The translations under genes and the position numbers were made by a program. Positions 1 through 64,000 of a stretch of DNA of 64,000 bases are shown piece after piece. Numbering within the stretch: the first letter of the stretch is position 1; every line of letters begins with the position of its first letter. The notes beneath the pieces were generated by a model. That model did not search any database, was not told where the DNA came from, and was given only the letters and a program-made list of their open reading frames with translations. This DNA comes from Planctomycetota bacterium (GTDB taxonomy: Bacteria > Planctomycetota > UBA8108 > UBA1146), in NCBI GenBank assembly GCA_036338595.1, contig JAYZBV010000065.1:17502-81501 (forward strand), written 5' to 3'.

Positions 1-1117
1 GTTCCTGGATGTCGAAGATCCTCGTCAATCCACCGGAGCTGGTCAGGAACAGCACCATCACCGGAGTCACCAGCATCAAACCCAGAATGCAGGATCGCCA
101 GGCACTGCGATATGCATCATCTGAATGCCCTGCCCCGAGCAGTCTTCCCGCAACACTGGCTGCCGCCGCCTGAAACCCGTGGGCAGGGAGAAACGCCATC
201 GATTGGATCGAGATCGCGATTCTGTGTGCTGCCATCGATGTCGCATCGAGTTTCAGGATGGCGAATTGATAGACCACGAAACCGGAGTGGAACAGTAATG
301 CGGCACCAAACGCAGGGGCACTGTGGCGAATCGTCTCCTTCGCCTGGATCAGATCAAAACGCAGAGCCCCGGGGATTCTCAGCGAGATGCGGCCTTCCCG
401 ACTCCACAGGATCACCGTGAGGATCAAGGCCACCTCGAACAGCGGCGCGAGTCCAGTGGCCAGCCCGACCCCTTCCAGACCCATGCGGGGTGCGCCCCAG
501 AGTCCGAAAAGCAGCACCGCATTGCCAACGATGTTGGCCACATTGCCCAGCACTCCACCGAGAACGGGCAACAACGAGGAGCCCGCACCCCGAAGGGTTG
601 CCTCCAGCGTCACCGCCAGAGCCCGAAGTGGAAACAGCCATAAAAACCACTTCAGATAACCGTCTGCGAGGCGAGCAATCTCCTGCGCCTGCACAGGATT
701 CCCGCTCGCGAGCTGTCCCTCGAGCCAACCGATGCAAGTTTCTCTACCCGAGAATCCAATCAACGTCACCAGGGACCCGACTGCAAATGCCAGTACCAGT
801 GCCGTATAGGTTGCGGTCGCTGCCTTCAGCCGTTGATTTTCTCCGGTCCGGCGAGCAACGATCGCGGTCGCTCCGATGGCAGTCACTGTGAATATGGTCG
901 TCAGAGACCAGCACAATGGAGAGACCAGATTCAGCGCCGCCAGTGAGATGTCATCTGCATCCGATGTGGCTGACACCATCTTCGTGTCGACCAAAAATTG
1001 GAAAGTGTGGAGCAGGTACTGGAGGATGGCAGGAAGCGCAAGTCTCAGGATCTCGCGATCAAGTTGTCGCCCCTTCAATCCGCCATCGAGTTCACCCGCT
1101 GCTGATGGTTGCGTCAC
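1..1117 (-). CDS. MATE family efflux transporter (3'-truncated by window edge)
   Basis: Not in ORF track because there is no stop in the window. Manual translation from GTG 1117: VTQPS...REILRLALPAILQYLLHTFQFLVDTKMVS...LAALNLVSP...IGATAIVARRTGE, a classic MATE N-terminus; the same frame reads as hydrophobic protein at the left edge. Confidence 0.85.
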   Translation of the reverse strand, partial: MTQPSAAGELDGGLKGRQLDREILRLALPAILQYLLHTFQFLVDTKMVSATSDADDISLAALNLVSPLCWSLTTIFTVTAIGATAIVARRTGENQRLKAATATYTALVLAFAVGSLVTLIGFSGRETCIGWLEGQLASGNPVQAQEIARLADGYLKWFLWLFPLRALAVTLEATLRGAGSSLLPVLGGVLGNVANIVGNAVLLFGLWGAPRMGLEGVGLATGLAPLFEVALILTVILWSREGRISLRIPGALRFDLIQAKETIRHSAPAFGAALLFHSGFVVYQFAILKLDATSMAAHRIAISIQSMAFLPAHGFQAAAASVAGRLLGAGHSDDAYRSAWRSCILGLMLVTPVMVLFLTSSGGLTRIFDIQE

Positions 1118-1129
1118 GTGAGTGGGGCC

Positions 1130-1468
1130 TTACCGTTGAGCTTTTTCGAACCGACCCAGGAGGATTTCTATCCGCTCGACTCGTTCAGTGGCGCGATGGA
1201 CATGATCTTCAATCCTCAACAGGATCGCTCGATCGAATTGTTGACCGGATCTGGAGCGCCACTCCAGATCGTCAGCGATCTCGCGCAGGTGGGTCGTCTG
1301 CATACGGACCTCTTCACGGAGGAGTTTGAGATCTTGCTCTGTTGGTTCAGCCGGTCCTGATCCAGTAGTCGTCACGGTCGGGGAGAGGCCGGTCGCAGGA
1401 TCATTCGCAGTACAACCCTGGAGCATGACCACCAGGATCACCATGGCCAGCGAGGACCTGGGCGTCAC
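1130..1468 (-). CDS. Hypothetical lipoprotein
   Basis: Hydrophobic stretch and lipobox-like LVVMLQGC followed by a helical segment; start uncertain (1468 GTG or 1522). Confidence 0.55.
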   Translation of the reverse strand: MTPRSSLAMVILVVMLQGCTANDPATGLSPTVTTTGSGPAEPTEQDLKLLREEVRMQTTHLREIADDLEWRSRSGQQFDRAILLRIEDHVHRATERVERIEILLGRFEKAQR

Positions 1469-1532
1469 TTCACAGCGAGGGCGGGAGAGTTCCTGATCCG
1501 ATGCTGGATCGACACGAATCATCCTTCTCCCT

Positions 1533-2636
1533 TCAGCCGACTGAATTCACGATGGACTCGGGGGGAGAGGACCGCAAGAGCCGCTCCACCACCTCGGTCG
1601 GAACCGATTGGACGACGACCTTGCCGGGGGCGCAGGGTATGACCCAGCGTAACTGTTGACCCCGGGTCTTCTTGTCGGCGAGCAAGGCCGGCATCACAAC
1701 TTCCAGGTCGATTCCACCGAGGCATGTCGGCAGACCCACTCGCTCCATCACTGTTGCGATTCTGCGCTCGGTTCCGGCCGGGGCCTCGCCGATTTCCTCC
1801 GCCAGCCGTGCGGCAAAGCAAAATCCCCTGGCGACCGCTTCGCCATGGAGCACCGGTGGCGACGAGGTCATCTCCAGAGCATGAGCAAGTGTGTGACCCA
1901 GGTTGAGCACTTCCCGACGATCCTCCTCGAAGGGATCCTGTTCGACGATGTCCACCTTTACTGCGACTGCCGATGCGAGTTGCTCCACCGTGGGGATCAG
2001 GTGCTCTGGAATCGCCGCGGGATCGTTTTCGAGCGACTCGAACAGGCCAGGATCTCCGATCCATGCCGCCTTGATCAGTTCTGCCCATCCCATTGCGCGC
2101 TGTTCGATGGGCAATGACTCAAGAAATGCAAGATCCGAGATGACCGCTCTCGGTAGGTGAAAACTACCGATCCGATTCTTGACACCATCGAAGTGGATCG
2201 CTGTCTTGCCTCCGATATGTGCATCGACCATCGCCAGCAGAGTCGTGGGTATGCCGATCCACGGCACACCTCGATGCCAAATCGATGCAGCAAACGCTGC
2301 AGAATCTGCGAGCGCACCACCTCCAGCAACCAGCAGCAAGCCGCCTCGATCGAGTCCCGATTGCGCCATCAGCTCCAGAATGCTGCGAAACGACCCCGTC
2401 CGTTTCGATTCCTCACCGCCGGCCACCATCTTCTCCACCAGCGGAGCCCGCTTCGAGAGGATTTGACGCAGAGGATCCAGCGAGGACTCATCGACACCGG
2501 AGTCTCGCAATAACAATTGCGATGTGGGCAACGGGCCCAGCAACTGGTCGTCAATGACCTGGTCGAGGGGGCCGATTCTGAGCAGGCATGAGGCATCGGG
2601 CCATTCGATTCGAGTACCGAACTGGCCGCGGGTCAT
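1533..2636 (-). CDS. aroB: 3-dehydroquinate synthase
   Basis: GEESK, GGG, PTTLLAMVDAHIGGKT, LNLGHTLAHALE, LHGEAVA and DKK motifs; start ATG 2636 overlaps upstream stop (ATGA). Confidence 0.93.
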   Translation of the reverse strand: MTRGQFGTRIEWPDASCLLRIGPLDQVIDDQLLGPLPTSQLLLRDSGVDESSLDPLRQILSKRAPLVEKMVAGGEESKRTGSFRSILELMAQSGLDRGGLLLVAGGGALADSAAFAASIWHRGVPWIGIPTTLLAMVDAHIGGKTAIHFDGVKNRIGSFHLPRAVISDLAFLESLPIEQRAMGWAELIKAAWIGDPGLFESLENDPAAIPEHLIPTVEQLASAVAVKVDIVEQDPFEEDRREVLNLGHTLAHALEMTSSPPVLHGEAVARGFCFAARLAEEIGEAPAGTERRIATVMERVGLPTCLGGIDLEVVMPALLADKKTRGQQLRWVIPCAPGKVVVQSVPTEVVERLLRSSPPESIVNSVG

Positions 2637-3529
2637 CGGGCCCCACGATTGCGGGAGATGCGTCGAGAATCTCCCCTGTTCCTGTTCTGGATCACCAGCA
2701 ACAGGATCAGGGATGCCAGCGAGATCGTCATGATGATCCACAAGGGAAGATACCGATCGCCACGTTGTACAAATGGGCTCTGGTAAGGAGCCAGGGTATT
2801 CGCCACCCACTGCGGCACCATTCCTTCGCCCCCTCGAGCGGTCCTGTAGCGATAGAGCCTCAGAAAATCACCAGACATCAGCACATCACTACCGCTGGGA
2901 AGATTCTTTGGTTTTTTGATGAAATCGACCCGGTGCAATCGGCCATCGAGATCGGACCCGAACACTTCCCAGTACTGTTTCAATCCCGATGCGTTCTCTT
3001 CCAGTGTTCTTGGCTGAGGGTTTTCGATCAGGGTCAGTACCAGTAGATGCCTCTTTCCCCTGAGACTCGAGGCGTCTTCAGCGATCTCGGGAACCCGCGG
3101 AGCCTCCCCTGCCTCCTCGACCTCATGACCAGAACGCCATCGATGAAGCAGATAAATCTGGCCATCCAGTTCAGCTTCGCCTGGAATCCTGGCCTCGATA
3201 TCCCGAACCCCTGCAAGACGGGCAGGATCTTCAATGAACGGGGCCGCCATCGGAGGCAGCTCACCTACTGGAGTAATCGCAACCGGTTCCGGCACATTGG
3301 ACACCGATGAACCGTTCGAGGACCCCACATCCGGGTCGGAACCGGATCCCACTCTCAAGGGGACCACCCCGACAGCGGCAGGAACAGGCTGTTCCACTGG
3401 CCATTGCGGAAACAGCAAGATCATCCCCAGCGCAAGCAGTAGCAGCAGGGGACCGATCACGCGCATTTTTTCGCGCAGGCTCAGCCCCCCTCGAACGGGA
3501 CGATATTTTCTGGGACCGAAGTAAACCAT
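2633..3529 (-). CDS. Hypothetical membrane-anchored protein (N- and C-terminal TM helices)
   Basis: ORF 2633..3679, probable start MVYFGPR at 3529; two hydrophobic helices flank a soluble domain; translationally coupled to aroB. Confidence 0.65.
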   Translation of the reverse strand: MVYFGPRKYRPVRGGLSLREKMRVIGPLLLLLALGMILLFPQWPVEQPVPAAVGVVPLRVGSGSDPDVGSSNGSSVSNVPEPVAITPVGELPPMAAPFIEDPARLAGVRDIEARIPGEAELDGQIYLLHRWRSGHEVEEAGEAPRVPEIAEDASSLRGKRHLLVLTLIENPQPRTLEENASGLKQYWEVFGSDLDGRLHRVDFIKKPKNLPSGSDVLMSGDFLRLYRYRTARGGEGMVPQWVANTLAPYQSPFVQRGDRYLPLWIIMTISLASLILLLVIQNRNRGDSRRISRNRGAR

Positions 3530-3560
3530 GCCTTCAGGATAACAGGGTACGAACCGACCG

Positions 3561-4691
3561 TCAGTGGCCAACGCCGGTTGCGAGCAGGGCCAGCACCTGA
3601 CGAGCGGCCTCCTTGCTGGCGCCAGGACGAAATCGATCGGCTCGAAGCTGCTGTAATTGACCGACCAGATCGGCGCCATTGTCGTCGTCGAGTAAGGGTG
3701 CTGCTATTCGAGCGATGGCCTGCCCATCGCCAGGCTCGAACAGGATCTCGGGAACCAGCCGTTTTCCTGCAAACAAGTTCACCAGGGAAAAATACGGTGC
3801 GACTCCAAGCAGTTGATAGACGGAGCGCGAAAGCTCCGTCGCCGGATAGGCCACCACCATCGGAACGCCGTGCCACGCCGTTTCCAGCGTGGCCGTGCCA
3901 GAACACACGATGGCCAATCGTGCTTGCGCCTGCAATGCTCTCGCATCACCGACGTGTATCTTCACATCCGGCTCTCTGGCGATCAATTGCTCCACCTCGG
4001 GGAGCAACTTTTCACGCTGGCAGGAGACCCAGGTTTCCAGGGACGGGCTCTGCTGACGCAAGATACGAGCGGCCTCCAGCAAAGCCGGCAAGCCAGTGCG
4101 AACCTCCTGGCGACGACTCCCTGGTAGCAGCGCGAGAATCGGCGATCCGTCATGATCCTGCAATGGCGGTACCATCCCTGCGTCCTCGAGCGAGTCGAAG
4201 ACGGGATTACCCACATGATGAACCTTCGAATGATATTCGCTGTAGATCTTCTCCTCGAAAGGAAGCACCACCAGCAGTTGATCTGCACAGGAGGCTATCC
4301 TGCGAATTCGCCAGGGTGCCCATGCCCAGACCTGAGGACAGATGTAGTAACTCACCGGGATGCCCAGACCTCGTGCGATCGTCGCCAGATGGTAGTGCAA
4401 TCCGGGATAATCCACGACGACCAGCTGGTCGGGAGGATCTTGCAGCATCTCTTCGACGAAATTTGCGGTGTGACGCAATATCGAGCCCATCTGCCCCAGC
4501 ACCGGCAACCAACCCATGACGGCTCGATCCGCACGGTCGGCTCTCAATACCGCACCTGCAGCAGCGAGTCGCTCTCCACCCACAGCATCCACTTGCAGTT
4601 GAGGATCGAGTCGCAGGCATTCCTCGACCAGCCTGGCAGCATGGAGGTCACCAGAGGGTTCTCCGGCACAGACAAAGAGCCTTCCCGCCAT
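3561..4691 (-). CDS. lpxB: Lipid-A-disaccharide synthase
   Basis: AGEPSGDLH, VDYPG, YYICPQVWAW, LPFE, VGNP, LLPGSRRQE and SGTATLE motifs. Confidence 0.93.
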   Translation of the reverse strand: MAGRLFVCAGEPSGDLHAARLVEECLRLDPQLQVDAVGGERLAAAGAVLRADRADRAVMGWLPVLGQMGSILRHTANFVEEMLQDPPDQLVVVDYPGLHYHLATIARGLGIPVSYYICPQVWAWAPWRIRRIASCADQLLVVLPFEEKIYSEYHSKVHHVGNPVFDSLEDAGMVPPLQDHDGSPILALLPGSRRQEVRTGLPALLEAARILRQQSPSLETWVSCQREKLLPEVEQLIAREPDVKIHVGDARALQAQARLAIVCSGTATLETAWHGVPMVVAYPATELSRSVYQLLGVAPYFSLVNLFAGKRLVPEILFEPGDGQAIARIAAPLLDDDNGADLVGQLQQLRADRFRPGASKEAARQVLALLATGVGH

Positions 4692-4692
4692 G

Positions 4693-5406
4693 TCAGTCGC
4701 TTCCAGACATTCGCCTGCGGCTCCACTCCATGAATCGCAGGGTAATGGCGCTGCTAAGCGGTTCATCGGGGATCAACTCGGGGTGCCACTGGACTCCGAC
4801 CACTCTTCCCGTCGGGTCACAGGCTGCTTCGATGATTCCATCGTCAGCGGTAGCCAGGCCCATCCAGTCGGGGGGTAGTATTGATATCGCCTGGTGATGA
4901 CTGGAATTGATGGAGAAGCGACCCGCCTCCGGTCCAGCATCCAGTTCACCAGTCCAGGTGACATCGTGCGTGAGGAACTCACCGATCGCTTCCTCCGGTC
5001 GGTGCTTCAGCACGGATCCGGTCTGCTGCACGATATCTCCATGGATGCTGCCCCCGGCGACGACCGCCAGCACTTGAAATCCGCCACAGATGCCCAGACA
5101 CGGCAACTCGCTGCCCAGAAGGAACCGAGCCCACTCGATGTCTGCATCTTCACGATCCGGATGCACGGGAATATATCTCTCGGGTGGTGTCGAACCATCC
5201 GCAAGTCCACACCTGTAATCATCCCCACCGATCAGTACCATCCCGTCCAGGATTTCAACCACCTCGGATGGGGGTACATCTGGAGGAATGATCAGTGGCA
5301 CACCGCCGAACTGAATCACCAGTTCGTGGTACGCTGACCAGACCCTCGATCGGGTCCGATTCGTTTCCTCGATGTCGCAGTTGAGTCCAATTCGTGGTTT
5401 CATCAT
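4693..5406 (-). CDS. Gamma-glutamyl-gamma-aminobutyrate hydrolase family protein (peptidase C26, class I glutamine amidotransferase)
   Basis: KPRIG, GGxD, LGICGGFQ (nucleophile Cys), NSSHHQ, GVQWHPE. Confidence 0.88.
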   Translation of the reverse strand: MMKPRIGLNCDIEETNRTRSRVWSAYHELVIQFGGVPLIIPPDVPPSEVVEILDGMVLIGGDDYRCGLADGSTPPERYIPVHPDREDADIEWARFLLGSELPCLGICGGFQVLAVVAGGSIHGDIVQQTGSVLKHRPEEAIGEFLTHDVTWTGELDAGPEAGRFSINSSHHQAISILPPDWMGLATADDGIIEAACDPTGRVVGVQWHPELIPDEPLSSAITLRFMEWSRRRMSGSD

Positions 5407-5422
5407 TCCTCGCTCGCCTCCG

Positions 5423-6748
5423 ATGGTTGACGAACGCTACGCCCGCGTCAACGACAGAAGGGTACGATTGCCAAAGTCAGGACAAATCCCGCTGCCACCG
5501 CAAAGATTACGAGATCTTGATTCCTGGCTGGGCTGCTTCACCAACTGGGAGAGGCAGGCACCCCTGGCCGGTGATCGGCGATCTCTCGGGCCAGCCAGAT
5601 GCCGCGCTCTGCTCGATCGAGCCGGGATACCGACGCCGTCGGGACCGGTGGTCCAGGTCGCAGGAACCAAGGGCAAGGGATCTACCGTGCTGTGGATGGA
5701 ATCCCTGCTGAGGGTGCGAGCAGAGCCCTGTGCAGCCACGGTTTCACCGCATCTGGAATCGATCACCGAGCGGATCAGGATCGATGGCAGGGAGTTGTCA
5801 GAGGCGGCGATCATGGAGGGATTGCGAAGGCTCCACCCTCATCTGACCGATGAGAAGAGTCCCGATGCTCATGCTCCCACCTTTTTTGACCTGTGGATCG
5901 CACTCTTCATCGAGAGAACCCACCAGGCGGGAAAGCGCTGGTTATTGGTCGAGGTAGGTCTCGGTGGTCCCCTCGATTCTACATGTGCCATCGGGCACGA
6001 TGTCGGGGTACTGACGACAGTCGATCTCGATCACCAGGCGATCCTCGGAGAAAGCACGCAGGAGATCACACGGGAAAAGAGCCGCATCGCCAGCGCAGGA
6101 AAACCATTCATCATCGCAGATGGAGCCGATGCAGAACTTGCAGTTCAGACTGCGGAGAGTCATGGCGCAATTCCTGAGGTCATCCGCGATGACGATCGCC
6201 TGCCAGCCACGGTTGTGGCCCCTCAGCGGCTCAATGCCGCGGTTGGACTTGCGGCCCTTGAGAGTGTGCACGGGGTCAAACCCTGGAGCGTCGATGAGAT
6301 CAGGATGGCGATCGAACTCATCCAACTTCCAGGTCGTCTCGAACTGCTCTCATCCCCTCATCCATTGCTCCTCGATGGAGCTCATACGCCCCTCTCGCTG
6401 GATGCCTTTGTCGATTGTTTTCAGTCCCACTGCGGTTCAGAACCCGGGGCATTGCTGTTGGGAATGATGCATGACAAGGATGCGTCCTCGAGCCTGGCTC
6501 CACTGACGAAACTGGAGCCACCGCCGAACATCGCCTCCGTCACGGTTCCCTCTGCACGAGGACTCCCCGCTTCGCAGCTTGCGGAGGTCATCGATGGCCT
6601 GGGGCTCGATTGCATCGCCCTGGATGAGCCAGAACAGGGACTCGCCTGGATCAAGGAAAAAGCCGCTACCGGGGTCCCGGCAGCGGCCACTGGTTCGATG
6701 CAATTGGCCGGCTGGATTCGCCGGCACTGGTGCGAACAACTGCACTAG
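5423..6748 (+). CDS. folC: Folylpolyglutamate synthase / dihydrofolate synthase
   Basis: VAGTKGKGST P-loop, SPHL, ERI, EVGLGG-LDST, DLDH-LG, EKS-I, LPGRLE, DGAH. Confidence 0.85.
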   Translation: MVDERYARVNDRRVRLPKSGQIPLPPQRLRDLDSWLGCFTNWERQAPLAGDRRSLGPARCRALLDRAGIPTPSGPVVQVAGTKGKGSTVLWMESLLRVRAEPCAATVSPHLESITERIRIDGRELSEAAIMEGLRRLHPHLTDEKSPDAHAPTFFDLWIALFIERTHQAGKRWLLVEVGLGGPLDSTCAIGHDVGVLTTVDLDHQAILGESTQEITREKSRIASAGKPFIIADGADAELAVQTAESHGAIPEVIRDDDRLPATVVAPQRLNAAVGLAALESVHGVKPWSVDEIRMAIELIQLPGRLELLSSPHPLLLDGAHTPLSLDAFVDCFQSHCGSEPGALLLGMMHDKDASSSLAPLTKLEPPPNIASVTVPSARGLPASQLAEVIDGLGLDCIALDEPEQGLAWIKEKAATGVPAAATGSMQLAGWIRRHWCEQLH

Positions 6749-9240
6749 GGTGAAGTTGTTGGAGCGTCCTCCTCCTTGGGGCTATCGGTGGGAATCTTCT
6801 GGAAGTGTACCTCACCGTCAATCACTTCCATGCGGATGCGAGAGCCTTCAGGGAAGTATCCGCGAAGGAGTTGTTCCGCGAGCGTATCCTCAACATGTTG
6901 CTGGATCGATCTCCGCAACGGACGAGCTCCGAAGTCCGGGTTGTAGCCCTTTTCGATCAGGAATTCTGTCGCATCTTCCGTGACTTCAAGTTCGACCCCT
7001 CGCTCCCGAAGTCTACCCAGAACCTGCGCCATCTCGATCTTGATGATCTCTTCGAGATCCTTCCTATCGAGGGGCTGAAAGAAAATGGGGTCGTCAATAC
7101 GGTTGAGGAATTCGGGTCGGAAAAACTTTTCAACCTCGTCCATCACTTCTTTGCGCTTCTGGTCCGTGTCTCGGCCTTCACCAGTGTTACGAAATCCGAG
7201 AGCGCTTTGATTTTTTATCAGATCCGCACCGATGTTCGATGTCATGATGAGAACGACATTACGGAAGTCGATAACCCTGCCAAATGAATCCGTAACATGC
7301 CCTTCCTCCATCACCTGGAGCAGCATGTTGAACACATCGGAATGCGCCTTTTCTACTTCATCGAGCAGCACCACGGCATACGGGCGCCGACGGATCTTTT
7401 CCGTCAACTGGCCACCCTCCTCGTATCCGACATATCCAGGAGGAGCCCCTACCAGTCGCGAAACATTATGTTTCTCCATGAACTCCGACATATCGATCTG
7501 TATCAGTGAGTCCTCTTCGCCGAACAGGAACTTTGCCAGACTTTTTGCCAGCAAGGTCTTGCCAACCCCCGTGGGACCCAGGAACAGGAATGAGCCGACC
7601 GGGCGACGAGGATCCTTGAGCCCGCTGCGGCTCCTGCGAACTGCACGTGAGATTCGCTCGATGGCGTCGTCTTGCGAGACCACTGACTTGTGTAGTTCAT
7701 CCTCCATCAACAGAAGGCGTTCCGCCTCGCCACTGTCGATTCGCGTCAACGGGATCCCGGTCATCCTCGCCACAGTCTCGGCAATGACTTCCTCATCGAC
7801 ACAGCCACTCACATCGTCTGCATGATCCCTCCAGGTCTTGAGGTCTTCATCACGTTTCTTCTTGAGCCGGCTCGCCTTATCTCGCAGATTTGCTGCGAGT
7901 TCGAAGTTCTGCTGAGCAACTGAAGCTTCTTTCTCTCGATCGAGTTCTTCGATCTCCTTCTCCAGTTCCTTGAGATCAGGGGGACGAGTGGATTGCTTGA
8001 GACGGATCCTCGACCCGGCCTCATCGATCACATCGATGGCCTTGTCGGGAAGGAACCTGCCGTTGATGTATCGAATCGCCATATCCACGGCGGATTCGAG
8101 AGCCTCATCGGTATAGCGTACACGGTGGTGCGCCTCGTACTTGTCGCGTAGCCCCTTGAGGATTTCCACAGACTGATCTCGGCTGGGCGGATTGACCAGG
8201 ATGCTCTGAAAGCGCCGTTCCAGTGCTCCATCCTTCTCGATGTGCTTTCGATACTCGTCGAGCGTGGTCGCACCGATGCACTGGATTTCGCCCCTGGAAA
8301 GCGCTGGCTTGAGCACGTTCGAGGCATCGATGGCACCCTCGGCACCACCTGCCCCCACCAGAGTGTGCAGTTCATCGATGAAGAGGATCACATTTTTCAC
8401 TCGACTGACTTCCGTCATCACCGCCTTGATGCGCTCCTCGAACTGGCCTCGGTACTTGGTTCCCGCCACCATCAGTGCCAGGTCCAGCACGACGATTCTC
8501 TGGTTTCGCAGGATCTCTGGCACTTCGCCTGAAATGATCTCCTGTGCAAGCCCCTCGACAATGGCGCTCTTGCCGACCCCCGGCTCACCGAGGAGCACAG
8601 GGTTATTCTTGGTCCGACGAGCCAGCACCTGCATCACTCTCTCGATCTCTTCCTCGCGACCGATCACCGGATCGAGTGCCCCCGATCTGGCCATCTCCGC
8701 AAGATCACGCCCGAACGAATCCAGTGCTGGAGTCTTGGAGCTTCTGCTTTTCTGGCCGAGGGACTTTGACTCCTGGTCGAACTCCATCTCGACTTCTCCC
8801 GGATCGGCACCGAGGATCTCCAGGACTTCTGTTCGAACTTCTTCAAGAACCAGTCCAAGTTCCTTCAGAACAGAAGCCGCAAGGCCTTGCTCTTCACGGA
8901 TCAACCCGAGCAGCAGGTGTTCCGTTCCGATGTAATTGTGGCGCAACTCCTTGGCTGCCTCCTGGCACAACTCAAGGACTCGCTTCGCCCGCGGCGTGAA
9001 GGGAAGTTGAGTCATCTGGTGCATCGCGTGGCCACTTTGCACCTGTTTCTCAATTTCTGCTCGAATCTTGCCAGAATCCACATCGAGATTCTTGAGCACA
9101 GTGGCAGCGACTCCGCTCCCTTCCTGAACGAGTCCAAGAAGGACGTGCTCGGTTCCGATGAAATCATGGTTGAAGCGCTGTGCCTCCTTGCGGGCCAGTG
9201 CCATCACTTTTCGAGCTCTGTCAGTAAACTTGTCGAACAT
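6745..9240 (-). CDS. clpC: ATP-dependent Clp protease ATP-binding subunit ClpC
   Basis: MFDKFTDRARKV Clp-N repeats, GEPGVGKS and GPTGVGKT Walker A motifs, UVR-type middle domain; downstream of mcsB. Confidence 0.95.
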   Translation of the reverse strand: MFDKFTDRARKVMALARKEAQRFNHDFIGTEHVLLGLVQEGSGVAATVLKNLDVDSGKIRAEIEKQVQSGHAMHQMTQLPFTPRAKRVLELCQEAAKELRHNYIGTEHLLLGLIREEQGLAASVLKELGLVLEEVRTEVLEILGADPGEVEMEFDQESKSLGQKSRSSKTPALDSFGRDLAEMARSGALDPVIGREEEIERVMQVLARRTKNNPVLLGEPGVGKSAIVEGLAQEIISGEVPEILRNQRIVVLDLALMVAGTKYRGQFEERIKAVMTEVSRVKNVILFIDELHTLVGAGGAEGAIDASNVLKPALSRGEIQCIGATTLDEYRKHIEKDGALERRFQSILVNPPSRDQSVEILKGLRDKYEAHHRVRYTDEALESAVDMAIRYINGRFLPDKAIDVIDEAGSRIRLKQSTRPPDLKELEKEIEELDREKEASVAQQNFELAANLRDKASRLKKKRDEDLKTWRDHADDVSGCVDEEVIAETVARMTGIPLTRIDSGEAERLLLMEDELHKSVVSQDDAIERISRAVRRSRSGLKDPRRPVGSFLFLGPTGVGKTLLAKSLAKFLFGEEDSLIQIDMSEFMEKHNVSRLVGAPPGYVGYEEGGQLTEKIRRRPYAVVLLDEVEKAHSDVFNMLLQVMEEGHVTDSFGRVIDFRNVVLIMTSNIGADLIKNQSALGFRNTGEGRDTDQKRKEVMDEVEKFFRPEFLNRIDDPIFFQPLDRKDLEEIIKIEMAQVLGRLRERGVELEVTEDATEFLIEKGYNPDFGARPLRRSIQQHVEDTLAEQLLRGYFPEGSRIRMEVIDGEVHFQKIPTDSPKEEDAPTTSP

Positions 9241-9345
9241 CGGGTTCCATCCTCAATTTCCAAGGGAGCGGTTGGCTCCCTCACTCACCTCTGTCACTCG
9301 TCTACTCCGCCTGGAAAGCCACTGAATCAAACGGTGGTTCATTGA

Positions 9346-9374
9346 CTAGACGCTTTCTCCGCCGATTGAGTTCC
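9346..9374 (-). promoter_or_regulatory. Candidate ECF-sigma (sigmaE-like) promoter upstream of clpC
   Basis: Minus strand GGAACTC-N17-TCTAG resembles GAACTT-N16/17-TCTnA. Confidence 0.3.
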
Positions 9375-9478
9375 CCGGGGGGATCTCGATCTTCAGTGCC
9401 GCCGGAGCGGCTGGCCTCTCGATACGGCAGTGACATCCTACCCCGACACCCCGACCCCTGGTCAAGTCGATCCGGGTG

Positions 9479-10534
9479 CTAGTTGTTTTCCCTCAGGATC
9501 CGCCTGAGCACCGATGCTCGCAGCATATCGCGCTCATCCGGGGGTAATTCCTGACCTTCCTTCGCCTGCAAATGGCCTGGTTGTGTGAACAGAAACATCC
9601 TGTTGACCTGCTCCAGCGTCAATTTCCCGAGCAACCCGAGGCAAACCCCCAGACGTACAAGAGAGAGTTGCTCGAGCGCCTCCTGGCTTTGGATGACCTT
9701 CGCGTGGGAAAGGAGACCGAATGCCCTCCCGATCTTGTCCTCGATCCGTTCTCGTTTTCGCTCCAGCAATCCTGCCCGAAGTTTTCGTTCGTAGTTGAGG
9801 ATATTGGGAAGAACAGATGAGATCCGCTTGAGGATCTTCTCTTCAGACAGGCCCAACGTACGCTGATTAGAGATCTGGAAGAAATCTCCCTGCGCCTCGG
9901 TCCCCTCTCCGAATAGCCCTCTGACTGCCAGATGCATCCGGGTAGCAGCACGGGTCACTTCCTCGATCTGACCCGTGATCACCATCGCCGGCAGGTGCAG
10001 CATCACCGATGCCCGCATTCCTGTTCCGGTGTTGGTCGGACAGGCTGTGAGATAGCCGTACTGCTGGTCAAAAGCGAACTGAAGTTCTCCATCGAGAGCC
10101 TTCTCCAGCTCGTCCATCTCCTGCCACGCCTCCTCGAGCCGATACCCTGACTTCACGACCTGGATGCGAAGATGGTCCTCTTCATTCCCCATCAGGGAGA
10201 TGGCCTCACTCTCGTCGAAGGCGACCACTCTCGGCCCACTCCCGAGTGCCAGTTCTCGACTCACCAGATGGCGCTCTACAAGAACCATCCGCTCGATCTG
10301 GTCCATCTCTTCGAGGTGCTTCGTGGTCAGGGTCAGTCCGGGTCGAAGCTTGTCGATGGCATCCTGAATTCGATCCGCAACCTTGGCCCGTTGAAGATCC
10401 TCTGCAAGGGTGCCAAATGGCAGGTCGGTAAGGTTCCTCGCCAATCTCACCCTGCTGGAGATGACGAGATCGGAATCGAGGCCTTCACCTCGTAGCCACT
10501 CGCCAACAAAGGGATCAGAATTGCCAAAAATCAT
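9479..10534 (-). CDS. mcsB: Protein arginine kinase
   Basis: SSRVRLARN, LVERHLVS, NEEDHLRIQ, YLTACPTNTGTGMRASVMLHLP, FFQISNQRTLG. Confidence 0.95.
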   Translation of the reverse strand: MIFGNSDPFVGEWLRGEGLDSDLVISSRVRLARNLTDLPFGTLAEDLQRAKVADRIQDAIDKLRPGLTLTTKHLEEMDQIERMVLVERHLVSRELALGSGPRVVAFDESEAISLMGNEEDHLRIQVVKSGYRLEEAWQEMDELEKALDGELQFAFDQQYGYLTACPTNTGTGMRASVMLHLPAMVITGQIEEVTRAATRMHLAVRGLFGEGTEAQGDFFQISNQRTLGLSEEKILKRISSVLPNILNYERKLRAGLLERKRERIEDKIGRAFGLLSHAKVIQSQEALEQLSLVRLGVCLGLLGKLTLEQVNRMFLFTQPGHLQAKEGQELPPDERDMLRASVLRRILRENN

Positions 10535-11037
10535 CGCTGGCTCTCCAGGTTTTGCATCTGATCTCGAATCGCCGCAGCCTTTTCATATTGTTCGTCGGAG
10601 ACCGCCTTGGAAAGATCTTCACGCAGTTGAGTCAATCGCGCCTGGCGAGAAACCTGTTCCCTGAATCTACCTGGAGATCTTCCTAGATGCTGACTCGACG
10701 CATGGATCTTTTCCAGCAACTCATCGAGCTCGCTTCGGAAACACTGGTAGTCGTGAGAGCAACCGAACTTTCCTTCCTTGCGGAAGAGTGAGTAACTCAT
10801 CCCGCACTGTGTACACACCTTGTCCGCCGTGTCTCCACCATCAGCCCCCGTCAATGTGTCCGGATCGGAATAGAAATCAGGAAGAGTGAACTGCTTTTGC
10901 TTCTTCAACTGTGCCTGAATCGAGACGCCATGAATCCCGGCGCACTCCTTGCACAGGCGATACTCCTTCTTGGTGTTATTGACGATGTCGGTCAGGTGCA
11001 CGACAGCCTTGTTTTTCTGACAGTTCTCACAGAGCAT
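10531..11037 (-). CDS. mcsA: McsB activator McsA (CxxC motifs plus UVR domain)
   Basis: MLCENC, CKEC, CTQC, GCSHDY, C-terminal AV--EQYEKAAAIRD. Confidence 0.92.
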   Translation of the reverse strand: MLCENCQKNKAVVHLTDIVNNTKKEYRLCKECAGIHGVSIQAQLKKQKQFTLPDFYSDPDTLTGADGGDTADKVCTQCGMSYSLFRKEGKFGCSHDYQCFRSELDELLEKIHASSQHLGRSPGRFREQVSRQARLTQLREDLSKAVSDEQYEKAAAIRDQMQNLESQR

Positions 11038-11479
11038 TGTCGGCTCGGCTCCTTCCCCGGAAAAAATTGGCAGGGACCATCCCCCTGTTCCTATCATCGA
11101 CAGTTCCGCAGCCTCGCTCCACCCCTCTTGAGATAGAATATATGCGAGTCGCACACGTCATCGTCCCCCCTGGCCGGTCTCACGGGACTCTTCATCCAGG
11201 AACACCTGCTGACCCTGGTCCGGGAAATCGGTCTGGCTCAGCGCCGACCGAGTTCCACTGGACCCTGCATCCAGACAACGCCAGTAGCGCGATTCTGGAT
11301 CCCTCATCGAGCAGGAGTCATCCTCCAGATGCGCCATATGGTCTCGAAGAGGCGAATCCAGCACCCCCAGGCTATTCTCCTGCGGCTGGAGGAGGCTCAA
11401 TTCCCGATGAGTTTCCGTTCCAGGGTTCCAACCTCTTTGAGAGCCAGCAGTTCCAACTTTCATCACGATTCCGGACCAG

Positions 11480-11508
11480 TTGACAGTGCCGGGCAGTTAT
11501 CCTAGGAT
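11480..11508 (+). promoter_or_regulatory. Sigma70-type promoter for the nusA operon leader
   Basis: TTGACA-N17-TAGGAT. Confidence 0.65.
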
Positions 11509-11514
11509 TCTTGC

Positions 11515-11905
11515 TTCCGTCCCGGATCACCGGGGAGGAGCACGGATCCGGCATCCTGCGGGTTCTCGCCCCTTCCCCTACGGGGCAACAGCGGCAACTC
11601 CAAATTCCTGGTCCTCGGACCAGGAGCGGGCCTTGTTCGGCCCAGGTGGAGGGTCGTGCCGATGCCTGCACTCACGCTGGCTCGTGCCGGCCCCATCCCA
11701 TCGCCGAACTTCTCCCGCGAGAAACTGCTGTGCCGCGTTCTGATGGGATCTGTTCGGATCCGACCTGGAGCGGTCTGTGACGACCAGCACGCTGGTCTGT
11801 CCGTACCCTGAAACCGGTACGGAGGTGCGATGAGCATGCCCGGATCTCGACCAGAGAGGTTTGAGCCTGTTCGCCTGGTGCCTCGATCCGGTGAACTGAG
11901 TCCTG
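11515..11905 (+). ncRNA. Candidate structured 5' leader / ncRNA upstream of nusA
   Basis: At least 8 inverted-repeat stems in about 400 nt with no convincing ORF (see findings). Confidence 0.4.
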
Positions 11906-11917
11906 GAGAAGGAGTTG

Positions 11918-13417
11918 ATGGTGAGTGAAGAAATCCTGCGCTTCGTTGACACGATTCATCGTGATCGACAAGTCGACAAAGAGGTGATCTTCACGGGCAT
12001 CGAGATGGCTCTTGTTTCCGCTGCCCAGAAACGCTTCGACCAGGAAGAAGGTATCGAGGTCCTCATAGATCGAGAAACAGGAGTCATCTCCGCGGTAAGA
12101 GACGGAGATGGGTTCGATCCTCGTGAGGCTCTTGGGCGCATTGCAGCGGGTGCTGGCAAGCAGGTTCTATTCCAGAAAATCCGTGAAGCAGAGCGTGAAG
12201 TCATCTTTCGCGAGTTCGCTGACCGTGTTGGCGAGATGATCAATGGTACCGTTGCCAGCCGCAAGGGCGGGGGCCTCGTCATCACATTGACCAATCGTGC
12301 AGAGGGATTCATGCCCAGGAGTGAGCAATCTCACCTCGAAGAATGGAACGAGGGAGATCGCATCAAGGTGGTTCTCAAGGAAGTGAACATGCAGCAGACA
12401 CGCGTTCAGTTGCTGGTATCTCGAGCAGCTCCTGACCTCGTGCGCAGACTCTTCGAACAGGAAATCCCTGAGGTCGCGGATTTTGTCGTCGAAATCAAGG
12501 CCATAGCTCGAGAAGCTGGAAACAGGACCAAGATCGCAGTGGCGACTCTCGACTCCAACGTCGATTGTGTCGGTGCTTGCATCGGCATCAAGGGCTCCAG
12601 AATCCGAAATGTCACCGATGAACTCAACGGCGAAAAGATCGATGTCGTTCGCTGGAATGACTCCGTCGAGGTGCTGATTCCAGAGGCTCTCAAGCCAGCC
12701 GAGATCGCATCCATCGAACTCGATTACGAAACCAAGTGCGCCAACGTCTATGTGACAGAGGATCAACAATCTCTCGCCATCGGTCGCAGAGGTCAAAACG
12801 TACGCCTCGCATCGAAGTTGTCCGAGTGGGAGCTGAACATCTGCGCCATCACAGAAGAAGCTCTGGCACGTCTACGCATCGAGGGAGCAGAGTCTCGAGC
12901 GGAGGAGATGTTCGGAGAGCGTCTCGCTCGTGTTGCAGGAGGCGATGGAGATGAACTGGTCGCGAATCCACTCGATCAGATCTTCGATGACCGTGAACCC
13001 TCAGCAGAAGAAATCGCTGCGGAGTACGGTGAGGGCGCAGTGGTCATGGGTCTGGAAGATCTTCCCGGTGTTACCGAAGAGATCGCGGATCGCCTGGTCG
13101 ACTTGCAATACGACAGCACCGATGCGCTTCTCGAGGCAGGGATCGAGGGTCTTTCGCAGGTCGAAGGACTCGACACCCCTTCCGCCACCCTCATCATCGA
13201 GAAGATTCAGGAAATCATGGACAGCGTGGACGACGAGGAATTCGCTGCTGAAGACGCCAGCGTAGAGGTTGTCGAGGCTGAGGAAGTGGCAGCGGATGAA
13301 GCGGTTGTCGAGGCTGAGGTAGCCGAGACAGACGCAGTAGAGACAGACGCAGTAAAGACAGACGCAGTAGAGACAGGCGACCATGAAGTTGACGATACAA
13401 AGAAGGAAGTAGAGTAG
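11918..13417 (+). CDS. nusA: Transcription termination/antitermination factor NusA
   Basis: N-domain, S1, KH (AREAGNRTKIAV, GACIGIKGSRI, SLAIGRRGQNVRLASKL), HhH-like C-terminal module and acidic tail; AAGGAG RBS. Confidence 0.96.
   Translation: MVSEEILRFVDTIHRDRQVDKEVIFTGIEMALVSAAQKRFDQEEGIEVLIDRETGVISAVRDGDGFDPREALGRIAAGAGKQVLFQKIREAEREVIFREFADRVGEMINGTVASRKGGGLVITLTNRAEGFMPRSEQSHLEEWNEGDRIKVVLKEVNMQQTRVQLLVSRAAPDLVRRLFEQEIPEVADFVVEIKAIAREAGNRTKIAVATLDSNVDCVGACIGIKGSRIRNVTDELNGEKIDVVRWNDSVEVLIPEALKPAEIASIELDYETKCANVYVTEDQQSLAIGRRGQNVRLASKLSEWELNICAITEEALARLRIEGAESRAEEMFGERLARVAGGDGDELVANPLDQIFDDREPSAEEIAAEYGEGAVVMGLEDLPGVTEEIADRLVDLQYDSTDALLEAGIEGLSQVEGLDTPSATLIIEKIQEIMDSVDDEEFAAEDASVEVVEAEEVAADEAVVEAEVAETDAVETDAVKTDAVETGDHEVDDTKKEVE
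13325..13376 (+). repeat. 15-bp tandem repeat (ETDAV x3.5) in nusA tail
   Basis: gagacagacgcagta repeated. Confidence 0.85.
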
Positions 13418-13477
13418 GTCTGACTCCATGTAGGGAGTGACCCACTTCACTGGGAAACTAAACAGGAGGCTGTTGCA

Positions 13478-16300
13478 TTGGGTGTGAGAATACACACGCT
13501 GGCGAAGGAACTTGGACTCAAGAGCAAGGACCTCATCGAACTGCTCGCCGCTCGCGGCATCCAGGTCAAAAACCACATGTCCTCGGTCGACGATGGCATG
13601 GCGGCCCAACTTCGAATTACTAACATGCCGGACGAAGAACCGGAAGAAGTTGAAGTCGCCCAGGAGCCTGAACCAGAACCGCAGCCTGAACCAGAACCGC
13701 AGCCTGAACCAGAACCACAGCCTGAACCAGAACCTCAGGATCCGGTAGCCGAAGAAACGAAGGCGGATGAGACATCCGTTGTTGCGGATGCTCCTGAAGC
13801 TTCCGTGGATATCGAGGATCCTACACCGGTTGCTGAAACGCCTGCCGAAGAGACGACGCCTGCGGCTGAAATCTCCGATGTGGATAGCGTCACGGATGCA
13901 GACGAACCGGTTGCCAGCGAAGAGGCAGCCGAAGTCGAGAAGGCTCAATCTCAGGTAAAGAAACTGACAGAAGCGAACCTGGAAAAAATCTCCCCCACTC
14001 GCAAGAAGCCGACCACGATCGTCATGGCTCCCGGCTTTGGCGGCACGCCAAAGGTCCCCGAGACGCCAGTAGCACCTGTGGCCAGACCGCTCCCTTCCGG
14101 CAACTCGCCTTCGGCGAAACCGTCCAGAGGGCGACCGCTGATCATTCGCTCCAAAGCCCCTTCACGCCCCGCACCACCCGCTCGACCCGCAAGAAGAGGC
14201 TCACCAGCTCCTGGAGGTTCCTCGGCACCAGCAGCGAGAAGAGGTGGTGGTGGGTTCTCCGGCGGACCGGGCGGTGGACGTCCTCCCGGGCGCGGATCGT
14301 CACCTGGAGCCCCCGGTGGAGGAACGCCGCAGGGCGGCAAGAAGGTGATGGTTTTCCCCGGTGCCGATACCACCGGTGGGCCGCCACGTAGATCGGGCCC
14401 TCCAGGTCGAGGTGGCCCCGGCGGCAAGGGCAGAGGACGCCAAGGAGGAAGGCCACGCCGTCAGGAATCGGACTTCACCAGACGACGCCTCGAGCAGGAG
14501 ATCATCCCGGATGACCTCCCGGAAACGATCACTCTTGAAGAACCTGCCAGCATCAAGGACCTCTCCCTGGCTCTCGGAATCAAGCAAACCGCGCTGCTCA
14601 AGAAACTGATGAACCATGGCATGCTCGCAAATGTCAATTCCCCTCTCAACGAGGAGATCACTGACGTCCTTTCCGTCGAGATCAATTGCGAAATCATCCT
14701 CGAAGCTCCGAAGGCGATGCACTCCTCTCTCGAAGAACTCGATCAGATCGAAGATTCAGATTCAGATCTGATCCTACGCGCACCTGTTGTGACTCTGATG
14801 GGGCACGTGGACCATGGAAAAACAACATTGCTGGACAAGATCCGCGAGAGTGCCATAACAAAATCCGAAGCCGGTGGCATCACCCAGCACATGAGTGCTT
14901 ACAGGGTCGATAAGGGAGACGCCCATGTTGTATTCGTGGACACTCCTGGACACCGCGCCTTCACCAGCATGAGGGCCAGAGGTGCGAATGTCACCGATGT
15001 CGTGGTTCTGGTCGTGGCTGCAGATGACGGCCCGATGCCGCAGACAGAAGAAGCCATCGAGCACGCCAAGGCTGCAGGTGTTCCCATCGTCGTGGCGATC
15101 AACAAGATCGACCGCGAAGGAGCCAGTATCGACAAGGTCAAGGCCAAGCTTGCGGAACTGGATCTTTCCCCCGTCGAATGGGGAGGCTCTACCGAAATGA
15201 TTCCGGTATCCGGTATCACGGGCGAGGGTGTCGACCAGTTACTCGAGCAACTCTCTCTCGAATCCGAGATTCTTGAACTGAAGGCGAACCCTAACAAGAA
15301 TGCCATCGGCACTGTACTGGATTCCCGTGCATCGACCGGTCAGGGCAATGTGATCACCGCTCTGATCCAGGATGGCACCCTGCGTCGAGGCGATACCGTG
15401 GTCTGTGGCCCAGCACACGGCAAGATCAAGACACTCAAATCTACAGCAGGTGAAAACCTCGATGCGGCTCCTCCTGCGACACCGGTGGAGATCACTGGTC
15501 TCAACGATCTGCCTGAAGCGGGCGATCGACTGTATGCCCTCGAAGATGCAGCAAAAGCGCGGAAGATCGCAGAGGAACGCCAGGAAGCGAAGGCCAAGGC
15601 GGATCGGGCAGAACGCCAGAAGGTCACCCTCGAGGGTCTGTTCGACAAGATCGATGAGGCGAAGACGCGCGAAATCAAGGTCGTGCTCAAGTCCGACGTG
15701 AAGGGAACCCTGGATGTTCTCAAGTCGGAACTCTCGTCGATGCGCACCTCGGAGGTGGCCATCCGGGTGATCCGCGCAGGAGTGGGAGAGATCTCGGAAT
15801 CTGACATTCTTCTGGCCGACGCATCGAAGGCGATCGTCATCGGGTTCCATGTTTCCGCATCCGACAAGGCGAGATCGGAAGCGGATGCACAAGGTGTCGA
15901 GATCCGTACATATACTGTGATCTACGAGATTATCGATGACCTGAGGACCGCGCTCGAAGGGATGCTGTCTCCAGATATCGCCGAAGAGGTACAAGGGACG
16001 GTCGAGATCCAGGCGATCTTCAAATCCACAAAACTCGGTAACATTGCGGGCTGCATCGGTCGCAGTGGCGTCATGACGAGAGACGACAAGGTGCGCCTGA
16101 TTCGTGATGGAGTCATGGTCCACGAAGGCAGCCTCGCTTCCCTACGCAGGGAAAAAGACGATGTAAAAGAAATCCGCGAGGGCTTCGAGTGTGGAGTGGT
16201 GATAGATGGCTATAGCGATATCGCAGTAGGCGATGTCATCGAGAGCATCAAAGTCATCAAGACCAGTCGAAAACTCGACGAGTCGGAAGCGCGTTCGTGA
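13478..16300 (+). CDS. infB: Translation initiation factor IF-2
   Basis: RIHTLAKELG N-terminus, GHVDHGKTTLLD, DTPGH, NKID, C-terminal GFECG. Confidence 0.97.
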   Translation: MGVRIHTLAKELGLKSKDLIELLAARGIQVKNHMSSVDDGMAAQLRITNMPDEEPEEVEVAQEPEPEPQPEPEPQPEPEPQPEPEPQDPVAEETKADETSVVADAPEASVDIEDPTPVAETPAEETTPAAEISDVDSVTDADEPVASEEAAEVEKAQSQVKKLTEANLEKISPTRKKPTTIVMAPGFGGTPKVPETPVAPVARPLPSGNSPSAKPSRGRPLIIRSKAPSRPAPPARPARRGSPAPGGSSAPAARRGGGGFSGGPGGGRPPGRGSSPGAPGGGTPQGGKKVMVFPGADTTGGPPRRSGPPGRGGPGGKGRGRQGGRPRRQESDFTRRRLEQEIIPDDLPETITLEEPASIKDLSLALGIKQTALLKKLMNHGMLANVNSPLNEEITDVLSVEINCEIILEAPKAMHSSLEELDQIEDSDSDLILRAPVVTLMGHVDHGKTTLLDKIRESAITKSEAGGITQHMSAYRVDKGDAHVVFVDTPGHRAFTSMRARGANVTDVVVLVVAADDGPMPQTEEAIEHAKAAGVPIVVAINKIDREGASIDKVKAKLAELDLSPVEWGGSTEMIPVSGITGEGVDQLLEQLSLESEILELKANPNKNAIGTVLDSRASTGQGNVITALIQDGTLRRGDTVVCGPAHGKIKTLKSTAGENLDAAPPATPVEITGLNDLPEAGDRLYALEDAAKARKIAEERQEAKAKADRAERQKVTLEGLFDKIDEAKTREIKVVLKSDVKGTLDVLKSELSSMRTSEVAIRVIRAGVGEISESDILLADASKAIVIGFHVSASDKARSEADAQGVEIRTYTVIYEIIDDLRTALEGMLSPDIAEEVQGTVEIQAIFKSTKLGNIAGCIGRSGVMTRDDKVRLIRDGVMVHEGSLASLRREKDDVKEIREGFECGVVIDGYSDIAVGDVIESIKVIKTSRKLDESEARS
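13665..13737 (+). repeat. 18-bp tandem repeat (QPEPEP x4) in infB N-terminal linker
   Basis: agcctgaaccagaacc(g/a/t)c repeated four times. Confidence 0.85.
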
Positions 16301-16305
16301 TCTAG

Positions 16306-16734
16306 ATGAAACCGATTCGCCTTGCTCGCATCGCCAGCCAGTTGCGTGAAGAAATTTCTCGAATCATCCAGTTCGATCTCAAGGACCCGAGGATTGGATC
16401 ACTCACGGTACTGGCAGTCCAGCCGACCGAGGACCTCAAGGAGTGCAAGGTCTTCGTGTCCATCCTGGGTGATGAGGCGAATCAGCGCACTTCTCTCAGA
16501 GGGCTTGAGGCTGCACGCGGCAAGATCCAGTCGCTCCTCAGCACCCAGATCCAGCTGAGGGAAACGCCAATTCTACGCTTCGAACTGGACGAAAGTCAGC
16601 AGCGGACACAGGCCATCGAAGAGATCATTCGCGCCGCCAGGGAAGAGGATGAACTCGCGGCTCTGGAACGTGAAAAACGGGGTACACCCGCCGAGACCGG
16701 GCCAGACCCGGACGAGGACCTGGCAACGAGTTAG
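16306..16734 (+). CDS. rbfA: Ribosome-binding factor A
   Basis: LKDPRIG, DLKECKVFVS, LRETPILRFELDES; follows infB. Confidence 0.93.
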   Translation: MKPIRLARIASQLREEISRIIQFDLKDPRIGSLTVLAVQPTEDLKECKVFVSILGDEANQRTSLRGLEAARGKIQSLLSTQIQLRETPILRFELDESQQRTQAIEEIIRAAREEDELAALEREKRGTPAETGPDPDEDLATS

Positions 16735-18155
16735 TGTCGCTCTCTGCCCTCGTAGTTTCCCTGCTCTACAACTACCAGTCGATCCCGACCCGCTCTCTTG
16801 GCCTGATACAGTGCGGTATCCGCCTCATCGAGAAGTTCGTCTGCAGAGATCCCATCACGCAATACCGTGACTCCAACAGATAGCGACAGGTTCGATGCTT
16901 CGCGCGCACGGCCACCGAGAAACTCATACTTCCGGAACTGGTCGATAAGAGCTCGTCCCTTTTGCTCCATATCTCTCAGATGGGAACCTGGCATCAGAAT
17001 CACGAACTCATCTCCTCCGTATCGACAGACATGATCACTTTCTCGAAAAAACTCGACCAGCAGTGCAGAGATCTCTTTCAGCAACTCGTCGCCAACCATG
17101 TGGCCGAGAACATCGTTGATACCCTTGAAACCATCGAGGTCTGCAAACAGTAGCCCCAGCTCTCCGCCTTCGCGCCGGGCCCTGTGGACCTCTTTCTCCA
17201 GTTGAGATCCGAGGTATAGACGATTCGCAATCCCTGTCAGTGGATCCAGCAATGCTTGCTTCTCCAGCTGGTCATGTAATCGCAAGTTTTGAAGCGTCAG
17301 TGCGAGGATTTCCCCGATGGTACCAAGCACCTCTTCGTGCCAGTCCTTGAGAAGTGGAGCCTCTTCGAGCAGTTTCACTTCTCTCTGGTCTATTGTCAGT
17401 TCCAACATGCCGCAGGGGGATTCACTCCCTACAGCCAACGGAAGCCTGCGGAACCCTGGATCATCCTTCTCGGCGATACGGGATCGATTCATCAGGTCCG
17501 GATCGCTACACCAGGCGATCTGCTTCTCTCCATCCTTGTAACTCCACAGGCGCACATTTCTGTAACCAAGTCCCTCGGAGCAAAGTAGAGTTCCTGCCCT
17601 ACAGAAGAAATCAACCTCGTCTCGAACGCCGATCAACAGCGTTGACAACCTGGGTGCCGTGCGTATCTTCTCTGTCAGTTGAAAGATCCTGAGAGATGTT
17701 CGGACAGCATCGCAGGCACGCCGACGTTGCTCCTCCATCTCTCTTTCTAGCCCGACCCCACTCTCTTCCAAAATCCTCAGGCGATAAACCCAGCGTTCAT
17801 CTCCGCGAGGGCTCACTCGGCGTCCACCCACCACCGCAACGGGTCGCCAGTCATCACCGTGGCGAATCCTCAGCAAGATAGCATCGGGTTCGGATTCCCC
17901 ATCTCCTCCGAGCGACAGCAAACGGTGATGGTCCTCCTCGTGGAACCAACCAGTCAGCTCGCAATCTCTCAGTTCCTCTGCCTCACTGCAGGAGATCAGA
18001 TCGAGGAACGCCCTGTTGATTGCAATCACCTTGCGATGAGGCCCCCGGGCCACGATCAAGGGATCAGGAAACAGATCGAGCAGCAATCGAGACTCCCCGG
18101 GGTCAGGGGGTAATGGCCACTCACCGGGCCTTTTCGAAAGCAGAGCGCGGGACAT
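16731..18155 (-). CDS. Sensor diguanylate cyclase (PAS-like, GAF-like and GGDEF domains)
   Basis: DPLTGIANR, DLDGFKGINDVLGH--GD, RESD I-site, RYGGDEF, ADTALYQAKRAGRD; start uncertain (18155-18227). Confidence 0.9.
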   Translation of the reverse strand: MSRALLSKRPGEWPLPPDPGESRLLLDLFPDPLIVARGPHRKVIAINRAFLDLISCSEAEELRDCELTGWFHEEDHHRLLSLGGDGESEPDAILLRIRHGDDWRPVAVVGGRRVSPRGDERWVYRLRILEESGVGLEREMEEQRRRACDAVRTSLRIFQLTEKIRTAPRLSTLLIGVRDEVDFFCRAGTLLCSEGLGYRNVRLWSYKDGEKQIAWCSDPDLMNRSRIAEKDDPGFRRLPLAVGSESPCGMLELTIDQREVKLLEEAPLLKDWHEEVLGTIGEILALTLQNLRLHDQLEKQALLDPLTGIANRLYLGSQLEKEVHRARREGGELGLLFADLDGFKGINDVLGHMVGDELLKEISALLVEFFRESDHVCRYGGDEFVILMPGSHLRDMEQKGRALIDQFRKYEFLGGRAREASNLSLSVGVTVLRDGISADELLDEADTALYQAKRAGRDRLVVVEQGNYEGRERH

Positions 18156-18277
18156 ACAGACCAACTTCCAGAATTCCTGTGTGCAGGCTCGAAGAGGTCC
18201 CGCAGATAAGAATAACATGGAGTCCACGAACGGACCCGCCGGGTGGCATGATCGGCGGTGCTCTGATACCGTTTCTC

Positions 18278-19141
18278 ATGGCTTCAGCGGCGCTTAGGGA
18301 GGATCAGATCTTGCTCGAGGTATTGCAGGAAGCTGTCCAGATACTGGAGACTGGCCAGAGGGCAGCCATCGCCACCATTGTTTCCACGACCGGATCGACC
18401 CCCGGAAAAGATGGTGCCAAGATGCTGGTCCGCGAGGATGGGTCCGCGGTCGGTACCGTGGGAGGAGGCTGCACGGAGTCAGATATCTGGCGGCTGTGCA
18501 TGGAAGTGATTTCGAACGGAATACCGAGGCGAGAGTCCTTTCGGCTCACAGCAGCCACGGTTGCGGAGACTGGTCTACTTTGCGGAGGAGAGTTTGAAGT
18601 GTACATCGAGCCGATAGGATCCCCATGGGTGATCATTCTCGGAGGAGGCCACATCGCTGGTGCCCTGTGCGAGGTACTGGCCACATTGCAATGGCGAATC
18701 ACCGTGATCGATGATCGGGCAGATTTCGCCGACCCGAAGAGGTTCCCTGCTGCCAGTGAGGTACATTGCCGACCATTCGAATCGTGCACCGACGGGCTGA
18801 ATCTCTCCCCGAATGCCTGCGTCGTCATCGCCACTCGAGGTCACCAGCACGATGAGCTCGCACTCTCCAAGGCTCTGGATAGTTCAGCCGGATATATTGG
18901 ACTGATCGGTAGCCGCGGAAAGATCGGCGCCATCCTCAAGAATCTCCGCTCCAGGGGAGCGGAAGCGAGCATCACCGAGCGAGTGAGGGCTCCGATTGGC
19001 ATTCCCATCGGGTCTCGCTCCCCGGAAGAAATCGCCATCTCCATCGCCGCCGAGTTGATCTGTTACCACCGGAAACCGGAGACCCGAGGGACCCACGGAA
19101 CTGCTGCAGCCAACCTGCCGGCCCGGGAAACCCAGGATTGA
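18278..19141 (+). CDS. XdhC/CoxI family molybdoenzyme maturation factor
   Basis: GSTPGKDGAKM, GTVGGGC-E, CGG, GGGHIA, DDR, TRGHQHD, YIGLIGSRGK, APIG-PIG--SPEEIAISI-AE. Confidence 0.9.
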   Translation: MASAALREDQILLEVLQEAVQILETGQRAAIATIVSTTGSTPGKDGAKMLVREDGSAVGTVGGGCTESDIWRLCMEVISNGIPRRESFRLTAATVAETGLLCGGEFEVYIEPIGSPWVIILGGGHIAGALCEVLATLQWRITVIDDRADFADPKRFPAASEVHCRPFESCTDGLNLSPNACVVIATRGHQHDELALSKALDSSAGYIGLIGSRGKIGAILKNLRSRGAEASITERVRAPIGIPIGSRSPEEIAISIAAELICYHRKPETRGTHGTAAANLPARETQD

Positions 19142-19345
19142 GGGCTGACGCGCGTTGCCCCCCTCCAATCCCGCAGATAGAATCCCGAGTCGTGGAAATC
19201 GTGATCCAGACTGAGCCTCAAATAATTGATCCACCCAGCCGGGTGGGCGTGCGGCCGCTCTCGATATGATCCAGTTCGCCCCGACGCTGCTGCTCGGTTC
19301 TTCAACTCGAAGCAGCGATGGGATCCGGTCCCGGAAGGAATCCTG

Positions 19346-20647
19346 ATGTTGGCACAAACAGCACCTGGCAGCAAAAACACCGCTGGGGGCAATAGTACAA
19401 ATTCACGGCCCAAGGCCTCCCTGACTGAAATCGTCACAAATGCCTACAAGGAGCACGGTTCGCTGAGAGACATCGAGGAGATCGATGTTCTGGAGACCGT
19501 GATCCTCGGAGCACTCTCTGCTTCGATGCCTCTGGCGGATGTCCTCAAGTGCTGGAGTGAATTTCGGACAGAGTTCGTGGATTGGAACGAAGTCCGCATC
19601 TCCTCAGCTGCAGAAGTCGCGGCTACATTCCCGGGGGCCAAGGATCCCATTCTGCTGGCGATGCAACTGAAAGAAATGTTGCAGGTCGTCTTTGAGCGTC
19701 GCCACATGCTCAGTCTCGAGTTCCTGCGCGAGAATACCATCGCTGAAACCAAGGAGTTCTTCAAACGATCACCAGCGCTTCCTGATCTCGCCCGCCAGTT
19801 GGTGCTTTCCTACATCAAATTTCAGCCTCATGTGCCCCTTGAATCCTGGGCGCAAGGAGGCTTGATCCGTGCCGGCCTCCTCAAGTCCTCCGTATCATCG
19901 GTCCAACGACAGCGGCAACTGTTTGATCAACTCGAGGGGATTCCTCTGCTTCATGCAGTCCTCGCTCTTCACGAGGAGGCGCGTCTGCACCCGGATCCTG
20001 CCGTTGAGGCAGCCGCTCGCAAGAAAGCGGCCCAGGCCAAGGAGGCGGCGCTGAAAGCAGCCAAAGCAGCAAAGGCTGCAGCCAAGGAAGCCCGGGACAG
20101 AGCGGCCAAGGAAGCCAGGGAGATGGCCGCGAAGAAGAAGGCCGCCGAGAAGGCTGCCGAGAAAGCCGCCAGGGATAAACTCGCCAGGATTAAAGCGGCA
20201 CAGAAGAGAGCCGCACAGAAGAAGGCCGCACAGAAAAAGGCCGCACAGAAGAAAGTCGCACAGCAGAAGGCCGCTCAGCAGAAGGCCGCTCAGAAGAAGG
20301 CCGCGCAGAAGAAGGCCGCTCAGAAGAAGGCCGCGCAGAAGAAAGCCGCGCAGAAGAAGGCCGCACAGAAAAAAGTCGCACAGCAGAAGGCCGCGCAGAA
20401 GAAGGCCGCGCAGAAGAAAGCCTCGAAGAAGGCGGTAAAGAAGAAGCCCTCGAAGAAGGCGGTAAAGAAGAAGCCCTCGAAGAAAGCGGTAAAGAAGAAG
20501 CCCTCGAAGAAAGCGGTAAAGAAGAAGCCCTCGAAGAAGGCGACAAAGAAGAAGCCCTCGAAGAAGGCGACGAAGAAGAAGCCCTCGAAGAAGGCGACAA
20601 AGAAGAAGCCCTCGAAGAAAACCGCCAGGAAGAGTCGAAAAAAATAG
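19346..20647 (+). CDS. EndoIII/HhH-GPD-like N-terminal domain fused to a histone-H1-like Lys/Ala-rich tail
   Basis: N-terminal helical domain with FVDWNEVRISS--EVA; C-terminal about 190 aa of K/A repeats; GGAAGGA RBS before ATG 19346. Confidence 0.7.
   Translation: MLAQTAPGSKNTAGGNSTNSRPKASLTEIVTNAYKEHGSLRDIEEIDVLETVILGALSASMPLADVLKCWSEFRTEFVDWNEVRISSAAEVAATFPGAKDPILLAMQLKEMLQVVFERRHMLSLEFLRENTIAETKEFFKRSPALPDLARQLVLSYIKFQPHVPLESWAQGGLIRAGLLKSSVSSVQRQRQLFDQLEGIPLLHAVLALHEEARLHPDPAVEAAARKKAAQAKEAALKAAKAAKAAAKEARDRAAKEAREMAAKKKAAEKAAEKAARDKLARIKAAQKRAAQKKAAQKKAAQKKVAQQKAAQQKAAQKKAAQKKAAQKKAAQKKAAQKKAAQKKVAQQKAAQKKAAQKKASKKAVKKKPSKKAVKKKPSKKAVKKKPSKKAVKKKPSKKATKKKPSKKATKKKPSKKATKKKPSKKTARKSRKK
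20195..20419 (+). repeat. 15-bp tandem repeat encoding (A/V)AQ(K/Q)K x15
   Basis: gccgcNcagaagaag-type units. Confidence 0.9.
20423..20611 (+). repeat. 27-bp tandem repeat encoding SKKA(V/T)KKKP x7
   Basis: tcgaagaaRgcg(gta/acR)aagaagaagccc units. Confidence 0.9.
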
Positions 20648-20712
20648 AGCATTGCAGAGGTGGCCCAACTCGCGCTGGGTGGCCCATCGACCGACTTCGA
20701 AAGGAGACTCTC

Positions 20713-21465
20713 TTGGCAGGACATTCAAAATGGGCAGGGATCAAGCACAAGAAGGCTGCCAACGACGCCAAACGCGGGAAAGTATTCAGCAAACTGGCCA
20801 AACTGATCACGGTTGCTTCCCGAGATGGCGGTGGAGACACCTCTCAGAATCCACATCTCAAGTTGGTTGTCGACAAGGCCAAGGCCGCCAACATGCCCAA
20901 CGACAACATCGCTCGGGCCATCAAGAAGGGCACTGGTGAACTCGGGTCAGTCTCCTTCTTTGAACTTGTATATGAGGGCTACGCACCTTCCCAGATCGCA
21001 CTGGTCATCGACATCTTGACCGACAACAAGAACCGAACCGCCAGTGAACTCAGAAAACTCTTCGACAAGAAAGGTGGAACCCTGGGCAGCCCTGGTTCCG
21101 TATCCTGGAATTTTGAAACAAAAGGAGTGATCGAACTCTCGGCAGATTCGATCGGCGAGGAAGAACTGATGGACCTTGCCATCGAGGCGGGGGCCGAAGA
21201 TGTGAAGATGGAGGACGACCATCATCAGGTGCTTTGCTCTCCAACTTCATTCAGCGATGTGCAGCAGGCGATCTCTGCCGCTGACTTGACTCCGACATAT
21301 GCAGAAGTGACGCGGCTACCAAAGGAAACAGTCACTCTAGATGATGAGAAAAAAGCAGCCAAGGTATTGAATTTCATCGCAGAGGTTGAAGATCACGACG
21401 ATGTTCAGAAGGTCAGTTCCAATCTGGAACTCCCCCCTGAACTGTTCGATAAACTCAATTCGTGA
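20713..21465 (+). CDS. yebC: YebC/PmpR (TACO1) family protein
   Basis: MAGHSKWAGIKHKK, NMP-DNI-RAIKKG, YEGY, TDNKNRT, DHDDVQKV; TTG start with AAGGAG RBS. Confidence 0.95.
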   Translation: MAGHSKWAGIKHKKAANDAKRGKVFSKLAKLITVASRDGGGDTSQNPHLKLVVDKAKAANMPNDNIARAIKKGTGELGSVSFFELVYEGYAPSQIALVIDILTDNKNRTASELRKLFDKKGGTLGSPGSVSWNFETKGVIELSADSIGEEELMDLAIEAGAEDVKMEDDHHQVLCSPTSFSDVQQAISAADLTPTYAEVTRLPKETVTLDDEKKAAKVLNFIAEVEDHDDVQKVSSNLELPPELFDKLNS

Positions 21466-21474
21466 TTCAACAGT

Positions 21475-21972
21475 TCAGTTATTGTTCTCATCTGCGCGCT
21501 GGAAGAAGAAGTCTCGGAAATCCCGGATCGGCGTTCTTTCAGTGAAAGACTCGTCCAGCTCATGCCAGTATCGGACTTCCTCATCACCGGGTCTCCAGCA
21601 CAAGAATACTTTCCTGCCGACATACAGTGTCGGGAAGTTGATCACTCCCCTCTTGAATTCCTGCACGAAACAACCCAGATCTTCAACTTCACGGATGTAT
21701 CCATTGATGCGATCGATGAGCAGGTTCAACTCCAGTTTCAGATCCTGTGCATCCACCGCAACAGAAGCCTCATCGACTCGAATCGGGTTCTTTTCAAGGC
21801 ACTCCAGTTCGGTGCGCTTCTGTATGATCCCATCCCAGACATCCACAATATCGGACACTACTCTCTCCAGAAGTGGCAACATCTTGTTGGCGTCATCGAC
21901 GGTAACCAGACGACTCTGTGCCTGGGTGCTACTGGTACGGCGCATCGATCTCTCCATTTCAACCGGGTTCAT
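21475..21972 (-). CDS. DUF2203 family protein
   Basis: TVDDANKMLP, coiled coil, G-INFP, VFLCWRPGD-EVRYWHELDE-F--R-PI. Confidence 0.8.
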   Translation of the reverse strand: MNPVEMERSMRRTSSTQAQSRLVTVDDANKMLPLLERVVSDIVDVWDGIIQKRTELECLEKNPIRVDEASVAVDAQDLKLELNLLIDRINGYIREVEDLGCFVQEFKRGVINFPTLYVGRKVFLCWRPGDEEVRYWHELDESFTERTPIRDFRDFFFQRADENNN

Positions 21973-22194
21973 GTTCTCCAGGAGAAGTGGCAAGCTGCGT
22001 GCCCGAGTGAAATGGGGCTCTGATTCACCCCCCGCCCCCCTACCTCAGCGACGACAGTTCCGATCCGGACCCCACTGTCCAGCGGTTGGACGGGTCCATC
22101 GGTTGACTTCGCCCGCCATGGACTCGATAACTCCCCTTCAGGGGAATGAGCACCGGTCCCGCCCTCTTGGGATCCACCATCGAGATCGGGAGTT

Positions 22195-24615
22195 ATGATC
22201 TTGAGCCTGCCAGCGCCAGGGGACTCGGCACCGCATCCGGGCCTTCATACGATCCACAGGCGGCTCTCGCTGCTGCTGGGTGTTCTGCTGCTGCTATCTC
22301 CCTCCCTGCACCTCCACGGATTCCAGACCCAATCCCAGGAGCAAGAGGTGATACAGGAGATCCGATTGCGGGGCCTCGACCGCCTCGGGACAGCAGAAGT
22401 TCTGGCCAGGATGAAGATCAGATCCGGGGATCGCTGGGATCCGGTCGCTCTCGACGCTGAATATCGACGACTCTGGACCAGCGGTGATTTTGTCACCATC
22501 GAATCGCCTCTTGTCGATCACACCGCATCCGGTGTCATCATCACCATCACTCTCAGAGAGCGCCGGCAAATTTTTGAAGTCCAACTGGAGGGTGCCCACG
22601 ACCTGTCAGAGAAGGCAACGCTGAGGCAGATTCGGAGCAACAAGGGCGAACTTCACGACCCCTTGCTGGTGCGCGAGGACATCGATTCGATTCGAGGTCT
22701 CCTGCTGGAGCAGGGGCACCCATTTGCCAGGGTTGACAGCCGCACGGAGGAAACTGCCGACGGACTGGTGGTCATATTCGAGCTCGATGAAGGGCCTCAG
22801 GTACTGCTCCGGACCGTCGACCTGAAAGGATCGGGCTCGCTTCCAATTGGCAATATTTTGAAGTTGATGCAACTTCGCACGAGAACTCCGCTCGGCCTGG
22901 CCCGTTCAGGAAAATTCGATCCACGGCTGCTGGAAGAAGACCTCGAGAAGATTCGAGAGTACTACATATCGATGGGATTTTTCGATGCTGAGGTGTCGAT
23001 AGACCAGCTCGAATTTCAAGACAACCTGGAAAATCTCAGACTCGTCATCGATCTGGATGAAGGGCCGAGGTATCGAATCGGAGAGATCGAGTTCTCGTTC
23101 GAGGGCAACCGAGTGATCCCCGAGGAGCAGTTACGTTCTGCTCTGAAGGTGGTTCCTGGCGATCTCTGGAATGGTGCACTCGTCAAGGCGGACACGGATC
23201 AACTGAAAAGGCTCTATAACGATCAGGGCTATCTAGACGCCACCATCACCCCTTCCCTCACCTACCCCCTCGAGGGGGTCGATGTCATCCTTCGCTACAG
23301 GATCTTCGAGGGGTCATTGGTCTACGTCAGTGACATCGAATTCAGGGGCAATACCAACACCAGAGACGATGTGATCCGTCGCCAGCTGGAGGTTTACCCG
23401 GGGGAACTCCTCCATCCGGACCTTCTTCAGAGAAGCCTCAGCAACCTACATAGACTCCGGTACTTCGATGGTATTCGTCCTCAATTTGACAGCGGTGGCG
23501 ATCCTGAGCGCCGCCCGCTGGTATTCGAGCTGGCGGAAGGATCCACAGGCAGGGCCTTGTTCGGGATCGGATACTCCAGTGGCCGTGGAGCCGTGGGGAA
23601 TCTCTCCATCGAGAAGCGGAATTTTGACATCACCGATGTTCCCGACTCGCTCACCGATCTTCCAGGATCCTTCACCGGAGGAGGACAGCGCCTGATTCTT
23701 GAGGCGCAGCCGGGTACGGAGTACTCCAGGTATCGCCTGCAGTTCTCCGAGCCATTTCTTGGAGGGTCTCAAAATTCTCTGCAGATATCGGCATTCCGGT
23801 CCGTGTTGCTTCGCCCGGAATACATCGAGGATCGAAGCAGCGCTGGAATCACGGTGGGACGCCTCTTCAGCCTCGAGAAGAAACTGAGAGGCACCCTTGG
23901 TTTTCGCAATGATAGAGTTTCAGTCGATGAAGTATCGGCGTCTGCCCCGTCGGTCGTGATCAACAGCGCCGGCAAGACCACCTACAGCGCCATCGATATC
24001 AACCTGGATTGGGACCAGCGTGTCTATCGACCTGTCATCGGTGCGGTCGATGGGTGGTATCTTGAAACCGGCTACAGTCACATCGGCGGGCCGCTCGGCG
24101 GGGATCTGGAAATCGGGAAATTCAATCTCGGTACCGGCATGTTCCGCACCATTCATGAAAACAGCGACGCTCTTCGCCATGTCTTTGCCATGCGAACCAC
24201 TTTCAACTGGGCTGAGCCTCTCGGCGAAGATGACCTGATTCCGGTATTTGAACGCTTCTATCTGGGAGGTCCACGATCGCTGCGCGGATTTGATTACCGA
24301 GGTGCAGGGCCTCGGGAGAACGATGCAGAAATCGGGGGAACCGTCCGCCACAGAGGATCCATCGAATACACCTGGCCGCTGCTGGATAACACACTTCGCG
24401 GCCTCGTATTCACCGACTTCGGAAACCTATCCGATGGAAAGGCTGCCTTCTCATTGGATGAATATAGAGTCGGAGTTGGTGGAGGAGTCGTATTGAACAT
24501 CCCCATCTTTGGTCAGTCATTGCCCATCTCCATCACCTGGACCGAGGCGGTGAAGAAGCAAGATGGAGATCGGCTGCAGGAGTTCTCCCTGGATCTTGGC
24601 TGGTTCCTCTACTAG
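22195..24615 (+). CDS. bamA: Outer membrane protein assembly factor BamA (Omp85)
   Basis: Signal region, multiple POTRA repeats (GFFDA, GYLDA, GNTNTRDDVIRR), beta-barrel with RFYLGG--SLRGF, aromatic C-terminus. Confidence 0.88.
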   Translation: MILSLPAPGDSAPHPGLHTIHRRLSLLLGVLLLLSPSLHLHGFQTQSQEQEVIQEIRLRGLDRLGTAEVLARMKIRSGDRWDPVALDAEYRRLWTSGDFVTIESPLVDHTASGVIITITLRERRQIFEVQLEGAHDLSEKATLRQIRSNKGELHDPLLVREDIDSIRGLLLEQGHPFARVDSRTEETADGLVVIFELDEGPQVLLRTVDLKGSGSLPIGNILKLMQLRTRTPLGLARSGKFDPRLLEEDLEKIREYYISMGFFDAEVSIDQLEFQDNLENLRLVIDLDEGPRYRIGEIEFSFEGNRVIPEEQLRSALKVVPGDLWNGALVKADTDQLKRLYNDQGYLDATITPSLTYPLEGVDVILRYRIFEGSLVYVSDIEFRGNTNTRDDVIRRQLEVYPGELLHPDLLQRSLSNLHRLRYFDGIRPQFDSGGDPERRPLVFELAEGSTGRALFGIGYSSGRGAVGNLSIEKRNFDITDVPDSLTDLPGSFTGGGQRLILEAQPGTEYSRYRLQFSEPFLGGSQNSLQISAFRSVLLRPEYIEDRSSAGITVGRLFSLEKKLRGTLGFRNDRVSVDEVSASAPSVVINSAGKTTYSAIDINLDWDQRVYRPVIGAVDGWYLETGYSHIGGPLGGDLEIGKFNLGTGMFRTIHENSDALRHVFAMRTTFNWAEPLGEDDLIPVFERFYLGGPRSLRGFDYRGAGPRENDAEIGGTVRHRGSIEYTWPLLDNTLRGLVFTDFGNLSDGKAAFSLDEYRVGVGGGVVLNIPIFGQSLPISITWTEAVKKQDGDRLQEFSLDLGWFLY

Positions 24616-26843
24616 AGCCCTGTCTCTCCTGGGTCCCCCGACCCTTCATCGCAATCCCACCAGATCTCGAAACCGGGTGGAGGTAGCACCCACGAAATCT
24701 CTGTAAATGAAATATCGGTAGCGACGCCATTGATGAGCACCACCAGTCGCTGCTTCTCCTTGTTGATCTTTCGCACCTCGCAAACCTTTTGAAATCTCGG
24801 GATGAAAACCGCGTCTCCCTTGCTCAGTGAGCGAGCAGTATCGAGGCGACGCTTCGCCAGGTCTGTTCCTTCCAGCGCCTGGGCAAGAGCCAGATAGGCA
24901 TCGCTCAGAGCATCCCCCTTCGCCCCGGGAAGTTCTCCGATCTGGTCCAGGGCGTGGCGGATTCGCGCAACGGAGGTGGAGATTTGCAGTTCCTCAACGC
25001 GCTCCAGTTCATATTCGAGTGCGGAGCGGGTCTTTTCAGCTTCCTGTTCCTGACGAGCGATTTGTTGTGAATGGTGGAGCGCCCTCTTGCGGTGACCTTC
25101 CGCTTCCCTCGAGCGTCTTTCCAGATCCTTCTGAGCTCGCTGCATCGCATCGACGACCTCGTGATCCACAGCATCTTGATCTCGACTCGCCCGCCTGGCG
25201 CTTTCGACTACCTCCGAAGGCATTCCGATCCGCTCTGCGATGACCAGCGCATTCGATCGACCCGGCAGGCCAACCACAATCCGAAAGGTGGGAGCCAGTT
25301 TCTCGGGATCGAACTCCATCGAAGCGTTTTCACACTTGCGGCGCCTGTAGGCGTACTCCTTGAGTCGACCCAGATGTGTCGTGACCAGTGTCAAGGTGCC
25401 TCGCTCGTATAGCACATCCAGCACTGCCTCTGCCAACGGTGCGCCTTCAAGCGGGTCGGTCCCGGATCCGAGTTCATCGAGCAGCACCAGACTACGACTG
25501 GTAGAGCGACGCAATATCGACGCCACCACGGTGACATGCGCAGAGAATGTCGAGAGATCCTGCTGCAAACTCTGCTCATCCCCGATATCGGCAAGCACAG
25601 CATCAAAAACAGGAATACTGCAACCCGGTGACGCTGGAATCGGGATTCCGCATGCAGCCATCAGTGCAAGCAGCCCCACCGTCTTGAGGACCACGGTCTT
25701 GCCGCCCGTGTTGGGACCGGTGACGACGATTTGATATCTGCCAGGATTCATGTCGAGATCCATGGGGACCACAGCGGCTCGTGCAGACTCCAGATCAAAG
25801 ATGGAGCCGCGCACAGTCTTCCGTTGTCGCCAGAGTAGCAAGGGATGTCTTGCAGCGACCAGAACGATGCGGCGCTCTTCGGTCAATTCGGGACTGACGC
25901 ATCCGAGTTCATCGGCAAATCGTGCTCTCGCCTGAGCAGCATCGAGTTCGACAAGATGTTGCCAGAGTTGAAGAATCAGTTCTCGACGAAGCCTGACTGC
26001 ACGTGTCAGATCTGCCAGAATTCGCTGCACCTCGTGAGCTTCCGCAACTCTAGAGCGTTGCGAACGATCCCCCAGCCGGACCACCGGTTCTGGCTCGATG
26101 AAGAGCGTCTGCCCCGATGAGGACTCTCCTCGAATGACTCCACGCACAAGATTCCTGCACTCGGCACGGATCGCCCAGCAGAGTCTGCCATGGCGAGGCG
26201 TGACCACATTCCCCTGGAGCGCCTTCTTCCATGGTTTCTTCTCGGAGTTTTCGACAAACCACTGGCGAATTTCAGCATCGAGCCGGGCAGACTCGGATCT
26301 CAATCCGCTCAATTTATCGCTCGCCTGATCGAGAATCTCTCCGGATGCATCGACCGACATCTCCAAGCGTTCCCTCAAGCCAGGAACATCCACCAGAAAC
26401 TCAGCTCTGCGGGTCAGCCGTGGACACTCCACGGCCTGGAGTTGAGATCTCAGCCTGCGCGATCGATCAATCACCTGCCACACCGCAGCCAGCATCTGTG
26501 GATCGAGAGTGCTGGACCCGGATTCCGGCAATATCGAGGGGATATCGATCAGCCCCTCGAGTCCTGGGTTCCAGTTGTTGGTTTTCAGCCGCTCGCGAAT
26601 CTCCTCGGTCTCATCGAGTAGAACTCTGGCGGATTCAAGATCCGTTGCCGGTATTGCCCGCTGCAGATGCAACTTTCCCGGACGAGATGATGCAAATCCT
26701 GCGACACATTCGAGCAGGTCGGCCAGATCGAGTCGGCGATAACTCGAAGGGATGACATCGAGGATGTCTGAAGGTTCCTGGCGGCGACTCCTGGACCGTT
26801 TGCGCCGTCGCCGCTTCTTCCCCGGGTCCGTTGGGCCAGACAA
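24612..26843 (-). CDS. mutS2: MutS2-family ATPase (KOW-like end, no Smr domain)
   Basis: SSSGQTLFIEP, ARHPLL, TGPNTGGKTVVLK, DIGDEQS-QQ-LSTFSAH, LDELGSGTDP-EG, TTH, PG-SNA. Confidence 0.9.
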   Translation of the reverse strand: MSGPTDPGKKRRRRKRSRSRRQEPSDILDVIPSSYRRLDLADLLECVAGFASSRPGKLHLQRAIPATDLESARVLLDETEEIRERLKTNNWNPGLEGLIDIPSILPESGSSTLDPQMLAAVWQVIDRSRRLRSQLQAVECPRLTRRAEFLVDVPGLRERLEMSVDASGEILDQASDKLSGLRSESARLDAEIRQWFVENSEKKPWKKALQGNVVTPRHGRLCWAIRAECRNLVRGVIRGESSSGQTLFIEPEPVVRLGDRSQRSRVAEAHEVQRILADLTRAVRLRRELILQLWQHLVELDAAQARARFADELGCVSPELTEERRIVLVAARHPLLLWRQRKTVRGSIFDLESARAAVVPMDLDMNPGRYQIVVTGPNTGGKTVVLKTVGLLALMAACGIPIPASPGCSIPVFDAVLADIGDEQSLQQDLSTFSAHVTVVASILRRSTSRSLVLLDELGSGTDPLEGAPLAEAVLDVLYERGTLTLVTTHLGRLKEYAYRRRKCENASMEFDPEKLAPTFRIVVGLPGRSNALVIAERIGMPSEVVESARRASRDQDAVDHEVVDAMQRAQKDLERRSREAEGHRKRALHHSQQIARQEQEAEKTRSALEYELERVEELQISTSVARIRHALDQIGELPGAKGDALSDAYLALAQALEGTDLAKRRLDTARSLSKGDAVFIPRFQKVCEVRKINKEKQRLVVLINGVATDISFTEISWVLPPPGFEIWWDCDEGSGDPGETGL

Positions 26844-26887
26844 ACTTCCACCTTTCCCTGAACCCCTTCGATCCAGCGGGATGGATG

Positions 26888-28300
26888 CTAACTCATTTCA
26901 TCGACGATGCGGAGTTGATCACTGCCCCTGAGCAGTTGCCGGGCTCTCTCCATGCATTCCCGAGCCACCTCACCGGTGGATACGCCGAGGATGCCACCAC
27001 CACGGATGCCCGGAATCGCCTGGTCGAGTCTCCGAGTGAGGCTTTCGGCAGCTCCGGGTTCCGGCTGGTCGATCAGAACCCAGAGCCTGTCACCGCAGAT
27101 CTCGACCCAGTCGGTGCCTCGCAGCTCCTTCGGAATCTTCTCGGCGAGGTCACGACCACCCTGAGTGTGCTCCAGAACCAGCACTCCAGGTGCCACACCA
27201 CGTCTTTCCGCTGACCGGATGCGGGTGTCGAGCAGTCGAGTGAATCGTTGCTCCGGATCCTCGATCAGTGGCATGCCGTCGGAGGCGATCGCTGGCACCA
27301 GGTCATCGATCAGCGGCAACAACTGGAAGGCACGAAAGAACTCGCGGCGAGCCGCTTGAGGATCTCTTGCCAGGAACCCGAGCCACGCCTCGGGCAAGGG
27401 AACCCCGACGAATGGCCCCAGAGATCCTGGCTCGGTCGGTATCGGTTCTCCCACATCGAGTTCATCACCGATGCTTCTGAGTACTGCACCAGGATCATGC
27501 CCCCCCACCTTGACCGAGATCTCATCACCGCTTCTCCTCAGTTCGGCCCAGCCAAGAAATGCGGGATCGGACATCACCCAGTTCCTCAGAGCCTCTGCCG
27601 AAACCACACCATCTTTGCGAGCCTTCAGCAGTGCCTTCACAGCTGCCATCGCATCCGGTTGCAGGTCATGACCTGGAGATGTTGTGGTCTCTGGCTCAAA
27701 GGTCAGGCGGCTCACCTCCTCCTCGGACAACCTGGGAAGATCGAAATCGCGCCCGGGAGCAGGTGCTGATGAAGGAGCAGGTGTCGCTGAATCCTGATCT
27801 GGACTCGCCATCAAGAAGTCGAAGATCTCATCATTTGCGGACGAGACGATGGGGCGAACGATTCGAGGTACGTCAGAACTTTCAGGAACAGGAGGGTCTT
27901 CGTCCACCATCTCGATCAAACGATCTTGATACTCTGCGAACTGATCGAGGCGATGCGCGTGCCCATAGACGATGACGAAGTCACAACCTGCAATATGGCA
28001 TGGAAATTTCTGTTGAGCAGCAGCCACAGTGGGATAGGCATGGAGCGAGGCCTTGTCACCGATGCGATCCGCCATCTCTTCGTGGACGATCAGGTTGCCA
28101 TGATGGATCAGGACCAGATCACGGCGGTTCATGTCGGCAGCCGCGTCGTCCCTTCCCTCCTCGAACAGTTTCTCGTTTTCCCTCTTTTGCTGATCGATTT
28201 CTCGACGAAGTTCCTCGCCTTCCGGTGCAGGACGGCCCTCGCCATCGGAAGGACCGATAAGATCGCCAATGCTCGGGTCGGGGGGGTCAGAGTCGGTCAC
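26888..28300 (-). CDS. Hypothetical protein with degenerate GGDEF-like C-terminal domain
   Basis: Long ORF; GTG start with GGAG RBS; C-terminus follows GGDEF-fold spacing but the signature is replaced by CGDRL. Confidence 0.6.
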   Translation of the reverse strand: MTDSDPPDPSIGDLIGPSDGEGRPAPEGEELRREIDQQKRENEKLFEEGRDDAAADMNRRDLVLIHHGNLIVHEEMADRIGDKASLHAYPTVAAAQQKFPCHIAGCDFVIVYGHAHRLDQFAEYQDRLIEMVDEDPPVPESSDVPRIVRPIVSSANDEIFDFLMASPDQDSATPAPSSAPAPGRDFDLPRLSEEEVSRLTFEPETTTSPGHDLQPDAMAAVKALLKARKDGVVSAEALRNWVMSDPAFLGWAELRRSGDEISVKVGGHDPGAVLRSIGDELDVGEPIPTEPGSLGPFVGVPLPEAWLGFLARDPQAARREFFRAFQLLPLIDDLVPAIASDGMPLIEDPEQRFTRLLDTRIRSAERRGVAPGVLVLEHTQGGRDLAEKIPKELRGTDWVEICGDRLWVLIDQPEPGAAESLTRRLDQAIPGIRGGGILGVSTGEVARECMERARQLLRGSDQLRIVDEMS

Positions 28301-28394
28301 TCGGCTTCTCCTGGGGGTCAGATGACGGCAGTGGAGCCCCGATGAGACCTTCTCCAGGCGCACTCGTCAACCTCGGCGTGACATCGGGGGTCGA

Positions 28395-29615
28395 TTAGCG
28401 AATCTCGGTGTATCTCCCCTGATTTGCGTGGGCCAGCCGACGCAGGAATTCCCGGGCCTGGGGAAGGTCCTGGCGCGGGGCATCTCCTGCAAACAACCCG
28501 ATGCAGTGGATACGGGTACCTCGATAGCGATTCCATCGGGTCACCGCATCGAGGATCAGGGTGAGCGAGGTCTCTTCCCCCACCGTCGGGCTTCCATCGG
28601 AGAGGAGATAAATGGTGTCGACCTCGCGATCGGAGAAGGCAGCCTCCAGCGCACCGTAGGAGTTGGTCTCGCCACCGGCTCGCAGACCATCTACGAACTG
28701 GAGAGCCTTCTTGAGGATCGGGCCTCGAGCCTTGACCAGCGATGGAGAAAATCTCATCACATCCTCGGAGAAGGCGACCACCGAGAAGCGGCTCTTCGGG
28801 TCCAGACCGGATTCAAGTGCGCGACGTAATTCAGTCCTGGCGACCTCGATTCTCGATCCCCCCACCGATGTCTCCGCAAGCATGCTCCCCGATACATCTA
28901 ACAAGAAGATGACGCGCTCGCTGACGATCTCCCCGTACAGTCCCTGACGAACCGCAGTCGGTAGGCTCTTCTGTTCATCATCTGCTTCGTCGGCGTCCGG
29001 TGGAGGAGGCTGCCAGTCCTGCTGATGATCTCGCCACCAGATTCTCCATTGATCCGCTTCAGGCGGTAGCGTATGTCCCGTAAGAGTGATCAGTGCCTCT
29101 CGGAAGTCCTCGAGCAATCGACCCCGGGCATCGGGCATCCTGTCGATCAGTGCTTTCACCGTCTCGGCTGCCCTGTGGTCTCGCAATCCGCGGATTGCCT
29201 CTGATACCACCAACCAGGATCGGTCCTTCAATCTCAGCAACAGTTCCGGGCGAGAAAGACTCTGGGGCCATGCACGCAGCACCCGCAATGCATCCAGGCG
29301 CCTGGACGGATCCTTCGAATTCCTCGCTGCAGTTCGGATCGCCTCTCTTGCCCCCTCCGATTCGAAAGTACGGAGCAGGCGCAACGCTTCCTGATGCACG
29401 AGCAAGCTCTCGTGTGCCATCCCGAATCGCAACATCAGTTCAGCACTCTCTTCTTGATCCTGCCCACCCAGTGTCTCGATGGCATCGCAGATGGCAGATT
29501 CATCTCGCATCTGAAGAGCTGACATCAGCGCATCTCGCGCCTTCGCCATTTCATCGATATGAATCGGACCTGCCAGATTCAGTGCCATCGCCAGTGCCAG
29601 CAGTGGATGGATCAT
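28395..29615 (-). CDS. Exported HEAT-repeat plus von Willebrand factor A domain protein
   Basis: Signal peptide, HEAT-like repeats (L-DRSWLV--EAI--L), MIDAS DVSGSM, GETN, IYLLSDGSP. Confidence 0.85.
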   Translation of the reverse strand: MIHPLLALAMALNLAGPIHIDEMAKARDALMSALQMRDESAICDAIETLGGQDQEESAELMLRFGMAHESLLVHQEALRLLRTFESEGAREAIRTAARNSKDPSRRLDALRVLRAWPQSLSRPELLLRLKDRSWLVVSEAIRGLRDHRAAETVKALIDRMPDARGRLLEDFREALITLTGHTLPPEADQWRIWWRDHQQDWQPPPPDADEADDEQKSLPTAVRQGLYGEIVSERVIFLLDVSGSMLAETSVGGSRIEVARTELRRALESGLDPKSRFSVVAFSEDVMRFSPSLVKARGPILKKALQFVDGLRAGGETNSYGALEAAFSDREVDTIYLLSDGSPTVGEETSLTLILDAVTRWNRYRGTRIHCIGLFAGDAPRQDLPQAREFLRRLAHANQGRYTEIR

Positions 29616-30259
29616 CGGGCCCCCTGGTCGTTGCCCTGAGCCCCGAGTTCCTCCTCGACGATCTTCCGGGCGGCAATCCTCAGTTCTTCACGGTCATTGC
29701 AAGTCTCCAGGATCTGCTCGCTGATCATCCGATCCAGTGCGCGAGCCAGAGCGTCCCGATGGCCCGAGTGACTGCGAAGTAACAGCGTGACCAGTTCATC
29801 GACGAGGTGATCCGAGGAGATCTCTGCCAGCAAGCGTGGAGATCTTGAAGCACTGCGATGCAGGTCGTCTCCCGCTCGGGGAAGATCCTGGGTCTTGTCG
29901 GCAGCCATTGCAATCAGGTCGGTCACACGCTCCTGATTGCGAAGGACCGAACAATCTACTTCTGTCAGACAACCATCGTAATCGTGCGGGAGAAGACATA
30001 CCGAACCGAGTTCGATCACCTCACCCGGTGAAATGCTACGAACCTCGATTCTCTCTCCACCAACGAAGGTACCGTTTGAACTGCCGAGGTCAGCAACCAC
30101 GATACGATCGCCATCGACGGTCAGTGCACAATGCTGCCTACTCAGAATGGGATCCTCAAGTTGCACGGCACAACTACGCGATCGTCCCAGTGTGATGGTG
30201 CCTTCATCGAGCGGCAATTGCCTGGGCATTCCATCATGTATCAGCAACCGAAGATTCAT
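29612..30259 (-). CDS. FHA domain protein
   Basis: LGRS, LSRQHC, DLGSSNGTFV; GAAGGAG RBS before ATG 30259. Confidence 0.88.
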   Translation of the reverse strand: MNLRLLIHDGMPRQLPLDEGTITLGRSRSCAVQLEDPILSRQHCALTVDGDRIVVADLGSSNGTFVGGERIEVRSISPGEVIELGSVCLLPHDYDGCLTEVDCSVLRNQERVTDLIAMAADKTQDLPRAGDDLHRSASRSPRLLAEISSDHLVDELVTLLLRSHSGHRDALARALDRMISEQILETCNDREELRIAARKIVEEELGAQGNDQGAR

Positions 30260-30260
30260 G

Positions 30261-30677
30261 TCACTCCTTCTCGGCACCCGTGATGGCTTGCTGTTGAAAG
30301 AACACAGGTAACCGACGCGGCCTGCCGCGATCTACATCGATACAGGCCAGAGTAGTGGATCCAGTACACACTGTATCTCCACGAGGCGAGGTGATGGTGT
30401 AACCCAGTTGAAGCCTGGCACCCCTGGCCTCTACAAGATGGGTCTCGACCGTCAAGAGATCGTCGTAAAGTGCTGGATACTGGTAGCTAACCGCGACTTC
30501 CGAGACGAGAAACCGAATCCCATCCTTTTCCAGTTCTTGATACGGCATTCCCAGTTCTCTCAGCCATTCTGTCCTGGCAGTCTCGAACCAGACGACATGG
30601 CGAGAATGATGGGCGATTCCTCCCTGGTCCGTCTCTTCATATCGGACTCGAATGGTGCTCGTTCCCGTGATGGTCAT
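30261..30677 (-). CDS. Acyl-CoA thioesterase (YbgC/4HBT family)
   Basis: RVRYEETDQGGIAHHS----WFETARTEW, Y--PALYDD. Confidence 0.88.
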   Translation of the reverse strand: MTITGTSTIRVRYEETDQGGIAHHSRHVVWFETARTEWLRELGMPYQELEKDGIRFLVSEVAVSYQYPALYDDLLTVETHLVEARGARLQLGYTITSPRGDTVCTGSTTLACIDVDRGRPRRLPVFFQQQAITGAEKE

Positions 30678-30685
30678 CTGCGCTC

Positions 30686-30955
30686 CTACTGCCTGGAGTC
30701 GGTTCCGTCAGTTTCTTTCCGAAACCTGTGCTCAAACATCCTGCGAATCTCAGCCTGCGGGTACTTCAGTTTTCTCAAGTTCAGGTAGGAATTGACCATC
30801 TTCACAGTCCGCGCATCATACAGATATCGGCCAGTATCGGTGATCTTGGCCGGCTCGATCAGCCTGGATGTGACCAGGCTCTGGAGCAACTGCCGGGTGA
30901 TTCCGGTCCTCTCCATGAGATCCCTGGGTTTCATCAGTTCCGCATCTGAAGCCAT
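30686..30955 (-). CDS. Small MerR-family HTH protein
   Basis: LMERTGITRQLL-----LIEP----TGRYLYD; lacks effector domain. Confidence 0.75.
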   Translation of the reverse strand: MASDAELMKPRDLMERTGITRQLLQSLVTSRLIEPAKITDTGRYLYDARTVKMVNSYLNLRKLKYPQAEIRRMFEHRFRKETDGTDSRQ

Positions 30956-31020
30956 GGAATCAGGCTATCACGGGGTCCTTCGCCTGTGAACGCACGGTAT
31001 CCTCGGAACCAGGAGGAATC

Positions 31021-31806
31021 GTGCATACAGGGACACCATGGGAAGTACTTCATCTCGAGCAGACTTCCAGCACTCAACAGGAAGCTCGCAGATTGTGTCT
31101 GCTGGAGCCCGGTGTTCGCCGAGCGATACGATCGGACAAACAACTCGCCGGGCGAGGACGAAGGGGGAATTCCTGGGCCAGTCCCGAAGGTGGTCTCTGG
31201 TGTACTCTCACCCTCCCCTGCCGCGAAGGTCCTGACCCATTCCATAACCTGGTGGTCGCACTGGCAGCTCTGAGGGCGGTTTCCGATGGCCTCGGAGCGG
31301 GACACCATCGGCTGGCACTGAAGTGGCCCAATGATCTGATCTTCGACGGCCGAAAATGGGGTGGTGTTCTTGCAGAGGTGATTGGCTCCGGGAAGCAACA
31401 GGAAGTCCTGTTCGGAATCGGTCTCAACCTGCAAATCAGCGAGAATCAACTGAAGGACCAGCGGGAGATCCCCTCTGGGGCCACCTCAATCCTTTCAGAA
31501 TTCGGCCACAGTCCCTCCCCCGAAGCGGTGCTGGAAAGTATCCTTTCACACCTCGACCAACTTCTTGAGGAGGACGGCACAGAAGTGGGTAGAGAGAGAA
31601 TCCGGCTCCAGATCGCCGAGGTGCTCGACACCATCGGGCGTCGGATTTGCTGGGTGGCCCAGGGAGACGAGGACGGCGAGGGGGAAGCGACAGGAATCGC
31701 CACGGACGGAGCGCTCATCGTAGAGATGGGCTCGCCGACTCCGGGGCGGGTCTGCCAGCTTCGATCGGCAGAGATCTCGCATGTGAGGGTTCAGAACGAG
31801 CGTTGA
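31021..31806 (+). CDS. birA: Biotin--[acetyl-CoA-carboxylase] ligase (no HTH)
   Basis: STQ, QLAGRGRRGNSWASP-GGL, LKWPNDL, K-GGVL-E, GIGLN. Confidence 0.9.
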   Translation: MHTGTPWEVLHLEQTSSTQQEARRLCLLEPGVRRAIRSDKQLAGRGRRGNSWASPEGGLWCTLTLPCREGPDPFHNLVVALAALRAVSDGLGAGHHRLALKWPNDLIFDGRKWGGVLAEVIGSGKQQEVLFGIGLNLQISENQLKDQREIPSGATSILSEFGHSPSPEAVLESILSHLDQLLEEDGTEVGRERIRLQIAEVLDTIGRRICWVAQGDEDGEGEATGIATDGALIVEMGSPTPGRVCQLRSAEISHVRVQNER

Positions 31807-31834
31807 AACCTGGGATACCAACGGAAGGGTAGCT

Positions 31835-33457
31835 TTGAGCAGCGAGGATCATCGACCTTCACGATGGATCGAGCAGTGCTGGGAGCCATTCGTCTCCGAG
31901 CACCCGGAGCGCATCGATTCCTTCCACAGTGCCAGCGGAATCCCGATCGACCCGCTCTATTGCCGAGACAGCAGCGAGGCAGGTCCGGGGGAGTTCCCCT
32001 TCACTCGAGGAATCCACCCGAGCATGTACCGTGGTCGAATCTGGACGATGCGACAGTATGCCGGTTATTCGTCGCCAGCCGAAACCAACCAACGCTTCCG
32101 ATTCCTGCTCGAGCAGGGGCAGACAGGACTCTCGGTCGCCTTCGACCTTCCTACTCAGATCGGGTACGACTCGGATGATCCGCAATCGCTGGGTGAAGTG
32201 GGACGGGTCGGTGTTCCGATCAGTACCGTGGATGATCTCGATGAATTGCTCGAGGGGATTCCGCTCGATTCTGTAAGTATCTCGATGACGATCAACTCGA
32301 CGGCGCCATTACTGCTGGCGATGTTACTCGCTGTCGCAAAAAGACACGGAGTCTCTCCCGCCCAGATCCGAGGTACTCTTCAAAACGACATCCTCAAGGA
32401 ATACAGCGCCAGAGGGACCCAGCGGTTTCCCGTCGAAGCTTCGATGAGACTGGTGGTCGATGTGATCGAGCACTGTTCGGGTGAGGTCCCTGCCTTCTAC
32501 CCCATCAGTATCAGCGGATATCACATCCGGGAGGCTGGTTCGACTGCAACTCAGGAGATCGCCTTCACGCTCGCCAACGGCATCGCCTATCTCGAAGCGT
32601 GCCGCGATCGTGGCCTGGACCTGGTGGCTGTGGGAAGAAGGCTGTCCTTCTTCTTCAATGCTCATAATCAATTCTTCGAGGAGATCGCAAAGTTCAGAGC
32701 TGCCCGCAGAATCTGGGCACGGATCTGTCGAGATCGATTTGGCATCGAGGATGACCGAGCTTGCCAGCTGAGATTTCATACCCAAACCGGTGGTTCCACA
32801 CTGCAAGCAGTCGAACCCGCCAACAACATCGTGAGGGTTACACTCCAGGCTCTCTCTGCCGTACTCGGTGGCACACAATCTTTACATACCAATGGCTGGG
32901 ACGAGGCGTTATCTCTGCCCTCGGAAGAGGCTGCCCGACTGGCACTGAGAACCCAGCAGGTCATCGCCAGCGAATCAGGCGTGACCGACACTGCCGATCC
33001 GCTCGGTGGATCACCCTTCATCGAGGAGTTGACCGATCAGATGGATCGAGCGGCGTCCGACATCATCCAGGAAATAGATGAGCGCGGTGGCATGCTCCGC
33101 TCGATAGAAGATGGCTTCGTTCGAAAGGCCATCGAACAGAGCGCCTATGAAGCACAGGTGGCTCGTGATTCGGGAGAGACGCTTCCGGTCGGCTCGGAAG
33201 AGGGTGGGGAAATTCCAGATGCCCCCTTCCATGTGGATCCTGTGGTCGAGCAGCAACGCATCGAGCGGCTAGTTCAATTCAGGGCAAATCGAGACCCCCG
33301 TTCGGTGGAATCTGCAATGACTCAACTCGAGGAAGACGCCCAGGGATCCGTGAACCTGATGCCGTCATTGATCCGCGCCATGGAATCTGGATGCACACTC
33401 GGTGAGGTATCGAGCACTCTGGCGAGCGTGTTCGGGGAGTATCAAGATCATGGGTAG
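31835..33457 (+). CDS. Methylmalonyl-CoA mutase, substrate-binding subunit
   Basis: [17 protein letters not shown] (Tyr), [23 protein letters not shown] (Arg), [20 protein letters not shown]. Confidence 0.92.
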
Positions 33458-33878
33458 AAGCGGACCGATCAGGGTGTTACTGGCAAAGCCTGGACTCGAT
33501 GGCCATGATCGGGGAATCCGCCTCGTTCTTCGCGCCCTGCGAGATGCCGGTATGGAGGTGATCTATACCGGCCTGCGATCCACACCGGAGCAGATCGTCC
33601 GAGCTGCCGTCGAGGAGGATGTCGAGGCGATCGGGCTCTCCAGTCTCTCGGGTGCCCATCAGACACACTTCATCGAGGTCTCCAGACTGCTGGAGTCAGA
33701 GGGGGCTTCGGATGTGTTGTTGTTCGGGGGCGGTATCATTCCCAGGCAAGATGTGGAAAGCCTGGGTGCTGCTGGATTCGAGTGGATCTATCCACCGGGA
33801 ACCACGCTGGATCAAATCGTCTCCGATCTCAGAGCCGAACTCCGGCCCGGATCGGTGACCGGGGAGAGCACCTCATGA
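33450..33878 (+). CDS. Methylmalonyl-CoA mutase, cobalamin-binding subunit
   Basis: [25 protein letters not shown]. Confidence 0.92.
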
Positions 33879-34321
33879 GTTCGCTCCAGCTGGACCACAT
33901 TGGCATTGCCGTCCGTTCCATCGATGCAGCGCTACCTCTCTGGAGAGATGCCCTGCACGCCACGATAGGATCTCGAGAGACGATCCCATCGGAACTGGTC
34001 GAAGTGCAATTCCTGAAGACCGGAGCGACCACCACGGAACTTGTCGAGCCTACCTGTGATGAATCACCTGTTCATCGATTTATCGAAAAGCGGGGCGAGG
34101 GACTTCATCATGTCGCATACAGGGTCGAAAATCTCGGTGAAACGATGGGCAGACTCTCTGCTGCAGGATCGACCCTGATCTACCCCCAACCGAGGCGGGG
34201 CAGTCACGAGACGCTGATCAACTTCATCCATCCCTCCTCCACCGGTGGGATTCTGATCGAACTGGTGGAGTATCCGCAGGTGGGCTCCGGAAAATCCGCT
34301 GAAGAGGAGATCGACAGTTGA
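33875..34321 (+). CDS. mce: Methylmalonyl-CoA epimerase
   Basis: [35 protein letters not shown]. Confidence 0.92.
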
Positions 34322-35865
34322 AGGAAAAAAATCGAACCGAAGCGAGGAAGCGCCTCGAGGCAGCGATCCTCGGTGGTGGTGAAGCTCGTATCGAGCGTCA
34401 GCACGGAGCCGGAAAACTGACAGCGAGGGAGCGCGTCGCAGTGCTTCTCGACGAGGGTACATTCCAGGAGTTGGATGCTTTCGTGACCCATCGCTGCAAC
34501 GACTTCGGCATGGAAAAGCGGCGAGTGCCAGGAGATGGCGTCGTCACCGGCTGGGGAGAGATCGATGGACGTCGGGTGTTTCTCTACAGCCAGGACTTCA
34601 CTGTCGAGGGAGGAAGTCTCTCGGCAACAAATGCAGCGAAAATCTGCAAGGTGATGGATATGGCTCTCAAGGCAGGCACTCCGCTGCTTGGCCTCAATGA
34701 CTCCGGTGGAGCACGAATTCAGGAGGGGGTTGCAAGCCTCGGCGGCTACGCCGACATCTTTCTGCGCAACACCCTGGCATCCGGAGTGATCCCTCAGTTG
34801 AGTGCCATCCTCGGCCCCTGCGCCGGGGGAGCAGTCTACTCACCTGCATTGACCGATTTCATCTTCATGGCCGAGGGCACCAGTTACATGTTCGTGACCG
34901 GACCCAGTGTCGTCAAAACAGTCACTCATGAGGAAGTGACCCAGGAAGAACTGGGCGGCGCCTCGACGCATGCTACCCGCAGCGGGGTCTCTCATTTTCG
35001 CTGTCAGGATGACCGTCATTGCCTGGACGAGATGCGGAGACTGCTCTCCTACCTGCCTTCGAATAATCTCGAGAGTCCACCGGAGCAACCCTGTAGCGAC
35101 CCCATCGACCGAGCCGATGCCGAACTGGCGACGATCGTCCCGGAGAGTCGGGAAAAACCCTATGACATGCATGAAGTGCTGCGCCGAGTGGCCGATCAGG
35201 ATTCCCTGATGGAGGTACAGCCTGACTTCGCTCGAAACATGATCACGGCGTTTGCCCGATTCGATGGAAAACCGGTCGGAATCGTCGCAAATCAACCCTC
35301 GGTTCTGGCGGGTTGTCTCGATATCCATGCCAGCGTGAAGGCGGCCCGATTCGTCAGGTTTCTCGACTGCTTCAACATTCCGATCATCAGTTTTGTGGAT
35401 GTCCCCGGATTCTTGCCTGGCACTGACCAGGAGTGGAATGGAATCATCTCTCACGGGGCCAAGTTGTTGTACGCCTACTGCGAGGCGACCGTGCCAAAAC
35501 TGACAGTGATCACACGAAAAGCGTATGGTGGCGCCTACGATGTCATGTCATCGAAGCACATCCGTGGAGACCTGAACCTCGCCTGGCCATCCGCCGAGAT
35601 TGCAGTGATGGGTGCTCCAGGAGCGGTCGAAATCCTATTCAGGAAGGAACTCGCGGATTCGGACAATCCAGAAGAAGTGGCCGCTGCCCACACCAGTGAG
35701 TACGAGGAGCTGTTCGCCAATCCATTCACTGCTGCAGAAAGAGGGTACATCGATGCCGTCATCGAAGAACCGGAAACCAGGCGACGCCTGATAGAAGGAC
35801 TTCGCCTGTTGGCCGGCAAGAGAGACCAGAACCCTCAGAAGAAACACGGGAACATCCCTCTATGA
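34318..35865 (+). CDS. pccB: Acyl-CoA (propionyl-CoA) carboxylase carboxyltransferase subunit
   Basis: [64 protein letters not shown]. Confidence 0.9.
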
Positions 35866-37388
35866 GTCGTAAGAAATCGAGAAAAATCTGCAAGGTGTTG
35901 GTCGCCAATCGTGGAGAGATTGCCATCCGGGTCTTCCAGTGCTGCCGTGAGCGCCAGATAGAAACGGTGGCGGTCCATTCGGAGGCAGACGCCACGGCAC
36001 CGCATCGATTCGCCGCCGATGAATCGATTCTGATCGGTCCAGCTGCCCCTTCTGAATCGTATCTGCGCATCGATGCGATTCTTGAAGCAGCCCGGAAATC
36101 GGGAGCAGATGCAATTCACCCCGGTTACGGATTCCTGTCGGAAAATGCAGAATTCGCCAGGGCTGTCGAGGCAGCAGGCATCATCTTCATCGGCCCCACT
36201 CCCGACCAGATTGCCTCGATGGGAGACAAGGTACAGGCCCGCAAATTGATGGCGGCGGCATCGGTACCGGTGATCCCCGGAACCGATGGGCCCATCGATG
36301 ATGAGAAGAGCCTCGAGAAAGAAGCTCAACGCATCGGCTTCCCGCTGCTGATCAAGGCAGCCGGTGGCGGCGGTGGCAAGGGGATCAGAAGAGTAGATGA
36401 ATCAGCAGAGTTGATCTCCGCCTGGGAGAGGACCCGATCCGAGGCGCAATCTGCTTTTGGTGACGGGCGCGTTTACCTCGAGAGATTTGTCAGCCCCGCA
36501 CGCCACATCGAAGTTCAGGTGGTCGGAGATGGCAAGGGAGCGGTCTGGTTCCTCGGTGAACGAGAGTGTTCTCTTCAGAGAAATCACCAGAAGGTGCTGG
36601 AGGAGAGCCCTTCCCCGGTGATCGATGAAGAAATCAGGGCAAAATTGCGCGCTGCTGCCATCGCAGGAGCCGCATCGATCCAGTACCGCGGCGCAGGCAC
36701 GATGGAGTTCCTCTTCGACCAGCATAGTCGCGAGTTCTTCTTTCTCGAGATGAACACCAGGCTCCAGGTGGAGCACCCTGTCACGGAGATGGTCACGGGA
36801 ATTGATCTTGTCGGATTGCAACTCGATGTGGCCAGTGGAATGACACTGGAGCATGACCCGGATCTGCCTCGACGCGGCTGGTCTATCGAATTCCGTATCT
36901 GTGCCGAAGATCCTTACCGCAACTTTCTTCCTTCCACCGGTCAGATTCGTGCGCTCAGAATCCCCCACGCCCCCTTCTCACGCATCGACGGCGCTCTCAG
37001 GGAAGGGCTGGAGATCACCCCCTATTACGATCCGATGCTGGCCAAGGCGATCGTCTGGGGAGAGAACCGCAAGGCTGCTGTCGACCGTCTCACAGCGCTG
37101 CTCTCACGCCTGCGAATCGGCGGTATTCACACCACGGTTCCACTCGGAATACAGATCTGCAATCAGGGCTGGTTCCTCGATGGCGACTTCGACACGGGCA
37201 CACTCGAGTCGTGGCTGGCAGACCGATCTCAACGCAGTGATGTTCCCGATGACATCCAATTGATCGCCGCAGTGATTGCCCGACATGCACTGAGTTCTGC
37301 ACGGTCGCACTCTTCTCCTGGCGAACCAGGAGGTGGTGCCTGGGGATTGGCTGCCAGAAAAGGTGGAGTCAGGGGGCCCCTGACATGA
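35862..37388 (+). CDS. Biotin carboxylase subunit of acyl-CoA carboxylase
   Basis: [55 protein letters not shown]. Confidence 0.92.
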
Positions 37389-37915
37389 AGTACCGGGTGG
37401 AATGGGATGATCAAGATCGCGAAGTGATAGCCCACAGTGATCCACTCGGCAGGGAATGGCGCTTCGAGATGCCGGATGGCCGTATCATCGATGCCAGGGT
37501 AGAAACGCTCGAAGAAGGTGCAGTGCTACGATTGATCATCGGGGGTGAAAGCCGAACCCTGTCGCTGTTACCCGGTAATCGAGCAGGAGAAGCGGTTCGA
37601 TTTCTACTCGATCATACGCCGATGGAACTGGACGTGCTCGACCCGATCGATCTGATCACTCGCGAGGTTGGACCTGGACCAGGAGCCTCTGGCCGTCAGG
37701 AGATTCACAGCGTCATGCCGGGAATCATCAAGAAACTACTGGTGGCAGCGGGAACCGAGGTGGAAACGGGAGCCCCCCTGATGCTGCTGGAGGCGATGAA
37801 GATGGAGAACGAAATCCTGTCCCCGGCGGCGGGGACAATTCAGGAGATTCTGGTTGCAGAAGGAGAAGCCGTGGCAGCGGGCGCACTCTTGATGGTGATC
37901 GAGCTTTCCAGCTGA
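37385..37915 (+). CDS. Biotin carboxyl carrier protein
   Basis: MPG-I, EAMKMENE biotinylation motif. Confidence 0.9.
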   Translation: MKYRVEWDDQDREVIAHSDPLGREWRFEMPDGRIIDARVETLEEGAVLRLIIGGESRTLSLLPGNRAGEAVRFLLDHTPMELDVLDPIDLITREVGPGPGASGRQEIHSVMPGIIKKLLVAAGTEVETGAPLMLLEAMKMENEILSPAAGTIQEILVAEGEAVAAGALLMVIELSS

Positions 37916-37935
37916 TCGACGGCCGATGGTACTGA

Positions 37936-38814
37936 TTATCCGAACGGATCCGAATCCACAACAGGCTTCTTCTTGGGCTTTTCCTTCTTGTCGCCCTGCT
38001 TCTGGGTGGGGTCAGCTGCATCCTTCGGAACCGTGATTCCTGTACCAGCACATCCCTTGCAGGTGAGATTCTTTTCCCCCATGCAGTCTTCGCACTTCTC
38101 GGGAAACTTGCCTTTTCCCGAACATTCCTTGCACTCGCTTCGCTTCTTACCCTTGCAGATGGGACATACGATCTTGCCCTTGCCACTGCAGTCCCGGCAA
38201 CGCGTTTTCACTTTTTTTCCCTGGACTGGATCAAATCTCTCGTAAGTTCCCGCACCTCCACATCGGCGACAATCCAGCAGTGAATCCTCAACACCAGCAC
38301 AGGTGACACATTTTTTTCCTTCACCGGTACTCGCACATCGAGAACACGGAATCGAGATGGCGCCACTTCCATCGCAGACCTTGCACGGGGCCTTTCCGAC
38401 GGCGGCACAGAGTCGGCACCACTTTTCTGGATTTTCTTTTTTCCTCGCCTCGATTTCTACCGCTGGCAGTATTGCGAGTACCATCTTTTCTTGATCAAAC
38501 ATCTTTTTCTCGTGACACCAGGCGAGCAGTTCCTTGTAACCCTTCAGATCGTCTGGTTTCAGAGCGTCCAGGCGCCTCGTGAACTCCTCCGTTGACAGTT
38601 CTCCCCGCGTGATCTTCTCGATCGCTTTCAGTTGCAGTGTCATCACTGCTCGAGACTTCCCGATGACCACCTCGATCTTCAGTTCCTTCGCCGATTCTGA
38701 CAGGATTTTCCCCTCGAGTGATTTTCCAGACTTGAGAAGGACCACATCTGCAGTCAACACTTCAGGCATCCAGAGCAGAAAAAGCACGCTGAAGCCGATG
38801 ATCAGGATTCGCAT
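37936..38814 (-). CDS. Secreted protein with DnaJ-like CxxCxGxG repeats
   Basis: Signal peptide, DVVLLKSGKSLEGKI motif, ten CxxC pairs. Confidence 0.75.
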   Translation of the reverse strand: MRILIIGFSVLFLLWMPEVLTADVVLLKSGKSLEGKILSESAKELKIEVVIGKSRAVMTLQLKAIEKITRGELSTEEFTRRLDALKPDDLKGYKELLAWCHEKKMFDQEKMVLAILPAVEIEARKKENPEKWCRLCAAVGKAPCKVCDGSGAISIPCSRCASTGEGKKCVTCAGVEDSLLDCRRCGGAGTYERFDPVQGKKVKTRCRDCSGKGKIVCPICKGKKRSECKECSGKGKFPEKCEDCMGEKNLTCKGCAGTGITVPKDAADPTQKQGDKKEKPKKKPVVDSDPFG

Positions 38815-40358
38815 CAGTTCCCCTCCGGAATCTTCAGATAGAGTTTGTCCATTCCGGATCTCTGGATCGACCAGACCGGGATTCCGCGTCCTCGTGCGAT
38901 GAGCACACCTCCGATGATCATGAGCACTGTAAGTGCAATACTCACCAGGACGACCTCAGGCGCCGTCTCTATCCCATCTCTATAGATGAGATGCATTGGA
39001 GGCGAGAGCCACTCGATCTTGTCTGACCACAGCGAAAGTTCTCGAGCAGTGACCACAATCATGGCCAACCCCACCTGGACCCCGTTCGCAAGCACAGAAC
39101 TGATGATACCGTTGAATCCGCACTGGCCGAAGAACCATGCCATGCTCAGCACGGATACCCCCCAGCTGCACATGATGGCCAGCATCAGTTGAAAGCCGTA
39201 GATAGCGACGCTATATCCCGACTGATCGAAATTGATACCGGTCGTCACAGCGTTTGAAGATTCCAGGATCCAGCAACCGAGAGGAGCTCCGAAACAGATC
39301 ATGTACAACATCGTCGCAAACACCAGGTTACGGATACCTCCCGGGAAAAACAAAGTACCCAGCCAGTTTGTCCAGTGTCCCCGCTGGCGAATCTGCGCTA
39401 TCCGCAGCGGAACTCGCGCCTCGGATCCTGCGATGCGAGCCAGACCAAGGACAGAAAGGCCAACAAAAATGGTCATCACACGGCCCAGATCTCTGGACAT
39501 GGAATTGCGGGAACCCGACTGCAAATCTGGTCCTACCGTGATGACGATCAGACCAACCGTGACGATGAAGCAGAGCAATAACAGTATCCTGATCGGCACA
39601 TCGCGTGCTGACTCGACCCCCGATAAGAAATGGGTGGCCCCCATGATGGAGCCCACAACACCAACGATGTAGCCGGGAATCGCCCAGGCCCAGAACTGCC
39701 AACCAAGAGGGGACGCTTCCAGATAATCCAGAAGCAATATCCCCTCGGAGTAGACCTCTGAGGAGAGGAAGGTGATGGCGGTGAGCAGAAGAGGCACGCC
39801 CAGGAGAGCCACCTGAAGAATCGATCGAATCGTGCTTCGGGTCGATGCGGAGGAGAGGATTCCGATGGAGGCGATCAATGTTGCGGCAAGAAAGTGGATC
39901 AGGTACTCGAACAGGATCGAGGTGACAGACACCCCGCCAAATAATGTCGTCATTGACAGTAGAGGTGCGGGGAGCAACAGCAAGTAGAAGAGAATTCCAA
40001 GAATCCCGTACAGTTTCCCCCTGACGATCTGTCCGGGCCTCATTCCGGAACCGATCAACGGATCCCAGGTCTTTGCCTGCAATTCGGTGGTGATGCTGAT
40101 CGCACTCAGGAGCGGAATCACGAGGCAGATGGCACACAACTGTACGATGAAGTAGATGCCCACTAACTGCACTGCGTGCACCTCTGGCGATGTTCTTGAT
40201 CCGGCCAACTCTGAAATGGAATAGATCCACATCACACTACCCACCACGGCAGCGAACACTAACTGGATGATGAGGGAACGAATTCGGCGAATCCTCACAA
40301 TCAGTTCCTTCTGGATGATGGCGTAACTGGATCCTCCCAGCAGATTCGCTCCGATCAT
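38814..40358 (-). CDS. ABC-2 type transporter permease
   Basis: KEL--R-R, P-LSA-SI--E-QAKTWD-L, IVRGKL-G; many TM helices. Confidence 0.8.
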   Translation of the reverse strand: MIGANLLGGSSYAIIQKELIVRIRRIRSLIIQLVFAAVVGSVMWIYSISELAGSRTSPEVHAVQLVGIYFIVQLCAICLVIPLLSAISITTELQAKTWDPLIGSGMRPGQIVRGKLYGILGILFYLLLLPAPLLSMTTLFGGVSVTSILFEYLIHFLAATLIASIGILSSASTRSTIRSILQVALLGVPLLLTAITFLSSEVYSEGILLLDYLEASPLGWQFWAWAIPGYIVGVVGSIMGATHFLSGVESARDVPIRILLLLCFIVTVGLIVITVGPDLQSGSRNSMSRDLGRVMTIFVGLSVLGLARIAGSEARVPLRIAQIRQRGHWTNWLGTLFFPGGIRNLVFATMLYMICFGAPLGCWILESSNAVTTGINFDQSGYSVAIYGFQLMLAIMCSWGVSVLSMAWFFGQCGFNGIISSVLANGVQVGLAMIVVTARELSLWSDKIEWLSPPMHLIYRDGIETAPEVVLVSIALTVLMIIGGVLIARGRGIPVWSIQRSGMDKLYLKIPEGN

Positions 40359-41305
40359 TGCACCTCTCCCGTCGTGAGGCTCATGAACAGATTTTCAAGG
40401 TCGTCTTCATGCCTGCGAACTCTCGTGAAAGCGATCTTTCGGGAGGCCAGCGCCGCCCAGACCTGATGGATCTCAGAGTCATCTTCTGACCAGTCGAAGT
40501 TGAGTTTTCTTCCCTCCAGAAGGATCCTGCTGACGCCGGGAATCTGCGACAGGATCGCTTCCACATCATCATCGGCCTTGACGAGAGTGACCTCATACTG
40601 GACATCTCCGGACCTGATCCGGTTCTGGATCTGGTCCATCGGTCCATGTGCCACCAGGTGGCCCTTCTCGACGATGCTGACGGAGTCGCAGATGGGTGAG
40701 AGTTCCGACAAGATGTGGCTGGAGAGAAAGACCGTCTTTCCGAGTCGACGCAACTCCGTGAGCAGGCTCCTGAATTCGATCCGGGCCCGAGGATCGAGAC
40801 CACTTGCCGGCTCATCCAGAATCAACAGATCCGGTTCGTGCAGCAGGGTCTGGGCGAGGCAAAGTCTTTGCTTCATTCCCTTCGAGAGGACATGAACCTC
40901 GATTTCGAGCAACTTATCCAGGTCCGTCAATTCCACAACATCGGAGATCGCTGAGCGTCGTCTTGCTGCAGGCAGTTGGTGAGCCATGGCAAAGAACTCG
41001 AGGTATTCCATCACCGACAGGCCTTCATATACGCCGACATAGTCGGGCATGTATCCCAGTCGCAGTCTCACCTCCTCTGGCTCGGTGACGACATTGGCTC
41101 CATCGATCCAGGCCCCCCCGGCTGTGGGAATCTGCAATGCAGCGAGAATCCTGATGGTCGTTGTTTTTCCTGCACCGTTTGGTCCGATGAAGCCGTGAAT
41201 GACTCCGCGAGGAATATCGAAACTGATTCCTGCCAGCGCATCCTTCTTGCCGAAGGACATCCACAGATCTCTGACCTCGATGATAGATGGGCGCGACTCA
41301 ATCAT
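40355..41305 (-). CDS. ABC transporter ATP-binding protein
   Basis: GPNGAGKTT, LSKGMKQRL, LILDEPASGLDP, SSH. Confidence 0.93.
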   Translation of the reverse strand: MIESRPSIIEVRDLWMSFGKKDALAGISFDIPRGVIHGFIGPNGAGKTTTIRILAALQIPTAGGAWIDGANVVTEPEEVRLRLGYMPDYVGVYEGLSVMEYLEFFAMAHQLPAARRRSAISDVVELTDLDKLLEIEVHVLSKGMKQRLCLAQTLLHEPDLLILDEPASGLDPRARIEFRSLLTELRRLGKTVFLSSHILSELSPICDSVSIVEKGHLVAHGPMDQIQNRIRSGDVQYEVTLVKADDDVEAILSQIPGVSRILLEGRKLNFDWSEDDSEIHQVWAALASRKIAFTRVRRHEDDLENLFMSLTTGEVQ

Positions 41306-43161
41306 TTGCGCTGACCGCTTCCCCAATCCAGATTGCCATCCCAGATCGTCACCATCGTTTCGGGTTCGATTCCGAGCCGGTTTCGCTCACTCTCTTCCAG
41401 GAATGCGGAAGCAGTGGTTCGCATCATCCCGTAGGTGGCGGCTCTGAGGGCTCCTGATGCAGTCTGAAACCCTGGAAATAACTCGCCACCTAGCCATTCT
41501 CCCGGCCTTGCTTCGAACAACTTCGCTGTTGAGGACACTCCTTTGCTCATGGCAATTCTTCGCGGCTCGGTGTTCGCCTGCATGACGAGACGTTCCATCA
41601 GTGGAACCTTGATCACCTCACATCGTGCTTCATGGCTCAGCGAACGGATTCGACGATCTACTACTGAAGTGGTGGAACCGTCAGGATGCTGGAGATAACT
41701 ACAGAGATCGCGATCCGCGCCAATAGCCAAAGGGAATCTTGGCATCGAATTGGTCGCCACACTTTCGTCAGCGGTCCCTGTCGGTGAATAGTGGGATTCG
41801 ATCACCATCGCAACAGCCACCCTACTGTTCGGTTCTCGAATGATCAGCACCTCCTCCAGGTTGCGAGAGGTCACACCCAGTCTCACCAGCGACAGCACGA
41901 AGACTGCAGCGATACAAGCGGCGGCAAGAACGGGTTGAAGCCACAGCAGATGGGGGAGCATACCCCTCTTCTTGAGGATGAACCCGATCGACGGCCACAA
42001 CACGAGGACATAGGCCAGTCCGATCCAGAATATCAGTTGCAACGGATCTGCACCTCGCTGCAGCAAATCGATCTTCGCCAGCACATGTTGAAATGGGTAT
42101 TTCGTTTCGATAACTGAGATCGCAGATCCCAGGTGCATCGGGTGGCGATCGGGATGGATCACTCCCTGGGCCAACTGTCCTTCAGCGAGTTCAAGTGCCA
42201 ACCAGCGACCGAGTCCTTCCTCTATTTGTACGCAGGAACTCAAACCCCCGGATCCGGTGGGCTCAGAAATTCTCTCGCCGATTCCCTCGATCGGAAATAC
42301 GATCCGCTCAGCCCCCCCGCCATCCGAATGAACCCGAGGTTCGAGTTCTAACCCGCTAATCCAGCGAAGCCCACGCCCCTGACCATCCGGTCGCAAGATG
42401 ACGCAGACTCCCCCTCGAACCGCTTCTCGAATCGCATTTCGCTGCCCAGCTGAGACATCTTCGGGGTCAACGCCATCGAGTAGCACGAAGTCGAATCCGA
42501 GCAGGGCCTCTCGATTCAAGGGCAGATCGCCAGACCCGATCCAGGTGGTACTCTCCACCATGCCGGTTACGCGGGGCCAGATGAATCTTTGACTCGGGAC
42601 AACAGCCTCACCGGACAAGGTCACTTGCAGACAGCAGTATTCATTTGCAGAGCGAGTGCTCTGAGAATCGAAGGCTACACTGTCCTCTGAAATTTCCGGA
42701 TAGCCATCCATATGTAATGGTGTGCCATTTCTCCATACCTTGATCTGGCAATGATTATTGTACCAGGGCCCGCCAGATCCGAGGCAGTTGGGGAAACCTA
42801 CCAGCACCCGCTTTGCTTCTGCCCCCGCAGCGACCTCTACGGTGTGACGCCATGAGAACTTTCTTTGCTGAGAGTTGGACCGTAGCTTCGTATTTCCAGA
42901 TATCTCGATGTCGAATACACCATCATCCGTTCCGTACTGGTTATTCACCATGATCAACATCGGGTGCCAGTTATGAGTCAAATTGCCGTCATGAGCATTG
43001 ACCTGTCGCTGCCTCAGACTCGAGACATCGACTGTACTCTTCTCAAGAACCAGTTGTGCCTCACATGGTTGCGGAAGGATCAGAATCCACAGGGAGATGG
43101 CAGTTGGAAGTAACCACCAGCAAAATGAAGCCCGCCCCACTTTTCCAGTGGCAGCCCTCAC
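41302..43161 (-). CDS. Hypothetical exported/membrane protein associated with the ABC transporter
   Basis: Signal peptide, large soluble domain (LP----L-GFD-VLL), two TM helices (YVLVLWP, WLQP); overlaps neighbours by 4 bp. Confidence 0.7.
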   Translation of the reverse strand: MRAATGKVGRASFCWWLLPTAISLWILILPQPCEAQLVLEKSTVDVSSLRQRQVNAHDGNLTHNWHPMLIMVNNQYGTDDGVFDIEISGNTKLRSNSQQRKFSWRHTVEVAAGAEAKRVLVGFPNCLGSGGPWYNNHCQIKVWRNGTPLHMDGYPEISEDSVAFDSQSTRSANEYCCLQVTLSGEAVVPSQRFIWPRVTGMVESTTWIGSGDLPLNREALLGFDFVLLDGVDPEDVSAGQRNAIREAVRGGVCVILRPDGQGRGLRWISGLELEPRVHSDGGGAERIVFPIEGIGERISEPTGSGGLSSCVQIEEGLGRWLALELAEGQLAQGVIHPDRHPMHLGSAISVIETKYPFQHVLAKIDLLQRGADPLQLIFWIGLAYVLVLWPSIGFILKKRGMLPHLLWLQPVLAAACIAAVFVLSLVRLGVTSRNLEEVLIIREPNSRVAVAMVIESHYSPTGTADESVATNSMPRFPLAIGADRDLCSYLQHPDGSTTSVVDRRIRSLSHEARCEVIKVPLMERLVMQANTEPRRIAMSKGVSSTAKLFEARPGEWLGGELFPGFQTASGALRAATYGMMRTTASAFLEESERNRLGIEPETMVTIWDGNLDWGSGQRK

Positions 43162-43775
43162 TCGTCCCCCTGCGTACTCTCGAGGGCACTTCTTCCCGCG
43201 ACAGCGTCACGCAAGATGCTGCAATTCATGTACTCGATTTGCCCACCAGCAGGCAATCCCCTGGCGAGCATCGTGACGGAGACATCTGCTTTCGAGAGCG
43301 CCTCTGCGACCAGCAGCGCCGTACCGTCGCCCTCAAAGTCAGGATTCGTGGCGAGTATCACCTCCTTCACATCGGATGATTCGCTGCGCTCGATCAAACG
43401 CTTGAGTGCGATCTGCTCGGGGCCACGATCGTCCATCGGCGAGAATGACGCCCCGAGTACGTGGTAGAGACCTGAATAAGAGCCACTCTCCTCGATCGCT
43501 CGCAAATCCTTGGGCTGCTCAACAACGCAGATGACCCCTCGATCCCTGCTATCATCCAGACAGATGGCACAGATCTCTTCCTCACTGATGTCCTGGCATT
43601 GAGCACACCGGCGCAACTCATCCTTGACCTTGCGAATCGCATCGGAGATGCGCATCGCATCTTCTCTGGAAACCTTGAGCACATGGTATGCGAGCCGTTC
43701 GGCACTCTTTTGACCGATCCCGGGCAATGAGGCGAACGCATCGATCAACTCTCCGAGTAGTCCTTCTCCCGCCAA
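43158..43775 (-). CDS. recR: Recombination mediator RecR
   Basis: LPGIGQKSAERLA, CxxC...CxxC, ICVVEQ, EVILATNP--EGD-TA. Confidence 0.95.
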   Translation of the reverse strand: MAGEGLLGELIDAFASLPGIGQKSAERLAYHVLKVSREDAMRISDAIRKVKDELRRCAQCQDISEEEICAICLDDSRDRGVICVVEQPKDLRAIEESGSYSGLYHVLGASFSPMDDRGPEQIALKRLIERSESSDVKEVILATNPDFEGDGTALLVAEALSKADVSVTMLARGLPAGGQIEYMNCSILRDAVAGRSALESTQGDE

Positions 43776-43783
43776 GATCCCCC

Positions 43784-44101
43784 CTATGCCATTCCCGGGA
43801 AGGACATACCACCGGTAACTCTGGAGGTTTCCTGGTCGGAGAGTTCCTTTGCCTTCTCCAGTGCCTGCTGAACCGCCACCAGCACCAGGTCCTCGAGCAT
43901 CTCGACATCATCCGGATCCACAACTTCCGGATCGATCTCGACCTTAAGCACCTCTTGCTGGCCACTGGCATATACCTTGATGAGTCCGCTGCCAGATTCT
44001 CCCAGCACGGTTCGCTGCTTGAGATCTTCCTGGACCGCTTTCAGTTCCTTCTGCATCTTCTGTGCCTGCTGGAACAATCCACCCAGATCACCGGTCGACA
44101 T
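43784..44101 (-). CDS. ybaB: YbaB/EbfC family nucleoid-associated protein
   Basis: QAQKMQ, SGSGLIKV, DPDDVEMLEDLV; between dnaX and recR. Confidence 0.93.
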   Translation of the reverse strand: MSTGDLGGLFQQAQKMQKELKAVQEDLKQRTVLGESGSGLIKVYASGQQEVLKVEIDPEVVDPDDVEMLEDLVLVAVQQALEKAKELSDQETSRVTGGMSFPGMA

Positions 44102-44113
44102 GATAAGTCTCCT

Positions 44114-45838
44114 TCAATTATTTCCCTGGACCCGGTCCTCATCCCGTACCGGACCACGATTTTTGGCCTCGCTCGAAAATATATCCGCTGCCTGACCAAC
44201 GATCTCGGGCTTCTCTGCAGAACCCGAAGATCCAGGCGCTGGATCGGCATCCGCTGGGTACTCCTCGATCTCGATCGAGCCATGTTTTTTCTGCCACGAG
44301 CTCAGGGCCTTCTGCGCCGCATCTGTTGCGAGTGCCTGAGAAAGTTCACTCGTGGTCTGCAACTGCCATCCGTCACCCACACGGGTGATTCCACCTCCGA
44401 GCCGGATCATTCTCGGCAGCAGTTTGTCGACCTTCCGCAGCAGATCGATCAGTTGATCCTCGGGTGAATCGCCTTCAGTTACGGGATCCGCGTCGGTCGT
44501 TGCGACCGCTGAAGCAACACCGGATGACTTTGCATCGCCTTCACGCTTCCGAAGTGCTTCGCGAGCAGCAGCCGCCCCACGTGCAGGAAGCTTCGTGGCT
44601 GGCTGCTCCGGGACAATGGCTGCATCTGGAACCGTGGGTTCCTTTGCCACTGCTGCCACAGGTGGATCAGGATCCTGATCGCGGGGGGAACGGGAAATGG
44701 AAGCAGCAGCGGTTGCCACGTCGGGACTGGTGAGCGATCGGATCGGCACCAGGGATCGCAAGGTCCCCATCCGCATCAATGCGAGTTCCAGCAGCAGATC
44801 ACCACGATCCTGACGACGCAACTTCTGGCGGGTTTCCTGGATGATCTCCTGGGCGAGCAGGTTTGCCTCGAGATCTTCCTCACCCCAACCATCACTGACT
44901 CCGGTGTGAAGTCTTTGGCGCAACGTCTCGGCGATCTGCTCGGTCAACACCGATGCCTCGGTTCCTCCAGCAAAGATGGCTGTCGCCTTTGCGACCACCG
45001 TAGAGAGGTCACCGCAATCGACCGCTGACAGTAAATCTGCCAGCGCTTCACTCGACACCCTACCGGTGATCCGGTTCAGATCTTCGGGACCGGGCTGGTC
45101 TCCCGCAAAGGAGAGCACCTGATCGAGCAGCGACTGGGCATCTCGCATGCCCCCATCCGCGAGGGAAGCGATATTCTCGAGCAATTCGGGCTGCGGATCG
45201 GCGCCCTCCTGCTGACAGATCTGGCCGAGTCGACGCTCGATGTCTCCACGAGAGATCGAGGCAAAATCGAAGCGCTGGCAGCGGGAAAGAACCGTTGGAA
45301 TCACTCGCTCCGGTTCGGTCGTGGCGAAGATGAACTTCACGTGCGCGGGGGGCTCCTCGAGGGTCTTGAGCAGCGAATTGAACGCTTCCCTGGTCAGCAT
45401 GTGTACCTCGTCGATGATGAATATGCGGTACGGGCCTGAGCTGGGAGCGTACTGGACATGCTCGATCAGGCTACGGATATCATCGATGCCCCGATGGGAT
45501 GCGCCGTCCATCTCGGTGACATCGGAATCTTCACCGCGAAAGATCTGTTCGCAGGTGGCACACTGATCGCAGGGGACCGCATCTTCTCCATCAGGGCACT
45601 GTAAGGTCCGCGCAAAGATCCGTGCCATCGAGGTCTTGCCCACTCCGCGCGGCCCACAGAAAAGATATGCGTGAGCGAGACGATTCTGCAGGATCGCCTG
45701 CCGTAAAGCCTCGGCGACCGATTCCTGCCCCACCACGTCATCGAATTTTCTGGGTCGGTAGCGCCGCGCGATCACCTCGTAACGACCTGAAGTAGCATCG
45801 TTCTGCACAGCTGGAGGGGTCGGGGACTGCTCATTCAT
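44114..45838 (-). CDS. dnaX: DNA polymerase III subunit gamma/tau
   Basis: ARRYRP--F-DVVGQ, HAYLFCGPRGVGKTS, IIDEVHML, NSLLKTLEEPP, SRCQRF, GGMRDA. Confidence 0.95.
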   Translation of the reverse strand: MNEQSPTPPAVQNDATSGRYEVIARRYRPRKFDDVVGQESVAEALRQAILQNRLAHAYLFCGPRGVGKTSMARIFARTLQCPDGEDAVPCDQCATCEQIFRGEDSDVTEMDGASHRGIDDIRSLIEHVQYAPSSGPYRIFIIDEVHMLTREAFNSLLKTLEEPPAHVKFIFATTEPERVIPTVLSRCQRFDFASISRGDIERRLGQICQQEGADPQPELLENIASLADGGMRDAQSLLDQVLSFAGDQPGPEDLNRITGRVSSEALADLLSAVDCGDLSTVVAKATAIFAGGTEASVLTEQIAETLRQRLHTGVSDGWGEEDLEANLLAQEIIQETRQKLRRQDRGDLLLELALMRMGTLRSLVPIRSLTSPDVATAAASISRSPRDQDPDPPVAAVAKEPTVPDAAIVPEQPATKLPARGAAAAREALRKREGDAKSSGVASAVATTDADPVTEGDSPEDQLIDLLRKVDKLLPRMIRLGGGITRVGDGWQLQTTSELSQALATDAAQKALSSWQKKHGSIEIEEYPADADPAPGSSGSAEKPEIVGQAADIFSSEAKNRGPVRDEDRVQGNN

Positions 45839-45935
45839 GTAGTCATCAAACCCGCGACGAGCCGGTGCTGCAAGTCGCCAAATGGAAAGTGGAAGTGGCA
45901 CAACAGGGTTCCCACGCGGTCAGGCTGGAAATAGA

Positions 45936-46026
45936 CCGGAGCCCGAAGCACACCGACGGGGACCGACATGGCTGCTCCCGTCAGGGCCTGACCAAGTTCA
46001 CGGGCCGCCAGTCGCCCGGACCCCGG
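45936..46026 (-). ncRNA. ffs: Signal recognition particle RNA (small, 4.5S type)
   Basis: Minus strand GAAC-TTGGTCAGG-CCCTGACGGG-AGCAGCC core in a long hairpin, directly upstream of dnaX. Confidence 0.9.
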
Positions 46027-46099
46027 AAGTTACTATTTCCATCCAGACTCTGTGGCTCCAGGAGCCACGTCACAGCACCAGCGCGATACACCACGAGGT

Positions 46100-46189
<90 letters not shown>

Positions 46190-46315
46190 CGACGCTTCCT
46201 CGTGTCATCTCTTCGCACCCGAATCCAGGGGACTGATGCTCACCGATCAGGCACCATTTTCCCCGGAAATCTCGACAATTCCAGGGATCTATAGCAGACC
46301 TGGATGCCATGGGAG

Positions 46316-46405
<90 letters not shown>

Positions 46406-46422
46406 GCTATCATCCATGATCA

Positions 46423-46914
46423 TCATTTTCCGTTCGAACTGTCCCTGCGCTGCTGAAAAAAGGAACGCAACAGTTCGCCCGACTCTTCACCGAACAATCC
46501 ACCGGACCACGAGACATCGTGATTGAAGAGGCCAGGCTCGAAGACTCTCAACTTCGTGTCCACCGCTCCCCAGCGAGAATCCGTGGCTCCGAAAACAACC
46601 CTCTCGATCCTCGCCTGGAGGATCGCGCCGGCACACATCGGGCAAGGCTCCAGAGTACAAAAGAGTGTGGTGCCATCCAGCCGCCACCCCTCGATGGCCT
46701 CGGCTGCCTGCCCGATGGCAAGGATCTCAGCGTGGGCCGTCGGATCTCGAAGGGTCTCCTTCGCATTCCGAGCCTGCCCGATCACCCCTTTGTCGGGATG
46801 CACGATCACCGCCCCCACCGGGACCTCGCCGTCCTGCTCTGCAGCCCTCGCTTGCTCAAGCGCCAGTTGCATGTGAATTCGGTCGGAATCTTCATCGAGC
46901 CAGGAGATGCCCAT
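46423..46914 (-). CDS. tadA: tRNA adenosine(34) deaminase
   Basis: GEVPVGAV, DPTAHAE, WRL, TLEPCPMCAGA, FF--RR. Confidence 0.93.
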   Translation of the reverse strand: MGISWLDEDSDRIHMQLALEQARAAEQDGEVPVGAVIVHPDKGVIGQARNAKETLRDPTAHAEILAIGQAAEAIEGWRLDGTTLFCTLEPCPMCAGAILQARIERVVFGATDSRWGAVDTKLRVFEPGLFNHDVSWSGGLFGEESGELLRSFFQQRRDSSNGK

Positions 46915-46950
46915 TCAAGGTCCTCCGCCCCTGGTCAGGGATCGATCAAG

Positions 46951-47024
46951 CACGCCGGGGAGGATTCGAACCCCCAACCTCCTGATCCGTAGTCAGGTGC
47001 TCTATCCAGTTGAGCTACCGGCGC
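46951..47024 (-). tRNA. tRNA-Arg(ACG)
   Basis: GCGCCGG acceptor, TAGCTCAACTGGATAGAGC, anticodon arm CCTGA-CTACGGA-TCAGG, GTTCGAATC; CCA not encoded. Confidence 0.95.
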
Positions 47025-47036
47025 GTAGAAGGGCCA

Positions 47037-47064
47037 ATGTTAGCCAGCCCCCCCAAGGTGTCAA
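47037..47064 (-). promoter_or_regulatory. Sigma70 promoter for tRNA-Arg/tadA
   Basis: TTGACA-N16-TAACAT just upstream of the tRNA. Confidence 0.65.
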
Positions 47065-47081
47065 GGCGACCGGAGTAGTGC

Positions 47082-47927
47082 TCATTTCCCATCCCAGTCA
47101 TCGGGAACCCAGTCGTCTAGGTCCTCGTCCACGGGAGCCTTTGACGACGAATCTGGGGGCAAATCTGAATCCAGCGCGACAACGGGAGCCACCGTCTTCT
47201 CTGTTTTCTTCCCGGAACTTGTCCCATCCGCTCGATCGATACCCTCTCCATCAGGTTCCTCTGGCTCATCCTCGGAGAGCAGATCGTCGAGTATTTCGAG
47301 TCCTCGATCGGAACCCTGCTGACGGAGGCGCTCCGGTTCAGGCAGTGCATCGAGTCCCGAGAGTCCAAGCAGTTCAAGGAACTCGGTGGTGGTTCCATAG
47401 AGAAGAGGGCGTCCGATCGACTCCTCCTGACCGACGACCCGCACCAGCCCCCACTCCATCAGGTTCTTGAGAATCGGACCGCACTGCACGCCGCGAACAG
47501 CTTCCAGATCAGACCTGCGTACAGGCTGACGATAGGCGATGACCGCGAGCGTCTCGAACGCAGCTGAACTGAGCCGAATGCGGCGGCGCCCGCCCCGCAG
47601 TCGAGCCACGAAGGGTGCGAATTCTGGTTTGGTCAGAAGTCGCAATCCACCACCACCCTCATGAAGCAGATAGCCACGAGGTGTCGTGATCAACTCTGCC
47701 TCCAGCTCGAGAAGAGCTTTCTTGACCGCACCCTTCGGCGCTTCACGGAGCATCGCGTGAAGACGGCGGCGAGTGACAGGCTCCGGGGATGCGAACAGGA
47801 TGGCCTCGATGGTTGACTTCAATCGATCACCATCGAGTTCTCCGAGCGACTCCCCTTCATCGCAGCCAGGCACCTCGGATGGTTTCTCCTGCTCACCATC
47901 CGGTGCATTGCTGTCTCTAGATATCAT
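47082..47927 (-). CDS. scpB: SMC-Scp complex subunit ScpB
   Basis: IEAILFAS-EP, LSSAAFETLAVIAYRQP, VRGV, GRPLLYGTT-EFL---GL--L--LP; acidic tails. Confidence 0.92.
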   Translation of the reverse strand: MISRDSNAPDGEQEKPSEVPGCDEGESLGELDGDRLKSTIEAILFASPEPVTRRRLHAMLREAPKGAVKKALLELEAELITTPRGYLLHEGGGGLRLLTKPEFAPFVARLRGGRRRIRLSSAAFETLAVIAYRQPVRRSDLEAVRGVQCGPILKNLMEWGLVRVVGQEESIGRPLLYGTTTEFLELLGLSGLDALPEPERLRQQGSDRGLEILDDLLSEDEPEEPDGEGIDRADGTSSGKKTEKTVAPVVALDSDLPPDSSSKAPVDEDLDDWVPDDWDGK

Positions 47928-48973
47928 CGTTCTCCTTCTGAGTGATCCCCATCCTCTGTCACCTGGGTCGGCTTCGGGACCGCTTCGATGGACACTGGAA
48001 TGCGCCTCCGGATCAACCGCTCCACCGACAGCAACTCTTCATCGGTGGCGGGCTCATCCAGCAACTGCTGGAGCAACTGGGCCCGCACCTCAGAGTAGGC
48101 TCGAGTGGCTCTTGTCTCCACCACCCTGAACAGGTGCCAGCCATAATCAACCTCTTCGACCGGCCCCAGCACATCCCCCTCGGGCACCTGAAACACCTCG
48201 AAGAAGGCCGGATTCCCGGCCAGTTCAGATTCTCTTATCCAGCCGCTGCCTATTCTGGGCATATGTTCGGACCCGATCCCCACCGGCAGTTCCACAGCCT
48301 CCTCGAGGGGTGTTCCCGAGGCGAGTACCTCCCGGGTGTTATTTGCCCACTGCTCGATCCGGGTCCTGAGTTCTCCTTCATCGGAACCTGCTGGAAAGGC
48401 GATATGCTCGACCAGTCGCCTCTGCTCTTTCCATGTCACCCGCCACAGATCAAGGATCTCCTCCTCCTCGATCTCCCGGTGGTGAGAGACCACTGCCTGG
48501 ATCAGCAGCGCAGGACCGACCTCCAGGGCGATCTCCCGGCGTAAATCACTTTCGCCCAGGCCCTGTAACTCCAGCCTGGCCAGTGCTCGCTGGCGCTCCT
48601 GAAAGGTCTCTCCGAGGATTCGGATCATCTCCTGCTCGACCTGAGCAGCAATCTCCTCCGAATCGATACCGATCCCCTGCCGCTCTGCCTCGGCGCTGAA
48701 GAGTGACTCACGGACCAACCCGTTGAGGGCTCGAGGACCGTAATAGCGAGCCAGTATTCGTTGTTTGAGTTCACGATCAGTGATGATGTCCCGACCGACG
48801 CGAGCCAGGATGGTGTGCCCATCCGGAGCCTGTAGGCGGTTCACGGCTTCCGGGCGAGTTCCTGAACCCGATACCGAATAGGGATCCCAATTGGTATCCC
48901 TCGCATTCCGGGGCGATTCACAACCCAACAGGACGAGGATGAGCAGCATCCATGGCAGTGAGCACCTCATCAT
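47924..48973 (-). CDS. PpiC/SurA-type peptidylprolyl isomerase-like lipoprotein
   Basis: Lipobox LLGC, LARVG--IT, HI, GPVE---GWHLFRV. Confidence 0.7.
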   Translation of the reverse strand: MMRCSLPWMLLILVLLGCESPRNARDTNWDPYSVSGSGTRPEAVNRLQAPDGHTILARVGRDIITDRELKQRILARYYGPRALNGLVRESLFSAEAERQGIGIDSEEIAAQVEQEMIRILGETFQERQRALARLELQGLGESDLRREIALEVGPALLIQAVVSHHREIEEEEILDLWRVTWKEQRRLVEHIAFPAGSDEGELRTRIEQWANNTREVLASGTPLEEAVELPVGIGSEHMPRIGSGWIRESELAGNPAFFEVFQVPEGDVLGPVEEVDYGWHLFRVVETRATRAYSEVRAQLLQQLLDEPATDEELLSVERLIRRRIPVSIEAVPKPTQVTEDGDHSEGER

Positions 48974-50175
48974 GATGGCTTACCTTCATAGTGGCGCAGG
49001 ACTTCAACGAGTTGGGTCGTCGAGAGCAGCCCCATCTGCACCATGCAAAGGCCCATCATCTTTCGGCCTCGACCCTCTTTTTCCAGCCGCTCCTGTTCCG
49101 CCAGCACACAATTCACATCGTCGCGGGTGACAAAACCGAGTTGGACGGCCAGATCTCCGAAGCGAGTGCCGCCCTCACCGAGGGGAGTCATCTCACTGCT
49201 GTAGCCTGTCGGATGGGTTCGATGCCAGCGCCATGCAGTTTCCATGATCATCGACATCTCGCTGTGTTCAGGAGTCCAACCAAGGAGTTTTTTCGCCTTC
49301 TCATTGGAAGCGAGCAAGGTGGCTGGATCTCCATCTCTACGCCCTTCTTCCACGACATGAAAATCGATCCCCGTGATTTCCTTCGCGGCTTCCACCACAT
49401 CGCGCACAGACGCACCCGCAGAAGATCCAAGGTTGATCGATTCGCCCGCGACCGTATCTATCCGTTCGAGAGCCAAGAGGTGCGCTCGAGCGATGTCGGT
49501 GACATGCACGAAATCACGCACACAGGAGCCATCCGGGGTATCCCAATCAGTACCGAAAATGATGAACTGCTCTCGGCTTCCCAGCGCACATTGCAAGAGC
49601 AACGGGATCAGGTGCCCTTCCTCTGCATGGTCCTCACCTACCAATCCAGAAGGATCGGCTCCGGCAGCATTGAAATACCGGAGGCACACGTGTTTCAGCG
49701 CGTGACGCTGGGAGATGGCGGTCAGTGATTCTTCCACCAATCGCTTCGAATCACCGTACGGATTGACAGGACGCAACGGGTGCGTCTCCGTAATCGGAGT
49801 CTCCTCAGGATCGCCGTAGACCGCCGCCGTGGAGGAGTGAATCAGTACGGGTACCTCTGCCAGCAGCATTGCATCCACGAGATTCAAGGTGCCTGCCAGA
49901 TTGTTGTGGTAGTAGGCCGCAGGGATCTGGACCGATTCAGGTACGCTGCAGGAAGCTGCCAGGTTGAAGACCGCATCGAACTGATTCGTCTCGAATGCGG
50001 ACCGAAGAGTCTTCCTGTCGTGAGTACTTCCCTCGATCAACTCCACATCCGAGATCGCTTCCCTGTGACCTTCCCTCAGGTCGTCGAGGACGACCACCTC
50101 GTGACCTGCTCGGAGGCTTTCGAGAACACAATGACTGCCGATATATCCGGCGCCCCCCACGACCAATATCCTCAT
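48970..50175 (-). CDS. galE: UDP-glucose 4-epimerase with C-terminal MshEN-like extension
   Basis: GGAGYIGSH, SSTAAVYG, YGDSK (YxxxK), LRYFNAAGA, DGSCVRDFVHV, AWRW, then about 70 extra aa. Confidence 0.93.
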   Translation of the reverse strand: MRILVVGGAGYIGSHCVLESLRAGHEVVVLDDLREGHREAISDVELIEGSTHDRKTLRSAFETNQFDAVFNLAASCSVPESVQIPAAYYHNNLAGTLNLVDAMLLAEVPVLIHSSTAAVYGDPEETPITETHPLRPVNPYGDSKRLVEESLTAISQRHALKHVCLRYFNAAGADPSGLVGEDHAEEGHLIPLLLQCALGSREQFIIFGTDWDTPDGSCVRDFVHVTDIARAHLLALERIDTVAGESINLGSSAGASVRDVVEAAKEITGIDFHVVEEGRRDGDPATLLASNEKAKKLLGWTPEHSEMSMIMETAWRWHRTHPTGYSSEMTPLGEGGTRFGDLAVQLGFVTRDDVNCVLAEQERLEKEGRGRKMMGLCMVQMGLLSTTQLVEVLRHYEGKPS

Positions 50176-50292
50176 CCGGTGGCTCCCTCCAGCCTCAGGT
50201 GAACAGGGCAGATTCTACTCTCTTTCCTGCAGGAAGTCGCCCTACGCAGCGGATGTTACAGTAGGATTCAGTCCAGTAGAAATCGAGAGGAA

Positions 50293-51021
50293 GTGACACG
50301 GATGGCTCGCAAAGATCGAAGCAACGACACCCCCCGTTCCATCGAGGTACTCACTGGAGTCATCTCCGGGATTGAATCCAGTGTTCAATATCGGTGCGGC
50401 AACACCAGTATCTTGTGTGTTTCATCGCTTGAGGAAGGCACACCGAAGTGGAACACCAATCCTTCAGGTTGGGCCACTGCTGATTACCAGATGATGCCCT
50501 ACAGCGTCACCCCAAGGCTGGACAGGATCAGTCACAGGAGTCCCGATGGGCGCGCCACCGAGATCAAACGTCTGCTCGGTAGATCACTGCGCGCTGGGCT
50601 GGATCTCTCACTGATGCCTGGCTACACCATCCGAGTCGATTGCGATGTGCTGCACGCAGATGGCGGTACCCGGACCGCCTCCATCAATGCCGCTGCGGTG
50701 TCGGTGAGCCTGCTGATCCAGCAGCACCTCTCCAGCGGAATCCTCGCCACGGACCCGCGCCGTGCGCTCATCCTCGGCATGAGTGCCGGAATCCTGGGCC
50801 AGGATTTGCTCGTCGACCTCGATTATCAGGAGGATAGCAGTGCCTCCCTCGACCTGAACCTCATCGGCACCTCGACCGGGGAGGTGGTGGAGGTCGTCGG
50901 CGGGTGCGAAAAAGGTCCCGTTGCCATGGAAACGATGCAAAGCGTCATCGACGCTGCCCGGGGCGGAATCCTGCAGGTCTCCCAGATGCTCGATGAGCAC
51001 CTGGTGGCGATGAGCCCCTGA
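50293..51021 (+). CDS. rph: Ribonuclease PH
   Basis: GWATADYQMMP, GRATEIKRLLGRSLRA, DCDVLHADGGTRTASIN, DLDYQEDS; start 50293 or 50302. Confidence 0.9.
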   Translation: MTRMARKDRSNDTPRSIEVLTGVISGIESSVQYRCGNTSILCVSSLEEGTPKWNTNPSGWATADYQMMPYSVTPRLDRISHRSPDGRATEIKRLLGRSLRAGLDLSLMPGYTIRVDCDVLHADGGTRTASINAAAVSVSLLIQQHLSSGILATDPRRALILGMSAGILGQDLLVDLDYQEDSSASLDLNLIGTSTGEVVEVVGGCEKGPVAMETMQSVIDAARGGILQVSQMLDEHLVAMSP

Positions 51022-51190
51022 ATCACCTCGAGATCTCCCGGAAGGCCCGGTGGCACCCACTGCGCCTGCCGGAGCAGCGCCAGATGTCGCGTTTCGGGTC
51101 TCCTTGCGCATCCCATGCCGCTTTCGTAGCATCCTGCACAGGCCCGCTTCCTCAGGGGACACCGCCCCGCATCGAAACTCGGAGAATCGT

Positions 51191-51832
51191 GTGACCGCCC
51201 CCCAAGACCGCACCCTCCTCATCGCCTCGGGGAACCAGCACAAGCACGATGAATTTCGCCGTGCCTTCCCTGCCGAGATCGCTCGGCTGGTGGTGCCCTC
51301 CGAACTGGAAGCGACGGTCGGATCGGCCGCTCCTGATCCCACCGAAGATGGAGATTCCCTGCTCGAAAATGCAGTCCTCAAGGCTCGAGCGTTTTCGCGC
51401 TGGAGTGGTCTCATGGCACTCGCCGACGATACCGGCTTGATGGTAGATGCACTCGACGGCGCTCCCGGAGTACTCTCTGCTCGCTGGGCAGGTGAGGGGG
51501 CCTCCTTCGAGGACAATGTCACCAGAGTGATGGAGCAGCTGGATGGTGTTCCTCGCCAGCGTCGGGGGGCGGAATTCCGCTGCGTTTTGGCGCTCTGCGA
51601 CGGCGATCAGGTCATCCTGACAGTGGAGGAGAGGTGCAGCGGCACGATCACTGAGATCAGCCGTGGCGTCGATGGCTTTGGCTACGATCCGATCTTCCTT
51701 CCCGAGGGCGAATCACGCACTTTTGCTGAACTGGAACCATCCGAGAAGGATGCCATCAGCCACCGTGGACGCGCCTTGCGACGATTCAGCGATCTGTATC
51801 AGCAACTCGACACCACCGGAGGCCCGAGGTGA
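51191..51832 (+). CDS. rdgB: Non-canonical purine NTP pyrophosphatase (RdgB/HAM1)
   Basis: ASGNQHK--E, ENA-LKA, ADDTGL-VDAL-GAPGV-SAR, GFGYDPIF, ISHRGRAL. Confidence 0.93.
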   Translation: MTAPQDRTLLIASGNQHKHDEFRRAFPAEIARLVVPSELEATVGSAAPDPTEDGDSLLENAVLKARAFSRWSGLMALADDTGLMVDALDGAPGVLSARWAGEGASFEDNVTRVMEQLDGVPRQRRGAEFRCVLALCDGDQVILTVEERCSGTITEISRGVDGFGYDPIFLPEGESRTFAELEPSEKDAISHRGRALRRFSDLYQQLDTTGGPR

Positions 51833-53649
51833 GTTTTCCCACCCATCGCATCCGGAACTTTTCCATCGTGGCCCACATCGACCACGGAAAATCAACGCTT
51901 GCAGATCGGCTGATGCTGATCACGGCTACCATCTCGGAGCGAGAATTCCGGAACCAGATGCTCGACGATATGGAACTGGAGCAGGAACGCGGCATCACCA
52001 TCAAGGCCAAGACGGTCCGAATGGAGTACGAGGCAGAAGATGGGAATAGATACCAACTGAACCTGATCGACACCCCGGGTCATGTCGACTTCGGATACGA
52101 AGTATCCCGCAGTCTGGCTGCATGCGAAGGTGCGCTGCTGATCGTGGATGCCGCCCAGGGAGTAGAAGCTCAAACTGTCGCAAATGCATTTCTGGCAATA
52201 GAAGGCAACCTCGAGATCATACCCGTCATGAACAAGATCGATCTCAACACCGCCCGACCGGATGAGGTTGACGAGGAGATGGCTCAGACCTTTGGCTTCA
52301 AGCCGAGCGAATCGATCCGCTGCTCGGCAAAGACAGGCGAAGGAGTCAGCGAAGTACTCGAAGCGATCACTACCTTTGTTCCGGCACCTTCCGGCCAGCG
52401 CGACAAGCCTCTTCAAGCACTCATCTTTGATTCACATTACGACGAGTTCAGAGGCGTCATCATCTATGTTTGCATAAAGCAGGGGACACTGAAGCAAGGT
52501 GAAGACATCATCCTGATGTCGACAGGGCGTAAATACAATGTGGATGAAGTCGGAGTATTCAACCCAGCAAGAAAGGCGACCGGGATCCTGGAATCGGGCG
52601 AGGTGGGCTACTTTTTTGCCAGCATCAAGACGGTTCACGATGTCCGCATCGGCGATACCGTGACAACTCGCTTGAACCCATCCAGGGAGAGGCTCCCCGG
52701 CTTCAAGAACCCCAACCCGATGGTCTTCTGCGGTACCTATCCTGCGGACAGTGGCGAGTACGAGGACCTCCGTACTGCTCTCGACAAGTTGTGGCTCAAC
52801 GATCCGTCTTTCACCTTCGTTCCAGAATCTTCGGATGCTCTCGGATTCGGGTTTCGCTGCGGATTCCTCGGGCTTCTCCACATGGAGATCGTGCAAGAAC
52901 GACTCGAGAGAGAATCCGGCATCTCAGTGGTTCAGACCGCCCCCACCGTTACCTATGAGATCCAGATGAAAGACGAATCGGTTCACCTCATCGACAGCCC
53001 CAGCCAGTTGCCAGAAGTGATGCTGATCGAGGAGATCCGGGAACCCATCGTCGATGCCCACATCATCGTGCCTACAGAATTCATCGGTGCAGTGATGAAA
53101 TTGATGGATGAGAAGCGTGGCGAGTGGAAAAAAACAGACTACCTGTCACCGACCAGAGTTCAGATGAGTTACGAAGCGCCACTTGCAGAGATCATCTCTG
53201 ACTTTTACGACAAACTGAAATCCTCGACTCGAGGCTACGGGACTCTGGATTACACCTTCTGCAAGTATCGCAAGGATTCGCTGGTGAGGCTAAACATCCT
53301 CGTCAACGGAGAATCCGTGGATGCACTCAGTGTCATCATTCACAAGGGAGTCGCCGAGCGTAAGGGACGGCTACTGCTCAAGAAGTTGAAAAAGGTCATC
53401 CCGCGCCATATGTTTCAGGTTCCCCTTCAGGCTTCCATCGGGGGCAAAATCATCGCCAGAGAGACCATCCGCGCCCTGATGAAGAATGTCACCGCGAAGT
53501 GTTACGGTGGTGACATCTCCCGGAAGAGAAAATTGCTCGAGAAGCAGAAAGAAGGGAAGAAACGGATGAAGCAGGTGGGGAGCGTTGCGATTCCCCAGGA
53601 CGCGTTCATGGCTATACTTCGCCTGGACGAAGAGGAGACGAAGAAATGA
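51829..53649 (+). CDS. lepA: Translation elongation factor 4 (LepA)
   Basis: IRNFSIVAHIDHGKSTLADR, DTPGHVDF, GFRCGFLGLLH, KCYGGDISRKRKLLEKQK-GKKRMK. Confidence 0.97.
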   Translation: MSFPTHRIRNFSIVAHIDHGKSTLADRLMLITATISEREFRNQMLDDMELEQERGITIKAKTVRMEYEAEDGNRYQLNLIDTPGHVDFGYEVSRSLAACEGALLIVDAAQGVEAQTVANAFLAIEGNLEIIPVMNKIDLNTARPDEVDEEMAQTFGFKPSESIRCSAKTGEGVSEVLEAITTFVPAPSGQRDKPLQALIFDSHYDEFRGVIIYVCIKQGTLKQGEDIILMSTGRKYNVDEVGVFNPARKATGILESGEVGYFFASIKTVHDVRIGDTVTTRLNPSRERLPGFKNPNPMVFCGTYPADSGEYEDLRTALDKLWLNDPSFTFVPESSDALGFGFRCGFLGLLHMEIVQERLERESGISVVQTAPTVTYEIQMKDESVHLIDSPSQLPEVMLIEEIREPIVDAHIIVPTEFIGAVMKLMDEKRGEWKKTDYLSPTRVQMSYEAPLAEIISDFYDKLKSSTRGYGTLDYTFCKYRKDSLVRLNILVNGESVDALSVIIHKGVAERKGRLLLKKLKKVIPRHMFQVPLQASIGGKIIARETIRALMKNVTAKCYGGDISRKRKLLEKQKEGKKRMKQVGSVAIPQDAFMAILRLDEEETKK

Positions 53650-55109
53650 ACTGGCGATCCTTCAGGGAAAATGTCGAGGCTCTCACGGTGGCAGTGCTGC
53701 TGGCACTGGTGATTCGACATTTCTTCGTCGGGTCGTACGAAATCCCCACGGGATCGATGGCTGCAGGTCTCAATGGTCTCCATATCACCGTCAACTGCCC
53801 CAACTGCACAACAGCCAACCATGTCGGGGTCAGTAGCAACAGTCTCACCAACAGGGTGGAACTGTCTTCAAAACTGGAGATCTATCAGGGTGTCTGTCCG
53901 AAGCGAGAAATTCCCATCAAGATAGCCACGATGGGTGCCGAAAGGATCTCCTGTCCTGCTTGCAAGGAGGCGCACCCGACCGCTGGCAAGACGCACTGGG
54001 GAAGAGCCTCAACGATGCGAGCCTGGTGCAAGGAGTGCACCTTGATTTTCCCGATCGTTGTCGAACTATCAGACATCCTTGGCGGCAACAAGATTCTGGT
54101 CGACAAGTTCGCCTACGACTGGCAGCAGCCAAAGCGCTGGGATGTTGTCGTGTTCAAGTTCAATCGCGAGAGGGACTACATCAAACGGCTCGTTGGATTG
54201 CCAGGGGAACAGATCCAGATCAAGAACGGCGACATCTGGATCGATGGCAACATCGAGGCCAAGACTGTCGAGGCGCAGGATCGCTTCTGGACCGTTGTTC
54301 ACGACAGTTCCATCGAGGAAGCGGGCCTGGTTGAATCTCCATGGCAATCCACTCCCGGCTGGGTCCGCAATGGAAGTGGTTGGGATTACAACTTGATCAA
54401 GGATGAGGGTTCTCTTCGCTACATCAGGGGAATCGAGAATCGCTACAACTACAACGCTATCAAACCCGCCGGAGCCAGGATTGGATCGGTGAGGGATCTG
54501 TCAGTAAAGGCAACCCTGAGTGCGTCCAAAGCACGTGAAGAGTCCGATTCACGTCTCGACATTTCCATCTGGAACCACCCGGCCGAATACCGCTGCTCCT
54601 TCCCCATCGGCAGTGGATCCACCCAACTGCTGTTGATCCGCCCCGATTCAGAGCCCCTGCTGGTGGGCGAGTTACCCGATGTCGTCCTGCAGCCTGGAAG
54701 AGAATACCGGATCGATTTCCAGGTCGTGGACCGATCGATCCGGCTCTTCATCGAAGATGAGCTGGTGGTCAATATCCCCCTCCCGGATTCCGAACTGGAT
54801 TCAGGAATGCGAGGCGGCGGTCGCGGCCAACCTGCCAGCGGAGTGTCATTCTTCGCACTCAACTGCGGCGGAAAATTGCAGCATTTCCAATTGCGCCGCG
54901 ACCAGCACTGGACTCGAGCCTCCAGGTATGCGACATCCGAGCCGTACCAGATCGCGGACCATCGTTTCTTTGTGCTGGGAGACAATAGCCCCAGCAGTCT
55001 CGATTCACGTTGGTGGGGTTCCTTCGGTCGCTCAAACCTGATCGGGAGAGGCTTCTCCATCTTCTGGCCCGCCCTACCGGGGCGCAACGAGACGGGATTC
55101 ATCCGATGA
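53646..55109 (+). CDS. lepB: Signal peptidase I with Cys-rich and beta-rich inserts
   Basis: IPTGSM (catalytic Ser), KRWDVVVFK, YIKRLVGLPGE (catalytic Lys), FVLGDN---S-DSR-WG. Confidence 0.9.
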   Translation: MNWRSFRENVEALTVAVLLALVIRHFFVGSYEIPTGSMAAGLNGLHITVNCPNCTTANHVGVSSNSLTNRVELSSKLEIYQGVCPKREIPIKIATMGAERISCPACKEAHPTAGKTHWGRASTMRAWCKECTLIFPIVVELSDILGGNKILVDKFAYDWQQPKRWDVVVFKFNRERDYIKRLVGLPGEQIQIKNGDIWIDGNIEAKTVEAQDRFWTVVHDSSIEEAGLVESPWQSTPGWVRNGSGWDYNLIKDEGSLRYIRGIENRYNYNAIKPAGARIGSVRDLSVKATLSASKAREESDSRLDISIWNHPAEYRCSFPIGSGSTQLLLIRPDSEPLLVGELPDVVLQPGREYRIDFQVVDRSIRLFIEDELVVNIPLPDSELDSGMRGGGRGQPASGVSFFALNCGGKLQHFQLRRDQHWTRASRYATSEPYQIADHRFFVLGDNSPSSLDSRWWGSFGRSNLIGRGFSIFWPALPGRNETGFIR

Positions 55110-55825
55110 TTCTCACCGTCAGAAATCTGAGCAAGTCCTACAACAATCACCGCGTTGTCGACAGGGTCTCATTCGATGTTCCCCCTGGATCGGTGATCGG
55201 GCTGCTGGGAAAAAATGGCGCCGGAAAAACCACTACATTCAGGATGACGATGGGATTGATCCGCTCCGATCAGGGGCAGGTCTTCTTCAACGGTGAAGAG
55301 ATCAGCAATCTGCCGATGTACCAGCGTGCTCGGCGAGGCATGGGCTACTTGCCCCAGGACACTTCGGTCTTCCGAGGCCTGACCGTTCGCCAGAATCTGA
55401 TCGCCATCCTCGAGACTCGCCCACTCAGTGAGCCGGAGCGAAATGTTCGCCTCGGTGAACTGATCGAGGAATTCGGGCTCTCTCGGGTAGCAGAAAGCCG
55501 GGCCGAATTCCTCTCGGGAGGAGAGAAACGACGGCTGGAGGTCGCCAGAGCGCTGGTGTCTGAGCCCGATCTGATCCTTCTCGATGAACCCTTCAGTGGC
55601 GTTGACCCCATCGCAGTCGCCGACCTCCAGAAGATGATCAGAACCCTGTCGGAGCGAGGGATCGGTGTCCTGCTGACCGACCATAACGTGCGGGAAACGC
55701 TCAGCGTTTGCGACCGCTCCTTCATCATCTATGACGGCAGGATCATCGCACAGGGGGATCAGGATCAGATCCTCCAGGATGCAGACGCCCGCAGGTACTA
55801 CCTGGGCGAACAGTTCTCGATGTGA
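55106..55825 (+). CDS. lptB: LPS export ABC transporter ATP-binding protein
   Basis: GLLGKNGAGKTTTF, LPMYQRARRGMGYLPQ, LSGGEKRRLE, LLDEPFSGVDP, TDHNVRETL, YYLGEQF. Confidence 0.93.
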   Translation: MILTVRNLSKSYNNHRVVDRVSFDVPPGSVIGLLGKNGAGKTTTFRMTMGLIRSDQGQVFFNGEEISNLPMYQRARRGMGYLPQDTSVFRGLTVRQNLIAILETRPLSEPERNVRLGELIEEFGLSRVAESRAEFLSGGEKRRLEVARALVSEPDLILLDEPFSGVDPIAVADLQKMIRTLSERGIGVLLTDHNVRETLSVCDRSFIIYDGRIIAQGDQDQILQDADARRYYLGEQFSM

Positions 55826-56274
55826 CTGAATATGGGGCAACTTTGAAGCAACAACCTTTTTTGACACGGCTCATCGCAGGCTGGCTCATCCCGGGTTCGG
55901 GCCACATTCTCAGCAACCAGAAGCGCACCGGGTGGCTGCTGCTGCTGCTCGTCAACTCGATGTGGCTCTCGGGGATGCTGCTTTGCGATTACGAGGCAGC
56001 GTCGAGACTATTCCATCCCTGGCTCTTCTGGGCAGGTGCGGGATGTGGCGCATCGGTGATCGTTTCCTACCTTGACCCTGCCGCAGATCTCGCGCTACGA
56101 GGCCTCGCCAGTATTCAGCAATATCAAGATGTTCCGCGCTGGAGTGACACCGGCGTACTGCTCGTCTATGTCGCAGGGCTGCTCAATATTCTGTGCTTGC
56201 TAGATCTTCTCGATTCCAGGTTTGATCGGACCAGGAGAGCAGCAGCCCTCGGTCAGGTGAAGGAGGAGGCGTGA
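55822..56274 (+). CDS. Membrane protein (DUF6677-like)
   Basis: WLIPGSGH N-terminal motif, AGLLNIL---D C-terminal motif, TM helices. Confidence 0.65.
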   Translation: MTEYGATLKQQPFLTRLIAGWLIPGSGHILSNQKRTGWLLLLLVNSMWLSGMLLCDYEAASRLFHPWLFWAGAGCGASVIVSYLDPAADLALRGLASIQQYQDVPRWSDTGVLLVYVAGLLNILCLLDLLDSRFDRTRRAAALGQVKEEA

Positions 56275-56459
56275 GTGAACTGGTCGTCTTTCTGGTGCTG
56301 ACAGCCTTCATCTCCGTTGTTCATGTGTCAGTCACCCGCACAGCAGACAGGAAGGACGGGCTTCACAGGGAGGCCAGACGCTATTTCCTCAGTGCTGCAG
56401 GAGGAATGCTACTTCTGGGTCTGATCATCGAAGCGATCGCTCAACTCTTCCAGTATTGA
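56271..56459 (+). CDS. Small two-TM hypothetical protein
   Basis: GGAGG RBS, GTGA overlap with upstream gene, two hydrophobic helices. Confidence 0.6.
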   Translation: MSELVVFLVLTAFISVVHVSVTRTADRKDGLHREARRYFLSAAGGMLLLGLIIEAIAQLFQY

Positions 56460-56486
56460 GGCGAGTTCGGTATCCTGTCCGATGGT

Positions 56487-56864
56487 GAGCGGGTGTAGCG
56501 GTCGCGGCATGGTCCATCCATGACGAGGAAAGTCCGAGCTCCGCAGGGCAGGGTGGTGGCTAACGCCCACCGGGAGCGATCCCAGGGAAAGTGCCACAGA
56601 AAATATACCGCCGGAGATCCTCGGATCCCCGGTAAGGGTGAAATGGTGAGGTAAGAGCTCACCGCGGGGGCGGTGACGTCCCTGGCAGGGTAAACCCCAC
56701 CCGGAGAAAGGCCAAACAGAGGCAAAGGAGCGGTCCGCTCCGTTCCCGGTTCGCCGGGAGAATGCCCGGGTAGGCCGTTCGAGTCGTCCGGCAACGGGCA
56801 ACCTAGAGGAATGACCGCACATCGATCTCGTATCGGTGAACAGGACTCGGCTTACAGCCCGCTC
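56487..56864 (+). ncRNA. rnpB: RNase P RNA (type A)
   Basis: GAGGAAAGTCCGAGCT, AGTGCCACAGAAA, GGGTGAAA, GGTAAGAGC, GGTAAACCCC, ACAGGACTCGGCTTA; ends pair (GAGCGGG/CCCGCTC). Confidence 0.95.
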
Positions 56865-57011
56865 ACCACTTTTCTTGACTCTCTGGATAATTTCCTTTCC
56901 ACACGAGCGCCCCTATAAACGCGACTGATATGCGATGAATCAAATACACGACCATCTGCTACAATAACTAATTGGGTAGTTTTCTTGGCGTTGTCTTTAT
57001 CGAGGTGTCCC

Positions 57012-58910
57012 ATGAGGTGGAACAGATCGAAGTCATCCATTGCCGTCTTGCTATTTGTCTTTTCCGCAAATTTCGTTGTTGCCCAGGTTGCGCCTTTCAC
57101 TGAAGAAGCGGTGGCCCGTGGACTCACCCATTTTACCTACTCCTCTCCCTCCTTTGGTTACGGGCTGGGACTTGATGATCTGGACGGGGATGGAGATCCG
57201 GATCTCATCGCTACAGGCAAAAACCTAGGTCAGATTGCAGTCTACGAAAACATCGGCTCGGCCCAGTTCGTCGAGAGAACGGCAACCAGTAACCTCCCCT
57301 ACCACGTGCGATACAACGCCGTCTCGCTAGTAGACTATGACGGGGATGGAGATCTCGACGTTTTTGTGGCTGGATATCAGATCCCTGACCTCATGCTCCG
57401 AAATGAAGGGAACTTCATCTTTACAGACGTGACTGAGGAAGTTGGCTTCGGGGATGAAGGAAAAGCAATAGGAGCTACCTGGATTGACCAGGATGGGGAT
57501 GGCTGGCTAGACATGTATCTATCCAATTACAATTTCACCGGAAGCTCGGGCGGAGCGTTCCCCAACCGATTTTACAAAAATATGGGAGGTAATACCTTCT
57601 CCGAAATCGCAGACGAACTTGGCATAGCTGACCTGCACCTGTCCTTTCAAGCTGTCTTCTTTGACCCTGATCGAGATGGTGATCACGATCTCTATGTTTC
57701 TAATGACAAGGGCTTCACTGATCCAGCCACACACTACAATCGATTCTGGCTCGCCGAATCCGGTCTTTTTGAGGACGTTGGGGAGATTTCAGGGGCTCAA
57801 ATTTCGATAGACTCGATGGGGATCGACATCGGAGACCTCGACCAAGATGGGCAATTCGATATCTATTGCACCAACAGTCCACAAGTCGGCAATCAGGGAG
57901 AAAATGTTCTCCTGTGTGGCAACGGTGATCTAACCTTCATTGACCGTTCCACTGAAGCCCAGGTCGAAGCCAGTGGTGTCTGTTGGGGAGCCTGTTTCCT
58001 CGATTTTGATAACGACGGTTTTGAGGAACTGTACGTTACCGCCAGCAACGCTCAAAATCGGTTGTACAATTGTGACGGTCTTTTTCCCTGTGAAGACATA
58101 GCTCCCATTCTGGACTTGGCTTTCTCGTCCACCTCTACTTCTCAATTTTCCGCCTCTTTTTGCATCGCAAAAGCAGACTTGGATCTGGACGGTGATCTTG
58201 ATCTCATCACCCAAAGCAAGAATGAGAATCTGGCGTTATACATCAACCACGAAGGCGACTACCGTAACTCATTACGTTTAAAACTAAAGGGTAACTATCC
58301 AAACACAAACGCCATAGGATCGTTGGTTCGGATAACTACTCAATCTGGTTCGCAATGGCGTGAGGTTAGGAGTGGAGACCTCTACAAATCGTCATCGGAA
58401 ACGGCCATAACCGTGGGATTATCTGATCATGAAGAGGCCCAGGAGATCCTCATTCGCTGGCCGAATGGTAAACTTTCATTCCTCGAAGATGTGGCTGCTG
58501 GATCATTCACTCTCGCCGACCAAAACACCTTGGAGTCATTCTCGGATTGCAATCGCAACCTTATCCCCGATCTCGAAGATATCGTCCAAGATCCAGGCCT
58601 CGACTCAGATAACAATGGCATTATTGATGTCTGTACATTGTTCCTTAGAGGAGACGGAAATAACGATCAACTTCTGGATGTTGCTGATGCTATCACATCT
58701 CTCGATGCTCTATTTGGTCAAGTGACAGTACCCTGCGAGATGGCTCTAGACTGCAACGACGACTCACTTTTAAACATCGCAGATCCTATCTACCTGCTCG
58801 GCCACCTCTTCTCCGGAGGACCCCATCCACCGGCACCGAACAGCACCTGTGGAACAGATCCCACCAGCCCTGGCGCATTACCCTGCACTTCCTTGCCTGC
58901 CTGCCCCTGA
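57012..58910 (+). CDS. Secreted CRTAC1/ASPIC-UnbV family protein (FG-GAP repeats) with dockerin-like C-terminus
   Basis: Signal peptide, repeated DxDGDGDxD motifs, N--AIG--V ASPIC/UnbV region with IRWPNG, C-terminal FLRGDGNND--LD-AD...DCNDD--LNIAD. Confidence 0.85.
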   Translation: MRWNRSKSSIAVLLFVFSANFVVAQVAPFTEEAVARGLTHFTYSSPSFGYGLGLDDLDGDGDPDLIATGKNLGQIAVYENIGSAQFVERTATSNLPYHVRYNAVSLVDYDGDGDLDVFVAGYQIPDLMLRNEGNFIFTDVTEEVGFGDEGKAIGATWIDQDGDGWLDMYLSNYNFTGSSGGAFPNRFYKNMGGNTFSEIADELGIADLHLSFQAVFFDPDRDGDHDLYVSNDKGFTDPATHYNRFWLAESGLFEDVGEISGAQISIDSMGIDIGDLDQDGQFDIYCTNSPQVGNQGENVLLCGNGDLTFIDRSTEAQVEASGVCWGACFLDFDNDGFEELYVTASNAQNRLYNCDGLFPCEDIAPILDLAFSSTSTSQFSASFCIAKADLDLDGDLDLITQSKNENLALYINHEGDYRNSLRLKLKGNYPNTNAIGSLVRITTQSGSQWREVRSGDLYKSSSETAITVGLSDHEEAQEILIRWPNGKLSFLEDVAAGSFTLADQNTLESFSDCNRNLIPDLEDIVQDPGLDSDNNGIIDVCTLFLRGDGNNDQLLDVADAITSLDALFGQVTVPCEMALDCNDDSLLNIADPIYLLGHLFSGGPHPPAPNSTCGTDPTSPGALPCTSLPACP

Positions 58911-59027
58911 GAAGAACTGTCAACCTTCCGAGATCTTCTGCGCTTGACTGCCCGATTCAATTGGGCATCATCTCGCCCAGCACTGAACCAATAGACACCC
59001 ACAGATTGATTTAGGGAGAACAGGACG

Positions 59028-60413
59028 GTGAAGACCCCGCCCGAGAAACCGGAGCAAACCGCCGAACCGAACCGCTGGAGAGTTCGACTGCTCCAACCGA
59101 TGGATATCGCATCCCTCGTCGTTTTTCGCATCGTCCTTGGCGGCAGTATCCTGTTCGAGACGATTCGCTACTGGATCGACGGCAATCTCAAGAGTTACTA
59201 CATCGACGCACCCTTTCACTTCAAGTACTTCGGATTCACCTGGGTCGAGAGATTGCCTGAAACAGGTATGTACCTGGTTTTCTTCCTGACCGCCCTCTCC
59301 TCGCTGGGTGTGCTGCTCGGATATCGTCACAGGATCTCCTCGACGCTGCTCTTCATCACCTTCACCTACACTTTCTTGCTCGATGCCGCGACCTACCGAA
59401 ATCACTTCTACCTGCTCGCCTTACTGTCTCTGCTGATGATCTTCCTGCCCGCTGGCCGCTATTTCTCGATGGACGCCTCTCGAAGGCCAGAATCGAAATC
59501 GGAACACTGCCCCACCTGGTGCATCTGGCTGCTGCGTTTTCAGATCGGTGTCGTGTATTTCTTTGCCGGGATCGCCAAGTTCGACCCCGGTTGGATCGCC
59601 GGTGAATCGCTCAAGATGATCTTCATCCACGAGGGGCATTCTCCTGAAGTTCTCGGATTCTTGCTCAAGGCACCGGTTCTGCTCTTCTTTGTCTGGTCGG
59701 GACTCCTGTTCGATCTCACCATTCCTTTCTTTCTGCTGTGGAGGCGTACAAGGACGGTTGCGTTTCTAGCGGCAGCAGGTTTTCACCTGACCAACGGCCT
59801 GTTCCTGGTCAGTGTCGGGATCTTCCCCTGGTTCATGCTGGCAGCGAGCACCATCTTCTTCGCTCCCAACTGGCCCAGGAGGGCCCTCCAGAGGTTCGGA
59901 TTCGTATTACGGCCCGTCATCCCGATGCCCGAGAGGGCCAACGGGTCTGCATCGGGACAAGGTGTTCTGTTCCTGGTACTCGGCCTCTATCTCTGCGTCC
60001 AGTTGCTGTTGCCATTACGACAGCACCTCTATCCTGGATATACATCCTGGACTCACGAAGGCCACCGTTGGTCCTGGCGAATGAAGTTGGTCGCCAAACG
60101 AACCGAAGAACTTGTGTTTTTCACCATCGACCCCACGAGTGGCCAGCGTTTGAAACTCGATGGCATGAAGATTTTGTACGCCTGGCAACAAGATGTGATG
60201 TCGAGGCAGCCTGACCTGATGCTTCAGTTTGCCAGAGATATGCACAACAACCTGCTGGAGAAAACCGGCAAGAGTTATCCAATTCATGCCGATGTGCTGG
60301 TGAGTATCAATGGTCAGCCAGCAGCAACCTTCATCGATCCCGGAGTGGACCTCTCGAAGGTCGAATGGTCCCTGGCCCAGAAGCGATGGATCATGCCCTA
60401 CCGCGGCAGATAA
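59028..60413 (+). CDS. HTTM domain / vitamin K-dependent gamma-carboxylase-like protein
   Basis: SLVVFRI--G, FHFKYFGFTWV, Y-NHFYL, VYFFAGIAK---W, FHL-N, GIFPW, WTHEGHRWSWRMKL, QPD---QFA, VSING. Confidence 0.88.
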   Translation: MKTPPEKPEQTAEPNRWRVRLLQPMDIASLVVFRIVLGGSILFETIRYWIDGNLKSYYIDAPFHFKYFGFTWVERLPETGMYLVFFLTALSSLGVLLGYRHRISSTLLFITFTYTFLLDAATYRNHFYLLALLSLLMIFLPAGRYFSMDASRRPESKSEHCPTWCIWLLRFQIGVVYFFAGIAKFDPGWIAGESLKMIFIHEGHSPEVLGFLLKAPVLLFFVWSGLLFDLTIPFFLLWRRTRTVAFLAAAGFHLTNGLFLVSVGIFPWFMLAASTIFFAPNWPRRALQRFGFVLRPVIPMPERANGSASGQGVLFLVLGLYLCVQLLLPLRQHLYPGYTSWTHEGHRWSWRMKLVAKRTEELVFFTIDPTSGQRLKLDGMKILYAWQQDVMSRQPDLMLQFARDMHNNLLEKTGKSYPIHADVLVSINGQPAATFIDPGVDLSKVEWSLAQKRWIMPYRGR

Positions 60414-61504
60414 ATGTCGGTTCCTTCCGGTGCACCTGTGATGTGAATCCTCGGCGCCAAACCGTCGGAAGTCTCGATGAGTTTCACACCATCCGGCGGT
60501 TGCCATTCGACGCCGCGAATCCTCGCCGCCGTTGCGGCGAAGGCACTGCGCAGGGCTCGCAATTTTGCATCGGAAGAACGAATGGTGCCGATGATGGAAT
60601 CCATGCTCAGGATCATCAATCTTGTCGTGATGGCATAAAAAGGAGGCTCCTCCCGGTATCGATCCAGGAGAGCGGGGTCAGTGGGATCGAGACTGATGGG
60701 AATCTGCCGATCGAGATAACACTGCAAATCAACCGAGAGAAACCAGGGACTTGATACATCTTCCGTCATCTCGAAGCTCATCATTGTTTCGATCTGGAGT
60801 GCTCTGGTCAGTGCCTCACTTGGTAGTTCGATCCTCGCGAGAGCCGATTCGGCTCTTTCAATGAATGCCAGTTCCTGAGTGCCCAGCAGGTCCTGTCCTC
60901 TCTGCATCGCAACCTCGAGTACTGCAGTTCGGACCATTTCACTGATGAGAAAGCCACCGGAGCAGAGTGATTCCAGGAGTTCTACACCGATCAACCAGCG
61001 TTCCTGATCCGATTTCAATCGACCCGCCGCATCCAGGGAGCTCGCCTCGTCACCGGAACGGCAGCAGGCTTCGATCAGCCTGCGAACTTCCGAGATATGG
61101 GGGATGTCCGTCGACAGGTCCACCGTCACAGGTGCTTGCGATTCAGGTGACTGACGAACCAGAGCCAGCAACTCTCTCAACTGATCATCGGTGATGCTGA
61201 GACTGGAGCCATCTTCATTCAGCTGATCTTGAATCATTTTCAGATCGCGGAGGACCCTCACATCACGCAACTGAAACAGAGCAGGATCTCGTTCCTCGAT
61301 GGATTTTGCCCACAGTTGGGCAGCCGTATCTGCACCGAGCAATTGACGATACTCGCCCATCCTTTGCAGATTTGACTCCCTTACCACATCCAGAAAAATC
61401 CACACAGAGATGAGCAGGAGCACCAGCATGGCGAACACGGCGAACGAATTGCGAAGCCAGGGTCGCCTGAAGATCGACCCAGCATCTCCCTGTGTTGGTG
61501 TCAC
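60398..61504 (-). CDS. Hypothetical membrane-anchored protein (paralog of the adjacent gene)
   Basis: N-terminal TM helix then helical domain; start uncertain (61504 GTG; ORF open to 61627). Confidence 0.65.
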   Translation of the reverse strand: MTPTQGDAGSIFRRPWLRNSFAVFAMLVLLLISVWIFLDVVRESNLQRMGEYRQLLGADTAAQLWAKSIEERDPALFQLRDVRVLRDLKMIQDQLNEDGSSLSITDDQLRELLALVRQSPESQAPVTVDLSTDIPHISEVRRLIEACCRSGDEASSLDAAGRLKSDQERWLIGVELLESLCSGGFLISEMVRTAVLEVAMQRGQDLLGTQELAFIERAESALARIELPSEALTRALQIETMMSFEMTEDVSSPWFLSVDLQCYLDRQIPISLDPTDPALLDRYREEPPFYAITTRLMILSMDSIIGTIRSSDAKLRALRSAFAATAARIRGVEWQPPDGVKLIETSDGLAPRIHITGAPEGTDIYLPR

Positions 61505-61550
61505 TGTCCCCCCCCATGCACCATCGCTTGGAAACTTGCGATCCGTGGTC

Positions 61551-62684
61551 TCATCGATCCCCTCCAGGCTTGAGCTCAACTTCCTGTCGGGAGGTGGCCA
61601 CATCAGGAAGGTAACAGTCTGCTTCACCGCTGGCGCCGGTCACATGAATCCAGATGGTTCCCCCGCTGTTTTTCATTTCAATCCCGGCGGGAGGATCCCA
61701 TGAATCTCCCTGGCGCATGGCGCGTAAGGCCGTGAGTCCATGGCGCAACGACTTCAATCGCGCATCCTCCAGTTCGACGAACTCGATGAACTGGGTAAAG
61801 CCTGTGAGCTTGACGAAAGGTGACCAGAAGGGCGCCGGTTTCCTCAATGAGGCCATCCCATGCTCGCTGCCGGGGGCGATCGCCCACGGCAACACACGAT
61901 CGAGGAAAACCCTCACATCGAGGGCCAGAAACATCGTCGATTCATCCAGATCTGGGTCTTCCAGATCCAGTCTCTGTACCCTCTCGAGGAGATTCAAACT
62001 CTCCTCCACGACGATCCTCGCAAATCCCTCTCCAGGAGGTCTGATGCGAGATAGGATCGGCTGACACTTCTCAAGATCGGCATCCGTCAACTGATGAATG
62101 CGCTCGACCAACCAGGAATTGAATTCACGAATGGCAGCACATCTGGCCGTCTCACATCTAATCGACCCTCCGACAGAGAGCGATTCGTTGATCTCGAGGA
62201 ACTGCTGCCAGCGATCGATCGCTCTGCTGGATTCTCCCGCGTTCCAGTGGTCTTCAGCACTGTTTCTCCAATGGTAACCAGCGTTCAAGATGTCCATGAC
62301 CCAGGGAAATCTCAGCGATCCATCGCTGTGCTGAATCTCCAGAGATGGCGGAGAATCCTGAAACGCTGCGAAAGCAGCATCCAGCAGCTCTTCTCTCTCG
62401 GCAACAGTTTGTTCGACCGCCGGATGAAGTGGCAGCATACGAAAATTGAGCACAACCGCAGATAGTTCGTGGAGCGGGTACAAGTGCGGGCTTCGCTCGG
62501 AGATGACCCTGGTGGTGAATGTTGTAAAACCCTCTGCGGCGACGATGCGCCTGAACTCTTCTATCCTGCGCAGATTCTGGCTTCTGAGTGAATCGACGGA
62601 CCAGTTGATCAGAATCGCCAGAACTGCCAGTAACGACAACAGGACCAGGAAGGATTTCTTGCCGTGAATGCCTGCCGGTTTCAT
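61551..62684 (-). CDS. Hypothetical membrane-anchored protein (paralog of 60398-61504)
   Basis: N-terminal TM helix; shares motifs with its neighbour. Confidence 0.65.
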   Translation of the reverse strand: MKPAGIHGKKSFLVLLSLLAVLAILINWSVDSLRSQNLRRIEEFRRIVAAEGFTTFTTRVISERSPHLYPLHELSAVVLNFRMLPLHPAVEQTVAEREELLDAAFAAFQDSPPSLEIQHSDGSLRFPWVMDILNAGYHWRNSAEDHWNAGESSRAIDRWQQFLEINESLSVGGSIRCETARCAAIREFNSWLVERIHQLTDADLEKCQPILSRIRPPGEGFARIVVEESLNLLERVQRLDLEDPDLDESTMFLALDVRVFLDRVLPWAIAPGSEHGMASLRKPAPFWSPFVKLTGFTQFIEFVELEDARLKSLRHGLTALRAMRQGDSWDPPAGIEMKNSGGTIWIHVTGASGEADCYLPDVATSRQEVELKPGGDR

Positions 62685-62686
62685 CG

Positions 62687-63379
62687 CTATCCGAGGATTC
62701 GAGAGCAGGAGGGACAATTGACCACCTCTGAGCCCTCATTCACCTTTTCTGCCACCTGAGAACTGACATTGAGATGGCACCCTCCACAGGTTTGGTCCTC
62801 GAGGGAGACGATCACGGTGGCGCCAAGTGCCGGGAAAAGGCGATCGAAGACCTCCAGCAGTTCTGCGTCTGTGCTCTCTCTTGCCAGCTGTAATGGCCCT
62901 TCAAGAGAAGCGACCTCGTCACGGTATTCGACCGTATTCTTCTCAACCTCTGCTCTCAATTCTTCAAACTGTGACTTGGCCTGGTCGATTCGCCCGGCGA
63001 GATCTTTACTCTGGCTGCGGAGTTCTTCGATCTTCTCGAGCACGAGCATCTGGTTATCCTCGACTGCCGCTTTTTCCTGCTCGAATCGAGTCAACTGCTC
63101 CTTGAGGCCCGTGAACTCAGAGGCCTGAGTTGCTTGATCCAGTTGCTTACGATTTTTTGTAATCTTTTCATCCGCTTCTGCAACATCGAGTTCCAGTTTC
63201 CTGGCGAGCGACAACCCCTGTGCAAGACGGCTCTCGATGGGAGAGGCTTCGGCATCGAGTTCCTCCATCGAGGCCTCTGCCAGCTTCAACTTTTCCTCGT
63301 GCTTGTTGATTTCAGAGTTGTATAGAGAAATCTTTCCAGCAAGACGCTGCACATCTCTGAGACGATCGACCGCTTCCAA
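62687..63379 (-). CDS. Coiled-coil plus C4 zinc-ribbon protein (CT398/DUF164-like)
   Basis: Long coiled coil, CGGCH...CPSCSRIL; GGAGGT RBS; downstream of rpoD. Confidence 0.85.
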   Translation of the reverse strand: MEAVDRLRDVQRLAGKISLYNSEINKHEEKLKLAEASMEELDAEASPIESRLAQGLSLARKLELDVAEADEKITKNRKQLDQATQASEFTGLKEQLTRFEQEKAAVEDNQMLVLEKIEELRSQSKDLAGRIDQAKSQFEELRAEVEKNTVEYRDEVASLEGPLQLARESTDAELLEVFDRLFPALGATVIVSLEDQTCGGCHLNVSSQVAEKVNEGSEVVNCPSCSRILG

Positions 63380-63465
63380 CTCTCACCTCCCCTTTCAACC
63401 TGGTATTGACCATCGAGCAGTCCCTGACCAGATCGGTGATCTTATCCCCAAGCTCATGCATCTAC

Positions 63466-63507
63466 CAGAAAAGAGGGCTTCGCATCGTGGGCACGATACG
63501 AAGCCCT
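63466..63507 (-). terminator. Intrinsic terminator downstream of rpoD
   Basis: Stem AGGGCTTCG/CGAAGCCCT with inner ATCGTG/CACGAT, followed by CTTTTCT on the minus strand. Confidence 0.65.
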
Positions 63508-63543
63508 GTATCTCTGACGATTTGCCTGATGCGGAACGAGCCC

Positions 63544-64000
63544 CTAATCGTCGAGAAAGCCCTCCAGGTGACGAGACCTGATCGGATGTTGCAATTTCTT
63601 GACCGCCTTTGCTTCGATCTGCCGGACCCTTTCGCGGGTCACCTTGAAGATCTTTCCTACCTCCTCGAGAGTGTAGGTGTAGCCGTCTTCCAGCCCATAT
63701 CGAAGTTTGATGATCTCCCTCTCACGGTAGGTGAGCGTTTTCAGGACATCCTTGAGGCGATCCTTCAGCATCTCGTGGGTCGCGGTATGGATGGGAGATT
63801 CAACAGTTTGGTCCTCGATGAAGTCACCGAAGAATCCGTCATCCGAATCACCGATGGGACGATCCAGAGAAATCGGATGCTTGGAGATCTTCAGGACCTT
63901 TCTGACCTCTTCTTCCGGAATTTCCAGTTCGACGGAAATCTCCTTCATGCTCGGCTCGTAGCCGAGTTTCTGCATCAGTTTCTTGGTCGCATTACGGACC
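63544..64000 (-). CDS. rpoD: Primary sigma factor RpoD (C-terminal part, 5'-truncated)
   Basis: PISLDRPIG, GDFIED, region 4 YTLEEVGKIFKVTRERVRQIEAKAVKKLQHP. Confidence 0.92.
   Translation of the reverse strand, partial: VRNATKKLMQKLGYEPSMKEISVELEIPEEEVRKVLKISKHPISLDRPIGDSDDGFFGDFIEDQTVESPIHTATHEMLKDRLKDVLKTLTYREREIIKLRYGLEDGYTYTLEEVGKIFKVTRERVRQIEAKAVKKLQHPIRSRHLEGFLDD

Follow-up and report, generated by a model that had tools for sequence, protein, structure and literature searches.

Control of surface glycans by c-di-GMP is exerted mostly on synthases and on transcription. The nearest known relatives of the domain described here are the MshEN_N domain of Vibrio cholerae MshE (PDB:5HTL; Wang et al. 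2016, PMC5013675) and the GSPII-B domain of Thermus PilF (PDB:8PDK; PMC11731258), in both of which the module is N-terminal on a pilus ATPase. MshEN domains have also been described on non-ATPases, namely E. coli NfrB (GT2-MshEN), Methylobacillus EpsG, Aeromonas CheA, Acaryochloris TrxB-MshEN_N and the stand-alone (MshEN_N)2 proteins of cyanobacteria (PMC5013675, Supplementary Table 4), where the module is portable too and in some cases associated with glycan synthesis or a metabolic enzyme; that table contains no architecture with an epimerase, an SDR or KdsA. Streptomyces GlgX is reported to be allosterically regulated by c-di-GMP (PMC9530166), a precedent for c-di-GMP acting directly on a carbohydrate enzyme, in glycogen breakdown as opposed to nucleotide-sugar supply.

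The window, a stretch of 64,000 nucleotides from a Planctomycetota genome, encodes a GalE that continues beyond its usual end into a tail of the MshEN type. Here the module stands at the precursor step and not on the polymerase; to our knowledge, GlgX uses no MshEN domain. The tail is C-terminal on a sugar-nucleotide enzyme, and its ligand binding is a prediction. It shares with VcMshE and PilF GSPII-B the four-helix fold, the two 24-residue motifs with both G3, the first Gln and six hydrophobic positions, and differs from them in its 11-residue spacer, in Phe at position 2, in Tyr or Met for the second Gln and in having no MshEN_C. With known GalE enzymes (TIGR01179; closest solved, Nostoc All4713, PDB:8WXK) the protein has in common the whole catalytic domain, the NAD loop and the Ser/Tyr/Lys triad; unlike an ordinary GalE, it has a 76-residue C-terminal extension, is not encoded in a gal operon and has pseudo-enzyme orthologues. 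The initial annotation supposed that this architecture was undescribed, which is apparently so, no description having been found in the literature outside subscription-only papers. Judged by title, the papers found to mention Planctomycetes, c-di-GMP and MshEN together do not deal with the subject.

The fusion protein and its tail

Table 1. Features of the galE-tail locus in the window (VcMshE equivalents of motif residues are given without coordinates)
Feature	Position	Strand	Basis
galE-tail fusion gene, 401 aa	48970..50175	-	ORF translation, profile search
GalE (UDP-glucose 4-epimerase) domain, residues 1-326	49198..50175	-	TIGR01179, Foldseek, residue check
Flexible linker, residues 327-337	49165..49197	-	low pLDDT; variable length and sequence
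MshEN-type motif 1, residues 338-361	49093..49164	-	NF053729, conservation
Motif 1: R338 F339 G340 V354 L358 Q361 = VcMshE R9 L10 G11 L25 L29 Q32
11-residue spacer, residues 362-372	49060..49092	-	tail model, alignment
MshEN-type motif 2, residues 373-396	48988..49059	-	conservation
Motif 2: M373 M374 G375 L389 L393 Y396 = VcMshE R38 L39 G40 L54 L58 Q61
SurA/PrsA-like PPIase gene	47924..48973	-	weak Pfam matches, below cut-off
scpB, third gene of the probable operon in the class	47082..47927	-	Pfam
rph (RNase PH), divergent neighbour, followed by the rdgB/HAM1 gene	50293..51021	+	Pfam

The frame runs on for 76 residues past the HPTGY end of GalE (Y325), and the protein ends five residues after motif 2; extension and motifs lie exactly where they were first placed. 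The GalE half matches the TIGR01179 equivalog at residues 2-324 with 391.6 bits against a cut-off of 262.3 (model positions 1-331 of 332), its best Foldseek match is the Nostoc GalE 8WXK (rmsd 1.2 Å, 49% identity), and the GGAGYIG NAD loop, D31, S115 and Y140-x3-K144 are intact. The window protein thus contains the whole of GalE with its catalytic residues preserved, and epimerase function is predicted for it. Neither galK nor galT was found in its own genome (88% complete), so that galE is not part of a galETK Leloir operon there, and galK is present in one of 27 family genomes, for which reason this GalE is probably anabolic. Throughout family f1, to which the genome belongs, the fusion is the sole GalE above the TIGR01179 cut-off.

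The last 76 residues match profile NF053729 (c-di-GMP motif, MshE-related) with an E-value of 8.1e-9 and 35.1 bits, just below the curated cut-off of 38, which is exceeded by two orthologues (38.6 and 39.4) and by one of seven stand-alone representatives (39.6). No Pfam model matches the tail, PF05157 (MshEN/T2SSE_N) included, so that the MshEN profile match anticipated at the outset was obtained in NF053729, under its threshold, and not in Pfam. The tail model consists of four helices (4-11, 17-32, 40-46 and 52-64 in tail numbering; pLDDT 89.8), the second lengthened by the spacer, which bears the conserved G368 and H/R371-K372 of the alignment; the α/β subdomain MshEN_C is absent after the helical bundle. 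As the initial annotation would have it, the model resembles V. cholerae MshEN: MshE with c-di-GMP (5HTL) is the best match both in Foldseek (TM 0.76 at an E-value of 0.15, with no tail match at E ≤ 0.001) and in VIA-align (rmsd 2.2 Å for 58 aligned residues, with MshEN/GSPII domains in each of the top five rows; Z 9.6, a moderate score for a small helical domain and below the level that the tool deems safe for helical bundles). The best four of five weak PDB sequence matches are to PilF, MshE (5HTL) and PilB (E 0.11-0.72), and the PDB search with the tail profile counts as weak evidence because designed repeat proteins outrank PilF and MshE in it. Profile, fold and residue conservation together back the MshEN identification, and on sequence and model we file the tail under a subfamily of the MshEN_N fold, as a candidate rather than a proven receptor.

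The linker is predicted to be disordered, with pLDDT below 50 at residues 327-334. Complex prediction with two GalE cores, the tail and c-di-GMP gave 0.00, 0.47 and 0.00 in its runs, the controls not being folded, and counts as evidence in neither direction. In the ESM Atlas the tail matches unnamed clusters of 68-87 aa (0.94); a PatA_N cluster also matches (0.92; 48% of its members), which is no more than a lead.

Conservation at the ligand-contact positions was compared across the 53 fusion proteins, where G340, Q361, G375, L389 and L393 are kept in 100%, L358 in 98% and F339 in 96%; the columns that never vary among 18 diverse tails are these ligand-contact positions and G368, the turn glycines being variable. 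The G340/G375 pair and the hydrophobic clusters are the best-kept positions in the fusions and in 81 stand-alone proteins alike. In the window tail, position 3 is Gly in each motif, and the hydrophobic triads F339/L389/L393 and V354/L358/M374 are in place. Copy 1 matches, as was first read, at R1, G3, G10, L21 and Q24, and copy 2 retains its Gly and lacks R1 and Q24, with Met and Tyr in their places; the spacer is indeed of 11 residues (10-11 among the fusions) against the canonical 5 of the 53-residue domain.

The weight originally laid on Arg at position 1 was misplaced. In motif 1 it occurs in 53% of fusions, most others having Leu, Phe or Lys, and position 1 of motif 2 is Leu in 70%; the extended consensus admits Arg, Lys or Leu there, Leu or Lys raises the c-di-GMP affinity of Thermus PilF (PMC11731258), and CheA MshEN_N with R1M and R30K binds c-di-GMP at 2.6 µM (PMC5013675 supplement). 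What truly departs from the consensus is the second Gln (motif 2, position 24), for which the whole family has Tyr or Met. Sub-micromolar binding by PilF GSPII-B persists after the loss of one Gln (PMC11731258). The second Gln is replaced throughout, but the tail preserves its two glycines, the first Gln and the hydrophobic cluster; c-di-GMP binding therefore seems plausible, and we would lean towards expecting it.

Distribution and genomic setting

The tail is present in close orthologues, GalE end and tail lying in one open frame in 35 of the 59 genomes of the class; the fusion also occurs in five further Planctomycetota families, and 41 more GalE-tail clusters came from other sources. The tail is under purifying selection, with dN/dS of 0.05-0.24 in seven of nine pairs (the other two are saturated), and core and tail are similar in GC and GC3. 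A single origin of the fusion was not rejected by the AU test (p 0.64 with the full set of 24 tail-linked rows and 0.69 with 21 of them), on a quick tree of 46 of 79 rows once near-duplicates and long branches were dropped, whose background is mostly ordinary GalE ends, among the matches listed from a contig search with one orthologue fragment. One origin is nevertheless not established, since the careful tree needs four changes for the fused label and its backbone is poorly supported. RNA runs covered small shares of the stretch only. A contig of a close relative (run X3), in itself no proof of transcription, corresponds to 49019-49275 with five differences and spans the core-tail junction.

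The ATG of the PPIase gene overlaps the galE stop (ATGA), and the place of this gene directly behind galE-tail is conserved throughout the phylum. The locus is a housekeeping block (rph/rdgB, galE-tail, surA-like, scpB) and not a gal operon, and no EPS or holdfast genes were found in the neighbourhoods examined. The module is also fused to KdsA, a fusion on record for Uabimicrobium amorphum (WP_151967891.1), an organism that can apparently be grown in co-culture, and it stands elsewhere as a separate gene directly after kdsA. The long-spacer MshEN_N subfamily to which the tail belongs is large, and most of its members are stand-alone. Among 27 stand-alone copies examined, seven, not all of them independent, directly follow galE (4), another NDP-sugar SDR (2) or kdsA (1); the remaining 20 have other or unnamed upstream neighbours, proB and an aminotransferase included, many being unnamed partly since frames were picked by length in GC-rich DNA. 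The window's own genome has one stand-alone copy 9 nt before lpxK. These links speak for LPS or envelope precursors; of the outlets first proposed, LPS thus has its enzyme links (KdsA, LpxK), whereas holdfast and exopolysaccharide have no such context at this housekeeping locus.

The subfamily has been largely overlooked by annotation because it has no Pfam match, falls mostly below the NCBIfam cut-off and is carried by proteins named just GalE or KdsA. What appears to be new here is a long-spacer subfamily rich in stand-alone members, linked to galE and kdsA, with pseudo-epimerase lineages.

Possible roles of the tail

The reading that we tentatively prefer, while granting that it may well be wrong, is an active biosynthetic GalE with a c-di-GMP-binding MshEN_N tail, through which the messenger level would tune UDP-galactose for envelope glycans, LPS being more likely than EPS. 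It is observed which domains are present, that the catalytic residues are intact, that the two domains have long been conserved together and that the genome encodes c-di-GMP enzymes; direct control of epimerase activity by the tail we infer. The loose linker would tether the epimerase to the four-helix module, where c-di-GMP would, with fair probability, be held between the clusters F339/L389/L393 and V354/L358/M374 and the backbone amides of G340/G375, Q361 holding one ribose-phosphate. Binding might then, as in PilF GSPII-B, unwind helix 1 at its first turn, here the point where the GalE linker joins, and so alter the seating of the tail on the GalE dimer or the oligomeric state. Several observations weigh against this reading: the Tyr or Met at position 24, given that Q61A costs VcMshE 12-fold in binding (PMC5013675); a spacer more than twice that of the solved MshE complex; 8 K/R and 9 D/E in residues 338-397, unlike the basic patch of VcMshEN; the profile and Z scores under their thresholds; and the 20 stand-alone copies beside other or unnamed genes.

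Some of these observations would fit an MshEN fold without c-di-GMP binding, serving in protein docking (compare XpsE-N and PilF GSPII-A) or recognizing another guanine nucleotide, so that the tail would place envelope-precursor enzymes at a cellular site. Besides the replaced Gln and the long spacer, this agrees with the conservation of H371, K372, E380 and Q388, which lie outside the MshEN consensus, and with the presence of non-binding XpsE, PilB and GSPII-A domains among the fold-search matches; nor does near-consensus guarantee binding, since PilF GSPII-A is near-consensus and non-binding, R62Q being among the changes needed to restore it (PMC12002112). However, known non-binders have lost G11/G40 or the Leu clusters (PMC5013675), which are here the best-kept positions, and two stand-alone copies are followed, on their own strand and within 0.8 kb, by GGDEF genes. 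We regard such a docking role as unlikely, if worth keeping in view.

Gating of the epimerase cannot explain everything, because several orthologues have lost YxxxK yet retain both domains and cannot be gated epimerases; the gated enzyme first proposed may apply to the window protein, with its intact catalytic residues, and not to these. YxxxK is lost in seven genomes (G025, G026, G028 and G029, and G031, G033 and G035 of family f4), and all eight YxxxK-less rows of alignment A5 retain the NAD glycine loop, D31, R166, T213, D215, R220, D221, H224 and D227. The YxxxK-less f4 cores show dN/dS of 0.20-0.24 (two pairs with one row common to both), and all four dead f2/f3 carriers have a second, tail-less GalE above the TIGR01179 cut-off. 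The epimerase half has thus lost YxxxK in several lineages while remaining conserved, with both domains kept. This would suit a two-input sensor, in which the tail binds c-di-GMP, the GalE half reports NAD or UDP-sugar occupancy, the signal is passed on by contact with a protein rather than by epimerase flux, and catalysis is a secondary task transferable to a second galE. On the other hand, 47 of 53 fusion proteins retain YxxxK (four have lost it, two are not covered), the fusion is the only GalE above cut-off in family f1, the f4 genomes have no backup GalE above that cut-off, and the residues retained in dead cores may be structural, which makes a sensor rather improbable as the general explanation.

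Still less probable is that the tail was a small stand-alone c-di-GMP receptor gene that separated galE from surA in an old operon and was joined by loss of a stop codon, with the two halves independent. The split order galE, tail gene, PPIase does occur at the same locus (G071 and G265), family f27 contains a mixture of split and fused states, kdsA likewise occurs both fused and split, and the disordered linker varies in length and sequence between orthologues. But no fewer than three distinct envelope-sugar enzymes, encoded at loci that are not related to one another, carry the module or have it as a neighbour, and the fusion survives across classes at 30-45% core identity. Moreover, GalE halves that are catalytically dead remain conserved and joined to the tail, which would be superfluous if the tail were a simple passenger. 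An assembly, frameshift or read-through artefact, although the genome is a draft of 114 contigs with 7.2% contamination, is ruled out with near certainty by the orthologues, the 41 further clusters, purifying selection and matching GC and GC3.

The preferred reading, c-di-GMP tuning of an active GalE, can be widened into a more speculative one, which we hold possible though doubtful: in deep-branching Planctomycetota a dedicated long-spacer MshEN_N subfamily may put GalE, NDP-sugar SDRs, KdsA and possibly LpxK under c-di-GMP, some GalE halves being non-catalytic UDP-sugar/NAD sensors in a two-input integrator. If so, c-di-GMP control would act one step earlier, on the supply of nucleotide sugars and Kdo, and this in a phylum where the targets of c-di-GMP have hardly been studied; the subfamily also probes the rules of the MshEN motif, with its long spacer and no second Gln. 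GGDEF genes occur in genomes without the fusion too, so their presence is only permissive. HD-GYP-type matches at E ≤ 1e-30 were found in none of four f4 genomes; in the window's own genome no EAL protein was found, and two GGDEF proteins and one REC-HD-GYP protein are encoded.

A GalE protein with an MshEN-like extension

The galE-tail gene is a single open frame for a protein of 401 aa, whose residues 2–324 match the GalE equivalog profile TIGR01179 with 391.6 bits (cut-off 262.3). Its predicted structure resembles solved GalEs, with 8WXK at the top (rmsd 1.2 Å), and the catalytic and NAD features (NAD loop, S115, Y140, K144) are all intact. Beyond the usual GalE end the same frame continues for 76 residues, the tail, in which residue mapping bears out the positions that the initial annotation had given for two 24-residue motifs and an 11-residue spacer. 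The proposed relationship to the MshEN receptor of c-di-GMP stands in part at the profile level: the extension matches NF053729, the NCBIfam model of the MshE-related c-di-GMP motif, with an E-value of 8.1e-9, and the 35.1 bits lie below the cut-off of 38, with no Pfam match on the extension. The AlphaFold2 model of the tail (17-row alignment) has four helices and a mean pLDDT of 89.8. It superposes best on MshE with c-di-GMP (5HTL), both in Foldseek (TM 0.76, E 0.15), where PilF GSPII-B complexes follow, and in VIA-align against 48,161 chains (Z 9.6, rmsd 2.2 Å, 58 residues), where MshE, two PilF entries, PilB and XpsE take the five best rows and unrelated chains begin at Z 6.2. Although such scores are moderate for a helical domain of this small size, the predicted fold and the profile agree on MshEN_N, the receptor subdomain of MshE. 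We read the modelled tail as having no fixed position relative to GalE, since linker residues 327–334 are disordered and pTM is 0.79 in the full-length model.

Coordinates of the tail-bearing and associated genes
Feature	Location	Strand	Genome or remark
galE-tail gene	window 48970-50175	-	
GGDEF diguanylate cyclase frame	window 16734-18275	-	GGDEF motif intact; one of only two in the own genome
Stand-alone tail-family gene	L050:6147-6641, own genome C76	-	9 nt upstream of lpxK
Second stand-alone tail-family gene	L052:1293-1691, own genome C37	-	
KdsA-tail fusion	L153:3441-4517	-	G066
KdsA-tail fusion	L154:2578-3633	+	G201
kdsA + separate tail gene	L184		G149
kdsA + separate tail gene	L188		G435

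Distribution and genomic context of the tail

Named homologues belong to the Planctomycetota. A 17-row profile spanning the GalE end and the tail, with rows drawn from the same class genomes, found the two in one frame, in single copy, in 35 of 59 class genomes: the own genome, 24/27 in its family (f1), 5/5 in f2, 1/1 in f3 and 4/4 in f4, with no match in f5 (0/3), f6 (0/14) or f7 (0/4); in one f1 non-match (G013), galE is cut by a contig end. The tail is thus present in close orthologues, and an assembly or read-through artefact, for which its absence there would have spoken, has a negligible probability. In a phylum sample that scored only 11 candidates per genome, and so under-counts stand-alone copies, 66 of 401 genomes matched, of which 51 lie outside the class; the 42 of these 51 that were inspected comprise 13 GalE-tail fusions spread over five families (f27, f32, f56, f71, f76), 2 KdsA-tail fusions and 27 stand-alone genes. 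Among longer proteins, an 18-row tail profile, mostly of GalE tails and hence biased towards GalE fusions, gave 52 matches, namely 41 GalE fusions, 2 KdsA fusions and 9 others (FapA, T2SS ATPase, kinase, unknown).

Across f1–f4, rph/rdgB lie divergently on one side of galE-tail; downstream of it come a SurA-like PPIase gene, whose start overlaps the galE stop in the window, and then scpB. The galE-tail/PPIase locus is old, because a PPIase gene comes next in f32 (G083), f56 (G136, G113), f20 and f27 (G265) as well; another f32 genome, G157, is without it after galE-tail. At loci L142-L147 of f20, f32 and f56, rnfC replaces scpB after galE-tail and the PPIase gene, in several with rnfD/G. A single origin of tail-linked galE is compatible with the data (AU p 0.64 and 0.69; quick tree, 46/79 rows), being neither rejected nor shown, and the backbone of a careful 52-row tree is open. 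Downstream of scpB, tadA is flanked by tRNA-Arg(ACG) and two tRNA-Ser genes (window 46100-47024, minus strand), with a sigma-70-like site just upstream of tRNA-Arg (47064-47037).

Seven of the 27 stand-alone tail genes directly follow galE (G071, G250, and the congeneric G265 and G221), another NDP-sugar SDR gene (G119, G393) or kdsA (G149); the other 20 have other or unnamed upstream neighbours, which speaks against a strict link to envelope sugars. In G071 a TAG stop closes galE, and a purine-rich stretch precedes the separate ATG of the tail gene; in G265 and G221 the tail gene lies in a frame different from galE. Among nine genomes from the class that includes G066, two encode a KdsA-tail fusion and two have a tail gene directly behind kdsA; four others have no tail within the fetched kdsA flank, and one more has a partial kdsA. 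Database records of KdsA-tail proteins exist for Uabimicrobium amorphum and for Ca. U. helgolandensis, as 346-residue 3-deoxy-8-phosphooctulonate synthases. The own genome has two stand-alone tail-family genes, one in the order tail gene, lpxK, unnamed gene, hldE-like PfkB/cytidylyltransferase gene; the other precedes the gene of a large protein that contains an Ala/Gln/Lys pentapeptide repeat. Such split pairs are what a mere passenger fusion of adjacent genes might come from, and we consider that explanation quite improbable. Tail dN/dS is 0.05–0.24 in 7 of 9 pairs (the other two saturated), similar to the core. The combination of envelope-precursor enzymes with a known receptor fold is real, old and selected.

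This pairing, of GalE or KdsA with an MshEN_N fold, is apparently undescribed, and the initial remark on the novelty of the GalE architecture holds so far. In the accessible portion of Wang et al. (PMC5013675), the architecture table lists ATPases, glycosyltransferases, REC, CheA, CheX, kinases, M23 peptidase and TrxB as MshEN partners and neither an epimerase nor KdsA; the words 'epimerase' and 'GalE' are absent from both supplementary files, and 'epimerase' from the available main text of a Leptospira survey. Literature on MshEN and epimerase, by title about NfrB, Pel and other subjects, contained no description of a GalE-tail, nor did that on UDP-glucose 4-epimerase and c-di-GMP binding or on Planctomycetes and MshEN; the same held for Uabimicrobium with c-di-GMP and KdsA with MshEN, all within openly accessible papers.

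Ligand binding and possible functions

Searched against 1.84 billion representative proteins, the tail recovered, after the GalE fusions, mostly stand-alone proteins of 67–130 residues (81 among the best 150, two fragments excluded) and multi-copy proteins. Judged by these sequence relationships, it is a subfamily in its own right with the MshEN_N fold. Multi-copy proteins such as P0019, P0020, P0025, P0026, P0032, P0042 and P0047 have 3–7 copies of the module each, in combination with zinc-ribbon, FHA, Ser/Thr kinase or FapA domains.

In 53 fusions G340, G347, Q361, G368, G375, L389 and L393 are 100% conserved, L358 98% and F339 96%, and in the 81 stand-alone proteins G3, Q24, G3' and L21' are 100% conserved; the conserved positions map onto guanine-contact and ribose-phosphate positions of Vibrio cholerae MshE, as far as the available text of PMC5013675 describes them. 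Position 1 of motif 1 varies in the fusions (R in 53%, otherwise mostly L, F or K), which by analogy is no objection to binding, since Lys or Leu there is better than Arg in PilF GSPII-B, down to 2 nM (PMC11731258, in part). Compared with the canonical motif, the tail family has a spacer of 10–11 residues and Tyr or Met where the second Gln is expected. According to the accessible supplement of PMC5013675, Q61A costs V. cholerae MshE 12-fold, and a CheA domain carrying R1M and R30K retains binding at 2.6 µM; a near-consensus domain, PilF GSPII-A, can fail to bind (PMC12002112, in part). Because two canonical features fail, we file the tail as an MshEN_N-fold subfamily, probably MshEN-like in working and a candidate rather than a proven receptor, for which c-di-GMP binding is predicted with somewhat better than even confidence.

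The reading that we favour, tentatively, is that the epimerase is adjusted by c-di-GMP bound to its tail. Streptomyces GlgX is reportedly a precedent for c-di-GMP acting directly on a carbohydrate enzyme. In the available text on PilF, the first turn of helix 1 must unfold for binding (PMC11731258); in our full-length model, tail helix 1 starts at residue 335, and its first turn, where the GalE linker would arrive, is by analogy a plausible signal route. Given the failing canonical features on one side and the conserved contact positions on the other, a docking module that does not bind c-di-GMP, or a tail for another ligand, seems rather unlikely.

A sensor with two inputs that acts through a protein contact, an alternative we regard as unlikely, is best considered with the orthologues lacking YxxxK. 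Loss of the Tyr or the Lys is ruinous to GalE activity. The motif is intact in 47 of 53 fusion proteins, lost in 4 and not covered in 2. By genome, G025 (which lacks the Lys only), G026, G028, G029 and the f4 members G031, G033 and G035 have lost it, and their relatives G027 and G030 retain it, the tree implying several separate losses. All eight dead rows of the GalE alignment retain the NAD loop, D31, R166, T213, D215, R220, D221, H224 and D227, and the dead f4 cores are under purifying selection (dN/dS 0.20–0.24). All four dead f2/f3 carriers also encode a tail-less GalE that scores above the cut-off; f4 genomes have no second GalE over the TIGR01179 cut-off. The fusion in YxxxK-less lineages is therefore retained for a role that is not epimerisation.

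The window enzyme probably serves the synthesis of UDP-galactose and not its salvage, because the own genome (88% complete) has neither galK nor galT and no GalE over the cut-off besides the fusion, and galK occurs in 1/27 family genomes. No polysaccharide cluster lies near galE-tail.

With two GGDEF proteins (motifs GGDEF and GGDEL) and one REC-HD-GYP protein, the host can, judging by its gene content, make and break c-di-GMP. This is permissive only, because GGDEF genes occur in 41/41 relatives, carriers and non-carriers alike; they also occur in 13/13 distant carriers. Two other stand-alone tail copies lie ≤0.8 kb upstream of GGDEF genes. We read the N-terminus of the GGDEF frame in the window as PAS/GAF-like. 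On contigs C71, C111, C37 and C76 the own genome encodes four PilB/GspE-type ATPases, whose MshEN motifs vary in quality, as well as a PilT-like ATPase with a degenerate N-terminal motif. Elsewhere in the window, short overlapping frames at ~56409-56822, which we take to resemble an RNase P RNA gene read in antisense, are flanked by the gene of a small membrane protein and by an ASPIC/UnbV-like gene.
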